Of a stretch of DNA of 64,000 nucleotides, positions 1-64,000 are shown piece after piece (the stretch's first letter is position 1; each line of letters begins with the position of its first letter). The stretch is taken from NCBI GenBank assembly GCA_947632085.1, contig CANRNY010000010.1, positions 2,488 through 66,487 on the forward strand, given 5' to 3'. The notes under the pieces are model-generated. The model saw only the letters and a list, made by a program, of their open reading frames with translations, was not told the DNA's origin and did no database searches. Made by a program: the position numbers and the translations under genes. The stretch is from an uncultured Bacilli bacterium (lineage in GTDB: Bacteria; Bacillota_I; Bacilli_A; RF39; UBA660).

Positions 1-85
1 TTATTTATAATTTTCTTACTATAATGATAATACCATTTTATTGACAATATATTCAATAGCATTTTGTAAATCAACACTATGTTTA

Positions 86-120
86 CGAAAAAAGAAACAG
101 CTATTTTACAAGCTATTTCT
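86..120 (-). terminator. Rho-independent terminator closing the rSAM-uvrA operon
   Basis: Minus-strand hairpin AGAAATAGCT, 8-nt loop, AGCTGTTTCT (one mismatch), followed by TTTTTC. It overlaps the stop codon of 113..484. Confidence 0.6.
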
Positions 121-484
121 TTAAGTTTTTTAATATTTTTACTAGTTCCATAAATTTTGGTGGATAACTTAAAGCACCACTTTTATGATAATAAGTATCG
201 AATTCATCATAGAAAGCAATACGCCACATTGGTGATAAAGGGGCATGATCTTTTGTCTTATCAGGCCAATAATCAAATTCATCTAATTCTTCATATTCCC
301 AAATTAAATCATGAATCTTTTGATTAGTTTTTTCATCAAGCTCGTATTCCCATAACTCACCATTAACATCTATAACTTTAGCTTCTAAGTTAATGATAAT
401 ATAGTTCATATCTTTGTATTCTAATTCAATTCTTTTAATTTGGGGTTTGTTTTTTACTATTTTTTTTACATCTAATTCTGCCAT
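113..484 (-). CDS. Hypothetical protein (123 aa), translationally coupled to uvrA
   Basis: Intact ORF with ATG 7 nt after the uvrA stop. An AGGTG RBS lies inside the uvrA 3' end. No family recognised. Confidence 0.6.
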   Translation of the reverse strand: MAELDVKKIVKNKPQIKRIELEYKDMNYIIINLEAKVIDVNGELWEYELDEKTNQKIHDLIWEYEELDEFDYWPDKTKDHAPLSPMWRIAFYDEFDTYYHKSGALSYPPKFMELVKILKNLKK

Positions 485-491
485 TTGACAC

Positions 492-3296
492 CTATAACAC
501 TTTCTTTAACCATTCACCAGTATAACTAGTTTTTTCTTTAGCTACTTGTTCTGGTGTTCCAGTTGCTACTACTGTTCCACCAGCATCGCCACCTTCAGGA
601 CCTAAGTCAATAATATAATCAGCGACTTTAATAACATCTAAGTTATGTTCGATAACAATGACAGTATCACCATTATCGACAATTCTTTGTAAAATAACTA
701 ATAGTTTTTTAATATCATAACTATGTAAACCAGTTGTTGGTTCATCTAAGATAAAGACACTTTTACCAGTTGCTTTCTTTTGAAGTTCTTTAGCAAGTTT
801 GACACGTCCAGCTTCACCACCTGATAGGGTTGGAGCTGATTGACCTAGTTCGATATATGATAAACCAACATCCATCATTACTTGTAGTTTATTTTTTACT
901 TTAGGAATAGCATCAAAGAATTCTAAAGCTTCAGAGACACGCATATGTAGGACATCAGCAATACTCTTACCTTTAAATTTAACTTCAAGAGTTTCACGAT
1001 TATATCTAGTTCCTTTACATACTTCACATGGAACATAGACATCTGGTAGGAAGTTCATTTCAATTCTTTTTACCCCATCGCCCCAACAAGCTTCACAGCG
1101 ACCGCCTTTAACGTTAAATGAGAATCTGTTCTTACCATAACCACGCATTTTAGATTCTTTCATGTTAGCAAAGACATCTCTAATATCATCGAAGACACCA
1201 ACATAAGTAGCGGGATTACTACGTGGAGTACGACCAATTGGATCTTGAGTAATATGAACTACTTTGTCAATGTTTTCCATACCTTTTATTTCTTTACATT
1301 TACCAACTATTGTTTTAGATTTATATACTTTTTTAGCTAAAGCATTATATAAAATATCATTAACTAGAGTTGATTTTCCACTACCGGAAACACCAGTTAC
1401 ACAAATAAATTTACCTAATGGAAATTTAACATTAATATTTTTTAAATTATGTTCTTTAGCACCTTTGACTTCAAGATATAGACCATTACCTTTTCTTCTT
1501 TTCTTAGGTACTTCTATTTTTTCTTCACCAGTTAGATATTTACCAGTTAAAGAGTTAGGATTTTTCATAACTTCTTCTGGAGTTCCGGCGGCCATTATAT
1601 GTCCACCTAAAACACCGGCACCTGGACCAATATCAACTAGATAATCAGCAGCTCTCATTGTATCAGTATCGTGTTCAACAACAATTAAGGTGTTGCCTAA
1701 ATCACGCATTTCTTTCATCGAAGCAATTAATTTTTCGTTATCACGTTGATGTAGACCAATACTTGGTTCATCTAGAACATATAAAACACCAGAAAGTTTA
1801 CTACCGATTTGAGTCGCTAAACGAATTCTTTGGGCTTCACCACCAGATAAGGTACCAGCAGCACGACTTAGAGTTATATAACCTAAACCAACATTATTTA
1901 AAAATTCTAAACGATTACATATTTCTTTAACTAATAATTCACTTATTTTAGCTTGTTCTTTATTAAGTTTTAAATTTTGCATGAATTTGTATAATTCTTC
2001 AATACTTAGAGCAGTCATATCATAGATATTTTTTTTGTTAATATAAACATTTAAAATATCTTTTTTAAGTCTGGTTCCGTGACAAACTGGACATTCTTGT
2101 TCAATCATGAAACCTTCAATCCACTCTCTTATCCAACCAGCTGTTGTTTCAACTTGTCTTCTTTCTAAGTTATTGATAATACCTTCAAAGAAGTCTGTTT
2201 TCGTACGAATATTACCATTTTTTGAAATATATTTAAAATCTAGAGGTTCAGTTGAACCATATAGTATTTTATCAAGTTTTTGACGAGGTATTGAACTGAT
2301 TGGAGCATCTAGGTCAATATCATAGTGGTTAGCAACAGTTTCGACTTCAGTAAACATTGTATTTTGATCTTCTGATAATGTCGCAATACCACCTTTTCTA
2401 ATACTTTTATTAGAATCTGGGATAAGTAATTCTTCCGATACTTTCATTTTCATACCTAGACCATTACATTCTGGGCAGGCACCGAATGGTGAATTAAAGG
2501 AAAACATTCTCGTTTCTAAAGTTGGCATAGAATAATTACAGTGAATACAAGCATAGTTTTCACTCATTAGAAGTTCTTCGCCACCAATAATATTAAATAA
2601 GACCATACCATTAGCTAGTTTAGTACTAGTTTCTATTGATTCAAAAATACGCGAACGATCTTCAGCTCTTACAACAACACGATCAACTATTACTTCAATT
2701 GTATCTTTTTTATTTTTCTCTAACTTAATATCTTCAGCTAAATCGCTAACAACCCCATTTACTCGAACACGAGTATAACCTTTTTGACGTAAATCATCTA
2801 AAATAGCAACATGAGATCCTTTTTCACTACGAACTATTGGCGCCATTATTTCTATTTTTGTTCCTTCAGGGAAATCCATAATCTTGTTAGTCATTTCTTC
2901 GATACTTTGACTTTTAATAGGTTCGTGATGATTAGGGCAATAAGGTGTACCGATACGAGCAAATAATAATCTTAAATAATCATATATTTCAGTTACGGTA
3001 CCAACTGTACTACGAGGATTATTATTAGTACTTTTTTGATCGATACTAATACTTGGACTTAAACCTTCAATACTATCAACATCTGGTTTACTTGTTCCGC
3101 CTAAAAATTGACGAGCATACGCAGATAAACTTTCAACATATCTTCTTTGACCTTCAGCATAAATAGTATCAAAAGCTAAACTACTTTTACCACTACCAGA
3201 AACACCTGTCATAACAATTAGTGAATTCTTTGGCAATTCTAAATCAATATTTTGAAGATTATTTTCACGGGCTCCTTTAATGATTATCTTGTCCAT
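492..3296 (-). CDS. uvrA: Excinuclease ABC subunit A
   Basis: 934 aa. N-terminus MDKIIIKGARENNLQNI, two Walker A motifs (GVSGSGKSS and GVSGSGKST), ABC signature LSGGE twice, and zinc-finger CxxC pairs. Confidence 0.97.
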   Translation of the reverse strand: MDKIIIKGARENNLQNIDLELPKNSLIVMTGVSGSGKSSLAFDTIYAEGQRRYVESLSAYARQFLGGTSKPDVDSIEGLSPSISIDQKSTNNNPRSTVGTVTEIYDYLRLLFARIGTPYCPNHHEPIKSQSIEEMTNKIMDFPEGTKIEIMAPIVRSEKGSHVAILDDLRQKGYTRVRVNGVVSDLAEDIKLEKNKKDTIEVIVDRVVVRAEDRSRIFESIETSTKLANGMVLFNIIGGEELLMSENYACIHCNYSMPTLETRMFSFNSPFGACPECNGLGMKMKVSEELLIPDSNKSIRKGGIATLSEDQNTMFTEVETVANHYDIDLDAPISSIPRQKLDKILYGSTEPLDFKYISKNGNIRTKTDFFEGIINNLERRQVETTAGWIREWIEGFMIEQECPVCHGTRLKKDILNVYINKKNIYDMTALSIEELYKFMQNLKLNKEQAKISELLVKEICNRLEFLNNVGLGYITLSRAAGTLSGGEAQRIRLATQIGSKLSGVLYVLDEPSIGLHQRDNEKLIASMKEMRDLGNTLIVVEHDTDTMRAADYLVDIGPGAGVLGGHIMAAGTPEEVMKNPNSLTGKYLTGEEKIEVPKKRRKGNGLYLEVKGAKEHNLKNINVKFPLGKFICVTGVSGSGKSTLVNDILYNALAKKVYKSKTIVGKCKEIKGMENIDKVVHITQDPIGRTPRSNPATYVGVFDDIRDVFANMKESKMRGYGKNRFSFNVKGGRCEACWGDGVKRIEMNFLPDVYVPCEVCKGTRYNRETLEVKFKGKSIADVLHMRVSEALEFFDAIPKVKNKLQVMMDVGLSYIELGQSAPTLSGGEAGRVKLAKELQKKATGKSVFILDEPTTGLHSYDIKKLLVILQRIVDNGDTVIVIEHNLDVIKVADYIIDLGPEGGDAGGTVVATGTPEQVAKEKTSYTGEWLKKVL

Positions 3297-3813
3297 TTTC
3301 TAACACCATCCTTATTTGTTCTTTTCCTTCCTCATAGGGAACTTTATATAAATCTTTACCATATTGGTAAAATAATAACCACTTTAACATATGCTCATTA
3401 TGACGATACTTTTTTAAGTAACGTACTTTTTCATTTTCAGTTAGTTTAAAAGTCATTAAAAATTTTTGATTATTAAATTCATGATCTTTTAACATACGAG
3501 AAATTATTTCTTTACGGGATAAAAATTTATCAATTGTGATTTGAGATACTGAATACATATCATAGTAACCATTATATTCATCATCATATTTGATAATGGT
3601 GCCACTACCAGTTACTTCGGCAACACAAACTTCTTCATCTTGATATTCAAAAAAGCGAAAAACATCTGATAGATTAGCACACATATGAAAGCCATTACCA
3701 TTATTACCAAAGGAGATTGGCCCATCCATATGATAAGTTTCACCTTCGACAAAGGGTAATCCATATCTATTAGTTTTATCGTTATTAAATGCTTTATACC
3801 CTTTGACTTCCAT
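3277..3813 (-). CDS. Hypothetical protein (178 aa), possibly DUF7666-like
   Basis: N-terminus KGYKAFNNDKTNRYGLPFVEGETYHMDG...GFHMC resembles a motif I associate with DUF7666. Its 3' end overlaps the uvrA start by 20 nt, and its ATG lies 2 nt after the rSAM stop. Confidence 0.55.
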   Translation of the reverse strand: MEVKGYKAFNNDKTNRYGLPFVEGETYHMDGPISFGNNGNGFHMCANLSDVFRFFEYQDEEVCVAEVTGSGTIIKYDDEYNGYYDMYSVSQITIDKFLSRKEIISRMLKDHEFNNQKFLMTFKLTENEKVRYLKKYRHNEHMLKWLLFYQYGKDLYKVPYEEGKEQIRMVLENGQDNH

Positions 3814-3815
3814 AT

Positions 3816-4625
3816 TTACCTCCTTAAATTATAAAAATTGCATTTTTTGCATAATTCATGAATTTTTTTATTATTTAAGAAACCTTGTTTCATTTCCTTA
3901 AAAAGACTGCTATTTATTATATCACTTAATTTAGTATTGTAAATATTCCCTAAATTAATAAGACCATTACTATCTAAACAACAAGGGATTACTGTACCAT
4001 CAACTAAAATACCAATATGATCTCTTAAGCCACGACAACTACCTGTTTCATTATAATAATCATTATCATAGCTGGGCCATATAAATTCTTCTTCTGTTTC
4101 AAAATATATGTTATCAGCTAAAGACATTTTATCTTTATTAATCGTAACTTGATACTTATTATTTAGTCTTTTAATAATTTCTTGTTTATATTTACTATTA
4201 ACCCATAAACGATATGAAATATAGGTGTTATTAGTTGCTAGGTTATCAACAGTATCAAAGATATTATTCATATAGTCATCTATAGATATATTATATTTTT
4301 TAGAATAACTATGAAGAGAAATATTTATTTGGCGGACGTTAGGATTATTCTTTATTTTATTAATTAAATAACCATTAGTTGTAATATTAACATTGTACTT
4401 AGAAGAAGCTATATCTATTAAATCATTTATGTAAGGATGAAGTAATGGTTCACCCATAATATGAAAATATAAATACTTAGTATAACCTTCGATTTCCTTT
4501 AATAAGACTTTAAATTTATCTAAACTAATATATTCTTTAGGACGATTATTCTTAAGACAAAAAGAACAATCTAAATTACAATTATTAGTTACTTCGATAT
4601 AAATCTTTTTAAACATTTTAAACAC
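3816..4625 (-). CDS. Radical SAM/SPASM domain protein (269 aa)
   Basis: CNLDCSFC (CxxxCxxC) at residues 16-23. C-terminal Cys-rich SPASM-like segment (GSCRG...IPCCLDSNG...CKKC). Confidence 0.85.
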   Translation of the reverse strand: MFKMFKKIYIEVTNNCNLDCSFCLKNNRPKEYISLDKFKVLLKEIEGYTKYLYFHIMGEPLLHPYINDLIDIASSKYNVNITTNGYLINKIKNNPNVRQINISLHSYSKKYNISIDDYMNNIFDTVDNLATNNTYISYRLWVNSKYKQEIIKRLNNKYQVTINKDKMSLADNIYFETEEEFIWPSYDNDYYNETGSCRGLRDHIGILVDGTVIPCCLDSNGLINLGNIYNTKLSDIINSSLFKEMKQGFLNNKKIHELCKKCNFYNLRR

Positions 4626-4774
4626 CTTTTATATTATATCAAATAATTGTTCGTTATTAAAGTCAATTATTTATTAAATAGAATATAAATATTATATGTA
4701 TTTATATATAAATGGCTTTACTAATTTTTATAAACAATTTCTATAAAATAAAATTAATAAAAGGAATGAATTTT

Positions 4775-5110
4775 ATGAATAGAATTAAAGAATTAAGAAA
4801 GAAAAGAAATATAACACAAATAAGATTGAGTATTGCTGCAGAAGTATCTCAAGAAACAATTAGTGCTTATGAATCAGGTAAAGCTGAACCTAAAATGGAA
4901 AAGCTAATTAAGATAGCTGATTTTCTAAATACAACAACTGATTATTTATTAGGAAGAACTAATGATGATTCACCTTTGAATGATGTAATGAATAATATAG
5001 TTGATGAACAATTAACTGAATTACTTAATAATTATGCAAGATTAAATAAATTACAAAGACAAGATTTAATTTGGTATAGTAATGTAATTGAAAATAAAGA
5101 CCTTAACTAA
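4775..5110 (+). CDS. XRE-family helix-turn-helix transcriptional regulator
   Basis: RIKELRKKRNITQIRLSIAAEVSQETISAYESGKAEP is a typical HTH_3 motif. The start was moved to the ATG at 4775, which has AAAGGA about 9 nt upstream. It is divergent from the rSAM-uvrA operon. Confidence 0.85.
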   Translation: MNRIKELRKKRNITQIRLSIAAEVSQETISAYESGKAEPKMEKLIKIADFLNTTTDYLLGRTNDDSPLNDVMNNIVDEQLTELLNNYARLNKLQRQDLIWYSNVIENKDLN

Positions 5111-5117
5111 GGTCTTT
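5096..5117. terminator. Bidirectional hairpin between convergent genes
   Basis: AAAGACC, 8-nt loop, GGTCTTT, containing the stop of 4775..5110 and abutting the stop of 5116..5784. Confidence 0.5.
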
Positions 5118-5784
5118 ATTTATTGGGTTTGTTCTTTAAATTACCTATACCATCTAGTTTATCAGCTAGATTTTTTAAATCAGCAACTATTTCATCAGAG
5201 CTTTTATTACTTACTAAATCGAAGAAATCCATTTCATCACCAATAATTGATTCGTATGGATCATCAAAACTATTTTTAATAGCTGGAATAGTAATAATAC
5301 CTTTAGGATAACCAAGTAAACTATTAAAACGATTAATAGTACCAACAACTTCCATTCCCATATATTGGGATTTAATATCTAACATAGCTTCTAAACTAAC
5401 GTCCATCGTATCACTTTCTTTAGATTTTTCATCAACGATTTTCATTAAAGTTTCCATATCACGAACACCAAAGACACCAATTATTTTATCTTTATCATTT
5501 TGTTCATATTCCTCATCATCTTTCGGTTTACCACGAGCAATATGACGACTTATTAAATCTTCAGCATTAGCTAAAGGGACTTCATCATTAGTATCAACAT
5601 TTTTATACTTACCATTATCCATTAAAAGATAAAAAGATAAATAATTATCAATATAAGTATATAAAAAGGTATCATAAATAACACGTCCATCTATAATACT
5701 AGTTAAAATTGTATAGCTTTTACGAATACTATAACCAGCAAATACATATTTAGCTGGTAAGTTTTTTAACATATATCCTAACAT
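5116..5784 (-). CDS. Hypothetical protein (222 aa)
   Basis: Intact ORF 2 nt downstream of the SDR gene. No family recognised. Confidence 0.6.
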   Translation of the reverse strand: MLGYMLKNLPAKYVFAGYSIRKSYTILTSIIDGRVIYDTFLYTYIDNYLSFYLLMDNGKYKNVDTNDEVPLANAEDLISRHIARGKPKDDEEYEQNDKDKIIGVFGVRDMETLMKIVDEKSKESDTMDVSLEAMLDIKSQYMGMEVVGTINRFNSLLGYPKGIITIPAIKNSFDDPYESIIGDEMDFFDLVSNKSSDEIVADLKNLADKLDGIGNLKNKPNK

Positions 5785-5786
5785 TA

Positions 5787-6548
5787 TTAACCATTCCTTT
5801 TACATTTATTATTTTGTATATGATAAACAATTCTTAAAGATAATTTATATGGTAGAAAACGATTAAAGAAGACACCAAGTTTAACTGTTAGACCAGGAAT
5901 AATAATTAATTTATTTTTTAAACATTTATCTATACCATACTTAGCAACATATTCACTACTTAAGCCTTTCATATTAAATGAACCACCGGCTACTTTATTA
6001 AAATTAGTATTAACAGGACCAGGACATAAACAACTAATATGAACATTACTTTTTACTTTACGTAATTCTTCATAAATACCCATTGTCCATTTAGTAACAT
6101 AGTTTTTAGTAGCATAATAAGTATTTAGAACTGGACCAGATAAGAAACCAGCTGATGATGCAATATTTAAAATACGACCTTTATCTTTTTTAACCATATC
6201 TACTAAAAATAATTTAGTTAAGATATGAAGGCCTTTAATATTTAAATCAATCATCTTAAGCTCTTTATTTAAATCAGTTTCCCAAGTATTACCAAATAAA
6301 CCAAAACCAGCGGCATTTACTAATAAATCGATATCTTCATCTTTAAATTTATCATATAATTTATAACAATTATCTGTACCACATAAATCAGTAGGATAAA
6401 TAACAACATTAGTTTTTATTTGACTAGCAGTTTTTTTTAATAATGCAGCATCACGACTTACTAAAATTAAATCATAACCTAAAGTACCTAAATATATAGC
6501 CATATCTTTACCGATACCAGAACTAGCTCCTGTTACTAATGCTTTCAT
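5787..6548 (-). CDS. SDR-family short-chain dehydrogenase/reductase
   Basis: N-terminal TGASSGIGKD Rossmann motif, NAAG, and YxxxK (YYATK). Confidence 0.9.
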   Translation of the reverse strand: MKALVTGASSGIGKDMAIYLGTLGYDLILVSRDAALLKKTASQIKTNVVIYPTDLCGTDNCYKLYDKFKDEDIDLLVNAAGFGLFGNTWETDLNKELKMIDLNIKGLHILTKLFLVDMVKKDKGRILNIASSAGFLSGPVLNTYYATKNYVTKWTMGIYEELRKVKSNVHISCLCPGPVNTNFNKVAGGSFNMKGLSSEYVAKYGIDKCLKNKLIIIPGLTVKLGVFFNRFLPYKLSLRIVYHIQNNKCKRNG

Positions 6549-6604
6549 ATTATCACCTATTTATATTTTACCAAAATGAAGGAAATTAATAAATTAAATT
6601 TTAA

Positions 6605-6633
6605 AGAAAAAGAAGATAGTTTGTTTATCTTCT
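6605..6633 (-). terminator. Rho-independent terminator of the pyrophosphatase gene
   Basis: AGAAGATA, 7-nt loop, TATCTTCT, followed by a T-run on the minus strand. It overlaps the stop codon at 6625. Confidence 0.65.
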
Positions 6634-8247
6634 ATCTTCGATTTCTAATAATGGTGGCAACATCTGTTTCTTACGAGATACTACACCATCAAAATATATT
6701 CCTTGGTATATTTCATCAACACCATATGCATCTTCAATTAAGTCTTTACAATTTTCACTATAGAATAGATATGAACCATTTCGGATGACATCAGTAACAA
6801 ATAATAAAGCTATTTTAAGATTACCATATTCACACATATGATTTAATTCAGTAATAACATCTTCTGCACGTTCATGAATATCATCAAAGTCTAAAGTCAT
6901 AACTTGACTAATAGAAATTGTAGAATCGTCATATTTGAAGGTTTTCATATCAGAATGAATAATATCATAAACACTTAATTCACTAACGGTAGAAGCCGCT
7001 TTAAACATCTTCATACCATATTCATTAATATCAACGTCAGCAATTCTAGCTAGTTCATGACCTACTTTAATATCTATAGCAGTTGTTGTTGGTGATTTAA
7101 ATAATAAAGTATCAGAAAGAATAGCTGAAAGCATAATACCAGCAATATTTTTAGGTATAGGAATATTAGATTCTTTATATAATTGATAAATAATTGTACA
7201 AGTACAACCGACTGGCATACTACGGAAATTAATTGGTGTTGAGGTACCAATTGTTCCTAAGTTATGGTGATCGATTACTTCTAAGATTGAAGCTTCTTCA
7301 ATACCATCTACACTTTGCGATTGTTGATTATGATCAACTAATATAACTTGTTTACGTTCATAATTATTAGCATCAACTAAACGCATCATACCGACACAAA
7401 TACCTTTTTTATTAACAACAGGATAATTAGTATGACCTAATTTACTACTTATATCAAGGAAATCATCACGATAATCAATTGGACTAAAAGTTATAGGATG
7501 AGGATTGATATTAAGAATTTTAACGTAGTTACATAATTTAAGCATATTAGCGCATTTATAAGTACCTAGTGGAACACTGATAATGTTAACTTTATTTTGT
7601 TTAGCAAGATTTAATAAGTCATTAGTTAAGATGGCATCATTAACACAGATTAATAATTTAATACCTGAAGCGATAGCATACTCTAAAATCTTATAACGGT
7701 CACCAACAATTAAAATACTATCTTTATTTAATTGAACACGATTAATAAAGGTTTCACTTTTATAAGCGGCGGCTAAAATATGTCCCTCTATTTCATCATC
7801 AAATCTAGTTATTTCAGTACCATGTAAAGTATTAATAATATTATCGTATGTAGTATTTAAATAAGTAATATCACCATCAATTAAGAACTTAGATATCTCT
7901 TTAACGTTAACATAACCAGTTAATTTACGATGCTTATTAACTAAAGGAAAACCTGTTACTTCATCTTTAACCATAGCTTTATAAGCATCATATATAGATA
8001 TATGTTCTTCAATCATTGCTTCCTTATTATAATGCATATTACGAACTTGAACTTTTACATCATTTAAAAACTCTGGTTCATCAAAATGAAAATAATCTAA
8101 AACAAACTTAGTTTCTTTATTAAGCGTACCTAAAACACGAGGTTCCGTATTTAAACCTTGTTTATTTTTTAAATAAGATAAACTAATGCTTGCACAGACA
8201 GTATCAGTATCAGGCATTTTATGACCAAATATATAAATAGTTTGCAT
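6625..8247 (-). CDS. ppaC: CBS-domain-containing family II (Mn-dependent) inorganic pyrophosphatase
   Basis: N-terminus IYIFGHKMPDTDTVCAS (DHH family), then VDHNQ and IDHHNLG motifs. An approximately 250-aa CBS-type insertion and a DHHA2 C-terminus bring the length to 540 aa. Confidence 0.88.
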   Translation of the reverse strand: MQTIYIFGHKMPDTDTVCASISLSYLKNKQGLNTEPRVLGTLNKETKFVLDYFHFDEPEFLNDVKVQVRNMHYNKEAMIEEHISIYDAYKAMVKDEVTGFPLVNKHRKLTGYVNVKEISKFLIDGDITYLNTTYDNIINTLHGTEITRFDDEIEGHILAAAYKSETFINRVQLNKDSILIVGDRYKILEYAIASGIKLLICVNDAILTNDLLNLAKQNKVNIISVPLGTYKCANMLKLCNYVKILNINPHPITFSPIDYRDDFLDISSKLGHTNYPVVNKKGICVGMMRLVDANNYERKQVILVDHNQQSQSVDGIEEASILEVIDHHNLGTIGTSTPINFRSMPVGCTCTIIYQLYKESNIPIPKNIAGIMLSAILSDTLLFKSPTTTAIDIKVGHELARIADVDINEYGMKMFKAASTVSELSVYDIIHSDMKTFKYDDSTISISQVMTLDFDDIHERAEDVITELNHMCEYGNLKIALLFVTDVIRNGSYLFYSENCKDLIEDAYGVDEIYQGIYFDGVVSRKKQMLPPLLEIEDRR

Positions 8248-8312
8248 AATATCACTCGCCCCTATTACAAAATAAGTATAACATAAATTTAACTAAGAAA
8301 AAATATTAAGAA

Positions 8313-11300
8313 TTATTTCTTAATATTTTCTTTAGCTACAGTAAGCATTAACTTGATACGATTTATTTGATTAGTATGACTTGAACCAGGGTCATAATCA
8401 ATAGCAACGATATTAGAATCTTTATATATCGTTCTTATTTTCTTTATAACACTCTTACCAACGATATGATTAGGTAGACAAGCGAATGGTTGAACACATA
8501 CGATATTAGGTATGCCATCTTTTATTAATTCAACCATTTCAGCAGTTAAGAACCAGCCTTCACCAGTTTGATTACCAGTAGATATAATACCTTCGACATT
8601 ATTAGCTAATTCATAGATATTAGTAGTTCCACGATATCTTGTACCTTTTAATAATTTTTTAACTGGTTTTTCATATAAATCAATTACCTGTAATATTTTC
8701 TTTCTTACAAAGGAACCTAGTTTACTTAATTTTAATAATTTTTCTTTAACAATACCATTATAAACACAATATTTAACAAAGCCCATTAGATCAGGAGCGA
8801 AGACTTCAGCTCCTTCACTTTCTAGTTTTAGAACTAAGTTATCATTAGCAAAGTTATGGTATTTAACTAAGATTTCGCCAACTATACCAACTTTAGGTTT
8901 ATTAGTTAGTTTAACTTCTATTTTTTCAAAATCATCAATGATATTTTTGACATTTCTTTTATATTCAACTATACGACCTTTTTTAATGGACTTACAAACG
9001 ATTTTTAACCATTTATTATATAGTCTTTGAGTACTTCCTTTTTTGACTTCATAAGGACGAGTTGCATATAATAGTTTAGCTAGTAAGTCACCATAGACAA
9101 CTGCTTGAGCAGCTTTGTTAATAAATGATAAGCCGTATTTAAATGCTTGTTCTTTTTCAAGACCAGATGCATTTAAAGAAATAACAGATACTTGTTCAAA
9201 GTTAGCATCTTTTAGAGCTTTACGAATTAAACCGATATAGTTAGTTGCACGACATCCACCACCAGTTTGAGTAATCATAACAGTAGTTTTATCTAAGTCG
9301 TATTTACCACTTTGTAAGGCTGATATTAATTCCCCAATAACTATAATAGCGGGATAGCAAGCATCATTATTAACATATTTTAAACCTGTTTCAACAGTCT
9401 TATCAGTAGTTTTACTTAAGTAAACAGCATTATAACCTTCACTTTTTAAAAGACTTTCGAAGATAGGCATATGATTAGGAGACATATCAGGGAAAAGAAT
9501 AGTATTGCCTTTATGTTCCTTTTTAAAATAATTTTTATTATAACTATAAGTTTGATACTGATAATCATTAATACGTTTATTCATTGAAGCAATTAATGAT
9601 CTAATACGAATTTTAACAGCTCCTAAATTATTTATTTCATCTATTTTAATAGTTGTATATAGACGATTATTAGCTTTTAAGATTTCTTCGGTTTGATCAG
9701 TAACGATAGCATCTAGGCCACAACCAAATGAATTTAATTCTACTAATTCTAGATTAGGATACTGACTTACAACATCAGCGGCATTATAAACACGTGAATG
9801 ATAAGACCATTGATCAACAACTCTTAATTTAGATTTAATACGACTTAAATGACAAATAGAGTCTTCAGTAAGAACAGCTAAACCTAAACTATTAATCATC
9901 GTATCAATACCATGATTTATTTCTTTATCTAAATGATATGGACGACCAGCTAAGACGATAGCTTTTTCATTATGATCATTAACAAACTTAATAAACTCTT
10001 CACCTTTTTGTCGAACTTCCATACGATAATTACTTTGTTCGATAAAACCTTGATGGATAGCTTTCTTTACTTCTTTTAAAGTAAAATGGTATGCTTTAAA
10101 CTCTGGAAGTTCCATAAATCTTTTAACTAGTTTATCTTCTTCTAATGGTAAGAAAGGATTTATATACTTTATTTTATTTTTATCTAAATCTTCAACATTT
10201 AATCTAATACTTTCAGAATAACTTTGAACAATTGGACAATTATAATGATTATCTGATGAAGCAAAGGTATCACTTTCATACATTAAACAAGGGTAAAAAA
10301 TTGTTTTAACGCCCTTTTTAATTAAATTTATAATATGACCATGAACTAATTTAGCTGGATAACAAACAGATTCACTAGGCATTGATTCAATACCTGATTC
10401 ATATAAACTACGACTTGAATTATCGGATAAAATAACTTTAAAACCTAAATTAGTAAATATTGTAAACCATAGAGGATAATTCTCGTACATATTTAAGACA
10501 CGAGGAATACCAATAGTACCACGTGGAGCATTTTCTAATGGTTCATAATTAAATAAACGTTCATATTTCCAAGCATACATATTTGGTAACATATTAGTAC
10601 TACCATTATTCCCAGAACCTTTTTCACATCTATTACCAGAGATAAAGACTTTCTTATCAAACATATTAATTGTTAAAGCACAATGATTTTCACATCCTTG
10701 GCATCTAGTGTGATTAGTTCTGATTTTTAAATTATTTATTTCATCTAAGTTAAGAATTGAACTAGTAACATCTTGATCTTCATAGGATTTATAGTTATTT
10801 AAAGCAATTAACGCAATACCATAAGCACCCATTAAACCAGATATATCTGGTCTTATTACTTCTTTACCAGTAATAATTTCAAAAGCTCGTAGGACAGCAT
10901 CATTTAAGAAGGTTCCTCCTTGGACAACTATTTTATTACCTAAAGTAGTAATATCTCTTATTTTCATAACTTTAGTAATAGCATTTTTAATAACTGAATA
11001 AGATAAACCAGCAAATATATCAGCTAATGGGCGACCTTCTTTTTGCGTTTGTTTAATTTTAGAATTCATAAAAACAGTACAACGAGAACCTAAATCAATA
11101 GGTTGTTTAGAAGTAAGAGCAAGACGAACAAATTCGTGAACATCCATACCTAATGATTTAGCAAGTGTTTCAATAAATGACCCACAACCTGATGAACATG
11201 CTTCATTTAACATAATACTATTAACTGAATTATCTTTAATCTTAATATATTTCATATCTTGACCGCCAATATCGATAATACTTTCAACACCAGGTAGAAA

Positions 11301-12533
11301 ATAATTAGCAGCTTCAAAATGAGAAATAGTTTCGACTTCTGATATATCTAAATTAAAAGCAGTTTTAATTAACATTTCGCCATAACCAGTAGAACCAGCA
11401 TTACGAATAATAATATCTTTATTTAAAACTTTATATAAGTTACATAACATATCTTTTAATGTTTCAACAGGTGTTCCTTTATTACTTTGATAATCTTCAT
11501 ATAATAAATTACCTTGATCATCTATTAAAACTAATTTAGCTGTAGTAGAACCTGCATCAATACCAATAAAAGCATCGCCTTTATAAGTTGCTAAATCTTT
11601 TCTTTTAACTTTGTACTTATTATGACGTTTAACAAAATCTTGGTATTCTTTATCATTTTTAAATAATGGTTCTAAGCTAGTAGATGTTTCTTCTTTAAAT
11701 TCTTTTAAATCTTTAAGTAAAGTATTAATCTCTTCTTTAGAATAATATTTTCTTTTACTGTTATCTAAGCAAGCACCCATACAGACGAAAAGATTAGCAT
11801 CTTTAGGAGCGATTACTTCTTTTTTAGATAAGTTTAAAGTTTTAATAAAACGTTCTTTTAAGACTGATAAATAATTTAAAGGACCACCTAAGAAGATAAC
11901 ATTACCTTTAATTGGTTTACCACAAGCAAGACCACTAATAGTTTGGTTTACAACAGCTTGCATAATAGATAAAGCAATATCTTCTTTACGACATCCTTCA
12001 TTTAATAAAGGTTGAATATCAGTTTTAGCAAATACACCACAACGAGAAGCGATTGGATAGATAGTATCGCCTTTTTTAGCTAAATCATTTAAGCCAGAAG
12101 TTGTAGTATTTAGTAACACAGCCATTTGATCAAGAAAAGCACCTGTACCACCAGCACATGAGCCATTCATACGTTGTTCAATAGTTTGATCAAAATATAT
12201 TATCTTGGCGTCTTCCCCACCAAGTTCAATCGCAACATTAGCTTCTTTAGCATAAGTAGTAATAGCATTTTTACAAGCAATTACTTCTTGAATAAAAGGT
12301 ACTTTTAAGTACTTAGCTAAAGATATAGCTCCACTACCAGTAAAAATTAAACTAAATTTACTATCACTAGGAAATTTTTTTAAAGCATTTTTAAATAAAC
12401 TAATAATTGTTTTTTTAGAATCAGATAAATGTCTTTTATAAGCTTTAGATAATATTTTATTATTGTTATCCATTATTACTAATTTAACAGTTGTTGAACC
12501 AATATCAACACCTATTTTATATTTTTTATTCAT
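8313..12533 (-). CDS. Fused CoA-substrate-specific enzyme activase / 2-hydroxyacyl-CoA dehydratase-related protein (1406 aa)
   Basis: Two BcrAD/BadFG-type ATPase modules (GVDIGSTTVKLV and GIDAGSTTAKLV) are followed by long Cys-containing dehydratase-like domains. Confidence 0.85.
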   Translation of the reverse strand: MNKKYKIGVDIGSTTVKLVIMDNNNKILSKAYKRHLSDSKKTIISLFKNALKKFPSDSKFSLIFTGSGAISLAKYLKVPFIQEVIACKNAITTYAKEANVAIELGGEDAKIIYFDQTIEQRMNGSCAGGTGAFLDQMAVLLNTTTSGLNDLAKKGDTIYPIASRCGVFAKTDIQPLLNEGCRKEDIALSIMQAVVNQTISGLACGKPIKGNVIFLGGPLNYLSVLKERFIKTLNLSKKEVIAPKDANLFVCMGACLDNSKRKYYSKEEINTLLKDLKEFKEETSTSLEPLFKNDKEYQDFVKRHNKYKVKRKDLATYKGDAFIGIDAGSTTAKLVLIDDQGNLLYEDYQSNKGTPVETLKDMLCNLYKVLNKDIIIRNAGSTGYGEMLIKTAFNLDISEVETISHFEAANYFLPGVESIIDIGGQDMKYIKIKDNSVNSIMLNEACSSGCGSFIETLAKSLGMDVHEFVRLALTSKQPIDLGSRCTVFMNSKIKQTQKEGRPLADIFAGLSYSVIKNAITKVMKIRDITTLGNKIVVQGGTFLNDAVLRAFEIITGKEVIRPDISGLMGAYGIALIALNNYKSYEDQDVTSSILNLDEINNLKIRTNHTRCQGCENHCALTINMFDKKVFISGNRCEKGSGNNGSTNMLPNMYAWKYERLFNYEPLENAPRGTIGIPRVLNMYENYPLWFTIFTNLGFKVILSDNSSRSLYESGIESMPSESVCYPAKLVHGHIINLIKKGVKTIFYPCLMYESDTFASSDNHYNCPIVQSYSESIRLNVEDLDKNKIKYINPFLPLEEDKLVKRFMELPEFKAYHFTLKEVKKAIHQGFIEQSNYRMEVRQKGEEFIKFVNDHNEKAIVLAGRPYHLDKEINHGIDTMINSLGLAVLTEDSICHLSRIKSKLRVVDQWSYHSRVYNAADVVSQYPNLELVELNSFGCGLDAIVTDQTEEILKANNRLYTTIKIDEINNLGAVKIRIRSLIASMNKRINDYQYQTYSYNKNYFKKEHKGNTILFPDMSPNHMPIFESLLKSEGYNAVYLSKTTDKTVETGLKYVNNDACYPAIIVIGELISALQSGKYDLDKTTVMITQTGGGCRATNYIGLIRKALKDANFEQVSVISLNASGLEKEQAFKYGLSFINKAAQAVVYGDLLAKLLYATRPYEVKKGSTQRLYNKWLKIVCKSIKKGRIVEYKRNVKNIIDDFEKIEVKLTNKPKVGIVGEILVKYHNFANDNLVLKLESEGAEVFAPDLMGFVKYCVYNGIVKEKLLKLSKLGSFVRKKILQVIDLYEKPVKKLLKGTRYRGTTNIYELANNVEGIISTGNQTGEGWFLTAEMVELIKDGIPNIVCVQPFACLPNHIVGKSVIKKIRTIYKDSNIVAIDYDPGSSHTNQINRIKLMLTVAKENIKK

Positions 12534-12614
12534 AACTGCACCTCTTAACTACTACTTAAATCATAATCAAGATTTATGACAACGCCCTTATTATACCACA
12601 AATTGGGGTTTAAG

Positions 12615-14021
12615 TTAATTGCTACTGGGTTTGTACTTATATATAAGATCGCGATCAACAAGGACGATTGGGTCTTTTTTAAACCATTCTGGTAGGGTTT
12701 CTGGATCATTAGTATCAGCATCGTGATAATCATCTAAAAAATAACAATTACTACCAACTTTTTGCCCTACTAAATTATCAACTAAGTAGTAACCTTCTTT
12801 TCTTAGGGCTTCTTGCCATTTAGTTAATAATTCTTCTTCACTAGGTAAGACAGCTTTAGAATAATATTTTTGAACTTCTAAAGCACCAGTTACTTGACCG
12901 CGTGAATCACGATTAATTACTTCTTCATAGTTTTTAGCAATTAAATATAGATTTGGGCAGATAGTTGGTTCGAAAGAATATTTTTTATCAGAATATTTAA
13001 TAATATAATCACCGACACGATAGACATATGAACAAGTTCCTTCGCCAGCATTAGTAATACATTTAGCTTTAGTACTTAATGCTAAATATTTATTAGCTAG
13101 TTCAATAAATTTACTAAGGAGACCACGAGTACACATACCTTCTATAACTTCATTAGGAAAGATATTAATAAATGGTTTTAATAAATTGTAAAAATCATTA
13201 GTAAGATGAGGAGATAAATACTCTTGGTAATGTTGGTATAATTGCCATTTATAATTTTTAGAACTAATAAATAAAGAATCGATATCAGTTATTAATAGTT
13301 TTTTTAAGGTTTCATCATTTTCAACAATAATATAACAATCTATAATACTTGCTAAAGTATTAGACGTATAATTAGTTAAAATAAAGTTTTTAAATTCTTG
13401 ATATAAAGGAATATTATTTAAATTAAGGACAATTAAAATAGCTATCTTAGAAAGATATGATTCATCAGCTATTTGGATAGAGCCATCTTTACTAGTCATT
13501 TTACATACAGATAAAGGGTCTGGGTAAAGTTTGGTAAATAGACGAGGAAAATCGTCAATTATAGTGTACATAGTATGGACACGAATTAACATATCATCAT
13601 TGTAAATTAATTGTTTAATCCATTCTGACTTATTATGAGTAATAGCGTATTTTAGAATAACAAAGGTATTGTCAAAGTTATATTGAACGATTCTAGTTAT
13701 ATGAGTCGCTGTATAAGATACAACCCAAGGATGTAGTTCTAATAATTCGTAATATAAACGATTATTAATTAAAATAGAAGGGCTTTTGTAAAAGAAGTCT
13801 TTAGTAAAATCAGTGTATTCAGTAAGGTCATAAGTCATTAAAAAGGCATAATAAGGATGTTGTTCTTTTAGTTTAGAGAAACAACTTGATAGTATTTTTA
13901 AACGATTAGGATTAGTTCTAACACTATCACAAATAACTTCTTTAAAATAGTTATCTAATTGACTAAAAGTATTAATGTTACCTAATTGTAATTCGGATAA
14001 TATAGGATCATCAGCAGACAT
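12615..14021 (-). CDS. Hypothetical protein (468 aa) with a possible minimal kinase-like C-terminal domain
   Basis: Intact ORF. The C-terminus has GEGTCSYVYRV (Gly-loop-like), YIIKY, YYLVDNLVGQKVGSN and VLVDRD. Confidence 0.6.
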   Translation of the reverse strand: MSADDPILSELQLGNINTFSQLDNYFKEVICDSVRTNPNRLKILSSCFSKLKEQHPYYAFLMTYDLTEYTDFTKDFFYKSPSILINNRLYYELLELHPWVVSYTATHITRIVQYNFDNTFVILKYAITHNKSEWIKQLIYNDDMLIRVHTMYTIIDDFPRLFTKLYPDPLSVCKMTSKDGSIQIADESYLSKIAILIVLNLNNIPLYQEFKNFILTNYTSNTLASIIDCYIIVENDETLKKLLITDIDSLFISSKNYKWQLYQHYQEYLSPHLTNDFYNLLKPFINIFPNEVIEGMCTRGLLSKFIELANKYLALSTKAKCITNAGEGTCSYVYRVGDYIIKYSDKKYSFEPTICPNLYLIAKNYEEVINRDSRGQVTGALEVQKYYSKAVLPSEEELLTKWQEALRKEGYYLVDNLVGQKVGSNCYFLDDYHDADTNDPETLPEWFKKDPIVLVDRDLIYKYKPSSN

Positions 14022-14111
14022 TTATATCACCTTTTTTCTAGGTAGAATATTATAACATTAAGAATTTAGATAAGCAAACTACATAGAGAATTAACTATAA
14101 AATGAAAAGAT

Positions 14112-14134
14112 AAAAAAAAGAAGCAATTGCTTCT
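14112..14134 (-). terminator. Rho-independent terminator
   Basis: Perfect palindrome AGAAGCAATTGCTTCT followed by T8 on the minus strand, immediately after the stop at 14135. Confidence 0.75.
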
Positions 14135-15565
14135 TTATTTTCTCATAAAGTTATATTTTTTAAGACCTACTATTAAGGATACACCAGTACCAAGTCCAAA
14201 TAATACTAATAGGATTAATGATAAATCAGATGTATCTGGAGGTGTTACTGTAGTTGTTGGTGGATTATATCTATAATACATATGTCTAAGTTCGCTTTCA
14301 CAAGTACCAAGTTCGTACTCAAAATCTGGTCTATGTTCAGTAGATGTTACTTCTCCATTACAACCTTCAACATACATTCCAGTAGCGATAAATCCATTAC
14401 CTTCAACTTTTAATTGATTATATGCTGTCATATCAGTTAATTTATCAACTAATTTACCATTAAAGTCATATACAAGGATATCATTAACATATGTATCTAA
14501 TTTGCTATCATAACCCTTTTGACCAAAGAAAACAATGTAATCATCCATTATTTCTCCACCATAGAATCTTTCATAATCTTTAGTTTGAATAGTGAATTTT
14601 TCTTTGCCACCTTTATAAAATTTTAATAAAGCTTGAGTTGATACTTTTTGGTTTTCAATATAATCCATCATAGTTAAACTTGGACCAGCATAATATAATC
14701 CAGCTTTTAAAGTATAATTATTTTTTGTACGTATTGAATACCATCTTTTTAATGTTTTTCCATCTGATTCAGTTTTATTTTCATTGCTTGTGAAGTAGCT
14801 TACTTGTTGATCAGTAGGATCGATGTAATCAACTTTTTTAAAATCTTTATCTATTAATAAATATTTAACGCCATATTTTACACCATTTTTATCTTCATTA
14901 TAATCATAGTCTTCACAATCTTCATCAGAAGGCTCTCTATCATTACATTTTCTTTCTTCTGCTGGTATTCCATATAAATAATATTCTCTATCAGTATAAA
15001 CTAAAATACTACCATCATCATTAAAATGGAAGAAATTAATTCTACCAGTTATAGGATTAATTGAATCAAGGAATAAGTTTCTTATACCACGAGCATTTGT
15101 TAAATAAAATGGATCATAGAAAGTTCCACTTAAACCATCTAGGTTTACTTTACCAACTTCGTTAAGATTTTCGTCTAACTTAACGATGCTTGTTACAGAT
15201 GTATTTCTTTCATCTTCATCCTCTTTAAGAGGTTCTGAAACATCTAAATATAAATACTTACCATCTGTTTCAATAATAGTAGTGTATTTATTAGTAAATA
15301 CCTTTTTCTTTAGTTCTTTACCTTCCTTGTTAAGATATCTAATTGTAAAGTTTTTTCTTGAAGCATCTTCATCAACTGTTATAAATCCATTTTTATAAAT
15401 TAAGTTACGTGATTGTTGGAAATGAGCGGTTCTAACTCCTTTGATAGCATCTGTTTCGAATACTTTTGTTGTTATAGCACTAACAAATATTAGTGAAGAA
15501 ACAAACATTAAGCATAATAGTATTAAAAACGTTGGTTTAAAATACTTTTTAAGTGATTTTTTCAT
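14135..15565 (-). CDS. Secreted/surface protein (476 aa) with an N-terminal signal anchor and a C-terminal hydrophobic anchor
   Basis: N-terminus KKYFKPTFLILLCLMFVSSLIFVSA. C-terminus PPDTSD, then LSLILLVLFGLGTGVSLIVGL, then KKYNFMRK. Confidence 0.65.
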   Translation of the reverse strand: MKKSLKKYFKPTFLILLCLMFVSSLIFVSAITTKVFETDAIKGVRTAHFQQSRNLIYKNGFITVDEDASRKNFTIRYLNKEGKELKKKVFTNKYTTIIETDGKYLYLDVSEPLKEDEDERNTSVTSIVKLDENLNEVGKVNLDGLSGTFYDPFYLTNARGIRNLFLDSINPITGRINFFHFNDDGSILVYTDREYYLYGIPAEERKCNDREPSDEDCEDYDYNEDKNGVKYGVKYLLIDKDFKKVDYIDPTDQQVSYFTSNENKTESDGKTLKRWYSIRTKNNYTLKAGLYYAGPSLTMMDYIENQKVSTQALLKFYKGGKEKFTIQTKDYERFYGGEIMDDYIVFFGQKGYDSKLDTYVNDILVYDFNGKLVDKLTDMTAYNQLKVEGNGFIATGMYVEGCNGEVTSTEHRPDFEYELGTCESELRHMYYRYNPPTTTVTPPDTSDLSLILLVLFGLGTGVSLIVGLKKYNFMRK

Positions 15566-15660
15566 ATTTTATACTTCTCCTATTCTATTGTCTTTATTTT
15601 ATCATTTTAGATTATTAAAAGCAATATAATAATATTTATTAATACTTATTTATACATAAA

Positions 15661-17088
15661 TTAACTGATTTGTTTCTTTTTAACGATAATAATATTTTTT
15701 AGTAAAGGCCATGTTAGTAGTAAATATATTCCAGCTCCAATAATAACTTCTAATAACATATTGATAATTTGATATGGGAATGCAAATGATATTTTATTTA
15801 AAATAAAATACATTATAAAACTACTAATTATGAATAATACTATTCTTGATAAAATTAGTTTTAAATTGATTTTTTTCCTTAAAATAATAATTCTTATTAC
15901 TAAGATAAAATAATCAGAAATTAATGTAGCAATAGCTGCTCCAACAGCATTCCATTTAGGTATTAATATGAAGTTTAAAATTATATTTATCGGAATACCT
16001 AGAGCTACGGTTTTTACATATGTTGTATCTTCATGTTCTGGTAAAAAATACATATCTCTTAACATAGTAGAAAAGGTTAGAGAGAAAAAGTAAAAAGATA
16101 AAAAATATAAGATAGGTATAGCATTTAAGTATTCGTTACTAAAGAAGATGGAAATAAAATCTTTAGAAATAGCTAAAATACCAAAAATACTACCGAAAGA
16201 TAACCAAGAAGTAAATATTAGAGAACTATTTCTTAATTTTTCATTAATTTTGCCTTCATTTTTCTTCTGTTTAGATAAAAAAGGTAATAATACAGTTGAT
16301 AATGGTATTACAATTAAACGCGGTAAGAGCATTATTTTACGAGCACAACTATATAAACCAACTTGAGAAATATGACTTAGATTTCCAAGCATTGTCTCAT
16401 CTAATAAATCATAAATTCGAAGAGCTAATCTAGGTAAGAATAATAAAGCCATACCTTTTAAATGAAGCCAAGAAAATTTGATATGATGATTAACAAATAA
16501 ATCTTTAAAATTAATATATTTTTTTAGAAAAAGCCAATAGTATATATTACTAATTAAATGAGATATTGAAAAAATAAAAGCATATAAAACAACATCATGT
16601 TTATCTTTAACAAAACCAAATATTAAAACTATTGATATTAAATTAATAATAAAGTTCTTAAGAGCAACTAATTTAAGATTTTCAACCCCAGTATAAAACC
16701 AACTAATATTAAAGCAATTAGCTATTAAATAAATAGTAAACATTAAAGATAAAAATAAAGTATTTCGAAAAAATATAACACAAGTTATTATATATATTAA
16801 TATTACTAAAATATGAGCAATAACTTGAATTTTAAAGATACTTTTAAAAGTTAAAAGTAACTTCTTCTTGCTTTGAGAATTTTCAGCTATTTCTCTTGCG
16901 CCATAATATTGAACACCTAAACTAGCAGCTAATATAAAGTAAGAAACTATGGAATTACAATAACTATATAAGCCATAGTTATCAACACCTAATGTTTTAG
17001 ATATATACGGGAATGTAATTAGTGGGAATAGAACTAATAATATTTGATATAAAACATTATATAAATAATTTTTTTTAATTCTATTCAT
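15661..17088 (-). CDS. Polysaccharide/oligosaccharide flippase (Wzx/MOP superfamily)
   Basis: 475 aa with about 12-14 hydrophobic segments. N-terminus LYNVLYQILLVLFPLITFPYISKTLGVDNYGLYSY is typical of polysaccharide biosynthesis flippases. Confidence 0.8.
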   Translation of the reverse strand: MNRIKKNYLYNVLYQILLVLFPLITFPYISKTLGVDNYGLYSYCNSIVSYFILAASLGVQYYGAREIAENSQSKKKLLLTFKSIFKIQVIAHILVILIYIITCVIFFRNTLFLSLMFTIYLIANCFNISWFYTGVENLKLVALKNFIINLISIVLIFGFVKDKHDVVLYAFIFSISHLISNIYYWLFLKKYINFKDLFVNHHIKFSWLHLKGMALLFLPRLALRIYDLLDETMLGNLSHISQVGLYSCARKIMLLPRLIVIPLSTVLLPFLSKQKKNEGKINEKLRNSSLIFTSWLSFGSIFGILAISKDFISIFFSNEYLNAIPILYFLSFYFFSLTFSTMLRDMYFLPEHEDTTYVKTVALGIPINIILNFILIPKWNAVGAAIATLISDYFILVIRIIILRKKINLKLILSRIVLFIISSFIMYFILNKISFAFPYQIINMLLEVIIGAGIYLLLTWPLLKNIIIVKKKQIS

Positions 17089-18439
17089 TAGTTTTTTCCT
17101 TTACTTTATCTGATGCATAAATAATCATTATTCCCATTAACAAATAAAATATTGGTGAAACACGTGTAATACTTATATTAAAGAAAGCTTGTGATATATA
17201 ACCAAAGAAAGCAACTAATAAAGCGATATGATAATAATTAATTTCTTTTTTATTCTTTAATATTTTAGTAAAGGAATTAAAGAAGATATAAGCAATAAAA
17301 ATAATATAGATAATAAATTTGAAAATACCTTCAGTTGTAAGATACTGTAAATATTCATTATGAGCTTTATCAGCTATTTTATTGGTAGTTGGATCAATTA
17401 TTTGATCACTAAAACCACATAGATAATAAAAAGCATCTATACCAACACCAGTCCATATATGTTTAGGATAACAAGATAATGCTTCTTTCCATATGTATAA
17501 GCGACCATGATCAACATTATTACTTTCATTAGAAACAGATACAACTTTTTGAGATAAGTCAGTAATATCTTTTATGTATTCATTATTACTTATTTTACTA
17601 ATTAAAAAACTACACGTTATCATTAATAAAAGATAAATTAAATACTTCTTTTTAGCGTGAGTTATATGATTCTTTTTAATAAAGTATAAAAGTAAGATTA
17701 AAATGTTCATTGCAACAAGACCTACTATACCACTCATTGCTCCACTTATTACAATACCTATAATAGATATAATTAATAAAATTAAAGAAATATAAAAGGG
17801 GCGATTATTGAAATGATTATTGAATAAATAATAACCAAGACATAAACCATTAAAGATAACCATTAAGGCACTTAAGCCATTAGAATTTCCTATAAAAGCT
17901 GTTGCATACATAGCTGGTTTTTTTATCGAAATTCCAAAGATGCTTTTGATATTAAACATTTGTAATGTTCCACAAGATATATTAATTAAACAAAAAGCAA
18001 TAAATAAATATAATAAATATTTTATATATTTTTTATTAGAGATAGTAGTAGCTAATAAAAAGATAATATAATATGAGTATAAAACTAATAAACCTTCTTT
18101 TCGACCAACAAAGCCCCATAGAGCAATTCTTCGATATTCAGAAAAATAATATGATAGATAATCACAAAAAGCCAATAGAATAACTAATATATCTTGAATT
18201 TCTAATTCTTTAGAAAATAGAAATTTATGTATTAGATATATAATAATTCCTATGATACCAAATATTATTAAAGTGTTAGAATAAATAGAATTATCTATTA
18301 TTCCAATAAATAATAAAATTGAACCTAATAAGATAAATAACAATAAAGAAATAAAATACATTAAGTTAATAAAATTATAAGTATTTTCTTTTTTAGATGT
18401 TATTTTAGATTGTTTTTTACTTTTTTTACTGCTTTTCAT
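17081..18439 (-). CDS. O-antigen ligase/polymerase-like (Wzy_C) membrane protein
   Basis: Polytopic membrane protein with the AHNEYLQYLTTEGIFKF motif (Wzy_C signature HN.YL..L.E.G). It overlaps the flippase start by 8 nt. Confidence 0.75.
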   Translation of the reverse strand: MKSSKKSKKQSKITSKKENTYNFINLMYFISLLLFILLGSILLFIGIIDNSIYSNTLIIFGIIGIIIYLIHKFLFSKELEIQDILVILLAFCDYLSYYFSEYRRIALWGFVGRKEGLLVLYSYYIIFLLATTISNKKYIKYLLYLFIAFCLINISCGTLQMFNIKSIFGISIKKPAMYATAFIGNSNGLSALMVIFNGLCLGYYLFNNHFNNRPFYISLILLIISIIGIVISGAMSGIVGLVAMNILILLLYFIKKNHITHAKKKYLIYLLLMITCSFLISKISNNEYIKDITDLSQKVVSVSNESNNVDHGRLYIWKEALSCYPKHIWTGVGIDAFYYLCGFSDQIIDPTTNKIADKAHNEYLQYLTTEGIFKFIIYIIFIAYIFFNSFTKILKNKKEINYYHIALLVAFFGYISQAFFNISITRVSPIFYLLMGIMIIYASDKVKEKTNE

Positions 18440-18519
18440 ATAATCACCTTATTTAATATATAATACCATATTTAGGTTTCTTTTTTATATAAATAAAAAA
18501 AGTTTCTTAGAAAAACTTT

Positions 18520-18879
18520 TTATTTAAAATATAATAATAATCTTTGTTCAGCTTCACGAGCTTTGGCTTCACTCTCTTCAACATGCCAAACATAAACTTC
18601 ACCTAAACAGAAATATAATTCGTAAGCATGAGTATATTCATGGATATTAACACATAGTGATTTTATATCATAGATTATCGGAACGACCATTCTAATATCA
18701 GTTAAAATACCATTAGCATCTATTTTAGGAAATACACCCCAACCAAATTCTTCAACTTTTAAAGGCAATTTCTTTATTTTACCTTTTAAAAAAGCATAAA
18801 AATTAGGATCAGTAATACCTTCTCTTTCTAACGCACATTTTAATTCATTTTGCCAATATTCTTTATTTATATCATCCAT
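18520..18879 (-). CDS. Hypothetical small protein (119 aa) with an HExxH motif
   Basis: Contains IHEYTHAYELY. No other family features recognised. Confidence 0.5.
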   Translation of the reverse strand: MDDINKEYWQNELKCALEREGITDPNFYAFLKGKIKKLPLKVEEFGWGVFPKIDANGILTDIRMVVPIIYDIKSLCVNIHEYTHAYELYFCLGEVYVWHVEESEAKAREAEQRLLLYFK

Positions 18880-18913
18880 AATAATCCCCTACTTGCAATA
18901 TGTTTCTTATAAT

Positions 18914-18942
18914 AACACAAAAACTCACTAAAAAGTGAGTTT
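18914..18942 (-). terminator. Rho-independent terminator
   Basis: AAACTCACT, 4-nt loop, AGTGAGTTT, followed by TTGTGTT on the minus strand, just after the stop at 18945. Confidence 0.7.
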
Positions 18943-18944
18943 TA

Positions 18945-19379
18945 TTATAAAAATTGTTTTAGTTTTTCAACAGCGTCTTCCTGCATATCAACATATTCTT
19001 TTAATAATGAATGAATATCTTTATCAGTACTATTATTATTTAATAATCTTCTTCCTTCTATAATACCCATATTAGTACCTTGTAAAAGTAATTCAGCTAT
19101 TTTAGAAGTACTATCATCCATCATTGTTTTCATTTCAATACCATACCATGTCATTACTTTATTCATTGTATTAGTTTCATGCGGTTCTTTATTACTATAT
19201 TCAGGGTATAATTTACTAATCTTATTTAAGATTTCTTTATATTTTTTACCTTGTCTTTCTAATTCTTTTTTTAATTCTTTATCAGATACTTTTTCTAAAA
19301 TAAAATAGATAGCATCACGACCCATACAAGCGCCTTTATTTAATTCATCTAGAACATCTATTTCTTCTTTATCTTTCAT
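18945..19379 (-). CDS. Hypothetical helical protein (144 aa), possibly a ferritin-like four-helix bundle
   Basis: Intact ORF with predicted all-helical composition. The DUF2383-like resemblance is weak and from memory only. Confidence 0.5.
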   Translation of the reverse strand: MKDKEEIDVLDELNKGACMGRDAIYFILEKVSDKELKKELERQGKKYKEILNKISKLYPEYSNKEPHETNTMNKVMTWYGIEMKTMMDDSTSKIAELLLQGTNMGIIEGRRLLNNNSTDKDIHSLLKEYVDMQEDAVEKLKQFL

Positions 19380-19434
19380 ATTCTTTCTCTCCTTTATCTT
19401 TATTGTGGGATGAAAAAATATTTTTTATACAAGT

Positions 19435-20460
19435 TTAATCAATTAATTTATTATTTTCTTGGTATATTTTTGAAGAATATTTAATAAGACCATCATTAGC
19501 TAGACGATAGACAAAAAATGATTTAATAACTTCTAAACTATCAATGTTTTGATATTGAGTTTTTAAAAGATTATATTCTTTATCATCAATCATCCAGTTA
19601 AAAGCTGTTTTATCAGCTTTAATTTCGTAATCTTCAGTAGAAGATTCATCTTCTAAACTTATAATAGAACCATTTTTAGCACGATTAAAATCACTTTTAC
19701 AATGAGCTAGTTCATGGAGTAAGGCAAAATAAATATCGGCATATCTTTTATATTTCTTAGTAATATAAATAGCTGGTTTATCATTTAAGACTTTAAATGC
19801 CCCTCTTATTTTAGATCCTTTTAAGTCTTCTTCAATAGCTAGATAAAGTCCATTATCATTAAACAATTTAATTAACTCTTCTGGATTAAAAATATTTTGT
19901 TTAGCATATTCTTTTATTTGAGAAACAATAATATTAATATTATCTTTAGAATATTCTTTTACTTGTTCATTAATAACTACTTTATAACATCTTTCTAACC
20001 ATAAAGCTAATAGTTCTGGTTTATCATTTTTACTTTTATAAAATATAATATTATTATCCTTATATAAACTATTAGGATTACTTATTCTTAAGTATTTTAA
20101 AATACCTTTAGCAATACTATAACTATTACGTTCGTCGGTAAATTGACAATGATACTTTTCAGAAAATTCTTTATAATTAAACTTATTTATATACTCTTTA
20201 ATTGTTATATTCTCTTTAGCAAGATATTCATCTATTACTTTATCCATTTTAAAATTAGCTTCGACATTTTCAATATAACTAACAGGTATATCAGTAACAA
20301 AAGAAATGTTATAAATTATATTCTGGGATAATTCTATTTTCCCTTTAAGAATATCAATTAAGTTTTTAGGGGTTGTATTAATTCTTTCAGCAAAATCTTT
20401 ATTACTAATATTGTTATATTTTAAGTATTCAGCAAGCTGACTTCCAAATTTATTCATCAT
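19435..20460 (-). CDS. Fused XRE-HTH / ImmA-IrrE (M78, COG2856) metallopeptidase-domain protein, putative antitoxin or regulator
   Basis: N-terminal HTH (LAEYLKYNNISNKDFAERINTTPKNLIDILKG). C-terminal HEXXH (ALLHELAHC). It overlaps the upstream toxin-like gene by 11 nt. Confidence 0.85.
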   Translation of the reverse strand: MMNKFGSQLAEYLKYNNISNKDFAERINTTPKNLIDILKGKIELSQNIIYNISFVTDIPVSYIENVEANFKMDKVIDEYLAKENITIKEYINKFNYKEFSEKYHCQFTDERNSYSIAKGILKYLRISNPNSLYKDNNIIFYKSKNDKPELLALWLERCYKVVINEQVKEYSKDNINIIVSQIKEYAKQNIFNPEELIKLFNDNGLYLAIEEDLKGSKIRGAFKVLNDKPAIYITKKYKRYADIYFALLHELAHCKSDFNRAKNGSIISLEDESSTEDYEIKADKTAFNWMIDDKEYNLLKTQYQNIDSLEVIKSFFVYRLANDGLIKYSSKIYQENNKLID

Positions 20461-20788
20461 AATATATCACTCTTTCCTCACTAAAATCTTCATAGTGTTT
20501 ATAACTAATGAAAACTAAATATATATTTCGTGGATTATATTCATCTGGCTTAATTATCAACCTAATAACTCCACCATTCTTTCCTAGATTAAACGAGTAA
20601 AATTCATTTAGCTGATATTTTAGTTGTTCAAAGCCATAAAGTTTAATTAAAGGGTTATTTTTTAACTCATTAAAATCAGTACTTGATTCAAGTATAGATT
20701 TAATGGTTTTTAAATTGCTTAATTCCTTTTGATGACTTTTTATTTTTTTTAATGTATTATCAAAACTTTTGGTATAAAGTAAATTCAA
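20450..20788 (-). CDS. RelE/ParE-superfamily-like type II toxin (112 aa)
   Basis: The size and pattern (KSFDNTLKKI...LK...GVIRLIIKPDE...IYLVFISYKHYEDF) fit RelE/ParE/YafQ-like toxins. TTG start with an AAGGGGG RBS 7 nt upstream. Confidence 0.55.
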   Translation of the reverse strand: MNLLYTKSFDNTLKKIKSHQKELSNLKTIKSILESSTDFNELKNNPLIKLYGFEQLKYQLNEFYSFNLGKNGGVIRLIIKPDEYNPRNIYLVFISYKHYEDFSEERVIYYDE

Positions 20789-20870
20789 TGATGATACCCC
20801 CTTTTTTTAATTTTTCCTTTCTGTAATATATATTAACATATAAGTTAATATACGTAAATTATAAACAATT

Positions 20871-20891
20871 AAAAAGGTGATATATATCACC
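20871..20891 (-). terminator. Rho-independent terminator
   Basis: Palindrome GGTGATATATATCACC followed by T5 on the minus strand. It abuts the stop at 20891. Confidence 0.65.
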
Positions 20892-21622
20892 TAATTTATT
20901 ATTCTTTTAATAGAACTAATTTTAAATTCAGATTCTTTAATGACACTATCACAATATTGACATTTAGGCCCAGTTAAATTAGCGCCACAATTTGGACATT
21001 TAGTAATTGGCTTTTTTTCAAAATCTTTTCTAAAAGTAACATCAAACTTCTCTGTTATTGGTTTATCTTTATTACCAGTAACAATATATCCTTTATTATT
21101 TAAAGTATAATTAATATAAGATACTTCAATCATTAAAGAAGCTACTTGTTTAGAAATAGTACTATCTACTTCATATAAGATAACTTTTACTTTTTGAATA
21201 TTATTAATTACTCTTTTCTTACCAGCCTTTAAATCTAAACTTATACCTGTATAATAATTATTATATAATTGTTCAGTACTAACCATTTTCATTGTATTAT
21301 AATCTAAATTATTATAAGCATTTTCAAAATTAACAAATAATTCATAAAAATAATCTTTTAAGGTATCTATATCTTCAGTATTAAATACTTTTAAGTCGCC
21401 TTTACTAACATCAATATAGATATTCTTTTTACCTTTTGTTGTAGAATTAGTACTATTATTATCTATAACATTACTTTTAAAATATGTATGAACTTGATTT
21501 CTTTTAATAATATCACTAATTATTGTGAAAAAAATTAAGAAAAAGACGAGTGCTTGAATACCTATAACAAAAGTAAATATTAAATTTCCAATATAATTTA
21601 TATCAAAAATATCATATGTCAT
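20891..21622 (-). CDS. Tim44-like domain membrane protein with a C-terminal zinc ribbon
   Basis: N-terminal TM segment. The central region (DIDTLKDYFYELFVNFENAYNNLDYNTMKMVSTEQLYNNYY) is Tim44-like. The C-terminus has CPNCGANLTGPKCQYC. Confidence 0.65.
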   Translation of the reverse strand: MTYDIFDINYIGNLIFTFVIGIQALVFFLIFFTIISDIIKRNQVHTYFKSNVIDNNSTNSTTKGKKNIYIDVSKGDLKVFNTEDIDTLKDYFYELFVNFENAYNNLDYNTMKMVSTEQLYNNYYTGISLDLKAGKKRVINNIQKVKVILYEVDSTISKQVASLMIEVSYINYTLNNKGYIVTGNKDKPITEKFDVTFRKDFEKKPITKCPNCGANLTGPKCQYCDSVIKESEFKISSIKRIIN

Positions 21623-21658
21623 ATAAATACCTCACATTTTTTATATTTAATTTATATT

Positions 21659-23344
21659 CTAACCAGGTAGTAATAAACTTGCTCCACTTGTTGGAATAGC
21701 TAAACCATATTGCAATAATTCATAACAAACAAATAATACTAATCCACCTGTACCTAGATTATTAAATATATCTGATACACTATTACCATTCTTATTCATT
21801 TCAACAACTTGGTTTGTTAACTCTTGATTATCTTCAACTATTTGATTTAATTGATCTGTTGTATAGTTTTGTAACATTTCAGCTTGGCTTTCAGCAAAGA
21901 AACCGCCTTTACCTACTAACCACATAATACTTGGTTTTTCAATTAATGATTTACCATTTAAAATATTTTCGGCTTCAGTAGCGTCTACGCCCATTTCATT
22001 TATGACATATTCTAGAGCTTCTTGATATGTATCAAAGACAGTATAGTTAGCACTTAAATCAGCTGGTAGTGCTTGTCTTAATAAATCGTAGTATTCTTGT
22101 TTAGCTGATGAATTAACAACAGTTAAATCAGAAGTTTCTTCAACAGTAGGAGTTGAAGCGATTGAACTATCAACGATAGTACTTGGCCCAATATTAGGTT
22201 CTGGCTCTCTAACTGGAGTTTTATCTATATTTGGATTTGGTAGAGGAGTTTTTGCAACACTTTCACCTTCAGTTATCACACTTGGTCCAATATTAGGTTC
22301 TGGTTCTCTAACTGGTGTTTTATTTATATTTGGATTTGGTAGAGGATTTTTTACAACACTTTCACCTTCAGTTATCACACTTGGCTCAATACTTGGTGTG
22401 GCAGCATGAATTGGTTCTTGAGTTAAACCTGGTTTAGGTACTGGATTTAGAGCAGGTTCTTTAACAATACCAGGTTGTGGAACAGTACTTGGTTCTTTTT
22501 CTAAACTAGGATTAACACCATATTCTACTTCCTCTTCCATTACTACTTCTTCTTCGGGTTGAGGATTATCATATTCTTTATTATCTTCATTATTCTTATT
22601 TAAATGTGGGAATTTCAAGTTAGGCAATAATAACAATAAAAGTAATAATAAATACCAATGTTCTACAATAAATTTAGCGGTAAATATAATGGGAGTTGCG
22701 ACTAGAAGTCCTAATGATTTAGCTAAGTCAACTACACCAAAGATACGTTCCTTATTACTTTTAGCTTGTTTTAATTCATTAATACAATTACTTATCTTTT
22801 TAACTTGTAAACCAAGTCCTTTTGGTAAGACAGTAAAAATAGCACGAATAGTAGCTTTCTTATCTAAGAATTCATTTTTATATCTTTCTTTTAATTGATG
22901 ACGATGATTATCAATTTCATTATCTAATAACTCTTCTAATTTCTTTAAATTTTCACTATCTTCAGCACTAAGATTGTCACAGCTTTTGATCTTTTTAATT
23001 TCAGCTTGAATCTTTCTAATCAAACGACCTCTTTTAACAGTAATATCTTTAGGGCTTTCCTTTTCCATAGACTTTTTAAGTTCAGCTTCTAATTGCTCTG
23101 TTTCAGTCTTAGATTCAGGAGTTTCAGTTTTAATAGATAAATTATTCATACTAATTGTTAATGCTGTATAAACTTGTTCTAACTCTTCAATACTTTTATC
23201 ATACTCTTCAGTAGTTATTTCATTATTTTGTTTTTTAGTTACTAATTCATTTCTTTTAGTCATATAAGCATTATAAACTTCTTCATTAGTACTACTTTCA
23301 TTAACTCCTAAGATATTATAATATTTTTCTATTTCTTCATTCAT
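21659..23344 (-). CDS. Membrane protein with an N-terminal J-like domain (no HPD), coiled coil, poly-Leu TM segment and Pro-rich tandem repeats
   Basis: KYYNILGVNESSTNEEVYNAYMTKRNEL resembles J-domain helices I-II. TM segment LLVATPIIFTAKFIVEHWYLLLLLLLLL. Two 33-aa repeats. The start was set to the ATG at 23344, 6 nt after AGGTG. Confidence 0.65.
   Translation of the reverse strand: MNEEIEKYYNILGVNESSTNEEVYNAYMTKRNELVTKKQNNEITTEEYDKSIEELEQVYTALTISMNNLSIKTETPESKTETEQLEAELKKSMEKESPKDITVKRGRLIRKIQAEIKKIKSCDNLSAEDSENLKKLEELLDNEIDNHRHQLKERYKNEFLDKKATIRAIFTVLPKGLGLQVKKISNCINELKQAKSNKERIFGVVDLAKSLGLLVATPIIFTAKFIVEHWYLLLLLLLLLPNLKFPHLNKNNEDNKEYDNPQPEEEVVMEEEVEYGVNPSLEKEPSTVPQPGIVKEPALNPVPKPGLTQEPIHAATPSIEPSVITEGESVVKNPLPNPNINKTPVREPEPNIGPSVITEGESVAKTPLPNPNIDKTPVREPEPNIGPSTIVDSSIASTPTVEETSDLTVVNSSAKQEYYDLLRQALPADLSANYTVFDTYQEALEYVINEMGVDATEAENILNGKSLIEKPSIMWLVGKGGFFAESQAEMLQNYTTDQLNQIVEDNQELTNQVVEMNKNGNSVSDIFNNLGTGGLVLFVCYELLQYGLAIPTSGASLLLPG
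22181..22400 (-). repeat. 99-bp in-frame tandem repeat, about 2.2 copies
   Basis: Units start at 22181, 22280 and 22379 (partial) and are about 90% identical. They encode PSVITEGESV.K.PLPNPNI.KTPVREPEPNIG. Confidence 0.95.
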
Positions 23345-23359
23345 AAATAACACCTACTC

Positions 23360-23605
23360 TTATTTTATCTTGCTATTCATTATTGTTTTATTAAACTTTA
23401 AAATAATTTCTTTTTCTTTATCTTTTGGTAATCTTTCTAACTTATTATTCTTCTCAATATCAGCAAATAATCTTATTCCTACTTTATTATCAGCAGAAAC
23501 AAAATCAGTATATATACAATATATATTACCATTATCTTGGTAGCGACCAATTATTGAATATTCAATATCTACACCTATATCATTTTTTCTTTTAAATGTT
23601 TCCAT
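23360..23605 (-). CDS. Small DUF1292-like protein (81 aa)
   Basis: The pattern IYCIYTDF...VGIRLFADIE...LERL...EKEIILKFN resembles DUF1292/YrzB-type proteins. Confidence 0.5.
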   Translation of the reverse strand: METFKRKNDIGVDIEYSIIGRYQDNGNIYCIYTDFVSADNKVGIRLFADIEKNNKLERLPKDKEKEIILKFNKTIMNSKIK

Positions 23606-23618
23606 TATAATTTCCTTT

Positions 23619-24773
23619 CTAAGCCATAGCTAATTCTTTATTACTACGAAGTTCTTTAAATAATTCAGGTTTATTCATTTTAATTAATAAATCAGTATAT
23701 TTAGTATTAACTAATTTTACTTTATTTTTAAAGTCACCCATATTAGTCATATTATTTAAAACAGTTATTATAAAAGGTGTAACAACATCTTTTAAACTAT
23801 CAAATGCTAATGATGGGAAGAATGCACTTAGTACTAGACGAGCTGTATACATTGTAGCTGCACTAACTTTGATATTTTTAAATGCATTCTTAGTAGCATC
23901 TGGGATAAAATTTTCTTCTTGATATAAGTCAGCACATAACTGTAAGTATCGCTTTTCTAATTTAGCATAATCAAGAACACTCATTTGTTCTTTATCCTTG
24001 ATATATGCTCTTTTTTTCTTTTCTAAACAACTTTTTAAATCTTGCATAGCATTTATTAGTTCTAAAGTTAAAGATTGTTTTATTTTTTCATTTGGGGCAT
24101 TTTTAATTATTTCTTTATACTTAGTAATAAGATTTTCATTTATGGCAATTAAATTGTTATTATCTTTTTCTTTACTCTTAGAAAGTAATAACTCTAAAAA
24201 TTCTTTATTATTTAATATATAGTCATTACCAAATTGTTGAGCTTCAGTAAATACTTTTTCTTTTTGATCATCTAATTTTAATAATGATGTATATGGTGTA
24301 TCAGTGATTGCTTGTCTTAGAACATTAGAAAGTCCTATGTAAGACATAGTTGGAACTAAGGAAGCTAGTAAAGCTAGTGATATAGTTCCACCAGTTAAAA
24401 AATTTAAACCCATAGTTATACCACCAACAACTACTGAACTTACAGCTGTATTTGTAACAACGGCTTTAGCTTTATTTATAAGATCTTTTTTCTCAGTAAA
24501 TAATTTAATAGTTGTAGCTATTTCTTTAACTTTTAAGCCTACTTTTTTAGGTAAGTTATAAGTTTTGGTAGCTTGCATCTTTTTAATATGAGCTTTATGT
24601 TTTTCTAATTCATTTTTTAATTCTAATCTTAAAGTAGTTTTAACAGCATAATCTTTAGTTGAAGCGATTGTTTCTTTTAAAGTTTTAATTAATTTTCCAC
24701 GAAGTTCTAATACTTCTTCAGGATTATTATCTCCTAATTCAGCAATTTTCTTTTGGAGTTCTTCCTTAGTCAT
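23619..24773 (-). CDS. Coiled-coil membrane protein, paralogous in part to 21659..23344
   Basis: Its LPKKVGLKVKEIATTIKLF followed by a TM cluster parallels LPKGLGLQVKKISNCINEL followed by a TM segment in the 564-aa protein. The start was set to the ATG at 24773, giving an ATGACTAA overlap with the upstream stop. Confidence 0.65.
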   Translation of the reverse strand: MTKEELQKKIAELGDNNPEEVLELRGKLIKTLKETIASTKDYAVKTTLRLELKNELEKHKAHIKKMQATKTYNLPKKVGLKVKEIATTIKLFTEKKDLINKAKAVVTNTAVSSVVVGGITMGLNFLTGGTISLALLASLVPTMSYIGLSNVLRQAITDTPYTSLLKLDDQKEKVFTEAQQFGNDYILNNKEFLELLLSKSKEKDNNNLIAINENLITKYKEIIKNAPNEKIKQSLTLELINAMQDLKSCLEKKKRAYIKDKEQMSVLDYAKLEKRYLQLCADLYQEENFIPDATKNAFKNIKVSAATMYTARLVLSAFFPSLAFDSLKDVVTPFIITVLNNMTNMGDFKNKVKLVNTKYTDLLIKMNKPELFKELRSNKELAMA

Positions 24774-25068
24774 GAATATTCTCTTGAACCTGTTCATTGA
24801 CATAAGAAACAATATCGTCAGTTAAAGCTTCTTTAATCATTTCAATTACATTAGAATCTTCGACAGTTTTTAAAACAAAGTCACCATCTACTTCAATTAC
24901 TTTGCCATATTGCATTACAAATTCATCGTTTTCATCTAACATATAATCAGTAAAGACTACATATGGTTCATCTGGATTATTATTATTTGGAACGACTGAA
25001 ACAATATCACATATAACATCGTTGCCTTCACTATTTTTAACTGTGAAACTTAAATCTTCATATTTCAT
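24766..25068 (-). CDS. DUF1292-like small acidic protein (100 aa)
   Basis: FTVKNSEGNDVICDIVSVV...PYVVFTDY...EFVMQYGKVIE...LKTVED...IEMIKEAL matches the DUF1292 pattern. Confidence 0.55.
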   Translation of the reverse strand: MKYEDLSFTVKNSEGNDVICDIVSVVPNNNNPDEPYVVFTDYMLDENDEFVMQYGKVIEVDGDFVLKTVEDSNVIEMIKEALTDDIVSYVNEQVQENIHD

Positions 25069-25262
25069 AAATACACCTCTTGATTCTATTATTAATATAA
25101 CAAAAAAATACTATAATTTAAATATATAGTATTATCTTTATTGTAGTTATTTGACATATTTATTAAGTTTTTAAATTTTATATTTTCTATATTATAAAAG
25201 TTGAAAATTTATATACGAGTATATTATTTTTAGATATAATATATCCAAGAGGAGATTACATT

Positions 25263-25811
25263 ATGAAAAAAAATTTAAAATTAATAATTGGTATATTAGT
25301 TATTATATTTATAATTACTATATTCGGAATAATTTTTATTACGTATAAAAATATAGATAATGAAACTAGTGATAATAGTCGTAGTTTTGAAGAACTAGAA
25401 ATTAAATCACAAAACCCATCAAATGGTTATGTTGTAGCTATAGATGAACATTTAGCTATGAGAGACACATATGGAATATTTAAACCAATTGAAAATAATA
25501 GATTTGTTAAAGTTTTAGACTTAGATGAAGACTATATACAAGGTTCATTTGTTGCATGGAGAGATGATAAAGTATACATTCTAGGAATGTATTCATCAAC
25601 TGAATATGATTATATAAAGGGTGAAAAAGAAAAAATTAGTATATATAGAAAAGCTCCAGCAGGATTTATTACAATAATCGGTCAAGATGAAAATGATCTA
25701 TATTATGAATACGATTCAAATGGTGAAGATTGTTATGGAAAATTTAATTTTGATACAAAAACATCTAAAGAAATAAAAGAAGAAGAGGTCCCTGATAAAT
25801 TTCAAAAGTAA
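25263..25811 (+). CDS. Hypothetical membrane-anchored protein (182 aa)
   Basis: GGAG RBS before the ATG. N-terminal TM segment LKLIIGILVIIFIITIFGIIFI. Confidence 0.6.
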   Translation: MKKNLKLIIGILVIIFIITIFGIIFITYKNIDNETSDNSRSFEELEIKSQNPSNGYVVAIDEHLAMRDTYGIFKPIENNRFVKVLDLDEDYIQGSFVAWRDDKVYILGMYSSTEYDYIKGEKEKISIYRKAPAGFITIIGQDENDLYYEYDSNGEDCYGKFNFDTKTSKEIKEEEVPDKFQK

Positions 25812-25832
25812 AATCTTAATTTTTAATAGATT

Positions 25833-26120
25833 TTACTTTTTTATTTTTATAAAGTCCGATCGCCAAACCGAGTCATCTACAATTTTCTCTACTTTATTAT
25901 GTTTTATAAACATATATTTATATATGTATAGATAACTGTCTCTTTCAACTGAATACTCATAGCAAGCACAAATTATAATAAACAAAATTATCAATATTAA
26001 AATTATAAGGAAACTTTTATCATTTTCAGCCTTTAAAGTCATAGTTGAATTATAATTATCATATTTTTTCTTTTCATTATAATCTACTATATTCTTTTCT
26101 AAATTATTTGGGCAATGCAT
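25833..26120 (-). CDS. Hypothetical 95-aa protein: N-terminal module shared with 28084..28590, fused to a TM segment
   Basis: The first roughly 30 aa (MHCPNNLEKNIVDYNEKKKYDNYNSTMTLKAE) are about 80% identical to the 168-aa paralog. The sequence then diverges into FLIILILIILFIIICA. Confidence 0.4.
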   Translation of the reverse strand: MHCPNNLEKNIVDYNEKKKYDNYNSTMTLKAENDKSFLIILILIILFIIICACYEYSVERDSYLYIYKYMFIKHNKVEKIVDDSVWRSDFIKIKK

Positions 26121-26150
26121 AAATGTCTATCTTATCTCCTATTTTTTAAA
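26033..26150 (-). repeat. Dispersed repeat copy 1 (about 118 bp, 5' UTR plus the first ~29 codons)
   Basis: About 88-90% identical to 28503..28620 (offset 2470 bp). Confidence 0.9.
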
Positions 26151-26186
26151 AAAACAAACACAAGTAGTTACAAATAAATAATAAAA

Positions 26187-27013
26187 TTACTTACAAAAAT
26201 CCTCTGAATATTCCAAATTATCACTTATGTATATATTTTTATTACCTGTATTTATAGAGCATTGAAATAAAGAAAATACATCATTTTTATAAAATGTTCC
26301 ATTTTCATACTCAACTTTTGTTACGATATTTTGCTCTACTTGATAATCTAAAGCTTTTATGAGTGTATCCATATCCATATAATTAAATTTTAACATAGTT
26401 GGTAATGAATGATATTCCCCTGAGCCATTTTTGATAAGAAGCCCATCTGAATAGTCAGTATAAACTTCATATAACTTACCATTATTAGCCATATATTTAT
26501 ATTCAGGTTCTAATATTTTTTCTTTAGGAATATACGAATAATCATATTTATATTCTATATTTTTATAATCATCTACAATATTACAATCATTTATATTTAT
26601 ATTTCCATCTATATAAGAAATATAGTATGTATTTAATAAACCTGTTTCTTCTATTCCAAAGTCAATAATTGTTAAATTAGAATCAGTATATGTTGTTTTA
26701 TTACGACAAGTTTTTTCTTCATATTTTTTAACTATATTTTGCAAATTTTTTTTAATACTTTTCTTAGACAAAAATGTTTTAAATTTTATTTTATTAATAC
26801 ATAGTTTTTTCTCATCGCCATATACTTCTCCATTATAGTAATTATCCCAATATCCATCACATTGATTACTTACAAAAAAGAATTTTTTAATATATATAAT
26901 TTTTTATCACGAGAAATATTATAATATTCTGTTCCAAAACTAATGTTTTTAAAAAATATAAAGCCTAAAACTATAAGCAAGACTAAAGTTAATAATATAA
27001 ATCTTTTTTTCAT
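26187..27013 (-). pseudogene. Frameshifted gene for a membrane-anchored protein (pseudogene, phase-off allele or -1 frameshift)
   Basis: Frame A runs from ATG 27013 (MKKRFILLTLVLLIVLGFIFFKNISFGTEYYNISRDKKLYILKNSFL) to a stop at 26870. Frame B is open from 26903 to 26187. The overlap contains TTA AAA AAT TCT TTT TTG. Confidence 0.6.
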
Positions 27014-27093
27014 AAATACCTTCTTTGCACTTATTATAATACTTTTAATTCTAATTTAATATGGCAAATAATTCATTAATTACTATTTTCAAT

Positions 27094-27594
27094 TTATGAC
27101 TTTAAATCTTTATATTCTGGCATTGTATAATCTTGAACTAAATCATCATGTTGATCAATTGTTGAGCTAAAGCCACTCTGAAATTTCAAATAATTTTTGT
27201 CGTTTAGGTCAATTACAATCTTAAGTGTATTATTATCTGAAACATTTGTATATGGAATATTAATACAATTTGTTGTACCATCTTGGCATTCGAATTCATA
27301 GGAAACAATAATATATCTTATATTTGGTTCAGACTTAAAATATCCATATTGTTGAAATTTTGTTATTTCAAATCTTTTAGTATTACTAGAATCAATATAG
27401 TTTTGTTTTTTTAACTCTGTTTTAATTTTATTGGCAAGATACTCTTCTGTGGGTGTAAATACTATTTCTGATTCTAATATTGTTTCTGGTTCTTTGTTTT
27501 CTTGTTTAGAGTATTTTTTGTTTAAAACAAAACCTACTATACAAACAAGTATTATAATAATTGAAATTATAATTATTATTCTTTTATTTTTCAT
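27094..27594 (-). CDS. Hypothetical membrane-anchored protein with a Cys-x6-Cys loop
   Basis: The ATG at 27594 lies 8 nt after AAGGAG. N-terminal TM segment IIIIISIIIILVCIVGFVL. Contains YEFECQDGTTNC. Confidence 0.6.
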   Translation of the reverse strand: MKNKRIIIIISIIIILVCIVGFVLNKKYSKQENKEPETILESEIVFTPTEEYLANKIKTELKKQNYIDSSNTKRFEITKFQQYGYFKSEPNIRYIIVSYEFECQDGTTNCINIPYTNVSDNNTLKIVIDLNDKNYLKFQSGFSSTIDQHDDLVQDYTMPEYKDLKS

Positions 27595-27707
27595 ATACAT
27601 ATCTCCTTAAAATAGTATATCTAGTAACTATGAAAAGAATGATTATACATTAACTACATTATTTTTTATAAGTTCTTATTGCAATATCTAATTAGAAGAA
27701 TAAAGGT

Positions 27708-28094
27708 TTATAGATTAAGACTTATAAGAATTCCAAAAATAATATAATAATATTTATCATATTTATCAAATTTACTTGCTAATTCATGTTCTATTTCATT
27801 ATCTTGAAAAGAAATATTTAACTCGTCTATTACTTTGACATTTCTATAAATTGTTACAGACCAATCGTAACCAGTATCAGTAATAAATTTTACATAGTCG
27901 GCATCTGGATAATTTAAATTATTTCCTGTTACTTCAGATATTTGTTGAATTATATCATTATCTACATCATATTTTATATAATATTCTCCCAAAAGGTATG
28001 CTATAAAGAAATGTACTAATAAAAAAGTAAATAATAATTCAATTAGAACATATTTTAATACATTTAAGTATTGTTTAACTACTTTAGTCTTCAT
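27708..28094 (-). CDS. Hypothetical small membrane protein (128 aa)
   Basis: Intact ORF overlapping the upstream gene by 11 nt. It has N- and C-terminal hydrophobic segments. Confidence 0.5.
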   Translation of the reverse strand: MKTKVVKQYLNVLKYVLIELLFTFLLVHFFIAYLLGEYYIKYDVDNDIIQQISEVTGNNLNYPDADYVKFITDTGYDWSVTIYRNVKVIDELNISFQDNEIEHELASKFDKYDKYYYIIFGILISLNL

Positions 28095-28590
28095 AATCTA
28101 CATAGTTTTTATATTTTTTGCCACAGTTACAACACTTTAAACTTATTTTAATCCATTGATAAGAATTACTATAATCTTGGATACCTTCATCTTCTTCTTT
28201 TAAGACATCTTCATCTATGTATTCAAAAAATAAAGAAATATCAAACTTTTCATTTTTACAAGAATGACATAAAAACTTATTGTATGACTTTAATTTTTCT
28301 TTTGATACATTCATATTTTGCTTTTTAAAACAATTACTATATCCATTAAGTTTATTATCAAAAAGTAACAATATATTATCTTTATCTGTAGCAACAATTG
28401 ATAATTTTTCTTGATCATTTTCTTTTAAATGTGTACCAAATAATAAACTTTTTATCTCCTCACCTTTTACATAAATAGAATAACCTTCGTTTTTTTCAGT
28501 TTTTAAAGTCATAGTTGATTTATAATTGCTATATTCTTTCTTTTCATTATAATCTACTACATTCTTTTCTAAATTATTTGGGCAATGCAT
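28084..28590 (-). CDS. Hypothetical zinc-ribbon-like protein (168 aa)
   Basis: Contains CHSCKNEKF and CCNCGKKYKN. Its N-terminal module is shared with 25833..26120. Confidence 0.55.
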   Translation of the reverse strand: MHCPNNLEKNVVDYNEKKEYSNYKSTMTLKTEKNEGYSIYVKGEEIKSLLFGTHLKENDQEKLSIVATDKDNILLLFDNKLNGYSNCFKKQNMNVSKEKLKSYNKFLCHSCKNEKFDISLFFEYIDEDVLKEEDEGIQDYSNSYQWIKISLKCCNCGKKYKNYVDYED

Positions 28591-28620
28591 AAATATTTAA
28601 CTCCTTTACTATTTTTTAAA
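28503..28620 (-). repeat. Dispersed repeat copy 2
   Basis: About 88-90% identical to 26033..26150. Confidence 0.9.
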
Positions 28621-28635
28621 CTTTTATCTATGATT

Positions 28636-29913
28636 TTAACTATATATATTATTAGATTTATGTATTTTTAAAATTTTATATGTTTTATCATATACCATTA
28701 CATAAATTTCATATTCGCCTGATTCTTTAGGTAAAGTATTATATTCATTAGTTGTTTTGTTATAAAAAGATACATAAGAATCAATATTAATTTTAATTTC
28801 ATTAGGTATTAATGATTTTAAGTTTTCATCCATATCTTTTCTAGCAATCCAATGATTATTATTTATAATAGATTTTTCTAATTCACTAACATCTTCTTTA
28901 TCATAGTAAGCATTAATAGTTGTACAATTAGTTTTATCTTTATCTGAGCAGCTATCTGAAGCAATTATTTCCAAAACACCATTATTTGGTAATTGAGCGT
29001 CGATTATACTTTTATATTCATTTAATTCACTATAATCTCGTAAAGTAGATGGTGTTAAGCATAATGCCCCTGCAGGCAATAATATGAATCCAACAATAAA
29101 TCCAGCTATAATATTTGAAGTACATTTAAATCCTAATTTACTATATTTAATTCCTAAGACTATTGATAATATAGGAATTGGTAACCAACACCAAAATATC
29201 CAAGTATTTTTTAAAATATTTAGTCCATATTGAGGTATCTTTATGTTTATTAGAATAGAAGAAAATATAGCTCCAAATATACTACCCACAGTTAATAAGC
29301 ATAACAATAACATAAAGACTTCAATAAATTTAGGATTATAAACTTTTTTATTTTGCTCATTTTTTATTTCAGAATCAATGTTACTTTCTATATTATTAAT
29401 TTTTTTGCTTAGGAAATCTATTAATTTTGAATCACTTTTATTTTTTTGAATTATTATTACTGATTTTTCTTTTTTGGGCTTTAGATATAAGTATTCATTT
29501 GTTTCTACACATCTATCTATATCAGAGTAATTAATTTTATTTGTTAATTCTTTCTTTTTATAAGTGAAATAATCTTCATAAAATTCAAGATGGTTTTCTA
29601 AATCAATTTTGCCTTTTTTTTGTGATATTTTAAAATACTGTTCTGCATAATGTTCTAATCTAACATTATAAATTACCATTATATATATTTGATATATTAT
29701 GAGAAAAGAAACAGGTATTAGAATTCCTTTAAAAATCATAATAAGAAGAAAAAATAGAATAATGTTAACTATAGTTCCTGAATATACATATGTCCAGTAT
29801 ATATGTGGAAAATACTTAACCATTTGTTTATATGTATTAGAATCGATATTGCTTTCGTATGTATATAAACAATTTTCTTTTTTACTGTCCATATCTTTTA
29901 TTTTATTATTCAT
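28636..29913 (-). CDS. Polytopic membrane protein with a YcxB-like N-terminal domain and an extracytoplasmic C-terminal domain
   Basis: The ATG at 29913 lies 8 nt after AGAGG. Two TM segments are followed by FYEDYFTYKKK...IIIQKNK (YcxB-like pattern). More TM segments follow, and the C-terminus has SCSDKDKTNC. Confidence 0.55.
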   Translation of the reverse strand: MNNKIKDMDSKKENCLYTYESNIDSNTYKQMVKYFPHIYWTYVYSGTIVNIILFFLLIMIFKGILIPVSFLIIYQIYIMVIYNVRLEHYAEQYFKISQKKGKIDLENHLEFYEDYFTYKKKELTNKINYSDIDRCVETNEYLYLKPKKEKSVIIIQKNKSDSKLIDFLSKKINNIESNIDSEIKNEQNKKVYNPKFIEVFMLLLCLLTVGSIFGAIFSSILINIKIPQYGLNILKNTWIFWCWLPIPILSIVLGIKYSKLGFKCTSNIIAGFIVGFILLPAGALCLTPSTLRDYSELNEYKSIIDAQLPNNGVLEIIASDSCSDKDKTNCTTINAYYDKEDVSELEKSIINNNHWIARKDMDENLKSLIPNEIKINIDSYVSFYNKTTNEYNTLPKESGEYEIYVMVYDKTYKILKIHKSNNIYS

Positions 29914-30143
29914 TAAATACACCTCTTAAATAGCTAATACCTATTACTATTCATCTCCAATTAGATATTTATACTTATAATTATACTACTTTCTTTAGGT
30001 ATTTACTTTATAATTTATTTTTATATTTTATTTATTAAAATTACCAATACTATTTATATAAGATTTATTGTTTTAAGTAGTAAAGAGTGTTAGAATACTT
30101 TTTAGAAAAGGACGTATTATATTTAAGTAATGGAGGTGGAATA

Positions 30144-32099
30144 ATGTTTAAATTAGTATCAAAATATAAACCAAGTGGTGATCAACCTAAGGCGATTGAT
30201 GAGTTAGTTAAAGGTATCAACGAAGGCAAGAAAGAGCAGGTTTTACTTGGTGCAACTGGTACTGGTAAAACTTTTACGATTGCTAATGTAATTGCAAAAG
30301 TTAATAAACCTACTTTAGTTTTGGCTCATAATAAGACCTTAGCTGGTCAACTTTATGCAGAGTTTAAAGAGTTGTTTCCTGAGAACCATGTTGAGTACTT
30401 TGTATCTTATTATGATTACTATCAACCAGAAGCTTATGTACCACAAAGTGATACTTATATAGAAAAAGATGCCTCTATAAATGATGAAATAGATGAACTA
30501 AGACATGGTGCTACTAGTGCTTTAATTAATAATCGTGATGTTATAGTAGTAGCTTCAGTATCTTGTATATATGGTATTGGGGAAAAAGAAGAATATGAAA
30601 AAATGATGCTTACTTTAAATGTTGGAGATACCATAAAAAGAAATGATATTATAAATAAATTAATAGATATGACTTATGAAAGAAGTGATTTAGACTTTCA
30701 TAGAGGGACTTTTAGAGTTAGAGGAGATTCAATAGATATTATTCCTGTTAATGAAAGATCTCATGGAATAAGAATAGAATTATTTGGAGATGAAGTTGAT
30801 CGTATTACAACATTTGATCCTTTAACAGGAGTGATTGTAGCTAATAAAAAAACAATTAGTATATTCCCGGCTTCACACTTTGTAACGGGACCAGAAAAAA
30901 TGCAAGAAGCAATAAGACGTATTGAAGCTGAACTTAAAGATAGATTAGAAGTACTACATAACAATAACAAATTAATTGAAGAACAAAGATTAAAAGAAAG
31001 AACTAATTATGATTTAGAAATGCTTAAAGAAACGGGATTTTGTAGTGGAGTTGAAAACTATTCAAGACATTTAGCGTTAAGAGGCGAAGGCGAAACACCA
31101 TCTTGTTTAATTGATTTCTTTCCTGATGACTTTTTATTAGTTGTTGATGAATCACATGTTACATTACCACAGGTTAGAGGAATGTATAATGGAGACAGGA
31201 TGCGTAAACAAACATTAGTTGATTATGGATTTAGATTACCTAGTGCTTTAGATAATCGTCCATTAAAATATGATGAATTTGAAAGTAAAATAAATCAAGC
31301 AATATATATTTCAGCTACACCTGGTGATTATGAACTAGAAAAGACAAATCAACAATATGTAGAACAAATAATAAGACCTACAGGATTACTAGATCCAACA
31401 ATTGAAGTAAAACCTACTGAAGGACAAATAGATGATATTATTGAACAGATAAATATTAGAAAAGAAAAGAATGAAAGAGTCTTAATTACAACATTAACAA
31501 TTAGAATGGCAGAAGAACTAACAAACTACTTAAAAGATGTAGGTATTAAAGTAGCTTATCTGCATAATGAAGTAAAAACCTTAGAAAGACTTAAGATTAT
31601 TCAAGAGTTAAGAATGGGTAAATACGATGTTGTTGTAGGTATTAACTTACTTAGAGAAGGTATTGATATACCAGAAGTTAGCTTAATATGTATTATGGAT
31701 GCTGATAAACAAGGATTCTTAAGAAGTAGTCGTAGTTTAATTCAAACAATTGGTAGATGTGCTAGAAATGAAAATGGCCATGTAATTATGTATGGTGATA
31801 TTATTAGTGAAGCGATGGAAGAATCTATTACAGAAACTGCACGTCGTCGTAAGATACAAGAAGAATATAATAAAGAACATGGTATTGTACCAAAGACAAT
31901 TATTAAAGAAATAAGAGAAGTAGTTAGTAATGTGGTTGAAGATACTAAGAGTACGAAAGATAAACCTAAGATGAGTAAGAAAGATAAAGAAGCATTACTA
32001 ATTAAGATAGAAGAAGAAATGAAAGAAGCTGCTAAACAATTAGACTTTGAAAGAGCTATGGAATTAAGAGATATCTTATTTGAAATGAAGAGTGAATAA
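30144..32099 (+). CDS. uvrB: Excinuclease ABC subunit B
   Basis: [20 protein letters not shown], Walker [13 protein letters not shown] box and a C-terminal UVR motif ([15 protein letters not shown]). The start was set to the ATG at 30144, after GGAGGTGG. Confidence 0.97.
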
Positions 32100-32103
32100 A
32101 AAT

Positions 32104-32127
32104 CCACTAGTTCAACTAGTGGTTTTT
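32104..32127 (+). terminator. uvrB rho-independent terminator
   Basis: CCACTAGT, loop TCA, ACTAGTGG, followed by TTTTT. Confidence 0.85.
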
Positions 32128-32202
32128 ATGTAGCCCTGTAAGGGCATACTACTGGCTGACTCCACATGGAGTCTTTTTTAGTCGGCCAACTGCCTTCTAT
32201 AC

Positions 32203-32682
32203 CTACACACCCTTAAAAGGGTCTTGATATTCTTTTATATTCCTTTCATCTGATATTTTATCTTCTATTTCTTGATTCTTTATATAATTTTTTATTGTCT
32301 GCTTGTTTAATCCTACAGTACTTACATAGTATCCTTTTGCCCAAAATGTTCTTTGACCATACTTATATTTCAAATTCGAATGATTATCAAATATCATCAA
32401 AGCACTCTTACCTTTTAGAAATCCCATAAATTGTGATATACTCAATGTGGGCGGAATTTTTACAAGCATATGTATATGATCTATACATGCATTTGCTTCT
32501 ATTATTTCCACTTCTTTATAATCACATAAACGTCTTAAGTAAGTACCTATATCTCGTCGCAGCTTACCATATATACTTTTTCTTCGATATTTTGGTATAA
32601 AAACTATATGATACATACAATTCCATTTGGTATGAGATAAGCTGCTCTCATCTGCTTCTCTACCTGTTTTTAGTTTTTTCAT
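32203..32682 (-). CDS. tnpA: IS200/IS605-family Y1 transposase TnpA
   Basis: 159 aa. Contains HIVFIPKYRRK, the HUH motif (DHIHMLV) and YVSTVG with the catalytic Tyr region. Confidence 0.92.
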   Translation of the reverse strand: MKKLKTGREADESSLSHTKWNCMYHIVFIPKYRRKSIYGKLRRDIGTYLRRLCDYKEVEIIEANACIDHIHMLVKIPPTLSISQFMGFLKGKSALMIFDNHSNLKYKYGQRTFWAKGYYVSTVGLNKQTIKNYIKNQEIEDKISDERNIKEYQDPFKGV

Positions 32683-32746
32683 TTAATCCTCCTCTTGATT
32701 GAATTTGGTTGACCGACCATCTTCATTATATCAAAAGGAGGATTAA
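32683..32746 (-). promoter_or_regulatory. 5' UTR stem-loop occluding the tnpA Shine-Dalgarno sequence
   Basis: Perfect 11-bp inverted repeat TTAATCCTCCT (32746-32736 on the mRNA) and AGGAGGATTAA (32693-32683), with 42 nt between the arms. The 3' arm is the SD sequence directly before the ATG at 32682. Confidence 0.65.
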
Positions 32747-32831
32747 ATGATTACTGCAACGCTACTGCTTTTATATTCATACCGGCATAGCCGGTAGTTT
32801 TTTGTTTGACCTTAATGGTCAAACATAAATA

Positions 32832-32859
32832 AAAAGAGTTACAAATTAATGTAACCCTT
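32832..32859 (-). terminator. Rho-independent terminator of the glycosylase gene
   Basis: GGGTTACA, 6-nt loop, TGTAACTC, followed by TTTTT on the minus strand, directly after the stop at 32861. Confidence 0.7.
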
Positions 32860-32860
32860 T

Positions 32861-33352
32861 TTAATTGTTAATAATTTCTTTAATTATTTTATAGTATGTT
32901 GATAACTCAGTAGTTGTAAACTTACAATTAGCTGGTGATGGACTTGGTAGTAATATAGCTTTAATATTAGTTTTAGGATAACAATATTTATTATATAGTT
33001 CATAAGCTTTTTTCCCAGTAGTAAATATTGTAGTAATATTTGAATTATTTAAAATATCAGTAAAATCGTTAGGGATAGGATTTTTTATTGAACTATCACT
33101 TGATGCTGAAATATCACAGCTTTTTAAGACATCATATAAAGCGATATGATGGTTAAGTAAAAACTCTTTTTTAGCTTCGTTAGTATCTTTTATTTCTTCA
33201 TTAAAAATTATAGATAATACTTGCCAAAATCTATTTTGGGGATGACCATAATAAAAAGATACTTCACGTGATTTTGAAGATGGCATTGTACCTAATATAA
33301 GGACTTTAGATTCACTATCATAAATAGGATTTAAAGGATGAATTACATGCAT
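32861..33352 (-). CDS. UDG-superfamily DNA glycosylase (DNA-deoxyinosine/hypoxanthine glycosylase-like)
   Basis: KVLILGTMPSSKSREVSFYYGHPQNRFWQVL matches the hypoxanthine-DNA glycosylase family pattern. 163 aa. Confidence 0.72.
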   Translation of the reverse strand: MHVIHPLNPIYDSESKVLILGTMPSSKSREVSFYYGHPQNRFWQVLSIIFNEEIKDTNEAKKEFLLNHHIALYDVLKSCDISASSDSSIKNPIPNDFTDILNNSNITTIFTTGKKAYELYNKYCYPKTNIKAILLPSPSPANCKFTTTELSTYYKIIKEIINN

Positions 33353-34578
33353 TATCTTTTTATTAACCTCTTAATCTTTCTTAAAGTATGATAAATCTTA
33401 TCTTGAAAACTTAAACTTAATTCAAATGAACCTACTAGTTCTAAAACATAGCCACCAAAACCTTTTTTAAATTCATATACACCATAATCTTTACCATTTT
33501 TATCAAAAACATCTTTAATACCATAGAAATTATATCGTTTATAATTATGTTCTGCAGCATATTTAATTATTTCCCATTGTAGGCGATATTGACCACAGAA
33601 ACTCATATATTCAGCATATGAACCACTAAATAGATATACTATTTCATCACCATATAACATAAACATAGCAGCTGATAAAGGTATAATATTACCTTTTTCT
33701 TTTTTAAGTTTTTTAGTTTCTTCTATTTTCTTTAGATTAGCTTCTAAATTTTTTTTCATCTCTTCTTTTTTCTTTTTATTAGATGAAGCATCAGATAAGT
33801 TAGCTATTTTATCTTCAAATACTTTATTTTCTTCTTCTAAGACATTTATATAAGTATCACAGTTTAATTCACATATTTTGAAGGTTGTATTATCTTTAAA
33901 GCAATCATACATTTCTTCATAGTATTTAAGTGTTTTATCAGCGAATTCTCTTCTTTCACAAGTATCACTTGTTACTTGTTTAAATTCATTTAATTCTTCT
34001 CTTTTTAGTGTTTTAATATTTAGTTTATATTTAGATATTGTACGATTGATATAGTTTCTAGTATTACTTTTAAATTCTTTAAATAATTCATCTGGTGTTT
34101 TACCATCAATATCTAGGCAATAGCACCATTTTACTTGAGCACCATAAGGATTTTCTTTATAACCAAGTGATTTTAGGTTGTTAACAATTTCACGGTTATC
34201 AACACCTTCAACGATGTTAGCATCAGCATCACGAGAAACATTTGGAATGTATGGATCGATTATTAATCTTAAGGCATTTTTTTCCTTTAGGAAAGCACTT
34301 ACTTGTTCAGTCATATATTTTACTAATTCAGGATTATTATAATCAAGAATGAAGCCTTTATAAGCTTCATAAGTCTTTTTCCCCATAAAACTATGACCAG
34401 TTTCAGCGATAAGAGAAGCTGCTATTACTTGATTATCTTTTTTTACTCCAACTAGATAAACTTTTAAACCATCTTTTTCTATTTTTTCTTTCATCATCGT
34501 AGTTTGAAAAAAATTCTTTTCAGGACGAGAATTAACAAAAGACATAAATTCTATATCATTAAGTTCACCAAATTTCAT
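33352..34578 (-). CDS. FemAB-family peptidoglycan interpeptide-bridge aminoacyltransferase
   Basis: 408 aa with a central coiled-coil insertion and the C-terminal FYGI...GVYEFKKGFGG motif typical of FemABX/MurM. Confidence 0.85.
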   Translation of the reverse strand: MKFGELNDIEFMSFVNSRPEKNFFQTTMMKEKIEKDGLKVYLVGVKKDNQVIAASLIAETGHSFMGKKTYEAYKGFILDYNNPELVKYMTEQVSAFLKEKNALRLIIDPYIPNVSRDADANIVEGVDNREIVNNLKSLGYKENPYGAQVKWCYCLDIDGKTPDELFKEFKSNTRNYINRTISKYKLNIKTLKREELNEFKQVTSDTCERREFADKTLKYYEEMYDCFKDNTTFKICELNCDTYINVLEEENKVFEDKIANLSDASSNKKKKEEMKKNLEANLKKIEETKKLKKEKGNIIPLSAAMFMLYGDEIVYLFSGSYAEYMSFCGQYRLQWEIIKYAAEHNYKRYNFYGIKDVFDKNGKDYGVYEFKKGFGGYVLELVGSFELSLSFQDKIYHTLRKIKRLIKR

Positions 34579-34591
34579 ATAATCACCTGTT

Positions 34592-35833
34592 CTATTTTTT
34601 TATTGTACGATATATTTTTAAAAGAAATGGTAAAACAGCATACCAAAGAGGTTTATTAACTAAATCAAATTCGCCAATAAACTCAATAAAGTCATCACCA
34701 TATTTCTTTTTATAAGCATGAAGTCCACCTAAATTTTTATATTTAGTATTTGGATCACCTACAGTACCATATAAATCTAAAAAACGATATTTATGTTCAA
34801 AACAATATTTTATTGTTTCATAGTATACACGATTAACGGCAAATAAATCTTCACCTAGTTTATTATTACCAATATACATTGTCCACATTTGATTATTAGC
34901 TATACCATTTATTAATGAACAAATTACCATATCACCTTTATTTTTATATGGTTCAAACATCGTAAGTTCTTTTTCTAAACGAGTCTTTTTATCTAAAGCA
35001 TCAGGTTTTTGTTTTTTAGTTATTAGGTTGTTTTTAAAATCATCATTGATTTTATCTAAGGCATCTTTTGTATCTTGATATAGTTTTTTACCATTAACTG
35101 TTACATCAAAGACTAAGATGTTATGATCTTTTTTACCATATTTGTATAGGGCTTTATAAAAATCATCTGAGTATTGAACGAAATCATCTTTAGCAGCATT
35201 AGATTTATTTAGTTCAAAGAAGTTATCAACATTACTATCAAAATTAATTTTTAGATTGTAAGAATAACTACGATGAACTGTTTGCATAAAGGTTTTAAAG
35301 ATACTCTTTTCTATTTCTTCCATACTATTATATTTTTCAAAGTATCTTCTAAAAGTATATCTAGGTTCATTGTTTTCATATAGTTTTACAAAACCTTTAT
35401 GTTTATATCCTAAACTAATTAGATTATTAAATATATCAATATTATTTTTACCATCTGGTACTCTATTACCATCTTTATCTATTTCTTGATACATTATTTC
35501 AGGATTTATTTTAACGTAGATACCATTAGTTCTTTTTAAATATTTCTTTATTTCTTCAGTAAATGTTTTAAGTAAGCTAGTATCTTTAAAATCAATTAAG
35601 TAACCACGTGAACAATAGTAGTAGCATAAACCAAGTGGCATTTGTTTTTTTAATAGTAAAGCTGCTGCTACTAGTTCATCTTTTTCATTTTTTAAACCAA
35701 CATAACAAGGTATTTTACCTCTTGTTTCTTTTATTGCTTCTCCCCAAGCATAAGATTGTAAAAAATGACTATATGGGAATTTGTTAAAAAATGCTATATA
35801 TTCGTCTTTTGATAAGTTGTCGACAAATTTCAT
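34592..35833 (-). CDS. FemAB-family peptidoglycan interpeptide-bridge aminoacyltransferase (paralog)
   Basis: SHFLQSYAWGE...RGY...GLHAYKKKYG are FemAB hallmarks. The start was set to the ATG at 35833, after AAGGAA. Confidence 0.85.
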   Translation of the reverse strand: MKFVDNLSKDEYIAFFNKFPYSHFLQSYAWGEAIKETRGKIPCYVGLKNEKDELVAAALLLKKQMPLGLCYYYCSRGYLIDFKDTSLLKTFTEEIKKYLKRTNGIYVKINPEIMYQEIDKDGNRVPDGKNNIDIFNNLISLGYKHKGFVKLYENNEPRYTFRRYFEKYNSMEEIEKSIFKTFMQTVHRSYSYNLKINFDSNVDNFFELNKSNAAKDDFVQYSDDFYKALYKYGKKDHNILVFDVTVNGKKLYQDTKDALDKINDDFKNNLITKKQKPDALDKKTRLEKELTMFEPYKNKGDMVICSLINGIANNQMWTMYIGNNKLGEDLFAVNRVYYETIKYCFEHKYRFLDLYGTVGDPNTKYKNLGGLHAYKKKYGDDFIEFIGEFDLVNKPLWYAVLPFLLKIYRTIKK

Positions 35834-35858
35834 AAGATCATTCCTTTCGTTGTATATA

Positions 35859-36821
35859 TTATAAATCAAAATATTGTCTTGGTCCCATTAAAACAACATT
35901 ATCACTATCATCTAAGAACATTGACATATAGAATGATAGATTAGCATAATCACCATCTAATGTTTCATGTCCTTCAGCAGTTACACAAGTATTTTCATTA
36001 TCTTTACATGAGTAATCAATTTCTATTAAGTAACTATCAGCATATGTTTGACCTCTAAATTTGTATTTACCATGATTTTCTATTAATTCTATTTTAAATT
36101 TATATAAGTTATCTTCGTTAAGTAAGTTATTTTCTTTTAAGTAAGCTCTAACTTTAGGAATATATTGTTCTTTTATTTGATCATAGTAAACACCAGATCC
36201 TTTAAATGGTGTTACTTCATATATTTCATTAAATTTATTAAATCTAACATATAATTTTATATTTAGAGGATCATTGAATTCTTTAGTAGTTTTAAAGCAA
36301 TCTGAATTACCATTTTTACATGAAAATGATATTGTTGCAAAGTAGTCAGAACCACCTTCAGCATTATCTTCATCATATATTACATCTTCTATTTTAAAGT
36401 CTTGTAAGTTATTACGATTAAGGGTTTTATTATCAGCTGAATAATCAACTAGTTTTTCATATAAGACATTACTAAATTTCTTTTCATCAAAGGCTTCACA
36501 GGTTTTATATAAAACAGATCCAACATATCTTTGACCATTATTACAATATAATACTTTATATCCTAGGCCACTAAATAGGGTTCCTCTTTCAACTTTTTTA
36601 CTAGTTGCAAAGATTGGTTTTCCTCCAAGTTTAGTAACACGTAAAAAGTCACCAACAACAAAACTTAAGCAAGCTAATACAATTAGAGCAAAGATGGTAA
36701 TATTACGATGTTTTATTCTTAAACGATTATATTCTTCTTGAACTGCTTCTTTGTTATTAATATCTATGCCATAAAAATAGTTTGGCGTTCTTTCTTCTTT
36801 CTTTTTATTAATTATATTCAT
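35859..36821 (-). CDS. Hypothetical membrane-anchored protein with two Cys-x6-Cys modules
   Basis: The ATG at 36821 lies 7 nt after AGAGG. TM segment ITIFALIVLACLSFVVG. Contains SFSCKNGNSDC and DYSCKDNENTC. Confidence 0.6.
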   Translation of the reverse strand: MNIINKKKEERTPNYFYGIDINNKEAVQEEYNRLRIKHRNITIFALIVLACLSFVVGDFLRVTKLGGKPIFATSKKVERGTLFSGLGYKVLYCNNGQRYVGSVLYKTCEAFDEKKFSNVLYEKLVDYSADNKTLNRNNLQDFKIEDVIYDEDNAEGGSDYFATISFSCKNGNSDCFKTTKEFNDPLNIKLYVRFNKFNEIYEVTPFKGSGVYYDQIKEQYIPKVRAYLKENNLLNEDNLYKFKIELIENHGKYKFRGQTYADSYLIEIDYSCKDNENTCVTAEGHETLDGDYANLSFYMSMFLDDSDNVVLMGPRQYFDL

Positions 36822-36911
36822 ACTAGCACCTCTTACTATTTTAATTATATCATTTATATATATCATTTAAAGAAAAAAGATAAATATACGTATATTTATC
36901 TTTACAATTTT

Positions 36912-37586
36912 TTATCTGCGATCGTTATAAACATTTAGTAATCTGATTAAATCTAGTAATGCTGATAGGACTGAAGCAACGTATGTCATAGCTGCTGCTG
37001 TTAAGACTTTTTTAGTACCATCATGTTCTTCATCAGTAACTAATTTATATTTTTTTAAGAGAGTTAAGGCTCTGCTACTAGCATTAAATTCAACTGGTAA
37101 AGTTATTATTTGAAAGATTAAACCAAGGAGAATAATGGCAATACCTAGTAATAATAAGTCCATAAGTTGAAGAAAGATACTTATTACTAATAGGATGTAA
37201 GCCATTGATGTACCAAAGTTAACGATTGGATAGATAGCAGATCTTATTCTCATCCAAGTATAACCTTCTTTATCTTGAATAGCGTGACCACATTCATGAG
37301 CTGCAACAGCAGCGGCGGCGATTGAATCACCATGAAAGATATCAGATGATAATCTAACAACTTTTTGTTTTGGATCGTAGTGATCTGTTAAATTTCCTTT
37401 TACTTCAACAATATACATACTATTAAGACCATTTTCATCTAGGATTTTACGAGCAACATCAAAACCACTTAAACTCTTAGAATTTTTTATTTTCTTATAT
37501 TTACTATAGCTAAGATTAATATTGATACTAGCTATTACGGGTATTATTAAAGCTAAGAGAAATAATATTGCATTACTATATTCCAT
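36912..37586 (-). CDS. Membrane zinc metallopeptidase (YugP / Zn_peptidase_2 family)
   Basis: HECGHAIQD (HExxH) in a 224-aa protein with N- and C-terminal TM segments. Confidence 0.85.
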   Translation of the reverse strand: MEYSNAILFLLALIIPVIASININLSYSKYKKIKNSKSLSGFDVARKILDENGLNSMYIVEVKGNLTDHYDPKQKVVRLSSDIFHGDSIAAAAVAAHECGHAIQDKEGYTWMRIRSAIYPIVNFGTSMAYILLVISIFLQLMDLLLLGIAIILLGLIFQIITLPVEFNASSRALTLLKKYKLVTDEEHDGTKKVLTAAAMTYVASVLSALLDLIRLLNVYNDRR

Positions 37587-37596
37587 TTAATCACCT

Positions 37597-38907
37597 CTAA
37601 ATAATATTTTTTTCAACTAATTCTGCTCTTAGTTTATCAGCGTTAGCAAAATCTTTATTTTGACGATATTCATTCCATTGATTATATAATTCAATATCTT
37701 CTTTTGATAAGACAGGTAAATCATATTTTAAGCCTAGGATATGATTTATTAGATTTATTTTATCGTATGGTGCACTAATATCACCATTATTTCTTATCGC
37801 ATTATTTAATTCTTTAATTAAATCTGTTAAATAGGTGATTAGATTTGGCGTATTAAAATCATAATCCATTATTTCATTAATTTTTTCATCTTTAGTTATA
37901 TTCCCTACTTTGATATTTTCTGTTTGAATTTTTAAATTTGCTTGTCTTAGAGCATCAGATATTTTTTTATCAATTATATTAGCTTCATTAAATAAGTCAT
38001 CAGTGAAGTTTAATGGTAGACGATAATGAGTTTTAAATAAAGCTATTTTAATGGCGTTAGCACTATGTTCTTTTATAAAGTCTTTAGCTAAGATGAAGTT
38101 ACCTAGTGATTTACTCATTTTTTCGCCATCTAAGTTAATATGACCATTATGCATCCAGTAATTAGCTAAATGATTATTATTTAAAGCCATACTTTGAGCT
38201 ATTTCATTTTCATGATGAGGGAATTTTAAATCTACTCCGCCACCATGGATATCTATTTTTTCGCCAAATAGACTATTAATCATAACAACACATTCAGTAT
38301 GCCAACCAGGTATACCTTTGCCCCATGGTGAATCAAATTGTTCACCTTCAGTTGTCTTACGCCATAAAGCAAAATCTAATGGGCTTTCTTTTTTCTCGTC
38401 TATTTCAACACGAGCACCTGAGATTAATTCATCTTTATCTTGATTAGATAATATACCATAATCTTTAATTTTATTTACGCGAAAATATACGTCACCATCT
38501 ACAACATATGCCATATCTTTTTCGATTAACTTAGTAATAAAATCAAAGATATGATCCATATGTTCTATTACACGAGGACGATAATCGATAGTGGAACAGT
38601 TATAAGACTCCAAGTCATTTAGGTATGCTTTGATAAATTTATCTGCCACTTCTCTTTCAGTAATACCTAATTCTTTTGCGGCTGATATTATTTTAGGATT
38701 TACATCAGTAAAATTAGATGCATATGTTACATCATAACCTAAATATTTGAAATAGTTATAAACCATATCAAAAGTCATAACAGGACGCATATTACCAATA
38801 TGAACATAGTTATAAACTGTAGGTCCACAGACATACATAGTAACCTTACCTTCATTAATTGGTATAAATTCTTCTACTTTGTCAGTTAAAGAATTATAAA
38901 TCTTCAT
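37597..38907 (-). CDS. cysS: Cysteine--tRNA ligase
   Basis: Class I HIGN (VHIGNMR) and KMSKS motifs, plus the WHTECV zinc site. The start was set to the ATG at 38907, after AGGTGG. Confidence 0.95.
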   Translation of the reverse strand: MKIYNSLTDKVEEFIPINEGKVTMYVCGPTVYNYVHIGNMRPVMTFDMVYNYFKYLGYDVTYASNFTDVNPKIISAAKELGITEREVADKFIKAYLNDLESYNCSTIDYRPRVIEHMDHIFDFITKLIEKDMAYVVDGDVYFRVNKIKDYGILSNQDKDELISGARVEIDEKKESPLDFALWRKTTEGEQFDSPWGKGIPGWHTECVVMINSLFGEKIDIHGGGVDLKFPHHENEIAQSMALNNNHLANYWMHNGHINLDGEKMSKSLGNFILAKDFIKEHSANAIKIALFKTHYRLPLNFTDDLFNEANIIDKKISDALRQANLKIQTENIKVGNITKDEKINEIMDYDFNTPNLITYLTDLIKELNNAIRNNGDISAPYDKINLINHILGLKYDLPVLSKEDIELYNQWNEYRQNKDFANADKLRAELVEKNII

Positions 38908-38972
38908 AACATTTCCACCTTCCATAAATATTTGTGCTTTTATTTTATCACATTTAATAAAAGAAAAAAATA

Positions 38973-39326
38973 CTAACTAATAGTATTTATTTCGTTATAT
39001 AAGGCTTCAATATTTATATTTTTACTTAGTAAGATATTGTAAGCAATACTATCTTGATTACTAAGAATAGATAGGATACTTTCTTTAATAGATTTATTAG
39101 AGTTTTTTATTTCTCGTAATATAGGAGTATAAAGTATATATGAACTTTCTTTATAGGAAGTACCTATTATTTCAATAATATATTTTTTAAAGGTATCATA
39201 GGAGATTATTTGACTAGAATACTTTTTTAAGTAAGCTAGTAGAAAGTGTTCTGTTCCAACATATGGTTGTTTTAGATTAAGCATTTCGTTTTCTGCGATA
39301 GTAAATAGTTCATTCATTTTTTTCAC
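38973..39326 (-). CDS. Stand-alone Clp N-terminal (Clp_N repeat) domain protein
   Basis: The QPYVGTEHFLLAYLK motif is typical of ClpA/B/C N-domains. Only 117 aa, with no AAA+ module. Confidence 0.65.
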   Translation of the reverse strand: MKKMNELFTIAENEMLNLKQPYVGTEHFLLAYLKKYSSQIISYDTFKKYIIEIIGTSYKESSYILYTPILREIKNSNKSIKESILSILSNQDSIAYNILLSKNINIEALYNEINTIS

Positions 39327-39384
39327 CTAATAAAATATATGCTTAAAGAATTAAAAAAAGAAGTTTTATTACAAAACTTCTTTG

Positions 39385-40821
39385 TTACATTAATATAGCA
39401 ACAGATAAAATAATAAAGACTACTATAATTAAAGCAACGACAAATTTCCAAATGTATTGTAACCATTTAACATATGGAATATCAGCATATGTTAAAGCTG
39501 TTAATAATAAGAAACTTGTTGGGACAAAGACAGCAGCAATAGCAGCACCTAAATGCCAGATAAGAGTTGCTGATGCTAAGTCATCCATATAAGTAACAAT
39601 TAAATAAGTACCATATGCATTACCAAATGTTGTATAATCGACACATAAAGTAAAGGCGATAATAGATATAAATGTTAAAGTAAAAATATTGAATGTTCCT
39701 TTACCAAATAAAGCATTAACAAATGTAATTGGCCAGTTATATCTACTTATCATCATTAAGATAACAAAACTAAAGCCATAAATAAATGCTACTTTAGAAA
39801 TCTTTTTAAGACCTAAACCAAAATTTCTAACAAAAACATCTAAAGAAGTTTTATTGATTATAGCAATAATAATGGTTAAGACTAGGAAAGTAAAGGTACC
39901 AAATACTAATTCTTGATTTTCACCAAAGCCATTAATAGTTGTTCCCAATAAAGTAGAGAATATTGGTGTATCATTAACAGTAGCAAAACCAGTAAATTTG
40001 CTATGAAGTTCTGAGAAGAAGGTAATATTAAAGCTTTCTTTCCAATCAATATAAGCTAACATAGTAATTACTAAGGTTAAGATAAACATAATAATATATG
40101 GCCATACTTTAACTTGTCTTCTTTTTGGGACTTTTGAATCATTTAATTCTTCTGGACAGAATAAATCATATTTACCGCCATCTTCTGATTTTTTATATTT
40201 ATTCATATATAAGATAGCAAATAAATTAAATAATATATAAGCAGCACAGAAAATAATGATTCTTAATGGTAATAGTAAAGATACTGGTTGTGGTAAAGTA
40301 TCTAATAAACTATTAATACTTTCTAGACCATAGGTACCAACTGTTTGCCCTATAAGACCAATAAATAAACCACCAAAGGCTGCACTAACTGCTGTTAGTT
40401 TTTTACATCCAGTTCTTAAGAAGACAGACATAATAAATGGTACTATACAAAATAAAGCTAATAATTGATCAGTTATTGAAGTATAAATACCCATTAGTAA
40501 GGTAATTACTAACATAGCTATAGCTTCTTTACCCTCAATTAGTTTGGCTGTTTTATCAACTAATTTACGATAAGCTTTTGTTTGAGTTAATACTCCATAA
40601 CAGCCACCAATACTTAATATATAAGCAACATTAATCATTATAGCTTGATTAGTAAAAGTATAAAAAACAGCATATAAGATATCGTATAATCCGGCTTGTA
40701 ATTTACCATAGTCATTAAATACTCCTGAACTATAATATCCACCTGGAACAAACCAAGATAAGATAGCAATAAATAAAATAGCAATACATACTAGTATTAT
40801 CTTATCACTTTTTTTCTTCAT
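39385..40821 (-). CDS. Polytopic transporter-like membrane protein (YfcC/DcuC-like)
   Basis: 478 aa with more than 10 TM segments. The N-terminal pattern resembles the YfcC family. This assignment is from memory. Confidence 0.55.
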   Translation of the reverse strand: MKKKSDKIILVCIAILFIAILSWFVPGGYYSSGVFNDYGKLQAGLYDILYAVFYTFTNQAIMINVAYILSIGGCYGVLTQTKAYRKLVDKTAKLIEGKEAIAMLVITLLMGIYTSITDQLLALFCIVPFIMSVFLRTGCKKLTAVSAAFGGLFIGLIGQTVGTYGLESINSLLDTLPQPVSLLLPLRIIIFCAAYILFNLFAILYMNKYKKSEDGGKYDLFCPEELNDSKVPKRRQVKVWPYIIMFILTLVITMLAYIDWKESFNITFFSELHSKFTGFATVNDTPIFSTLLGTTINGFGENQELVFGTFTFLVLTIIIAIINKTSLDVFVRNFGLGLKKISKVAFIYGFSFVILMMISRYNWPITFVNALFGKGTFNIFTLTFISIIAFTLCVDYTTFGNAYGTYLIVTYMDDLASATLIWHLGAAIAAVFVPTSFLLLTALTYADIPYVKWLQYIWKFVVALIIVVFIILSVAILM

Positions 40822-40898
40822 TATTGTAACCTCCCTTAAAAAAATTATAGCACAAATAATCGATTTTAGACAGAAAAGTAAGTGAAATAATGATTATA

Positions 40899-40930
40899 AT
40901 AAAAAAAAGATAAAGATTACTCTTTATCTT
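40899..40930 (-). terminator. lysS rho-independent terminator
   Basis: Perfect 10-bp stem AAGATAAAGA, 4-nt loop, TCTTTATCTT, followed by T8 on the minus strand. It overlaps the lysS stop. Confidence 0.85.
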
Positions 40931-42413
40931 ATGATCTATCTTTCATTGTTGGGAATAATAGAACGTCTCTAATTGATTCTTGTTCTAGGAATAACATACA
41001 AAGTCTATCGATTCCATATCCAATACCACCAGCAGGAGGCATACCATATTCTAAGGCTTCAACGAAATCCATATCTATATCGTTAGCTTCTTCATTACCT
41101 AAATCTTTTTCTTTTAATTGATCTTCGAATCTTTCTAATTGATCGATTGGATCATTTAACTCAGTATAGGCGTTAGCAAACTCTTTACCAGCAATAAATA
41201 GTTCAAAGCGATCAACAAATCTTGGATCTTCAGGATTCTTTTTAGTTAATGGGCTTATTTCAACTGGATGACCATATAAGAATGTAGGTTGAATTAAGGT
41301 CTCTTCAACATATTTTTCAAAGAATAAATTAATTATATGACCAACAGTATGTTCATGCTCAGCAACTTCTATATGGTGTTCTTCAGCTAGTTTAAGAGCT
41401 TCATCAACAGTCATTTCCTTTTTGAAATCAATACCAGTTTTTTCTTTTATAGCATCAACCATACTAACTCTTTTCCAAGGTCCTTCTAAGTTAATATCAT
41501 AACCACTAAATTGATAATTCATTTTACCCATAACATCTTTAGCAATAGTTTGGAACATATTTTCAGTTAAATCCATCATACCTTGTAAATCACTATATGC
41601 TAAGTAAGCTTCCATTAAGGTAAATTCTGGATTGTGTTTTGGATCCATTCCTTCATTTCTAAATACGCGACCGATTTCATAAACAGCTTCCATACCACCA
41701 ACTAATAATCTTTTTAATGGTAGTTCTAGAGCAATACGTAAGTACATATCTAAATCTTGAGTATTATGATGAGTTATAAATGGACGAGCGCTAGCACCAG
41801 TTAGTAAAGTAGAAAGAATTGGAGTCTCTACTTCAGTAAATCCTTGATTATCCATAAAGTTTTGAATACATCTAATTATTTTTGGTCTTAAGAAAGCAAC
41901 TCTTTTAGATTCATCATTCATTATTAAATCGACATAACGTCTTCTATATCTTTCTTCAATATCAGTTAAACCATGGAATTTCTCTGGTAATGGTTTTAAA
42001 GCTTTAACTAAATGAGTATATTCTAAACATTTGATTGTTAACTCACCAGTTTTAGTTTTCATAATCTTACCATGAACACCGACAATATCCCCAACATCTG
42101 CACTTTTAAATAAGTTATATGCATCTTCACCAATATCGTTAATAGAAATATATATTTGGATAGGACCTGTTTTGTCTTTAATAGTAAAGAATGATGCTTT
42201 ACCCATTTTTCTAATGAACATTATTCTTCCTGCTACTGTTGCTGTATCATCCATACTTTCAAAGGCATCATGTTCAACATCAGCATATTTTTCTTTTAGT
42301 TCACTAGCAAAAGCATCCCTTTCAAATCTATGACCAAATGGGTCTAGACCAAGCTCTTTTAATTTTTCCGCTTTTTCTCTTCTTACTAATTCTTGTTCTG
42401 TAAATTCACGCAT
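40929..42413 (-). CDS. lysS: Lysine--tRNA ligase (class II)
   Basis: 494 aa. N-terminal OB-fold region and class II motifs ([15 protein letters not shown]). Confidence 0.97.
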
Positions 42414-42465
42414 AGTTTCACTCCTCTTTTTTTACATTCTAAGTATAACATTTTTTATTAAAAAA

Positions 42466-43455
42466 TCAATGTTCATCAGGCATTTCATCTATCTCTTCAG
42501 GAATTAATTGCATTATTAAACATTTTCTATCATCTTTGCTTTGTTCTAAGTCCTTCATTTCTTTAACTAGTGATTGGACTTCATTAGCAATTGGATTAGT
42601 TCCATTATAGAAATCTAAATAAGCATCTGGAATACTTGTTGCAAAGCCATAACTTTTAATTATTTCGTTTAGTTCTTCTGTCGTTAGTTGACGAGCAAAA
42701 GGCCAAAAGTCAACGTAGTTACCTTTTTTATTAACATATGCTGTTTTAACATAACGAGTAATATAATTACTCTTTTGTAAGTTATATGCACCATTTAAGA
42801 TAACCGACATAAGACCATAATCTCTAATTGTTGATAAGGTATAGCCCATTTCTTCAGAATTAAATTCATATTTAGTATAGTATTTTGATGTACGTGGTAG
42901 AAGACCTCTTTTATCGTATCCATTTTTAGAACTTTGTTCATCAATAGATAGAACATCTATCTTTTTAGTATGAAAACTATAGATAGGAGTATGACCATCT
43001 ACTTCACGATACATTTGTTGATATCTAATATCACATAAAGCATCATTTTCTGGATTATATTGGACATAATAAACAAAGCCATCATAACCATCAGTATCTT
43101 TATGAGATAGTTTTTTAGTACCTATTAAGTGTTCTTTTTTAGATTCATCTACCATATATGTCGTACCATCATTATTATAATAGAAGAAGTTAGAACCTAG
43201 TTTTATCATCCCAATACTTTTATCTTCCTTTAGTTGAAAAGGAATAATTTCATAATGTTTATAATAGTTTTTGATATAAAGACAATTTGGCCCATCACAA
43301 ACAATAAAATTAATATTATCTTCATCTAAGACAGCATAAATAATTACTTCTTTTTCACCAAAATACTCATAAACATGCCCCATTATATTGGGAATGTGTT
43401 CAATAACATCATCTGTACATCTAATTATCTTCGCCATCTTGTATTTCTTCTCCAT
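42466..43455 (-). CDS. Hypothetical protein (329 aa), tandem paralog B
   Basis: Shares YVQYNP.ND, YQQ.Y, FHT, TL.DYG, ITRY and GF.TSIP motifs with 43421..44398. The true start may be 43437. Stop codon is TGA. Confidence 0.65.
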   Translation of the reverse strand: MEKKYKMAKIIRCTDDVIEHIPNIMGHVYEYFGEKEVIIYAVLDEDNINFIVCDGPNCLYIKNYYKHYEIIPFQLKEDKSIGMIKLGSNFFYYNNDGTTYMVDESKKEHLIGTKKLSHKDTDGYDGFVYYVQYNPENDALCDIRYQQMYREVDGHTPIYSFHTKKIDVLSIDEQSSKNGYDKRGLLPRTSKYYTKYEFNSEEMGYTLSTIRDYGLMSVILNGAYNLQKSNYITRYVKTAYVNKKGNYVDFWPFARQLTTEELNEIIKSYGFATSIPDAYLDFYNGTNPIANEVQSLVKEMKDLEQSKDDRKCLIMQLIPEEIDEMPDEH

Positions 43456-44398
43456 CCATTGTAAATTTTAAAACTACTGGACTACCATTAGTGTAATCTT
43501 TTGTTTCTTCAATAGGTTTTAATAAATCTGATAATTCTTGATATGTTCTTATTTCTGGTAATTCGTTATTATGGTAATCAACTAATAATTTAGGTATAGA
43601 TGTGTTGAATCCTAATGATTCAAGATATTCTTTTATTTCTTCTATTTTATATTGATTACAGAATGGGAATAATGATATAGCTTGATAGTTTTTAGTAATA
43701 AATAATTCACGATAATATCTTGTTATATCATTTGAACCTTGTAAGCTAACAACATCTTGACCGATAGTTGCGCCTACACCATAATCTTTAAGAGTAGCTA
43801 AAGTATAAAATAATGGTTCATCTCGATAATCAAAAGTTCTTTTAATATATGTTTTAGAACAGAAAGGTAATTTAACACCTTTATCTCTTAAAAGAACATG
43901 TTTTTCTATCTTGATTTGGAAAGGTACTCTAGTATGGAATTCATATATTCTAGCTTTATTACTATAAATATTTTGTTGATACATTATCATAACACGCATA
44001 TCATTTGTAGGATTATACTGAACATAACATATCATACCATTATATCCTTCGTTATCAGGGCCATTAGGTCTTTCAAAGAAATCTAGACATTCTGTCATAC
44101 CATCTTCACGTCTTTGAAATACTCGACGCTCACCTTGAGGATGCATTTCATAATCATCAAAGGCAACATCAGCAACTTGATAATTATCATCGACAGTAAA
44201 CATTTGATAGCCGACTACTTTTTCGTCAAGTTCAAATATTGTAAAAAGATTTTCTACACGATGAAGAATTTTTTCTTCACCATCAATATTAATTTTATAA
44301 TAAACTCCATTCACACTTTGAAATAATTCATAGCATGCTTGAAATATAGGTTGATATTTTTGAACATCTTCAGATGTTAATTCACCAATTGTTATCAT
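43421..44398 (-). CDS. Hypothetical protein (325 aa), tandem paralog A
   Basis: Collinear motif set with 42466..43455. Its 3' end overlaps the start of the downstream paralog. Confidence 0.65.
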   Translation of the reverse strand: MITIGELTSEDVQKYQPIFQACYELFQSVNGVYYKINIDGEEKILHRVENLFTIFELDEKVVGYQMFTVDDNYQVADVAFDDYEMHPQGERRVFQRREDGMTECLDFFERPNGPDNEGYNGMICYVQYNPTNDMRVMIMYQQNIYSNKARIYEFHTRVPFQIKIEKHVLLRDKGVKLPFCSKTYIKRTFDYRDEPLFYTLATLKDYGVGATIGQDVVSLQGSNDITRYYRELFITKNYQAISLFPFCNQYKIEEIKEYLESLGFNTSIPKLLVDYHNNELPEIRTYQELSDLLKPIEETKDYTNGSPVVLKFTMDGEEIQDGEDN

Positions 44399-44454
44399 AT
44401 TTTCACCAGCTTTTGCGCTTTATTATAACTTTTTTTATATATTAAGACAATAAA

Positions 44455-44483
44455 AAACAGAAAATATTTTTTATTTTCTGTTT
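44455..44483 (-). terminator. typA rho-independent terminator
   Basis: AAACAGAAAATA, 5-nt loop, TATTTTCTGTTT. It overlaps the typA stop and has T-rich flanks. Confidence 0.7.
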
Positions 44484-46282
44484 AATCTAAATCTTTCATC
44501 TGGATCAAGAACTTTTTTTCTTAATCTAATTGCACTAGGTGTTATTTCAACATATTCATCTTCAGCAATAAATTCTAATGCTTCTTCTAAAGTAAATGTT
44601 TTAGGTCTAATTAAAGCAATTGCTTCATCACTACCTGATGCTCTAGTATTGGTTAATTGTTTGTTTTTACATGGATTAACATTTAAATCATTATCACGAT
44701 TATTAATACCAACAATCATACCAACGTATACTTCTTCAGCTGGTCCAACAATTAAAGTACCACGATCTTGTAAGTTAAATAGTGAGAAACCTAATGTCTT
44801 ACCATTTTCCATAGAAACTAGGACACCATTTTTACGACCATTTATTTCGCCAACATAAGGTTTATAATCATCGAAACTACGAATCATAACACCTTCACCT
44901 TTAGTATTAGTAATAAAGGCGCTACGATAGCCGATTAAACCACGAGTTGGAGCACTGAATTCTAAATGAACATAATCGTTTTCATCATTATTAACGACTT
45001 CTAAAGTGGCTTTTCTTTCTTGTAAATCATTAATAATTGTTCCTGAGTATTCGGATGGGCAATTAACAATAACTTTTTCAAATGGTTCACATTTATGACC
45101 ATCTATTTCTTTATATAATACTTCTGGTTTAGATACACTTAATTCATAACCTTCACGACGCATATTTTCTAGTAAGATAGATAAGTGTAATTCACCACGA
45201 CCAGATACTTTATAACCATCTGAATCTGGTAATTCTTCGACTTCAAGACCAACATTAGTTTCTAGTTCTTTTTCAAGTCTTTCTTTAATATGACGATTAG
45301 TTAAGAATTTACTTGCTTTATCTTTACCAGCAAATGGGCTTGAATTTACTAAGAAATCCATACTTAAAGTTGGTTTTTCTATAATAATTGGATCCATTGG
45401 ATCTATATGATCTTTATCACATACTGTATCACCAATTGAAATATCTGGACATCCAGCAAATGTTATAATGTCACCATAGAAAGCTTCATCTTTTTCAACT
45501 CTTTTGATTCCTTCTTCAACAAATAGTTTAGATATTCTAAATGATGAGATTGAACCATCGTTTCTTGATAAAGCAACAGTCTGTCCATTTTTGATTTTTC
45601 CTTTAGTAACACGACCAATTCCTAAACGACCAATGAATGAATCGTAATCTAGAGAACTTACTTGTAATTGTAATGGATCATTTTCATTTCCTTCATATGG
45701 TTTGCATTGTTTTAAGACAACATCTAATAATGGAGAGATATCTGTTCCAGGTGTATCTAATGACATTTGGGCAATACCTTCTCTAGCAATACCATATACA
45801 ATTGGGAAATCTAATTGTTCATCAGTAGCATTTAGTTCCATAAATAAATCAAAAGTCATATCAACAACAGCTTGTGGACGTGCATCTTTTTTATCTATTT
45901 TATTAATAAATAGAATTGGTCTTAAGTTTTGTTCTAAAGCTTTCTTTAAAACGAATCTTGTTTGAGGCATAGGTCCTTCAGCTGCATCTACTAAAAGAAT
46001 AACAGTATCTACTGTTTTCATAATACGTTCTACTTCAGATGAGAAATCAGCATGTCCTGGTGTATCAACAATATTAATCTTATAATCTTTATATCTTATA
46101 GCACAGTTTTTAGAATAGATAGTAATACCTCTTTCTCTTTCAATATCATTACTATCCATTACACAATCGACAACTTCTTCATTAGCTCTAAAAACGCCAT
46201 TTTGATTAAGTAAAGCATCAACTAGTGTACTTTTACCAGCATCAACATGTGCCACTACCGCTATATTAATTATTTTATCCAT
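44471..46282 (-). CDS. typA: Translational GTPase TypA/BipA
   Basis: 603 aa. [14 protein letters not shown] and NKID G-motifs, with EF-G-like domain architecture. Confidence 0.97.
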
Positions 46283-46430
46283 ATAACTTCCCCACTTCTT
46301 TTATAAAATCCAAGGTACACAATACCACATTTTGGGGTAAAAAACAAGTTTATTTATGGATTATTGGGATTATTTAACACTTAATACCATTTTATCTTTG
46401 ATTTTTTAGAATTTTGCCAAAAAATTATGA

Positions 46431-46477
46431 GTTATCGACCACTTTTTGACTTTTTATATACAAAATTGGTCGATAAC
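46431..46477. repeat. 11-bp perfect inverted repeat with a 25-nt spacer
   Basis: GTTATCGACCA (46431-46441) and TGGTCGATAAC (46467-46477). It is relatively GC-rich for this intergenic region. Confidence 0.9.
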
Positions 46478-46556
46478 TGCCGTGGTTTATAAAACTCTAA
46501 TATTAATGTATTTAATCAAATATGTATATTTTGAATGATTCTTTTTATTTTAAAAG

Positions 46557-47021
46557 TTATTTATAATATTTATTTATAATTTTACATATTTCTTCTATAT
46601 TATCTTTACTACTTGTTGGAATATGTACATTTTTTTTCTCTACCTTTATTCTTTTTAATTCATTTCCTATTTCATTAAGTTCCAAAAAATAAAAGTTTTT
46701 AGTCAAAATACTTACATATATTAAAATAATCGGAATATTTTTTTGATAAGCATAATAGGCGTTTGACGAAGAAATAGCGCAACTAATCATGTTTGGTGTT
46801 CTTATTAATGGTTGTATTATCTTTTGGGTTCCTTTTATTTGTATAAAAGCTATTTTCCCTGTCGGTCTGTCGTTTTCAAACATTTCAATCAAACCATCTA
46901 TTCCATAATCTCTTTCTGTAATATCCCTATATATTAAAACTCCATCATTATAAGCATCAATTTGAGATCTTATATAATCCTTAGAATTTGTTTCAATTTT
47001 ATGTGATTTAACTCTTGCCAT
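46557..47021 (-). CDS. DUF4365-like / PD-(D/E)xK-type nuclease-fold protein (154 aa)
   Basis: ERDYGIDGLIEMFEN...GKIAFIQIKG matches the DUF4365 core as I recall it (D...E/Q-x-K arrangement). The RBS AAGGAAAAAG and ATG lie 13 nt after the upstream stop. Confidence 0.55.
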   Translation of the reverse strand: MARVKSHKIETNSKDYIRSQIDAYNDGVLIYRDITERDYGIDGLIEMFENDRPTGKIAFIQIKGTQKIIQPLIRTPNMISCAISSSNAYYAYQKNIPIILIYVSILTKNFYFLELNEIGNELKRIKVEKKNVHIPTSSKDNIEEICKIINKYYK

Positions 47022-47034
47022 TTCTTTTTCCTTA

Positions 47035-48810
47035 TTATAATTTTTCTAAAACTTTTATATAGGTCATCACTTTTGAGTAATTAGCAATTTTCTTTGTATA
47101 AAAGGCCATTTCGTTAGTATTATATACAAGTTTTTCTGTATTTTTTGCAATTGTATCCATTTTTATATTACTTACAATTAATTCATTCTGAATCTCTCTT
47201 AAAGATTTATTCACTTCTTTTAATTCTTTGTATAAATAATATTGATTTTCCGTTATTTTATCCAGTTGTTCGATTATTGTATCTGCTCTTATTTCTTGCT
47301 CGTACATATTATAGGCACCATCGGCTCCATCTAACTTTTCGCATCTTCCAGATTCGAAGTAGTCAATAAATCTAGATACTGCAATAATATTTCTATATTT
47401 ACCATAAATAATATTATAACTATATATTTCATTTCTTAATTTTACATTATCTTCTAATAATTCTAAGATATAATTCATTTCGTATTTTATTTTTTCAATG
47501 TTTAATATATGTTCAATTTCATTTAAATTTTCTGTTTCATAACCATCTTCTAATATTTTTAATTCGTGATTTGCTTTATCAATTTTTTTAGATATTTCTG
47601 ATTTTTGTTCATTATATTTATCCATTGCTTTTTTATAATTTAATTCATTTGTTTTATTTAACTCATCATATTTGGTTTTTAAATTTTTTTTCATTTCTAA
47701 TTCATAATTGCTTTTTGCTTTTTTGTATTCTGACAATTTTTTATTATAAATTTTTAAGCTCTTTTCATATTTTTCTTTGAGTAATTCATTTTCTTCGTTT
47801 ACCTTTTTCTTGTTAAATAATCCTGGTTTTTTATTTATTGGTTCTTTTGGTTTTGATGGTTTAATTGGCACTTCTGTGTCGTCAATCGGACTCTTACCAC
47901 AAGATGGACAAACTATACTGTCTTTTGTTATTTCATTCCCACAGTGAATACATGCTACACATGATTTCTGTGGAGGTATTATTTTTATCAATTCATTATT
48001 TAGTGTTGCAATATTATTATTCAATTCAACTTTTTTATTTAATATTTTATAATTTAGATTGAAAGTTTCACAATCTGCTAAAAGCTCTTCTACTTTTAAA
48101 TCTAACTGTAAATCTTTATATCTTTGGTTTAATGAATATATATTAGTTTCAATAATTATTATTTCTTTCATATAATTTAATAATTCTTGTTTGTTATTAT
48201 ATATTTTTTCCTTATATTTATCATTGTCTTCTATTTCGTATTTATCCTTTAATTTATCTTCATAATAACTAAAATCAGTTTCCATTATGTTATCTAGTTC
48301 GTCACTAGAGTATGGAACAAAAAATAATTCATTTAAATATTTATTATACATTTCATCATAGTATGCGTACAATTTATAGTTGCTTTGCAGGTTAGATGTA
48401 TCTGGTATTGGTTTTAATATCCCCATTTTTTTTAAACTACTTTGCACAATTGAACTTAAACCGATTTCTTCTGATGTTAGGGAATTATTATATCCATTCG
48501 TATAATTAGTTATATATTGAAATTTATCTTTAATTTTTTCGGAATAATATTTATACTCAGTAAGATTACTTCTCATTTTTAGCAATATATCATCAATTTT
48601 TTTATCTTCTTCATTTAATACTGCTCCGAATACTGCATCTTCTTTTGTTATAAGTTTAGATGTTTCATAATCTACATCTATAGCCATAAAATAACCTCTA
48701 GCTATAATATTGCTGTTTATTATTCTCTCTTTAATTTCCCAAGAAGATTCATCGATTTTCATTTTATTTTTTAACACTATTTTTTCTGGTTCGTTTTCTG
48801 TTTTCTTCAT
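47035..48810 (-). CDS. Coiled-coil protein (591 aa) with a central double-CxxC zinc ribbon. No family recognised.
   Basis: CVACIHCGNEITKDSIVCPSCG sits between long K/E/N-rich heptad-like segments. No P-loop. GAGG RBS 5 nt before the ATG. Confidence 0.7.
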   Translation of the reverse strand: MKKTENEPEKIVLKNKMKIDESSWEIKERIINSNIIARGYFMAIDVDYETSKLITKEDAVFGAVLNEEDKKIDDILLKMRSNLTEYKYYSEKIKDKFQYITNYTNGYNNSLTSEEIGLSSIVQSSLKKMGILKPIPDTSNLQSNYKLYAYYDEMYNKYLNELFFVPYSSDELDNIMETDFSYYEDKLKDKYEIEDNDKYKEKIYNNKQELLNYMKEIIIIETNIYSLNQRYKDLQLDLKVEELLADCETFNLNYKILNKKVELNNNIATLNNELIKIIPPQKSCVACIHCGNEITKDSIVCPSCGKSPIDDTEVPIKPSKPKEPINKKPGLFNKKKVNEENELLKEKYEKSLKIYNKKLSEYKKAKSNYELEMKKNLKTKYDELNKTNELNYKKAMDKYNEQKSEISKKIDKANHELKILEDGYETENLNEIEHILNIEKIKYEMNYILELLEDNVKLRNEIYSYNIIYGKYRNIIAVSRFIDYFESGRCEKLDGADGAYNMYEQEIRADTIIEQLDKITENQYYLYKELKEVNKSLREIQNELIVSNIKMDTIAKNTEKLVYNTNEMAFYTKKIANYSKVMTYIKVLEKL

Positions 48811-48835
48811 ATAAACCTCGCTTATCTATAAAATA

Positions 48836-48866
48836 ATTCTACCCCCCCCCGCTAACTTTTTGTCAA
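48836..48866 (-). promoter_or_regulatory. Sigma-A-type promoter with a G9 tract in the spacer
   Basis: On the minus strand: TTGACA (48866-48861), a 19-nt spacer AAAAGTTAGCGGGGGGGGG, TAGAAT (48841-48836), then 25 nt including GAGG, then the ATG at 48810. Confidence 0.55.
48842..48850. repeat. C9/G9 homopolymer tract
   Basis: Nine consecutive C on the plus strand. This is by far the longest G/C run I noticed in this AT-rich window. Confidence 0.97.
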
Positions 48867-48868
48867 CG

Positions 48869-48895
48869 AAAAAGAAGAGTCTTTCTAACTCTTCT
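48869..48895 (-). terminator. Rho-independent terminator of the SHOCT gene
   Basis: AGAAGAGT, 7-nt loop, ACTCTTCT, followed by TTTTTC on the minus strand. It overlaps the stop at 48894. Confidence 0.7.
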
Positions 48896-49694
48896 AACTA
48901 TTTAATAATTCGTTTTTCTTTTTTTCGTATTCTTCTGCAGTAATAGCTCCCATATCTAGAAGTTCTTTATATTTTTTAATTTCATCAGCTGGAGAAATAG
49001 TTTGCATTATAGGTTTACCTTTATTTGTTTTTATTTCGTGAATACGATTTTTAATATAATTAACAACTTCATTAATATTATCTGGAGTAATAGCAGTTAA
49101 ATCGTATGCAAAGGAATTTTCATTAAAGTAGTTACTCTTAAGATTATTCATTAAACTAGATGCAGTTTCTAGTTGAATATAACCATAAGCAATTCCGGTT
49201 TGTTTAACTTGGATACCATTACAATCAACATAATATATTGTTTTTTCTCCATCAGTGGCATTACCAAAAATTAATGATTCGATAGCTAATCTAGTAACGA
49301 TAACTACTCTATCTTCATATACTTCCATATATCTGCCGCCAATACCATATATTCCGTATATTGCACCTGGTTTTGGTGATCTTTGGAAATAATTTAGATT
49401 AAAGCCACAATTTTTACAGAAGCTAGCTTCCTTTTTATTTTGAGTACCACATTTTGGACATAATTTAACATTTACATCATTTCCACATTTAACACAAAAT
49501 TTAGCTCCTACTTTATTTTGTGCTCCACAAGTTGCACAAATGACATATTCTTCATCGTTTGATTGATTAACATCTTTAGGAGTTTCTTCTTCGGCATTTA
49601 GTTCAACTTCTGTTAATTCACTACCACATATAGGACAGATATTTTCTTCACTTTCTACTTCTTTTTCACATTTATTACAATATTTTTTAGACAT
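48894..49694 (-). CDS. Triple zinc-ribbon / SHOCT-domain protein (266 aa)
   Basis: Three CxxC-x(n)-CxxC ribbons (CNKC..CPIC, CATC..CVKC, CPKC..CKNC), a central globular domain, and a C-terminal SHOCT-like KKYKELLDMGAITAEEYEKKKNELL. Confidence 0.75.
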   Translation of the reverse strand: MSKKYCNKCEKEVESEENICPICGSELTEVELNAEEETPKDVNQSNDEEYVICATCGAQNKVGAKFCVKCGNDVNVKLCPKCGTQNKKEASFCKNCGFNLNYFQRSPKPGAIYGIYGIGGRYMEVYEDRVVIVTRLAIESLIFGNATDGEKTIYYVDCNGIQVKQTGIAYGYIQLETASSLMNNLKSNYFNENSFAYDLTAITPDNINEVVNYIKNRIHEIKTNKGKPIMQTISPADEIKKYKELLDMGAITAEEYEKKKNELLNS

Positions 49695-49753
49695 TTTTTC
49701 ACCACTATTTCTACTAGTATAATTTTACTATTCTTATAAGCATAAATCAATAT

Positions 49754-49778
49754 AAAAAGAAGAGTTTAATACTCTTCT
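49754..49778 (-). terminator. pheT rho-independent terminator
   Basis: AGAAGAGT, 5-nt loop, ACTCTTCT, followed by a T-run on the minus strand. It overlaps the pheT stop. Confidence 0.75.
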
Positions 49779-52146
49779 AGTTTCTTAATTTAGCATTCAT
49801 TTTAGATTCAACTTCACTTATTATTTTATTGAATATTGCCATTACTTCATCATCTAGTAAAGTCTTAGTATTATCTTTGAATGTTAATTTATAAGCAATT
49901 GATTTTTTACCTTCTTCGATATTTTCATATAAATCAAATACTTCAATAGTATCAAGTAAACGACCACCTGCTTTTTTAATTACTGATTTAATATCTTCAC
50001 TTAAAACATTATTATCAACAACAAATGCAACATCTTTAACTATTTCTGGGTATTTAGATGCTTCTTTGTATTTAATAGGTTTAATTGTTTTGTTATATAG
50101 AGCTGTTAGAGATAATTCAGCTACATATATTTCATCTTTTTTATAGTTTGGATGAACACGACCTATAATACCTATTTCATCACGGTCTACCAAAATTTTA
50201 GCAGCAATACCAGGATGAAGGTCTGATATGTTATTAACAGCTTCAAAAGTATATCTATTTTTAAATCCTAAATAATTAAGTAAGTTTTCGACAACACCTT
50301 TTAAACAATAGAAATCGCATTTAATTATGTTATGTTGCCATTCGTTAGTTAAGTAATTACCTTTCATTAAAATAGCTACTTTAGTATCTTCGTTATAGTC
50401 TACATCATATGTTTTAGCTATTTCATATAACATTACATCTTTTACATGACGAGCTTTATTATAATCATAAACATTGATTAATGATGGTAATAAAGTTTTA
50501 CGAATTACTGATTTATCAATACTCATTGGATTAGGTAGAACGATATAATCTTTATCTTCATAATCAAAATGAGCTGCCATTTCTGGTGAAGTTAAAGTAT
50601 AAGTTTTAGTTTCGTTAATACCTAGAGTTCTTAATCTTTTTGAAGTTTCTTTTCTTATTTTAACATCACCAACATAGACACCTTTTCTTGTAGGTACTAA
50701 TGGTAATGTAGATACTAGGTTTTCATAACCATATAAACGACCAATTTCTTCAGCGATATCATTAACGTTTGGATCGATATCTAATCTTCTTCTTGGAATA
50801 GTAACTGTAAATGTATCTTTAGTTAATTTATATGGGAAACCTAAACGATTAAGTTCTGTTTTAACATCTTCATCAGTTAATTCTAGACCTAGTAGAGTTG
50901 ATACTTCTTTTGTTTTAAATTTAACTACTTTTTCAGATTTATCTACTTTATCATGAACAGCACGACCACTTAAGACAGTAGCATTAGCATATTTTTCTAG
51001 TAAGTAACAAGCACGATTTAGAGCAGCATCTGTATATTCGTATGATAAACCTTTACCATAGCGGATTGAAGCTTCGCTTTTTAAATCTAAACGACTAGAT
51101 GTATATCTGATACTTACTGAATCGAAGATAGCACTTTCAATTAAGATATCTTTAGTAGTTTCATCAACATCTGTATTTTCACCACCCATAACACCGGCGA
51201 TACATACTGGCTTTTTACCATCAGTGATTACTATATCAGTATCTCTTAAAATTCTTTTTTGACCATCTAATGTAATTATTTCTTCGTTTTCTTTAGCATT
51301 ACGAACTAAGATATTATCACCTAGTTTATTTTTATCAAAGAAGTGAAGTGGTTGACCATATTCTAACATTACGTAGTTAGAGATATCGACAACATTATTT
51401 ATTGGACGCATACCAGCAGCAATAAGTCTTTTTTTCATAAAATCAGGTGATTCTTTTATTTCAACACCTTTAACCATTTTAGCTGTATAGTATGGACATT
51501 TATCAGTATCAACTTTTAATTTAAGATGTTTATTAACATCATCAGATATTTCTTTGTAGTTACTTTCTGGTAAGGTAACTGGTTTATTTAGAATACTAGC
51601 TATTTCATAAGCAAAACCAATATGATAGTAGCAATCGTTATTACGATGTTTATGAACATCTAATTCATATAAGGTATCATCAGTACCTAAATAGATATTA
51701 GCATCAGTACCAGGTTTTAAATCAGTATCTAATACTTCAATACCTTTAGCATATGTTTCATCATTTTTTTCTTCTAAACCTAGTTCAAATAAAGCACATA
51801 TCATACCATTTGATTCTTGACCACGAATTTTACCAGCTTTGATTTCGTTATCACCAGGTAGAACACAACCAGGTAGAGCAACTAGAACTTTAATACCTTT
51901 TTTTACGTTAGGAGCGCCACATACGATTTGAACTGTTTTATCGCCGACATCTACTAAACATAGATGTAAGTGATCACTATCTGGGTGGTCTGTACATTCA
52001 AGGATTTGACCAATAACTAAGTTTTCAATACGACTATCAACAACTTTTTCAACATTAACACCAGCTTTAGTTATTTTAACAGCTAGTTCATGAAGATCTT
52101 CGTTTTTGATATCAACATAATCTTTAACCCAATTTAAACTTATCAT
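49777..52146 (-). CDS. pheT: Phenylalanine--tRNA ligase beta subunit
   Basis: 789 aa. N-terminus SLNWVKDYV, with tRNA-binding, B3/4, B5 and FDX-ACB domain order. Confidence 0.97.
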   Translation of the reverse strand: MISLNWVKDYVDIKNEDLHELAVKITKAGVNVEKVVDSRIENLVIGQILECTDHPDSDHLHLCLVDVGDKTVQIVCGAPNVKKGIKVLVALPGCVLPGDNEIKAGKIRGQESNGMICALFELGLEEKNDETYAKGIEVLDTDLKPGTDANIYLGTDDTLYELDVHKHRNNDCYYHIGFAYEIASILNKPVTLPESNYKEISDDVNKHLKLKVDTDKCPYYTAKMVKGVEIKESPDFMKKRLIAAGMRPINNVVDISNYVMLEYGQPLHFFDKNKLGDNILVRNAKENEEIITLDGQKRILRDTDIVITDGKKPVCIAGVMGGENTDVDETTKDILIESAIFDSVSIRYTSSRLDLKSEASIRYGKGLSYEYTDAALNRACYLLEKYANATVLSGRAVHDKVDKSEKVVKFKTKEVSTLLGLELTDEDVKTELNRLGFPYKLTKDTFTVTIPRRRLDIDPNVNDIAEEIGRLYGYENLVSTLPLVPTRKGVYVGDVKIRKETSKRLRTLGINETKTYTLTSPEMAAHFDYEDKDYIVLPNPMSIDKSVIRKTLLPSLINVYDYNKARHVKDVMLYEIAKTYDVDYNEDTKVAILMKGNYLTNEWQHNIIKCDFYCLKGVVENLLNYLGFKNRYTFEAVNNISDLHPGIAAKILVDRDEIGIIGRVHPNYKKDEIYVAELSLTALYNKTIKPIKYKEASKYPEIVKDVAFVVDNNVLSEDIKSVIKKAGGRLLDTIEVFDLYENIEEGKKSIAYKLTFKDNTKTLLDDEVMAIFNKIISEVESKMNAKLRN

Positions 52147-52148
52147 TA

Positions 52149-53192
52149 TTACACATCCTTTCTATCAAAGGTATCTGTTTCTCGTAAATCTGTTTGATAG
52201 AATGTTCTTATATCATTAATACCATATTTAAGCATAGCAAGACGTTCAGCACCGAATCCGAAAGCAAAACCAGACCAAACAGCTGGATCATAACCACAGT
52301 TTCTTAAAACATTAGGATGAACCATACCAGCACCACTAACTGTAATCCAACCAGTATTTTTACATAGTGAGCAACCTTTACCTTTGCAAACGAAACATGA
52401 TATATCTGTTTCAACTGATGGTTCAGTAAATTGATAATAACTTGGTCTAAATCTTGTTTCACAATCTTCACCAAATAATTTTTTAGCAATAGCATCGAAA
52501 GTCCCTTTTAAGTCAGATAAACGAATATTTTTATCAACTAGTAAACCTTCAATTTGCATAAATTGATGAGAGTGAGTAGCATCATCAGCATCACGACGAT
52601 ATGTCTTACCTGGACAAATCATACGAATTGGTGTATTACCACCAGCTTTTAACATTGTTCTTACTTGAACAGGTGATGTTTGACTACGAAGTAATATGGT
52701 TTCATCTTCAATATAGAATGTATCTTGAGCATCACGAGCAGGATGATTTTTAGGAATATTTAATAATTCAAAGTTATACTTATCTTCTTCGACTTCAGGT
52801 CCATCAACAACATCATATCCCATAGACATACATACTTCTTCGACTTCTTCAATAATCTTTTCTAAGATATTAGGAGCACCTACTTTAATATTAGTAGCAG
52901 GTAATGTAACATCTATTTTTTCACTTTCTAATTTTTTATTAAGCTCTTCTTCTTCATATTTTTTAATAGTACTATCTATTTTAGAAGTTAATTCTTGTTT
53001 TAATTCATTTAATAACTTACCAAAATCTTTTTTCTCTTCAGGACTTAGTTCACGCATGTAAGTAGTTAATTCATTTACTGGTCCTTTTTTACCTAGGTAT
53101 TTTACTTTTAATTCATTAACTTCTTTTAAGTTAGTACAAGATTGTAGTTCTTTAGTTGCTTCTGTTTTTAGAGCTTCTACTTTTTCTTTCAT
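52149..53192 (-). CDS. pheS: Phenylalanine--tRNA ligase alpha subunit
   Basis: 347 aa. HPARD, class II motifs (FRPSYYQFTEPS and GFAFGFGAERLAM). It lies 2 nt upstream of pheT. Confidence 0.97.
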   Translation of the reverse strand: MKEKVEALKTEATKELQSCTNLKEVNELKVKYLGKKGPVNELTTYMRELSPEEKKDFGKLLNELKQELTSKIDSTIKKYEEEELNKKLESEKIDVTLPATNIKVGAPNILEKIIEEVEEVCMSMGYDVVDGPEVEEDKYNFELLNIPKNHPARDAQDTFYIEDETILLRSQTSPVQVRTMLKAGGNTPIRMICPGKTYRRDADDATHSHQFMQIEGLLVDKNIRLSDLKGTFDAIAKKLFGEDCETRFRPSYYQFTEPSVETDISCFVCKGKGCSLCKNTGWITVSGAGMVHPNVLRNCGYDPAVWSGFAFGFGAERLAMLKYGINDIRTFYQTDLRETDTFDRKDV

Positions 53193-53195
53193 ATT

Positions 53196-53440
53196 TTTCC
53201 CTCCAATAAAAAAAATCTAAAACCAAGGGACGAAATAATATTCCGCGGTACCACCCTAATTCTAGAATTCTAGCACTCAATATAGATATAACGCATCTAT
53301 GTGCGGGTCTAACTCCAACGATGAATTTCATTATATTATTTATCTTTAGATGCTTTCAGCCGGTGACATCTAATCTCTAATTGAAGAATTTAATATAATT
53401 ACTAGGTTCGTCTTCTTCGTTTTTCTGTTCACTATTTTAG
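53196..53440 (-). promoter_or_regulatory. T-box riboswitch leader (Phe specifier) of pheST
   Basis: The minus strand carries the T-box core AATTAGGGTGGTACCGCGG (53260-53243), an upstream AGAGA motif, a candidate specifier GAAA-UUC-A (UUC at 53325-53323), and a U-run before the pheS RBS GGAGGG. Confidence 0.85.
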
Positions 53441-53481
53441 CACAATTATTTTTTTTAAGCAAATAAAAGTTTTAAGATATT

Positions 53482-53503
53482 AAAAAAAGCCATTTTAAGG
53501 CTT
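53482..53503 (-). terminator. Rho-independent terminator
   Basis: AAGCC, 7-nt loop, GGCTT, followed by T7 on the minus strand. It overlaps the stop at 53502. The stem is short. Confidence 0.5.
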
Positions 53504-54353
53504 ATTTTTTGTTAAAATCAGTAATTATAGTATAAATGTTAAGAATATTTATTTTGTCTTCTTCTGAGTAGTTATTTAGTATTTTTTCAAGTTGTTCTTT
53601 TTCTTTTAGTGATGTATTTTTTAATAGTTTTTCAAATTTAGTTATAGCACTAGTTATAGAGTCTTTATCACTAACACGATATGGAGATTTTTCTTGCATA
53701 ATACCATATGAATATTCTCTTCTTAATATAGCATTAACATTTTCTTTTAACTTACGATAAGTAGTTGGATTTTTGTATTCTTGATTAATCATAATAGCAT
53801 AAGTTAAATTATTGATATTGTTATTTTTACTCTTAATTACATCGTAATATAAATTTTTAAATTTAGCATACTGCATAATTACTTTTTCGGCTTTTAAAGT
53901 TTTCTTTTTAGATTCGGTTATATTCTTTTTATCTTTAGTAGACATATTATATAAATTAGCGATATAAATAATTATTAAGAACCATATAAAGCCTTTTATT
54001 TCTTCAGGATCTGGTATGACTGTATTTACTTTAGAAATAAAGTAATTATAAGTAAATAAACTTAAGGCGATGCTTAATAAACTTTCTATTAAGAATGATG
54101 ACTTACTTATATCATTTTCTTCACCAGTAATATTAGTTACATAGAAGTTTCTGATAAATATTTCAAAAATAACTATTAAAAAGATATTTGTACTTACTTT
54201 AGGAATTAACGCTGCTATTATAATTATATATATTGTAGGAATTAATAAGTGATTAATTAAGCGATTTTCCTTTTTATTAAAGTATTTTAAGATAATAGTT
54301 AAAGGAATTGTAAGTAGTATTTGAACTATTAAAGTCATTAAAGTCATACGCAT
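53502..54353 (-). CDS. Hypothetical membrane protein (283 aa)
   Basis: About 4 N-terminal TM segments and a soluble C-terminal half. No family recognised. Confidence 0.6.
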   Translation of the reverse strand: MRMTLMTLIVQILLTIPLTIILKYFNKKENRLINHLLIPTIYIIIIAALIPKVSTNIFLIVIFEIFIRNFYVTNITGEENDISKSSFLIESLLSIALSLFTYNYFISKVNTVIPDPEEIKGFIWFLIIIYIANLYNMSTKDKKNITESKKKTLKAEKVIMQYAKFKNLYYDVIKSKNNNINNLTYAIMINQEYKNPTTYRKLKENVNAILRREYSYGIMQEKSPYRVSDKDSITSAITKFEKLLKNTSLKEKEQLEKILNNYSEEDKINILNIYTIITDFNKK

Positions 54354-54421
54354 TCTCCTTATTGGTTGTTATACTACTATAAAGTATGGGAAAAGTCAAA
54401 TAAAAAAGCAGGAATTACCTG

Positions 54422-54667
54422 CTATATTTGGGATTTTAAGATTCTGGTTAGGATTATTATTAATTCTGGGTCTTTAACACGATCAATGTAAGTATCTTGT
54501 CCATCGATTATTTCTTCAACAATGGCAACATTTGTAGGAATAATGTCTTTATTTTCATCTACTCCCATAACTAGGAAGTATTTAACTCCTCCGTACATTG
54601 TTTCATTTAATACTACATACTTTTCATTATTTTCTAAGCTTATTATAGTATTAGTTCTTAAACTCAT
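54422..54667 (-). CDS. DUF1292-like small protein (81 aa)
   Basis: NNEKYVVLNETMYGGVKYFLVMGVDEN...VAIVEEIIDG...DPELIIILTRIL fits the DUF1292-like pattern. Confidence 0.5.
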   Translation of the reverse strand: MSLRTNTIISLENNEKYVVLNETMYGGVKYFLVMGVDENKDIIPTNVAIVEEIIDGQDTYIDRVKDPELIIILTRILKSQI

Positions 54668-54738
54668 ATAATCATCTCCTAACTATTAATTATTTAGATG
54701 TTAATATTTAACAATTCTAATTATATATTATCATTATT

Positions 54739-56823
54739 TTAGGCTTGTGTCTCATCAATTTGGATAGTTTCAATTGGTTGGACACTTTCTTTAACACTAT
54801 TTTCGTCTTCTGTAGTTGTTTCTGGTTCTAAAATAGGTTCGATTACGATATCTGTTACTTCAGCATTTGGAACTTCAGCGGGATTTTCATCATCATCAAT
54901 TTCGTCTAGTTGTATATTAGGTGCACTTTCTTCTTGTTTTTTTTCTGGAGTTTCAGCTTCAGTATTTTCTTTTGCAACTTCTTCAGTAGTTTCTTCAACT
55001 GGTTCTTCTTCCCTAGTTTCTTCTACTGTTTCAGGTGTAGTTTCTTCAACTGGTTCTTCAACTAGTTCAGGAGCAGGTTCTTCTGGCTCTTTAGCCGTTT
55101 CTACTTCTTTATTAGTAGTTGAAGCACTTAATTCTTCTAAGAATTTTTCTTGATTAGGAATTTCATCTTCAGTGATTACTTTAATACCACGTTTTTCTTC
55201 AGTAACTGGTTTAGTTGATGCAGTAGTGTTTTTAGGAAGATAACTATCGTAATCTTTAGAAACTAATTCTTTAGATTCTTCAATTATTTTCATATCGATA
55301 GAATCTGTTAAGTTTATTTTTAATTCGTCTTCAATACGATGAATTACATCAATTGGTGTATCAGGGAATTGACGACGATGTTTTAAATCAATAACTGTTT
55401 GAGCTAGTTCTTTAAGGATGTCTTTATCTTTATTTCTTGTACAAATATCTATTAAGCCAGATTTTTTAGTAAGTAAGCGATTACGCATAATGGTAATTTC
55501 TTTTTGAGCATTAATAATATTGCATTTTATTTCTTCACATTCAACTTTGATTGTAGAAGAAGCTTTTTCAATATCTTTTGCTTCATCTAATCTAAATTGT
55601 GTAGCTATTTTTTCAGCTTCAACTATATCTTCTTGTTTTTCTTCTAAAGATACTTTTAAGCTAGCTTTTAAACTAATATTAGAATCAAGAGTTCCATCAT
55701 AAGCTTTTTGGAATTCAGCTAGATCTCTTTTCATTTCTTCAATCATTAAAGCTATTTCTTGATCTTTTTCTTTGTATTCAAAGACTTTATCTTGATCTAT
55801 TAATGCTACTTTTTGTTCTAATTCAGCTAATTCTTCTTGCCATTTAACTATTCTTTTTTCAAGGAAGTTTATTCTTGTTTTTTCAGGAGTATTAGCTTCT
55901 AAAATATTATAAGATTTTTGATCTATTTCATTAGCAAAAGAATCACGAGCTTGTGTGGCTCTTAAAAGTTCTTCTTCTAATTTATTATCATCTGGAACGT
56001 TTATATAAGGTTGGCGTATAACTATATTTATTAAATCTATTAGATATTTTTTAGCATTTTCAGGTGTATCTCCGCTATTAATAATATCTTTAATTTTGGT
56101 TTCGATATATTTAGGGTCTTTTTGTAATTCTTCTAGTCTTGTGTTTAAAGAATTTATTTTTTCTTCAAGTTCAGATATTCTCTTTTTGTTTTTATCTTTT
56201 TTAGAATGATCAATATAATTGTCTTTATTTTCTAAGTTTGCTTGGGTTTCAGCAAGTAATTTTTTCTTTTTATCGATTTTTTCTTCAAGTTCACTTATTT
56301 CTTCAGTATCTTTAACAATGTTATTTTGAATATTATCATATTCTGTATTACCATTCTTTAATTTCTTTTCGATATCTTTTATTTTGGCAGAAGTTTCATC
56401 TATTAAGCTATTATATCGATTGATTATTTCGTTATCAGTAACAGAAACAACACGTTCTTGCATACTTAGAATATATTTTTCATAGCTTGCTTTAGTTTCT
56501 CTTAGTACATTAGTACTTGCATATGCTTTTGCTTCTTCTTCCTTTAGATTGTTTAGTTCTTTATTTTTTTCTTTTAGTTCATTTTTTAAGGATTGTAATT
56601 GTTTTTTAGTTATGATTTCGATATTACGATCGGCCATTTCAGCACTTGAATCATAGCTATCATCATCAGATAAGGAATTTATTTCAATTATTTCTTGTTG
56701 ATAACCACGTATTTTATTTTTTATTTCAACTTCTTCGACACGCAAAGAAGGACCATCACTTTTTGAACGGCACATTTTAACTAAAACATCTAAATTCCAC
56801 AAGACTTTTAATTTATCGTCCAT
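54739..56823 (-). CDS. Long coiled-coil protein (694 aa) with an acidic E/P/T-rich repetitive C-terminal tail
   Basis: Extended heptad-like K/E/L-rich sequence. The tail reads EEPVEETTPETVEETREEEPVEETTEEV. Confidence 0.7.
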   Translation of the reverse strand: MDDKLKVLWNLDVLVKMCRSKSDGPSLRVEEVEIKNKIRGYQQEIIEINSLSDDDSYDSSAEMADRNIEIITKKQLQSLKNELKEKNKELNNLKEEEAKAYASTNVLRETKASYEKYILSMQERVVSVTDNEIINRYNSLIDETSAKIKDIEKKLKNGNTEYDNIQNNIVKDTEEISELEEKIDKKKKLLAETQANLENKDNYIDHSKKDKNKKRISELEEKINSLNTRLEELQKDPKYIETKIKDIINSGDTPENAKKYLIDLINIVIRQPYINVPDDNKLEEELLRATQARDSFANEIDQKSYNILEANTPEKTRINFLEKRIVKWQEELAELEQKVALIDQDKVFEYKEKDQEIALMIEEMKRDLAEFQKAYDGTLDSNISLKASLKVSLEEKQEDIVEAEKIATQFRLDEAKDIEKASSTIKVECEEIKCNIINAQKEITIMRNRLLTKKSGLIDICTRNKDKDILKELAQTVIDLKHRRQFPDTPIDVIHRIEDELKINLTDSIDMKIIEESKELVSKDYDSYLPKNTTASTKPVTEEKRGIKVITEDEIPNQEKFLEELSASTTNKEVETAKEPEEPAPELVEEPVEETTPETVEETREEEPVEETTEEVAKENTEAETPEKKQEESAPNIQLDEIDDDENPAEVPNAEVTDIVIEPILEPETTTEDENSVKESVQPIETIQIDETQA

Positions 56824-56938
56824 AATTATACACCCTTTTATTCTAGTCTAAATATATTCTAACATAAAGCTTTTTTATTTTCAATAAAACTATTATTTTA
56901 TCTTAATAAACATATTATTTATTATAGTGAGGTGGTTT

Positions 56939-57283
56939 ATGCATAATTTCCCACCAAATGTTGATCCAAAAATATCGACATTAAGTGCTGTTGTTATTGG
57001 ATTTGCTTTAATAGACCATTTTACTGCTGGTGAACAGAATGCATTGGGCAACTGGTTTATCACTATTGGCCAAATTTTGGAAAATAATTCAGCTTTTCAG
57101 CAAGTTATTGAATCGAGAATTCAGGGGTCAACGATTAATATTAATAGTCAAAAGTTTGAAGAAACAGGTGATCCTTATATGGATAATGAGGCTTGGGCAG
57201 AATCACCTTCGGATAAGCAATTTAATGATTTAAAGAAAACAGTTGATATTATGAAAGAAGAATTAGATAAACTTAGGAAATAA
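56939..57283 (+). CDS. Hypothetical small protein (about 114 aa)
   Basis: The ATG at 56939 follows GAGGTGG. It has one hydrophobic segment. No family recognised. Confidence 0.5.
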   Translation: MHNFPPNVDPKISTLSAVVIGFALIDHFTAGEQNALGNWFITIGQILENNSAFQQVIESRIQGSTININSQKFEETGDPYMDNEAWAESPSDKQFNDLKKTVDIMKEELDKLRK

Positions 57284-57313
57284 AAAAAGAACTATTATAC
57301 TAGTTCTAATTTT
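57282..57313. terminator. Bidirectional terminator between convergent genes
   Basis: AGAACTA, 6-nt loop, TAGTTCT, flanked by A7 upstream and ATTTT downstream. The rplQ stop lies in the loop. Confidence 0.6.
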
Positions 57314-57639
57314 ACTGTTAGAGCATCGTCTCCAACTCTTTCTTTTAATTTAATGATTCTAGTGTATCCACCATTTCTAGTTTCATATTTTTTAGCTAAT
57401 TCATTGAAGATTTTATCAACTACTAATGTATCATTGTTAAGAAAAGCTAATGCTTTTCTTCTACATACTAAAGTGCCTCTTTTTCCGTAAGTAATCATAC
57501 GATCAACGAATTTTCTTACTTCTTTGGCTCTAGCTTCAGTAGTTACAACTGATTCATTAAGAATAACATCTTTAGTTAAGCTAGCTAAAATACTTCTACG
57601 AATGCTTTTTTCTCTATTTAATCTTCTATATTTTGTCAT
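57295..57639 (-). CDS. rplQ: 50S ribosomal protein L17
   Basis: Sequence and position downstream of rpoA. Contains GGYTRI. Confidence 0.95.
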   Translation of the reverse strand: MTKYRRLNREKSIRRSILASLTKDVILNESVVTTEARAKEVRKFVDRMITYGKRGTLVCRRKALAFLNNDTLVVDKIFNELAKKYETRNGGYTRIIKLKERVGDDALTVKLELV

Positions 57640-57664
57640 AAGTATTTTACCTCCTATTTATTTT

Positions 57665-58609
57665 TTAATCGCGGAACTTAAGTCCCATTTCTTTTACTTT
57701 ATCAATAACTTCTTTTAAAGATTTTTTACCTAGATTACGAATCTTAGTAACTTCTACTTCTTTTTTAGAAATTAAATCTTGAACTGTATTAATACCAGCT
57801 CTCTTTAAGCAATTGTAAGCACGAACTGAGAACTCTATTTCTTCGATTGGTGTTTCTAATGTCTTAGTGATTGTATCTACTTTTTTCTCAGCCATTAAGC
57901 CTGAAACATCACTTATCGCATTTAAATCTGTTACAATGTTAAAATGTTCAATTAGTATTCTTGCTGATAATGCCATAGCTTCTTCTGGAGTAATTGATCC
58001 ATTAGTATAAACATTCATTATTAGTTTATCGAAGTTTTCATTTTGACCAACACGAGCACTTTCAACTTCATAACTAACTCTTTCAATTGGAGAATATAAT
58101 GAGTCGATAGCAATAACACCAACTTTATTTTCACCAAATAGTTTTTGATTTGCTTTAGAATCAACATATCCACGACCATTGCTAACAGTCATTTCCATTT
58201 CTAGTTTTCCACCTTTTACAAGATTAGCAATTACTAAATCTGGATTAACTATTTCAACATCAGCATCTCTTTCGATGTCGCCAGCTGTTACTGCACCTTC
58301 TTTATCAGCAAATAATCTTATAACTTTATCTTCTTCAGAATGATTTTTAATTACGATGCTTTTTAAAGCTAGAACAATTGCAGTTACATCTTCAACAACA
58401 CCATCTATTTTTTGGAATTCATGCATTACACCTTCAATTTTTACAGAAGTAATAGCACTTCCTGGTAATGAAGATAGCATAACTCTTCTTAATGCATTTC
58501 CGATAGTTGTACCAAAACCTCTTTCTAAAGGTTCTAATTCAAATTTTCCATAGTGATTACTCTCTATGTATTCAGTAATTTTGTATTCTGGTTTTTCAAA
58601 TCTTAACAT
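57665..58609 (-). CDS. rpoA: DNA-directed RNA polymerase subunit alpha
   Basis: 314 aa. GFGTTIGNALRRVMLSSLPG, plus a C-terminal CTD (SVRAYNCLKRAGI). Confidence 0.97.
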   Translation of the reverse strand: MLRFEKPEYKITEYIESNHYGKFELEPLERGFGTTIGNALRRVMLSSLPGSAITSVKIEGVMHEFQKIDGVVEDVTAIVLALKSIVIKNHSEEDKVIRLFADKEGAVTAGDIERDADVEIVNPDLVIANLVKGGKLEMEMTVSNGRGYVDSKANQKLFGENKVGVIAIDSLYSPIERVSYEVESARVGQNENFDKLIMNVYTNGSITPEEAMALSARILIEHFNIVTDLNAISDVSGLMAEKKVDTITKTLETPIEEIEFSVRAYNCLKRAGINTVQDLISKKEVEVTKIRNLGKKSLKEVIDKVKEMGLKFRD

Positions 58610-58636
58610 ATCCTTAAGTTCCCTTCTTTCACTAAA

Positions 58637-59020
58637 TTAATTTCTTGGACGTTTTGGTGGACGACATCCGTTATGTGGAACTGGAGTAACGTCATTAATA
58701 GTTGTAATTTCTAGTCCTGCAGTTTGTAATGAACGAATTGCGTTTTCACGTCCTGCACCTAAACCTTTAACAAATACTTCTACTTTTCTAACTCCGTTAT
58801 CCATTGCAGCTTTGGCAGCAGCTTCAGCACTCATACCAGCAGCAAATGGAGTTTTCTTTTTACTTCCTTTATATCCAATAGTACCAGCAGAAGCCCAGCT
58901 TATAACATTACCGTCTTTATCTGTAATTGTTACAACAGTATTGTTATATGTTGAATGAATATGAGCTTGAGCTTCAGGAATATTCTTCTTAACTTTTCTT
59001 TTTCTTCTATTGTAAGCCAT
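58637..59020 (-). CDS. rpsK: 30S ribosomal protein S11
   Basis: Conserved S11 sequence ([17 protein letters not shown]...KGS.K.TPFAA). Confidence 0.97.
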
Positions 59021-59041
59021 AATCTTCTAACCTCCTATTTA

Positions 59042-59416
59042 TTATTTAGTAGCTTTCTTCTTGTTAGCAACTACTTTACCTTTACCTTTTCTTGTACGAG
59101 CATTTCTTGAAGTTCTTTGACCATGTACTGGAAGACCTTTTTTATGTCTTGTACCTTGGTAACTATTAATTTCCATTTTGTTTTTAATATTTAATTGAAC
59201 TTCACGACGAAGATCACCTTCAACCATGTGTTTTTCTACTTCTTTACGAAGAGCAGTAACTTCATCTTCAGTTAAATCTTTAATCTTTTTATCTCTTGCT
59301 ACTTTAGCAGCATCACAAATTTGGTTAGCTAAACTTCTACCTATACCATAAATAGCAGTTAATCCTATACAAGTATGTTTTTCACCTGGTAATTCAATAT
59401 TTTTAATACGTGCCAT
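59042..59416 (-). CDS. rpsM: 30S ribosomal protein S13
   Basis: MARI...L.IYGIG... and a C-terminal basic tail. Confidence 0.97.
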
Positions 59417-59429
59417 AATTTACCTCCTA

Positions 59430-59543
59430 TTAACCTTGTTTTTGTTTGTGTTTTGGATTTTCACAAATAACCATTATTTTTCCTTTTCTTCTTATAATTT
59501 TGCATTTAGCGCAAATTTTTTTAACTGATGGTCTAACTTTCAT
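59430..59543 (-). CDS. rpmJ: 50S ribosomal protein L36
   Basis: Not in the ORF track because it is too short. My translation is [37 protein letters not shown], preceded by a GGAGG RBS. Confidence 0.92.
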
Positions 59544-59557
59544 AATTGTACCTCCAT

Positions 59558-59776
59558 TTATTTTTTATTCCATATTATACGCCCACGTGTTAAATCATAA
59601 GGCGACAATTCAATAGTAACTGTATCACCTGGTAAGATACGAATCATATTAACGCGCATTTTACCAGAAACGTAGGCTTCTACAGTATGTCCATTAGGTA
59701 ATTCGACAATTGGAGTTCCACCTTTAAGGATCTCAATTACTTTACCTTCTACTTCTATTTTTTCTTCTTTAGCCAT
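59558..59776 (-). CDS. infA: Translation initiation factor IF-1
   Basis: 72 aa. [15 protein letters not shown]...[25 protein letters not shown]. Confidence 0.97.
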
Positions 59777-59834
59777 TTTATATCTCCTATTTAATTATTA
59801 ACCTTTAAGTGAGTATTGAGATGTTGATAACATT

Positions 59835-60500
59835 TTAGTTATCAACATCCTCACTTTTAAGAATTTTTTCTATATTAGTGTATGTATTTTCTGGACCATT
59901 AGCTGTATCAACAACAACTAATTTACCTTTTTCTTTATAGTAATCAAGAACAGGACTAGTAACATCTAAATAAGTATTAAAACGTGTTTTAAATGTTTCT
60001 TCATTATCGTCAGATCTTGCACTTAAAGTTCCTTGACACTTATCACAGATTCCTTCTTGTTTAGGTTTCATTTCTTGAAAATATTTATTATAAGTTGCTC
60101 CACAATTTGAGCAAACTACTCTTCCAAGAGCTCTTTTCATAGCTGTATCTTCGTCTATTGTTAAATAAATAGCTAGATAATTAGTTATATCTAATTCTTC
60201 AAATATTGAATTTAAAGTTTCAGCTTGATTTAAGTTTCTTGGATAGCCATCTAATATGAATTTTTGATCTTTAATAGATGTTAATTCATTTTTTAATAGT
60301 TTAGTGATTATTTCATCACTAACTAATTCGCCTTTTGATATTATATTATTTATTTCTGTTCCAAATTCTGTACCCTTTTTAATTTCAGCTCTAAGTAAAT
60401 CTCCTGTTGATAAATGTTTATAATTCATGTGTTCTTCAAGAAGAGCACTTTGAGTACCTTTACCAGCAGCAGGGGGAGCTATAAATATTATATTCATCAT
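59835..60500 (-). CDS. adk: Adenylate kinase (zinc-lid type)
   Basis: P-loop PPAAGKGTQ, and a lid with CSNCG...CDKCQG. Confidence 0.95.
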   Translation of the reverse strand: MMNIIFIAPPAAGKGTQSALLEEHMNYKHLSTGDLLRAEIKKGTEFGTEINNIISKGELVSDEIITKLLKNELTSIKDQKFILDGYPRNLNQAETLNSIFEELDITNYLAIYLTIDEDTAMKRALGRVVCSNCGATYNKYFQEMKPKQEGICDKCQGTLSARSDDNEETFKTRFNTYLDVTSPVLDYYKEKGKLVVVDTANGPENTYTNIEKILKSEDVDN

Positions 60501-60504
60501 TTAT

Positions 60505-61770
60505 TTACCTTTTTATTCCCGCTCTATGACTACGGCTTACTAAACTACTTTCTAGTTGTTTGTATGTTTCAATAGCAACACCAACAACGATTAATAATCC
60601 AGTTCCTCCAATTGTTACAGTACTTGATAGTCCTGAGAAATTAGAGAAGATGATTGGTAGTCCGGCGATGATGATTAAGAATATGGAACCAACTATTGTT
60701 AGTTTGCCTAAAACATTACTAACATAGTCGATTGTATCATTTCCAGGTCTTACACCAGGAATATATGCACCACTCTTACTTAAATTTTTAGACATTTCTT
60801 CAGGATTCATTTGTAAGAATGTGTAGAAATATCCAAAGAACAATATCAATAAAACATATAGAATAAAGCCAGTTAATGATGTGTTAACAATATATTTATC
60901 AACAAAATCAATAGCTTTTTGATTCTTAATGATTTGAACGATTGTTACAGGGATTGTAAGTAATGTTGATGCGAAGATAACTGGAAGAACTCCAGCAGAA
61001 TTTATTTTAATTGGAAGATAATTTTGATGTCCTCCATATGCACTATTTGTTCTATTGGCATATTGAATAGGAATTCTTCTTTCAGCAAGTTGAATCCATA
61101 CCATACCAACAATAATTAGTAAGTAAATTATTACAAATGCACCAAATAATAGTGATCCTATTACTTTAGTAAATGTACCAGCTAATATTAATTCTTGGAA
61201 TGCCTGAGTAAATATAGAAGGCATTGATTTTAAAATACCAGCCATAATGAATAGGGAAACACCATTACCAATTCCATGTTTTGTAATTTGATCTCCTAAC
61301 CATAATAGCAAACATGTACCAGCAGTTATAACAACTGTTGTTTTTAGTATTGCTAATACGTCAGTTGTTCCTGAATAAACAACAGTAAATATATAACCTT
61401 GTAAGAAGGCGAATAAAACACCTAAATATCTAGTTATTTTATTAATTTTTTGTTTACCAGTATAACCTTGTTCTTTTAATTCTTTAAAATATGGAATGAT
61501 ATCCATTTGCAATATTTGCGTAATGATTTGAGCTGTAATATATGGTGTAACACCTAAAGCAAAGATTGAGAAGTGTTCTAAACCTCTACCTGTCATTAGG
61601 TTAAAGATTTCTAACACACCTAATCCTTCATAGATTGTTCCAATACCAGCTATTGGTACGGTAATGGTACTACCAAAGCAAAATATTGCTAAACAAAATA
61701 GTGTAAAATATATTCTTTTTCTTAAATCTCTATTTGAACGTTTAAATAGCTGTTTTAGATTAGAAAACAT
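60505..61770 (-). CDS. secY: Preprotein translocase subunit SecY
   Basis: 421 aa with 10 TM segments and conserved SecY motifs (GVTPYITAQII, GGTGLLIVVGV). Confidence 0.97.
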   Translation of the reverse strand: MFSNLKQLFKRSNRDLRKRIYFTLFCLAIFCFGSTITVPIAGIGTIYEGLGVLEIFNLMTGRGLEHFSIFALGVTPYITAQIITQILQMDIIPYFKELKEQGYTGKQKINKITRYLGVLFAFLQGYIFTVVYSGTTDVLAILKTTVVITAGTCLLLWLGDQITKHGIGNGVSLFIMAGILKSMPSIFTQAFQELILAGTFTKVIGSLLFGAFVIIYLLIIVGMVWIQLAERRIPIQYANRTNSAYGGHQNYLPIKINSAGVLPVIFASTLLTIPVTIVQIIKNQKAIDFVDKYIVNTSLTGFILYVLLILFFGYFYTFLQMNPEEMSKNLSKSGAYIPGVRPGNDTIDYVSNVLGKLTIVGSIFLIIIAGLPIIFSNFSGLSSTVTIGGTGLLIVVGVAIETYKQLESSLVSRSHRAGIKR

Positions 61771-62214
61771 CTAGATCACCTCAGCTTTTCCGCCAGCACT
61801 TTCGATTTTTGTAACGGCTGAACTTGAGAATCTATTAGCTTTAATTGTTAATTTCTTTTCTAGTTCACCATTGCCTAAGACCTTAACGCCACAAAGTTGT
61901 TTTTTAATAATCCCCTTTTCTTTCAATAATTCTGGAGTAACAACGTCTCCATCATTAAAGAATTTATTTAAATCACTTAAATTAATTGTTGCAAATTCAA
62001 CTCTAAAACGAGTATTTTTAAATCCACGTTTTGGTACTCTTCTATATAGAGGAGTTTGTCCTCCTTGGAACCAAGCTGGAATACTTACACCAGAACGAGA
62101 TTTTTGACCTTTTTGACCTCTTGTAGAAGTTTTACCCATTCCACTACCAGGTCCACGGCCAACTCTTTTTCTTACTTTTGCTTCAGGAGCAGCGTTTAAT
62201 TCATTTAACTTCAT
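61771..62214 (-). CDS. rplO: 50S ribosomal protein L15
   Basis: [37 protein letters not shown]. The start was set to the ATG at 62214, 7 nt after GAGGAG. Confidence 0.95.
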
Positions 62215-62215
62215 A

Positions 62216-62719
62216 TTATAGCTCCTCAACTTTCTTTCCTCTTAAAGCTGCAACTTGTTCAGGTGTTTTTTGCATCTTAAGAGCTTCTAATGTAGCTTTT
62301 GCAACGTTAATCTTAGTATTTGATCCAAGTGATTTAGAAACTATATCACGAACTCCAGCAAGTTCTAGAACATCTCTGGCAGAACCACCAGCGATAACTC
62401 CAGTACCTTCTGAAGCAGGTTTAATTAGAACTTGAGCACGTCCTACTTTTCCAATAGCTTCATGTGGGATTGTTCTATTATCAATTAAAGCAACTTTTGT
62501 TACGTTTTTATTAGCTGCTTGAATAGCTTTTTTAATAGCTTCTGGAACTTCATTAGCTTTTCCTGTTCCAATTCCTACTAAGCCTTTTCTATTTCCAACT
62601 ACTACTGTAGCAGAAAATCTAAAATGACGACCACCTTTAGTAACTTTTGTTACACGGCCAATAGAAACGACTTTTTCTTCAAGCAAACTTTTCTTAGAGT
62701 CCATTTTTGTTTTTGGCAT
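62216..62719 (-). CDS. rpsE: 30S ribosomal protein S5
   Basis: Conserved S5 sequence ([12 protein letters not shown]...VVVGN..G.VG.G.GKA.EVP.AI.KA). Confidence 0.97.
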
Positions 62720-62735
62720 AATCTGTACCTCCCTC

Positions 62736-63092
62736 TTAGAATTCTAGTCCATTTTCACGTGCAGCTTCTGCTAAAGCTTGAACACGTCCGTGGTAAAGGT
62801 ATCCACCTCTATCGAAAACTACTTTTGTTATCTTTAATTTTTTAGCTTTTTCAGCAATGTCTTTGCCAACTACTTTGGCACCTTCAACATTTCCACCATT
62901 TTTAATTTTTAATTCGACAGATGAAGAGCTAGCTAGAGTAACGCCCTTAACATCATCGATAATTTGCGCAAAGATTTGTGTATTTGATCTAAATACGTTT
63001 AATCTTGGACATTCAGCTGTTCCGCTTATTTTGTTACGAATACGAGCATGTCTTTTTTTACGCATGTCATTTCTTGATTCTTTAACTATCAT
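62736..63092 (-). CDS. rplR: 50S ribosomal protein L18
   Basis: [14 protein letters not shown]...PRL.VFRSN..I.AQIIDD, C-terminus FDRGGY.YHGRV.ALA.AARE.GL.F. Confidence 0.97.
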
Positions 63093-63112
63093 AATATCTC
63101 GACTCCTTACCC

Positions 63113-63652
63113 TTATTTAGCTGCTTTCTTACCTTCTTTACGACGAACATATTCACCTTTGTAACGAATTCCTTTACCTTTATAAGGTTCAGGTTCTCTT
63201 ACGCTACGAACATTTGCCGCAAATTCAGTAACTCTTTGCTTATCGATACCAGAAATTGAAATTTCTGTATTACTTATTTGTTCTGCTTTTAGTCCAGCAG
63301 GAACTTCAATGATAACTGGATGAGAATATCCAGCGTTGATATTGATTTTATTACCTTGAACTTGGAATCTATATCCAACTCCAACTGCTTCAAGGTCTTT
63401 TTTATAACCATCTGTTACTCCAACAATCATATTATGAATTAATGCATTAGTTGTACCATGTAATTGTTTAGTAGTTTTAACATCATTTGGTCTTTTTGTA
63501 ATTATTTTGCCTTCAACTTCTTCAACAGTAATAACGCTTGGTTTTTCAATGTTTAGTTCGCCTTTAGGTCCTTTAACAGTTACAGTATTATTATCAATAG
63601 TAACAGTAACACCTTGTGGGATTACTAATTCTCTTTTTCCTATTCTACTCAT
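63113..63652 (-). CDS. rplF: 50S ribosomal protein L6
   Basis: MSRIGK..I.IP.GV.V......V.VKGPKGEL. 179 aa. Confidence 0.97.
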
Positions 63653-63665
63653 AACCTAATTTTCC

Positions 63666-64000
63666 TTACCAAATATAGGCAAGTACTTCTCCTCCTAGAC
63701 CAGCTTCACGAGCTTCTTTGTCAGTCATTAATCCTTTTGAAGTTGAAATGATAGCAATTCCTAAACCGTTAAGTACACGAGGAATTTCATCACGTTTGGC
63801 ATAGACACGTAATCCAGATTTAGAAATTCTCTTTAAACCTGTGATAACTCTTTCTTTTTTAGCACCATACTTAAGAGTTAATGTTAATTTATCACCCTTA
63901 GTATTTTTTTCATAACTGAAATCAGCTATGTATCCTTCACGTTTTAGAATTTCAGCAATTCCTAAAGTCATTTTTGAACCTAAAACTTCAACTGTTTCAT
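63666..64000 (-). CDS. rpsH: 30S ribosomal protein S8 (5' end beyond the window edge)
   Basis: C-terminal sequence ...[27 protein letters not shown]. The ORF remains open to the window end. Confidence 0.9.

Follow-up and report, generated by a model that had tools for sequence, protein, structure and literature searches.

A variable pheT-typA slot in an uncultured gut Bacilli bacterium carries an operon of a coiled-coil protein and a predicted DUF4365/DREN nuclease behind a poly-G promoter

Results

A three-gene insertion between pheT and typA

The DNA analysed here, hereafter the window, is a stretch of 64,000 nt from an uncultured Bacilli bacterium (GCA_947632085.1, contig CANRNY010000010.1, positions 2,488-66,487 of the forward strand). 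The host is a Coprovivens-like uncultured gut bacterium of the class Bacilli, a commensal with 27% GC. Between the pheT terminator and the typA promoter, the window holds a strain-specific insertion of ~3.35 kb with three genes (46406..49751, minus strand). In the related locus L024, in which pheT and typA are 96% and 98% identical to those of the window, the match runs up to 49752 and resumes from 46405, leaving a pheT-typA gap of just 175 bp. Despite flanking proteins that are 96-98% identical, none of the three genes occurs in the two closest relatives, where pheT and typA are neighbours, and the same slot is empty in L024 and filled with other cargo in L080. None of the three inserted genes was found in any of 80 related pheT loci. 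The GC content of the insert is 22-26%, as compared with 28-32% for typA and pheT. The operon described below is horizontally acquired accessory cargo in a variable pheT-typA slot. An initial annotation of this DNA had described an AT-rich two-gene insert between typA and pheT; the low GC content held up and comparison of the interval in relatives showed the cassette to be accessory, but the insert contains a third gene that had gone unnoticed.

That third gene (48894..49694, minus strand), identified from the open reading frame list and a domain search, encodes a 266-aa protein with three zinc ribbons, a central region without an assigned function and a SHOCT domain. It has its own terminator (48873..48895, minus strand), which is a duplicate of the pheT terminator stem at 49758-49778. 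The 266-aa gene was present in all four of the longer contigs that bear the identical pair of downstream genes, and the N-terminus of its product resembles the cargo protein of L080.

The operon itself is made up, in order, of a promoter with a poly-G spacer, a 591-aa coiled-coil protein gene (47035..48810, minus strand), a 154-aa DUF4365/DREN gene (46557..47021, minus strand) and a hairpin terminator. The two open reading frames are coupled, as initially annotated, across a 13-nt junction (47022..47034, minus strand), TAAGGAAAAAGAA, which contains an AAGGA ribosome-binding site. The terminator-like 3' boundary of the module is a 17-bp inverted repeat followed by a U-run (46430..46478, minus strand; repeat I4 of the repeat search), for which RNA folding gave -18.8 kcal/mol with a z of -3.5. 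This repeat is the exact end point of the homology to L021, a close variant of the pair; it is common to L080 and missing from L024. An Rfam scan of the region gave no match.

The promoter and its poly-G tract

The operon promoter is placed directly after a terminator. Reading from the sequence, we located a -35-like hexamer TTGACA (48861..48866, minus strand), 10 nt, a G9 homopolymer (48842..48850, minus strand), a -10-like hexamer TAGAAT (48836..48841, minus strand) and, downstream of it, a GAGG ribosome-binding site for the 591-aa gene (48816-48819, minus strand). The G9 tract takes up a large part of the 19-nt spacer. The canonical range for the spacer between -35 and -10 is 16-18 nt, so that this one falls outside, and a promoter scan at canonical spacing did not call the operon promoter. 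The annotated promoter of the operon's own is thus borne out, with a spacer longer than the canonical one.

The G9 tract is the sole G/C run of at least 7 nt within the window. Contigs encoding the identical protein share the flanks of the tract but not its length. Three sequences (the window, L002 and L003) have G9 and two (L001 and L004) have G10, a difference taken from assemblies at 4-5x coverage to which homopolymer errors may contribute. All observed tract states give a 19-20-nt spacer, with no clear "on" length among them. The same promoter, with TTGACA kept and a G8 tract, occurs in L080, where it drives a different gene, and poly-G tracts in promoter spacers recur across the lineage. 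What is novel here is an operon promoter with a G-tract of varying length in the -35/-10 spacer. The tract has two marks of phase variation, its position between -35 and -10 and its length polymorphism, and we regard it as a candidate phase-variation tract.

The 591-aa protein belongs to a large unnamed family

The family to which the 591-aa protein belongs is large, has no name and consists of mobile-element cargo proteins. A search with its profile returned 3,292 cluster representatives at E<=1e-3 and, at the stricter threshold of E<=1e-30, 1,598. Searches of Pfam, NCBIfam, PADLOC and PHROGs with the 591-aa protein and 46 family members gave nothing beyond noise from zinc ribbons and coiled coils, and the family profile matched only designed coiled coils among PDB sequences. 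Foldseek searches of the PDB gave no match for either the full model or the model of the C-terminal domain, and tblastn searches of isolate plasmids and/or phages with P0001, P0010 and P0015 were also negative. Family members are found next to integrases, resolvases, XRE regulators, T4SS genes, TIR, WYL and R-M genes; the family is mobile-element cargo that normally stands alone.

The protein had been annotated as almost entirely coiled coil. In the AF2 model, confident long helices do extend from about residue 200, but residues 1-180 are of low confidence, which makes the claim overstated. The double-CxxC zinc ribbon near the middle of the protein is real (C284/C287...C301/C304; residues 284-304, 47899..47961, minus strand), with weak Pfam zinc-ribbon matches at E about 1e-3, below the curated cut-off, and low pLDDT in the model. 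Its likening to the Rad50 hook did not stand. A central CxxC...CxxC is present in only one of the 119 motif-bearing family members, whereas an N-terminal split ribbon is present in 101 of them and the remainder have no ribbon; the central ribbon is an insertion specific to the 591-aa protein, missing at this position in all other members examined, and is therefore not a conserved zinc hook. We rejected a Rad50 zinc hook on these grounds. No Walker A motif (G....GK[ST]) was found by motif search in the 591-aa protein or in 156 of 157 family members. The PADLOC LmuB model matched the 591-aa protein at E 0.69, and the LmuB matches are confined to coiled coil, in keeping with the annotation that this is not an SMC, Rad50 or LmuB ATPase. 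A link of the large family to LmuB was rejected, as coiled-coil composition explains the matches.

The conserved parts of the protein lie further toward the C-terminus. A family-invariant Pro-rich/basic motif, KPxEPxxxKPGLFNKKKxxxEN (residues 318-341, 47788..47859, minus strand), has P321, P324, F332, N333 and N341 as invariants in alignments of 14 and 46 sequences. It is followed by a conserved C-terminal helical domain (residues 444-591, 47038..47481, minus strand) with the signature KYRN...SGRC..L.G.DGAYNLYE.E.R...Q and the invariants K471, Y472, Y484, R489, G495, G498-N501, E504 and Q523. The AF2 model of this domain is all helical with a mean pLDDT of 82, and a short 342-aa form of the family consists of the C-terminal half alone.

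The 154-aa protein is a standalone DUF4365/DREN domain

The 154-aa protein matched the DUF4365 profile (Pfam PF14280) at E 6.4e-16 and 59.1 bits, against a cut-off of 24.3, over profile positions 14-136 of 139, and the PADLOC Aga_REase model at E 2e-11. It aligns to the DREN domain of DREN-APAZ (PDB 9jsb) over GIDG...QIK. Its catalytic core, D38-Y-G-I-D42...E46...Q61-I-K63 (46833..46910, minus strand), is invariant across 24 standalone homologs and agrees with the DxGxD...QxK motif and with the active-site residues mutated in published work (PMC11297309; PMC10810196; PMC12205087). The annotated DUF4365 core is therefore intact, and we take the 154-aa protein to be a predicted nuclease of the PD-(D/E)xK type, with the fold assigned by homology to the solved DREN domain. 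The defence role annotated for this domain is well founded, as both defence-effector and toxin roles have been documented for DUF4365/DREN (PMC10810196; PMC12205087; PMC11297309; bioRxiv 10.1101/2024.07.02.601686).

Relatives of the small gene were found downstream of TerL, an LRR surface protein, small membrane proteins or a 122-aa ORF, and the gap to the upstream gene is mostly short, -1 to 13 nt. In three phage contigs the small-family gene occupies the slot between TerL and portal, once with a GIY-YIG gene alongside. At the locus L197, a standalone DUF4365 relative lies in an integrase-flanked operon that also contains Band_7+DZR and TPR-TIR genes, and it overlaps both neighbours. The upstream partners of the other DUF4365 genes are unrelated to the large family by hhalign and BLAST.

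The two genes are paired in one lineage

No DUF4365 gene was found at any of 94 loci of large-protein relatives (41 non-redundant clusters), and small-family relatives follow unrelated genes. The expectation of a conserved system with a DUF4365 neighbour for the large protein thus largely failed; the pair is kept only in L021. In that close variant, the large gene is 91% and the small gene 82% identical, both open reading frames are intact, with no loss of the catalytic motif. Pair, junction region and terminator form one conserved block there, with 90% nucleotide identity in a second genomic context, and the gap at the remodelled junction measures 1 nt instead of 13 nt. For the large gene, comparison with L021 gave a dN/dS of 0.08 and a dS of 0.50; for the small gene the values were 0.47 and 0.17, placing the latter under weaker constraint. 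The pair is found combined in this lineage only, and the two families otherwise move separately on mobile elements. A PADLOC run on the pair returned no known system, in agreement with the annotation of the pairing as unnamed. With the pairing restricted to this lineage, the two genes do not constitute a conserved new system; a defence-type module is a plausible reading. Of the proposal of a sensor or scaffold paired with a nuclease effector on an island, the strain-specific insertion was upheld and the conserved two-gene system was not, for want of cross-genome pairing.

Discussion

A possible conflict module

The operon is probably an accessory module related to conflict. We tentatively favour, with a probability of roughly 0.4, a conflict module in which a poly-G-switched promoter drives a 591-aa scaffold or regulator and a DREN nuclease effector. 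Such a module could defend against phages or plasmids, bring about abortive infection or act in competition between mobile elements, with the 154-aa protein as a non-specific nuclease effector. A DREN domain by itself is a monomer without activity until a scaffold drives it into tetramers (PMC12205087), and for this reason an oligomerising 591-aa coiled-coil protein would be the likeliest regulator or scaffold of the 154-aa nuclease. It may keep the nuclease silent and concentrate it upon a trigger, and poly-G slippage may toggle expression of the costly module within the population.

Among the closest known systems, SPARDA (short pAgo + DREN-APAZ) has the same nuclease domain; its catalytic residues D41, Q60 and K62 correspond to D42, Q61 and K63 here and, by precedent, a bare DREN requires oligomerisation by a partner before it acts as a collateral nuclease. 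The operon does not belong to SPARDA, however; the 154-aa protein is the domain only, without APAZ, its partner is an unrelated coiled-coil protein, and its gene lies between that of the 591-aa protein and typA, with no Argonaute gene nearby. Divona, a single-protein DUF4365 + crr6 defence of Vibrio integron cassettes, and EAT16, a DUF4365 eCIS toxin, likewise use DUF4365 as a killing or effector domain in small mobile cassettes. In both the domain is fused to others, whereas the 154-aa protein is standalone with no crr6 or delivery domain. Lamassu (LmuB + LmuA) shares the layout of a long coiled-coil protein with a nuclease-type effector, and some large-family members give weak LmuB coiled-coil matches, but ATPase heads, Walker A, LmuA and LmuC are all missing here and the pair is not a member.

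Under a bolder and improbable extension of the conflict module, the 591-aa family would be an undescribed but widespread group of sensors or scaffolds that act alone in mobile-element conflict. In this lineage, a member would have recruited a bare DREN and would activate it by oligomerisation, yielding a SPARDA-like collateral nuclease without Argonaute, under poly-G phase variation.

Alternative explanations

The two genes may instead be unrelated cargo, a reading that we consider somewhat unlikely. The 154-aa protein would then be a portable selfish or homing-type PD-(D/E)xK nuclease that landed downstream of unrelated genes, and the 591-aa protein would act alone. The DREN tetramer resembles I-Ssp6803I, and free-standing PD-(D/E)xK homing endonucleases of that kind and terminase-adjacent phage nucleases are, like the 154-aa protein, about 150 aa in size; small-family relatives sit between TerL and portal, in one instance next to a GIY-YIG gene, and others follow genes as varied as those for LRR surface and small membrane proteins. 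The large family was solitary in 94/94 other loci, and the lower dS, looser constraint and remodelled junction of the small gene in L021 are in line with it. Against independent arrival, the pair and its terminator have been inherited as one block in two contexts, and the upstream gaps of small-family genes are mostly short. The L197 gene, overlapping both neighbours in an operon with a TIR protein, looks like a component rather than a parasite. Unlike a homing endonuclease, moreover, the window gene comes with no target site, intron or nuclease-free cognate allele that we could find for this large gene.

A toxin-antitoxin or addiction unit, with the DUF4365 nuclease as toxin, the upstream protein as its antidote and the inserted segment stabilised as a result, is very improbable. 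DUF4365 domains are toxic if delivered or expressed (EAT16), and an upstream partner tightly spaced from a nuclease, in an operon within a variable island, is in line with such a unit; a 591-aa antitoxin from a normally solitary family would however be atypical, a lone DREN domain is inactive as a monomer, and stochastic silencing of both genes by one promoter poorly fits addiction. A housekeeping protein of chromosome maintenance or repair, akin to SMC, Rad50 or LmuB, bearing a zinc hook and paired with a resolvase-like nuclease, might be suggested by the long helices, the CxxC pair near the protein middle and weak PADLOC LmuB matches in 17 of 46 family members, but is effectively refuted by the presence/absence pattern, with the genes missing from the closest relatives, and by the lack of ATPase heads (no Walker A in nearly all members), while the LmuB matches span only profile positions ~200-489 of 611 at inconsistent protein regions, the central ribbon is unique to the 591-aa protein and Foldseek gave no SMC or Rad50 match.

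Implications and the poly-G promoter

If the two proteins act together, a bare DREN nuclease would be controllable by a non-Argonaute scaffold, and the operon would offer the first functional handle on a huge unnamed mobile-element protein family of gut Firmicutes. Whatever its function, this locus is a documented example, in small-genome gut Bacilli, of a cargo slot with a conserved poly-G promoter. Poly-G in promoter spacers has published precedent in N. meningitidis porA and the T. pallidum tp0126/tpr genes. As in those cases, the tract lies between -35 and -10 and varies in length among sequences of close relatives. Unlike them, the host is a gut commensal of the class Bacilli with a low GC content, and the cargo under this candidate regulation is cytoplasmic rather than a surface antigen. 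The recurrence of spacer poly-G tracts across the lineage points to phase variation of accessory genes in never-cultured commensals.

Operon architecture and the pheT-typA slot

The 591-aa ORF of the large protein (window 47035..48810, minus strand) is followed by the 154-aa ORF of the small protein (46557..47021, minus strand) after a 13-nt gap, TAAGGAAAAAGAA, which contains a ribosome-binding site. The promoter of the pair consists of a -35-like TTGACA at 48861-48866, directly downstream of a terminator, and a -10-like TAGAAT at 48836-48841. The initial annotation had described both ORFs, the junction and a separate promoter, and all were found in the window sequence. The cassette is AT-rich as claimed, with a GC content of 22-26% versus 28-32% in typA and pheT. 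Both genes of the supposed two-gene cassette are present, but a third gene of 266 aa (48894..49694), coding for three zinc ribbons and a SHOCT domain and ending in its own terminator, also lies between pheT and the pair.

Boundary mapping placed the limits of the insertion at 46406-49751. None of the three inserted genes is encoded at any of the 80 related loci that a pheT-based scan gave for comparison; these loci come from MAGs (many of them from rabbit) of uncultured, Candidatus Coprovivens-like gut bacteria of class Bacilli. Among the 80 loci, typA adjoins pheT only in the two closest relatives. In locus L024 (pheT 96% and typA 98% identical) the gap between the two genes is merely 175 bp, so that it represents an empty site. 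In locus L080 (97% and 98%, respectively) they are separated by 799 bp containing a different gene. An identical large protein is encoded in five metagenome contigs, four of which cover pheT (or its end), the 266-aa gene, the pair and typA, while the fifth (L005) holds the pair only. The operon is accessory, was acquired horizontally and occupies a variable slot.

The pheT terminator stem (AGAAGAGT...ACTCTTCT, 49758-49778) is duplicated at 48873-48895 after the 266-aa gene, and the N-terminus of the 266-aa protein is similar to the cargo protein of L080 (33% across 60 aa). These two features suggest that the slot was enlarged through duplication and rearrangement of an earlier cassette. Downstream of typA, two adjoining, overlapping paralog-like genes (325 and 329 aa, window 42466-44398, minus strand) without Pfam match are 69-85% identical between strains whose typA is 98% identical, and therefore evolve fast. 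A second variable spot is seen in L024, where an extra ~1.8 kb (14350-16138) lies between typA and these genes.

Close relatives of both pair genes occur in a second context (contigs L021-L023). There the small protein, 82% identical, begins 1 nt after an upstream ORF, the last 216 aa of which match the large protein at 91% identity. At the nucleotide level, window and variant are homologous (90%) from within the large gene up to an inverted repeat, and the homology ceases precisely at its outer end, 46430; from there the variant continues with an AAA_14 ATPase gene in place of the typA promoter. The repeat has a folding energy of −18.8 kcal/mol (z = −3.5) with a U-run behind it, and so probably serves as terminator of the operon. 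The gene junction and the N-terminus of the small protein are remodelled in the variant. The dN/dS values are 0.08 for the C-terminus of the large gene and 0.47 for the small gene, with dS of 0.50 versus 0.17.

A poly-G promoter

The promoter spacer in the window consists of 10 nt plus G9, or 19 nt, and a scan for canonical promoters with 16-18-nt spacers did not call it. The G9 tract is the sole G/C run of at least 7 in the 64-kb window. The tract length varies where the 591-aa protein itself does not: assemblies of 4-5x coverage read G9 for the window, L002 and L003 but G10 for L001 and L004, and the sequences flanking the tract are identical. None of the sequences compared has a tract length yielding a 17-18-nt spacer. 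In L080 this promoter recurs directly after the pheT terminator, together with the ribosome-binding site and the first codons (TTGACA, 11 nt, G8, TAGAAT, GAGGTTTATATGAAGAA), in front of a gene for a 162-aa zinc-ribbon and transmembrane protein; the downstream inverted repeat of the window operon is present as well. The window operon carries a polymorphic poly-G promoter. Phase variation through poly-G between −35 and −10 is well established, with T. pallidum tp0126 and N. meningitidis porA as examples (PMC7864442).

Related MAGs of class Bacilli (1.37 Mb of DNA, 29% GC) contain only nine G/C runs of at least 8, of which at least five have a TTGACA-like -35 on one side and a TATAAT-like -10 on the other (L079 21600-21609; L099 16425-16434; L083 5916-5923; L043 15282-15289; L080 12415-12422). 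The genes behind them are accessory and encode N-terminal-TM surface-type proteins, the zinc-ribbon and TM protein, and a coiled-coil protein (~389 aa, behind the L099 tract, with a truncated homolog in L079). Judged from sequence, promoter-spacer poly-G tracts look like a lineage-wide phase-variation device.

The small protein

The small protein is a clear DUF4365 member, as proposed (E 6.4e-16), with the DxGxD…QxK motif intact. It aligns with the DREN domain of DREN-APAZ (PDB 9jsb), with GIDG…E…QIK in register, and also matches the PADLOC model of an Argonaute-associated REase. D38, G40, D42, E46, Q61 and K63 are invariant in 24 standalone homologs (about 155-175 aa) and coincide with the published motif, mutation of which destroys activity or toxicity in characterised relatives (PMC10810196, PMC11297309, PMC12205087). 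The mutated active-site residues are Q62/K64 in TmuRE (PMC10810196), D41, Q60 and K62 in NbaSPARDA (PMC12205087), and D42, D46, Q66 and K68 in EAT16, three of which singly abolish toxicity when mutated (PMC11297309). The small protein is a predicted DREN nuclease with an intact active site.

The large-protein family

Whereas a word-indexed search found 14 relatives of the large protein, an exhaustive profile search recovered 3,292 cluster representatives at E≤1e-3 (1,598 at E≤1e-30), mostly full-length at 500-650 aa, which makes the family a big one. It is unnamed, and no match was found in Pfam, NCBIfam, PHROGs, PADLOC or PDB, nor by Foldseek with models of the full protein and the C-terminal domain. 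PADLOC LmuB matches in 17 of 46 members involve only the coiled-coil part of that profile, on inconsistent protein regions, and were rejected as compositional similarity.

Conserved in the family are a helix around E221-L234, an invariant Pro-rich/basic motif, KPxEPxxxKPGLFNKKK (P321, P324, F332, N333), a long coiled coil, and a C-terminal helical domain with invariant K471, Y472, R489, G495, G498-N501, E504 and Q523. The large protein had been described as almost entirely coiled coil; the long coiled coil is there, but the first 180 residues are not confidently helical in the structure model. The double CxxC that had been likened to the Rad50 hook is present at residues 284-304 and gives only weak zinc-ribbon matches, but among 119 members with the GLFNKK-type motif only the window protein has a ribbon immediately upstream of it. 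A zinc hook thus does not characterise the family; 101 of the 119 carry an N-terminal split CxxC…CxxC ribbon. Walker A is indeed absent.

A short form of 342 aa corresponds to the C-terminal half alone (profile positions 346-565) and occurs in L144, L151, L163 and about 25 similar loci (e.g. L144 9208-10648). Most have a 131- or 143-aa ORF upstream, overlapping by 20 nt and without match to the family profile, and could represent either a separate variant with two ORFs or a gene split by a frameshift.

Genomic contexts and interpretation

Large-family contexts comprised 94 loci in 41 non-redundant clusters. Their neighbours include HTH regulators, tyrosine integrases, resolvases, TrbL/VirD4/PrgI, Fic with type I R-M, TIR and WYL; the sole recurrent one is a divergent XRE regulator (5 of 41 clusters). 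The family is standalone mobile-element cargo. No DUF4365 gene lies in any of the 94 loci. Because co-occurrence fails outside one lineage, the proposal that the pair is a new system is weak. A DUF4365 effector and promoter-spacer phase variation are both of known kinds. The large family and the combination of the pair were not described in the libraries or literature searched. The existence of so large a family without a name and the cargo slot with its poly-G promoter are the more lasting findings.

The operon joins two independently mobile gene families, one a predicted DREN nuclease. With a probability of roughly 0.4, we read the pair as a conflict module, with the coiled-coil protein as the proposed regulator or scaffold of the nuclease. 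An isolated DREN domain is an inactive monomer and becomes a collateral nuclease only once a scaffold forces tetramers (PMC12205087), and both pair genes are intact in the L021 variant. The main rival, which we consider somewhat less likely, regards the nuclease gene as portable, perhaps of the homing type, and functionally untied to the large protein. The DREN tetramer resembles the homing endonuclease I-Ssp6803I (PMC12205087), and the gene upstream of small-family members differs from locus to locus: a 122-aa ORF in an ICE with ParB and T4SS genes, a 1,136-aa LRR surface protein, a 217-aa membrane protein in flagellin islands with ISL3, a 232-aa membrane protein in an integrase-flanked operon, or TerL in three phage contigs. 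None of these upstream genes is related to the large family, nor are they related to one another. A toxin-antitoxin reading is possible but weak, and a housekeeping SMC/Rad50-like role was rejected.

The standalone DUF4365 genes of the phages lie between large terminase and portal in IMG/VR contigs (L188 1028-4482; L189 4501-7481; L190 1-2156), followed in L190 by a GIY-YIG gene, and may encode a homing-type or packaging-associated nuclease. The integrase-flanked operon (L197 3884-8341; also L198-L200) has four overlapping or near-adjacent genes, for a Band_7 protein with double zinc ribbons (DZR; 467 aa), the multi-TM 232-aa protein, a standalone DUF4365 (169 aa) and a zinc-ribbon-TPR-TIR protein (614 aa), and looks like an undescribed defence-type operon using the small nuclease family. 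The flagellin loci (L191-L196, e.g. L192 4967-6804) share a conserved string of DUF8042 (about 121 aa), the 217-aa membrane protein, DUF4365 (160 aa) and a 75-aa protein, adjoined in several contigs by ISL3 transposase fragments and PDDEXK_2 genes.

What the first reader, a model, noticed from the sequence alone, without database searches (positions are those of the whole stretch)
48836..48866. G9 homopolymer inside the -35/-10 spacer of the cassette promoter: a likely slipped-strand phase-variation switch
Seen in sequence on the minus strand: TTGACA, then AAAAGTTAGC plus G9 (19 nt in total), then TAGAAT, then 25 nt with GAGG, then the ATG of the 591-aa gene. In DNA this AT-rich a 9-nt G/C run stands out, and it was the longest I noticed. 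Established knowledge: homopolymer tracts in promoter spacers change the -35/-10 distance by slipped-strand mispairing and switch expression. Known examples are Neisseria porA/opc poly-G/C and Mycoplasma hyorhinis vlp poly-A. Inference: a 19-nt spacer is suboptimal, so expression is off or low here. Loss of 1-2 G would give 18 or 17 nt and turn the promoter on. The potentially toxic nuclease cassette may therefore be stochastically expressed.
Basis: partly seen in the sequence, partly recalled or inferred. Interest (0 to 1): 0.75.

Follow-up and report, generated by a model that had tools for sequence, protein, structure and literature searches.

The report
Length-variable poly-G tract in promoter
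A run of nine G's sits between the two recognition boxes of a promoter in an uncultured rabbit-gut bacterium; its length differs between near-identical strains, as expected of a known kind of random on/off gene switch, here placed in front of a nuclease-containing gene pair.

Summary
On the minus strand, TTGACA, 10 nt, G9, TAGAAT, GAGG and ATG follow an intrinsic terminator. It is the only G/C run over 5 nt in 64 kb (about 0.003 expected).

Comparative data support a hypermutable promoter tract:
- Strains about 0.1% apart carry G9 or G10. Each state appears in two independent samples and tracks SNP haplotype. None of 32 A/T runs of 6-8 nt changed.
- A sister species has the homologous promoter at the same pheT-typA site with G8 or G9, driving a different gene.
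- In 1.4 Mb of related RF39-type genomes, G-run lengths are bimodal. Ten runs of G8-10 were found: six sit in TTGACA...TAnnnT contexts, two are coding frameshift switches in secreted-protein genes, and two were not interpretable.
- A second promoter locus keeps G9/G10 across orthologues 54-82% identical.

Lineage promoters peak at a 17-nt spacer. Every allele seen here gives 19 or 20 nt, so off/low is plausible, but no on allele or expression data exist.

The cargo is a coiled-coil zinc-ribbon protein plus a DUF4365/DREN nuclease with catalytic D-Q-K intact.

This is a new member of a known kind (porA, T. pallidum tp0126), in a lineage where it was not found described.

The parts
48873..48895 (-). 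Intrinsic terminator of the upstream zinc-ribbon/SHOCT gene. It insulates the promoter from read-through.
   Evidence: 9-bp stem, 5-nt loop, T-run. (-10.3 kcal/mol, z = -2.1). It is homologous to the pheT terminator of sister species L072.
48861..48866 (-). -35 hexamer TTGACA (perfect consensus)
   Evidence: Identical in strains and in sister species L072/L108-L110.
48851..48860 (-). Non-repetitive part of the spacer (AAAAGTTAGC)
   Evidence: It has diverged in the sister species (AAATCGTTTGT, 11 nt) while the total spacer stays at 19/20 nt.
48842..48850 (-). G9 homopolymer (C9 on the + strand); the hypermutable element
   Evidence: unique in the window. G9/G10 between strains, concordant with haplotype. 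Logan contigs break here. No change in 32 A/T runs of 6-8 nt.
48836..48841 (-). -10 hexamer TAGAAT, flush against the G tract
   Evidence: Conserved in the sister species. A TAnnnT 0-1 nt after the tract is seen at 7 of 11 lineage tracts.
48816..48819 (-). Ribosome-binding site GAGG, 5 nt before the ATG
   Evidence: Conserved in L072.
47035..48810 (-). 591-aa cargo gene 1: coiled-coil protein with a central CxxC...CxxC zinc ribbon, function unknown
   Evidence: Only sub-threshold zinc-ribbon Pfam hits. No PADLOC, NCBIfam or PHROG hit. 14 homologues in 5.8 billion proteins. AF2 pLDDT 61, long helices, no significant fold hit.
46557..47021 (-). 154-aa cargo gene 2: stand-alone DUF4365/DREN PD-(D/E)xK nuclease domain, 13 nt after gene 1 (same operon)
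   Evidence: Pfam PF14280, 6.4e-16. PADLOC Aga_REase, 2.2e-11. PDB 9jsb DREN-APAZ, E = 0.006, with D42/Q61/K63 aligned to catalytic D41/Q60/K62.
46429..46481 (-). Inverted repeat (12-nt perfect arms, 25-nt loop) at the downstream edge of the cargo, shared with the sister species' different cargo
   Evidence: Absent from the empty site in L016.
48894..49694 (-). 266-aa zinc-ribbon/SHOCT gene lying between the pheT terminator and a second terminator copy. It is not driven by the G-tract promoter.
   Evidence: Absent in L072 and L016.

Best explanation
The G9 run is a hypermutable simple-sequence tract inside the spacer of a sigma-70-type promoter (TTGACA, 19 nt, TAGAAT). The promoter sits just after a terminator and drives a two-gene operon: a 591-aa coiled-coil zinc-ribbon protein and a 154-aa DREN-type nuclease.

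Slipped-strand mispairing during replication adds or removes G's. That moves the -35 box relative to the -10 box, so sub-populations express the operon at different levels. The alleles seen (19 and 20 nt) lie beyond the lineage's 17-nt optimum, so the majority state is probably low or off, with 17-18-nt variants (G7-G8) as the expressing minority.

Shown: the anatomy; the uniqueness of the tract; length polymorphism between near-identical strains and in a sister species; conservation of the tract; lineage-wide recurrence; the 17-nt optimum.

Inferred: dependence of transcription on tract length; high-frequency reversible switching; the on/off assignment; the biological role of the cargo.
For: - Anatomy.
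- Uniqueness: (only G/C run over 5 in 64 kb; about 0.003 expected).
- Strain polymorphism: searches give G9 in the window, L001, L003 and L010, and G10 in L002, L004 and L005. One search shows that the two G9 contigs share one SNP haplotype and the two G10 contigs another, each from independent samples, about 5-8 differences per 5.4 kb apart.
- Internal control: the tract is the only indel in the 5.4 kb common to all strain contigs; 32 A/T homopolymers of 6-8 nt are unchanged.
- Assembly breaks: in Logan run ERR10663745 one contig ends in G9 and the next begins with G10. L111 and L102 also break at tracts.
- Sister species: same terminator, TTGACA, TAGAAT, RBS and ATG, with G8 (L108, L109) or G9 (L110).
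- Lineage-wide: in 1.37 Mb of RF39 loci, G-run counts fall 824, 154, 9, 1 for lengths 4-7, then rise to 5, 1, 3 for lengths 8-10; C-runs stop at 6. With the window's tract there are 11 runs of G7 or longer (one is G7). Six have an exact TTGACA 1-11 nt upstream and TAnnnT 0-1 nt downstream, and a seventh has TTGCAA. The background frequency of that arrangement is 2.5e-4, binomial P about 3e-16.
- Coding tracts: two further tracts are frameshift switches. L059 is broken at G9 and gives an intact 503-aa signal-peptide protein at G10. L090 is broken at G10 and open at G9.
- Second promoter locus: orthologous genes in L091 (G10, 18-nt spacer), L071/L105 (G10, 16 nt) and L103/L104. L103 and L104 encode the identical protein but carry G10 and G9 in two samples. 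The rest of the spacer is unrelated between these loci.
- Spacer census: TTGACA-N-TAnAAT peaks at 17 (32 instances) against 13, 5 and 6 at 16, 18 and 19.
- Experimental precedent: T. pallidum tp0126 has a poly-G between -35 and -10 with a 17-nt optimum, and tprL is active at G8 but near background at G10 (PMC7864442).
Against: - No allele with a 17- or 18-nt spacer was found in 9 assemblies of the two species. Both species sit at 19/20 nt even though they differ in tract length and flank length, so the optimum of this particular promoter might not be 17.
- Coverage of the strain contigs is only 2-5x and no reads were available, so within-population heterogeneity is inferred only from contig breaks. 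Co-existing strains could also produce those breaks.
- The G9/G10 difference tracks haplotype. That proves a real polymorphism but not rapid switching.
- There is no transcription start site or expression data.
- In several other lineage promoters the TTGACA lies only 1-3 nt from the tract. That does not fit a simple -35/-10 spacing model with the adjacent TAnnnT.
Confidence: 0.7

Rival explanations
1. The tract is mutationally unstable but has no regulatory consequence. The operon would be transcribed independently of tract length, by a -10-dominated promoter (the G's supply a partial extended -10 context) or by read-through of the modest upstream terminator, and the length differences would be neutral.
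For: Only 19/20-nt alleles are seen. The terminator is of moderate strength, -10.3 kcal/mol. The G at -14 matches half of the TG extended -10 motif.
Against: A neutral G8-10 run in a 27% G+C genome should decay by interruption. Instead it is kept in two species at this site and across orthologues 54-82% identical at a second site, while the flanking spacer sequence diverged completely. A perfect TTGACA is conserved next to the tract at six of the 11 runs (P about 3e-16). The run-length distribution is bimodal.
Confidence: 0.15
2. The G run is a fixed promoter or operator element, for example the binding site of a regulator or a rigid G-rich spacer that tunes promoter strength. It would be selected for its sequence and not for its mutability.
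For: The tract is always flush (0-1 nt) against the -10-like hexamer and is always poly-G on the sense strand. That is not required by a pure spacing model.
Against: Length varies between near-identical strains at three loci. The same kind of tract also occurs inside coding regions, where +/-1 G restores the reading frame; that is explained only by mutability. The strand preference is confounded by an 89% gene-strand bias and a +0.19 GC skew.
Confidence: 0.1
3. The tract, or its length variation, is a sequencing or assembly artefact: poly-G artefacts of two-colour Illumina chemistry, or homopolymer miscalls at low coverage.
For: Contig coverage is 2-5x. One contig start (L102) is garbled G-rich sequence.
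Against: The tract is internal and has identical flanks in 7 independent assemblies of this species. Each length is reproduced in two samples and is concordant with linked SNPs. Equivalent tracts appear in MAGs from unrelated studies and hosts.
Confidence: 0.03

Closest known systems
Neisseria meningitidis porA poly-G promoter-spacer switch (and opc poly-C)
   Same: A G homopolymer lies between the -35 and -10 hexamers of a sigma-70 promoter. Tract length sets the spacer length and therefore the transcription level (as summarised in PMC7864442; otherwise from general knowledge).
   Different: The host here is an uncultured low-G+C gut commensal of the RF39 Bacilli, not a proteobacterial pathogen. 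The cargo is not an outer-membrane protein. The observed alleles are longer than the optimum (19/20 nt), not at or below it. Expression dependence is untested.
Treponema pallidum poly-G promoters (tp0126, tprE/G/J, tprL)
   Same: Poly-G of 7-11 nt lies within or next to the promoter. For tp0126 it lies between -35 and -10 with an optimum at a 17-nt spacer. For tprL, G8 is active and G10 is near background. Length varies within and between isolates. Several such tracts are scattered through a small genome (PMC7864442).
   Different: The phylum differs. The cargoes there are outer-membrane proteins. Those cases have fragment-length and reporter data, which are lacking here.
Mycoplasma hyorhinis vlp poly-A promoter tracts; Campylobacter jejuni poly-G contingency loci
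   Same: Small, AT-rich, host-associated genomes carry a set of homopolymer tracts in promoters and 5' coding regions of surface-protein genes. Run lengths show the same bimodal signature (PMC8355987 listed; the vlp case is from general knowledge).
   Different: The vlp tracts are poly-A and span the whole spacer. Most C. jejuni tracts are intragenic. In the sample here, promoter tracts outnumber coding ones by about 7 to 2.
SPARDA short-Argonaute systems (DREN/DUF4365-APAZ plus pAgo)
   Same: The 154-aa cargo protein is a DUF4365/DREN domain with the catalytic D-Q-K triad conserved.
   Different: No APAZ domain and no Argonaute gene are present. The partner is an unrelated 591-aa coiled-coil zinc-ribbon protein. 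This is therefore not a SPARDA system. It shares only the effector domain.

Membership tests
SSR-mediated transcriptional phase variation (homopolymer in a promoter spacer) | A homopolymer of about 8 nt or more located between recognisable -35 and -10 hexamers, upstream of a gene with an RBS and start codon | tested here: met
   TTGACA, 10 nt, G9, TAGAAT, GAGG, ATG, directly after a terminator.
SSR-mediated transcriptional phase variation (homopolymer in a promoter spacer) | Tract length differs among closely related strains or populations while the flanks stay constant | tested here: met
   G9 versus G10 in strains about 0.1% apart, replicated in independent samples. G8 versus G9 in the sister species. 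32 control A/T runs unchanged.
SSR-mediated transcriptional phase variation (homopolymer in a promoter spacer) | The tract is maintained by selection (over-representation; conservation despite mutability) | tested here: met
   About 0.003 expected per window. Bimodal run-length distribution. Conserved at two loci across species while the spacer flanks diverged. Association with TTGACA/TAnnnT at P about 3e-16.
SSR-mediated transcriptional phase variation (homopolymer in a promoter spacer) | High-frequency, reversible length change within a clonal population | not testable with these tools
   No reads or isolates were available. Contig breaks at the tract are suggestive only.
SSR-mediated transcriptional phase variation (homopolymer in a promoter spacer) | Promoter activity depends on tract length (on, intermediate and off states) | not testable with these tools
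   Indirect only. The lineage spacer optimum is 17 nt, while the alleles here give 19/20 nt.
DUF4365 / DREN PD-(D/E)xK nuclease domain | Significant match to PF14280 and conservation of the catalytic Asp, Gln and Lys | tested here: met
   PF14280, 6.4e-16, 59 bits against a cut-off of 24. D42/Q61/K63 align with D41/Q60/K62 of NbaSPARDA DREN.
SPARDA short-pAgo defence system | DREN fused to an APAZ domain and encoded next to a short Argonaute (MID-PIWI) | tested here: not met
   The protein is 154 aa and consists of the DREN domain only. The neighbours are the 591-aa coiled-coil protein and typA. There is no APAZ or PIWI hit in Pfam or PADLOC.

The most novel reading that the evidence does not exclude
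RF39-type gut Bacilli carry a lineage-wide 'phasome' of G8-10 tracts, about 7 per Mb in the sample studied. Most are placed flush against the -10 box of promoters. The promoter between pheT and typA acts as a conserved, stochastically switched expression slot into which different cargoes have been exchanged: a 162-aa membrane zinc-ribbon protein in one species, and a coiled-coil sensor or scaffold plus a stand-alone DREN nuclease in this one. On this reading, a candidate new abortive-infection-type nuclease system is held under phase-variable control and is expressed in only a minority of cells.
Probability: 0.35. Interest if true: 0.65.

Novelty: new member of a known kind. Interest (0 to 1): 0.5.

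Why it matters
Simple-sequence phase variation has been worked out almost entirely in cultured pathogens such as Neisseria, Haemophilus, Campylobacter, Treponema and Mycoplasma. Searches of the held library found no description of it in RF39 or 'Candidatus Coprovivens'.

If these poly-G tracts are real switches, abundant but uncultured, genome-reduced gut commensals also diversify surface proteins and a nuclease-containing cassette by slippage. That has three consequences:
- Single consensus MAGs mis-state which genes are 'on'. Some genes look like pseudogenes, for example in L059 and L090.
- Assemblies break at these sites.
- Metagenomic read pile-ups could be mined to measure phasotypes in vivo.

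Pairing a stand-alone DREN nuclease with an unknown coiled-coil zinc-ribbon protein under such a promoter also gives a testable candidate for a new defence or toxin module.

Tried and rejected
- The species-representative genome scan with the 591-aa protein found no relative. The cassette is absent from the nearest species representatives.
- Two JGI metagenome scans found nothing: one for this promoter with any tract length and one for the second-locus promoter. Those lineages appear to be missing from that collection.
- An exact TypA look-up to find more strains found nothing on record.
- Distant homologues of the 591-aa protein (L012-L015) have no DUF4365 neighbour and no upstream G/C tract. 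The tract therefore belongs to the promoter slot and not to the gene family.
- The AlphaFold model of the 591-aa protein was poor (pLDDT 61, pTM 0.38). Foldseek returned only generic coiled-coil hits with E above 0.4. PDB sequence, PHROG, PADLOC and NCBIfam searches were empty. Its function remains unknown.
- Alternative -35 hexamers 17 nt upstream of TAGAAT (GACAAA) match the consensus at only 2 of 6 positions, by reading. Rejected.
- A G-quadruplex was rejected because a single G run cannot form an intramolecular quadruplex (general knowledge).
- The poly-G-on-sense-strand preference was considered as evidence for a strand-specific mechanism. It was set aside because 89% of genes and a +0.19 GC skew share that strand.

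Full report
**1. The observation**

Reading the minus strand gives TTGACA (48866-48861), AAAAGTTAGC, G9 (48850-48842), TAGAAT (48841-48836), a 25-nt leader containing GAGG (48819-48816), and the ATG at 48810 of a 591-aa ORF (47035-48810). The spacer is 19 nt, exactly as reported.

The run is the only G or C homopolymer longer than 5 in the 64-kb window. The longest A/T runs are 8. A first-order Markov model predicts about 0.003 runs of this length.

An intrinsic terminator (48895-48873; 9-bp stem, -10.3 kcal/mol) ends 6 nt before the TTGACA. The 83-nt intergenic region is therefore a compact terminator-promoter-RBS unit. The mechanical promoter scan misses it only because it allows 16-18-nt spacers.

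**2. Context**

The gene order on the minus strand is as follows:
- T-box leader (53426-53223)
- pheS
- pheT
- a 266-aa zinc-ribbon/SHOCT gene
- the G-tract promoter
- the 591-aa gene
- a 154-aa DUF4365 gene starting 13 nt later (46557-47021)
- an inverted repeat (46429-46481)
- typA

PheT places the organism among uncultured RF39-type Bacilli. The closest matches are rabbit-gut 'Lapin' MAGs at 96-97% identity. 'Candidatus Coprovivens' is at about 80%.

**3. Is the tract variable?**

Exact-protein look-ups recovered seven further contigs of this species from ENA and Logan assemblies. The tract states are:
- G9: L001, L003, L010 and the window
- G10: L002, L004, L005

In Logan run ERR10663745 one contig ends in G9 and the next begins with G10. 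In ERR10663742 the contig ends 20 nt past the tract. That is where a de Bruijn bubble caused by a length polymorphism would close; this is an inference.

The contigs are 98.9-99.8% identical to the window. In the 5.4 kb common to all of them, the two G9 contigs share one SNP haplotype and the two G10 contigs share another. Each length is thus reproduced in two independent samples and is a real polymorphism, not random low-coverage error.

The tract is the only indel in that common region, while 32 A/T homopolymers of 6-8 nt are unchanged. This shows tract instability on a short evolutionary scale. It does not by itself show rapid switching within a clone.

**4. The sister species and the insertion site**

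One close species (L016) has pheT followed directly by typA.

Another (L072) has, at the same place, the same terminator, TTGACA, TAGAAT, RBS and ATG-AAG-AA. It carries G8 and an 11-nt non-G spacer segment, again giving 19 nt. There the promoter drives a 162-aa zinc-ribbon membrane protein instead of the 591/154-aa pair. The same downstream inverted repeat follows.

Other assemblies of that species carry G8 (L109) or G9 (L110), and one contig breaks at the tract (L111).

So the promoter with its tract is older than the cargo, and the cargo has been exchanged between conserved boundaries.

In the window's species, the zinc-ribbon/SHOCT gene has additionally been inserted between two copies of the terminator (49778-49758 and 48895-48873).

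**5. A lineage-wide pattern**

In the 80 pheT-centred loci (1.37 Mb), G-run counts on the sense strand are as follows:

| Run length | 4 | 5 | 6 | 7 | 8 | 9 | 10 |
|---|---|---|---|---|---|---|---|
| G runs | 824 | 154 | 9 | 1 | 5 | 1 | 3 |

C-runs stop at 6. This bimodality is the usual signature of selected hypermutable tracts. With the window's own tract there are ten runs of G8-10 in 1.44 Mb, a density of about 7 per Mb.

Counting the single G7 run, there are 11 runs of G7 or longer. Six have an exact TTGACA 1-11 nt upstream and a TAnnnT 0-1 nt downstream, and a seventh has TTGCAA. The background frequency of the exact arrangement is 2.5e-4, so five or more in ten has a binomial P of about 3e-16.

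Two further tracts are coding-region switches:
- L059 is truncated at residue 43 with the assembled G9 and gives an intact 503-aa signal-peptide protein at G10.
- L090 is broken at G10 and open at G9.

Two runs (the G7 in L026 and the G8 in L065) were not interpretable.

Genes downstream of the promoter tracts include a camelysin-type signal-peptide protein (L035) and a 433-aa protein with a hydrophobic N-terminal segment that looks membrane-anchored or secreted (L075; my reading, no Pfam hit).

**6. A second promoter locus**

The genes behind the L071 and L091 tracts are orthologues with no Pfam family. Their promoters are:

| Locus | Promoter | Spacer |
|---|---|---|
| L091 | TTGACA-8-G10-TATAAT | 18 nt |
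| L071/L105 | TTGACA-5-G10-T-TATAAT | 16 nt |
| L103 | TTGACA-AAC-G10-TATGTGTTAGTAT | - |
| L104 | same as L103 but G9; encodes the identical protein, from another sample | - |

L102 starts in garbled G-rich sequence at the tract. More distant orthologues (L106, L107) lack the tract.

The tract has therefore been kept through 54-82% protein divergence while the rest of the spacer was replaced. It also varies in length between samples.

**7. Is 19-20 nt off-optimum?**

In the same 1.44 Mb, TTGACA-N-TAnAAT pairs peak at a 17-nt spacer: 32 instances, against 13 at 16, 5 at 18, 6 at 19, and a background of 2-4. The lineage therefore follows the canonical rule.

Experimental precedent comes from T. 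pallidum. The tp0126 poly-G lies between -35 and -10 and is optimal at 17 nt. The tprL promoter is active at G8 and near background at G10 (PMC7864442).

However, every allele seen in both species gives 19 or 20 nt (10+9/10 and 11+8/9), and no 17/18-nt allele was found. Either the off state dominates in the rabbit gut or this promoter's optimum differs. This remains unexplained (note 4).

**8. The cargo**

The 154-aa protein matches:
- PF14280 (DUF4365) at 6.4e-16
- the PADLOC Argonaute-associated REase model at 2.2e-11
- the DREN domain of a solved SPARDA complex, 9jsb, at E = 0.006

In the alignment, its D42, Q61 and K63 match the catalytic D41, Q60 and K62.

DREN is a collateral DNase/RNase. 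On its own it is a monomer with undetectable nuclease activity, and it is activated by tetramerisation on a filament (PMC12205087). No APAZ domain or Argonaute is present here, so this is not a SPARDA system.

The 591-aa partner is a rare protein: 14 relatives at 27-37% identity, none next to a DUF4365 gene in the three contexts examined. It is predicted to be mostly long helices around a CxxC...CxxC zinc ribbon and has no significant fold or family match. It may be a sensor or scaffold that oligomerises the nuclease, but that is speculation.

'Potentially toxic nuclease cassette' is thus half supported.

**9. Comparison with known systems and novelty**

In mechanism this is the porA / tp0126 type of switch, a homopolymer in a sigma-70 promoter spacer. 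Of the defining features:
- Location, inter-strain variability and selective maintenance were tested and met.
- Clonal high-frequency reversibility and length-dependent activity could not be tested.

Library searches found no report of SSR phase variation in RF39 or Coprovivens; all hits concerned pathogens.

I rate it a new member of a known kind. Its added interest lies in three points: the lineage-wide recurrence, the exchangeable cargo behind a conserved switchable promoter, and the unusual cargo.

**10. Verdict**

Hypermutable promoter tract: yes. Expression consequences and toxicity: untested.
- Confidence in the slipped-strand promoter-switch explanation: about 0.7.
- Interest: 0.5.

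Noticed in passing
L059:19572-19580: A coding-region G9 tract just after a signal peptide. The assembled G9 stops the ORF at residue 43. G10 gives an intact 503-aa surface-like protein. This is a translational phase-variation switch, assembled in its off state, in a related RF39 MAG.
   Followed up: yes
L090:13011-13020: A coding-region G10 tract after MKMEKIAN. G10 gives a 15-aa stub. G9 opens a signal-peptide ORF that runs to the contig end.
   Followed up: yes
L091:16425-16434; L071:21600-21609; L103/L104 about 35-50 nt upstream of the gene starts (1201 and 1025): A second conserved G-tract promoter in front of an orthologous gene of unknown function (about 390 aa). Tracts are G10, G10 and G10/G9, with spacers of 18 and 16 nt in L091 and L071. 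The length differs between two samples that encode the identical protein.
   Followed up: yes
window 46429-46481 (also L072:12969-13017, L092:4225-4273): An inverted repeat with conserved arms of 12-14 nt (CAGTTATCGACCAA / TTGGTCGATAACTG) and a 25-nt loop. It bounds the cargo here and in the sister species. It recurs after an unrelated 1357-aa gene in a distant relative, with a diverged loop. Its nature is unknown: terminator, operator or small mobile element.
   Followed up: partly
window 49758-49778 and 48873-48895: Two near-identical terminator hairpins (AGAAGAGT...ACTCTTCT) flank the 266-aa zinc-ribbon/SHOCT gene. This suggests the gene was inserted by duplication of, or recombination at, the pheT terminator. 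The sister species has a single copy.
   Followed up: partly
window 48851-48860 versus L072:12404-12414: The non-G part of the spacer differs in sequence and length between the two species (10 versus 11 nt). The tract differs inversely (G9/10 versus G8/9), so both species sit at 19/20 nt.
   Followed up: partly
L016-L095 (1.37 Mb) and the window: All 11 G/C runs of 7 or more are poly-G on the sense strand of the downstream gene, and none is poly-C. This is confounded by an 89% gene-strand bias and a +0.19 GC skew.
   Followed up: partly
L102:1-40: The contig starts in garbled G-rich sequence (AGAGGTGGAGGGGGGTGGAGGATGA) exactly where the orthologous loci have G10. This is an example of an assembly failing at these tracts.
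   Followed up: partly
window 53223-53426 (-): A T-box leader (Rfam RF00230, 100 bits) upstream of pheS, as expected for a Firmicute-type pheST operon.
   Followed up: no
window 22181-22448, inside ORF 21659-23353 (-): A 99-bp tandem repeat (2.1-2.7 copies, 82-92% matches) lies inside a 564-aa ORF with no Pfam family. It may be a repeat-containing surface protein.
   Followed up: no
window 30087-32099 (+): uvrB lies on the opposite strand to nearly all other genes in this part of the window. This explains the local reversal of GC skew at 30-32 kb.
   Followed up: partly
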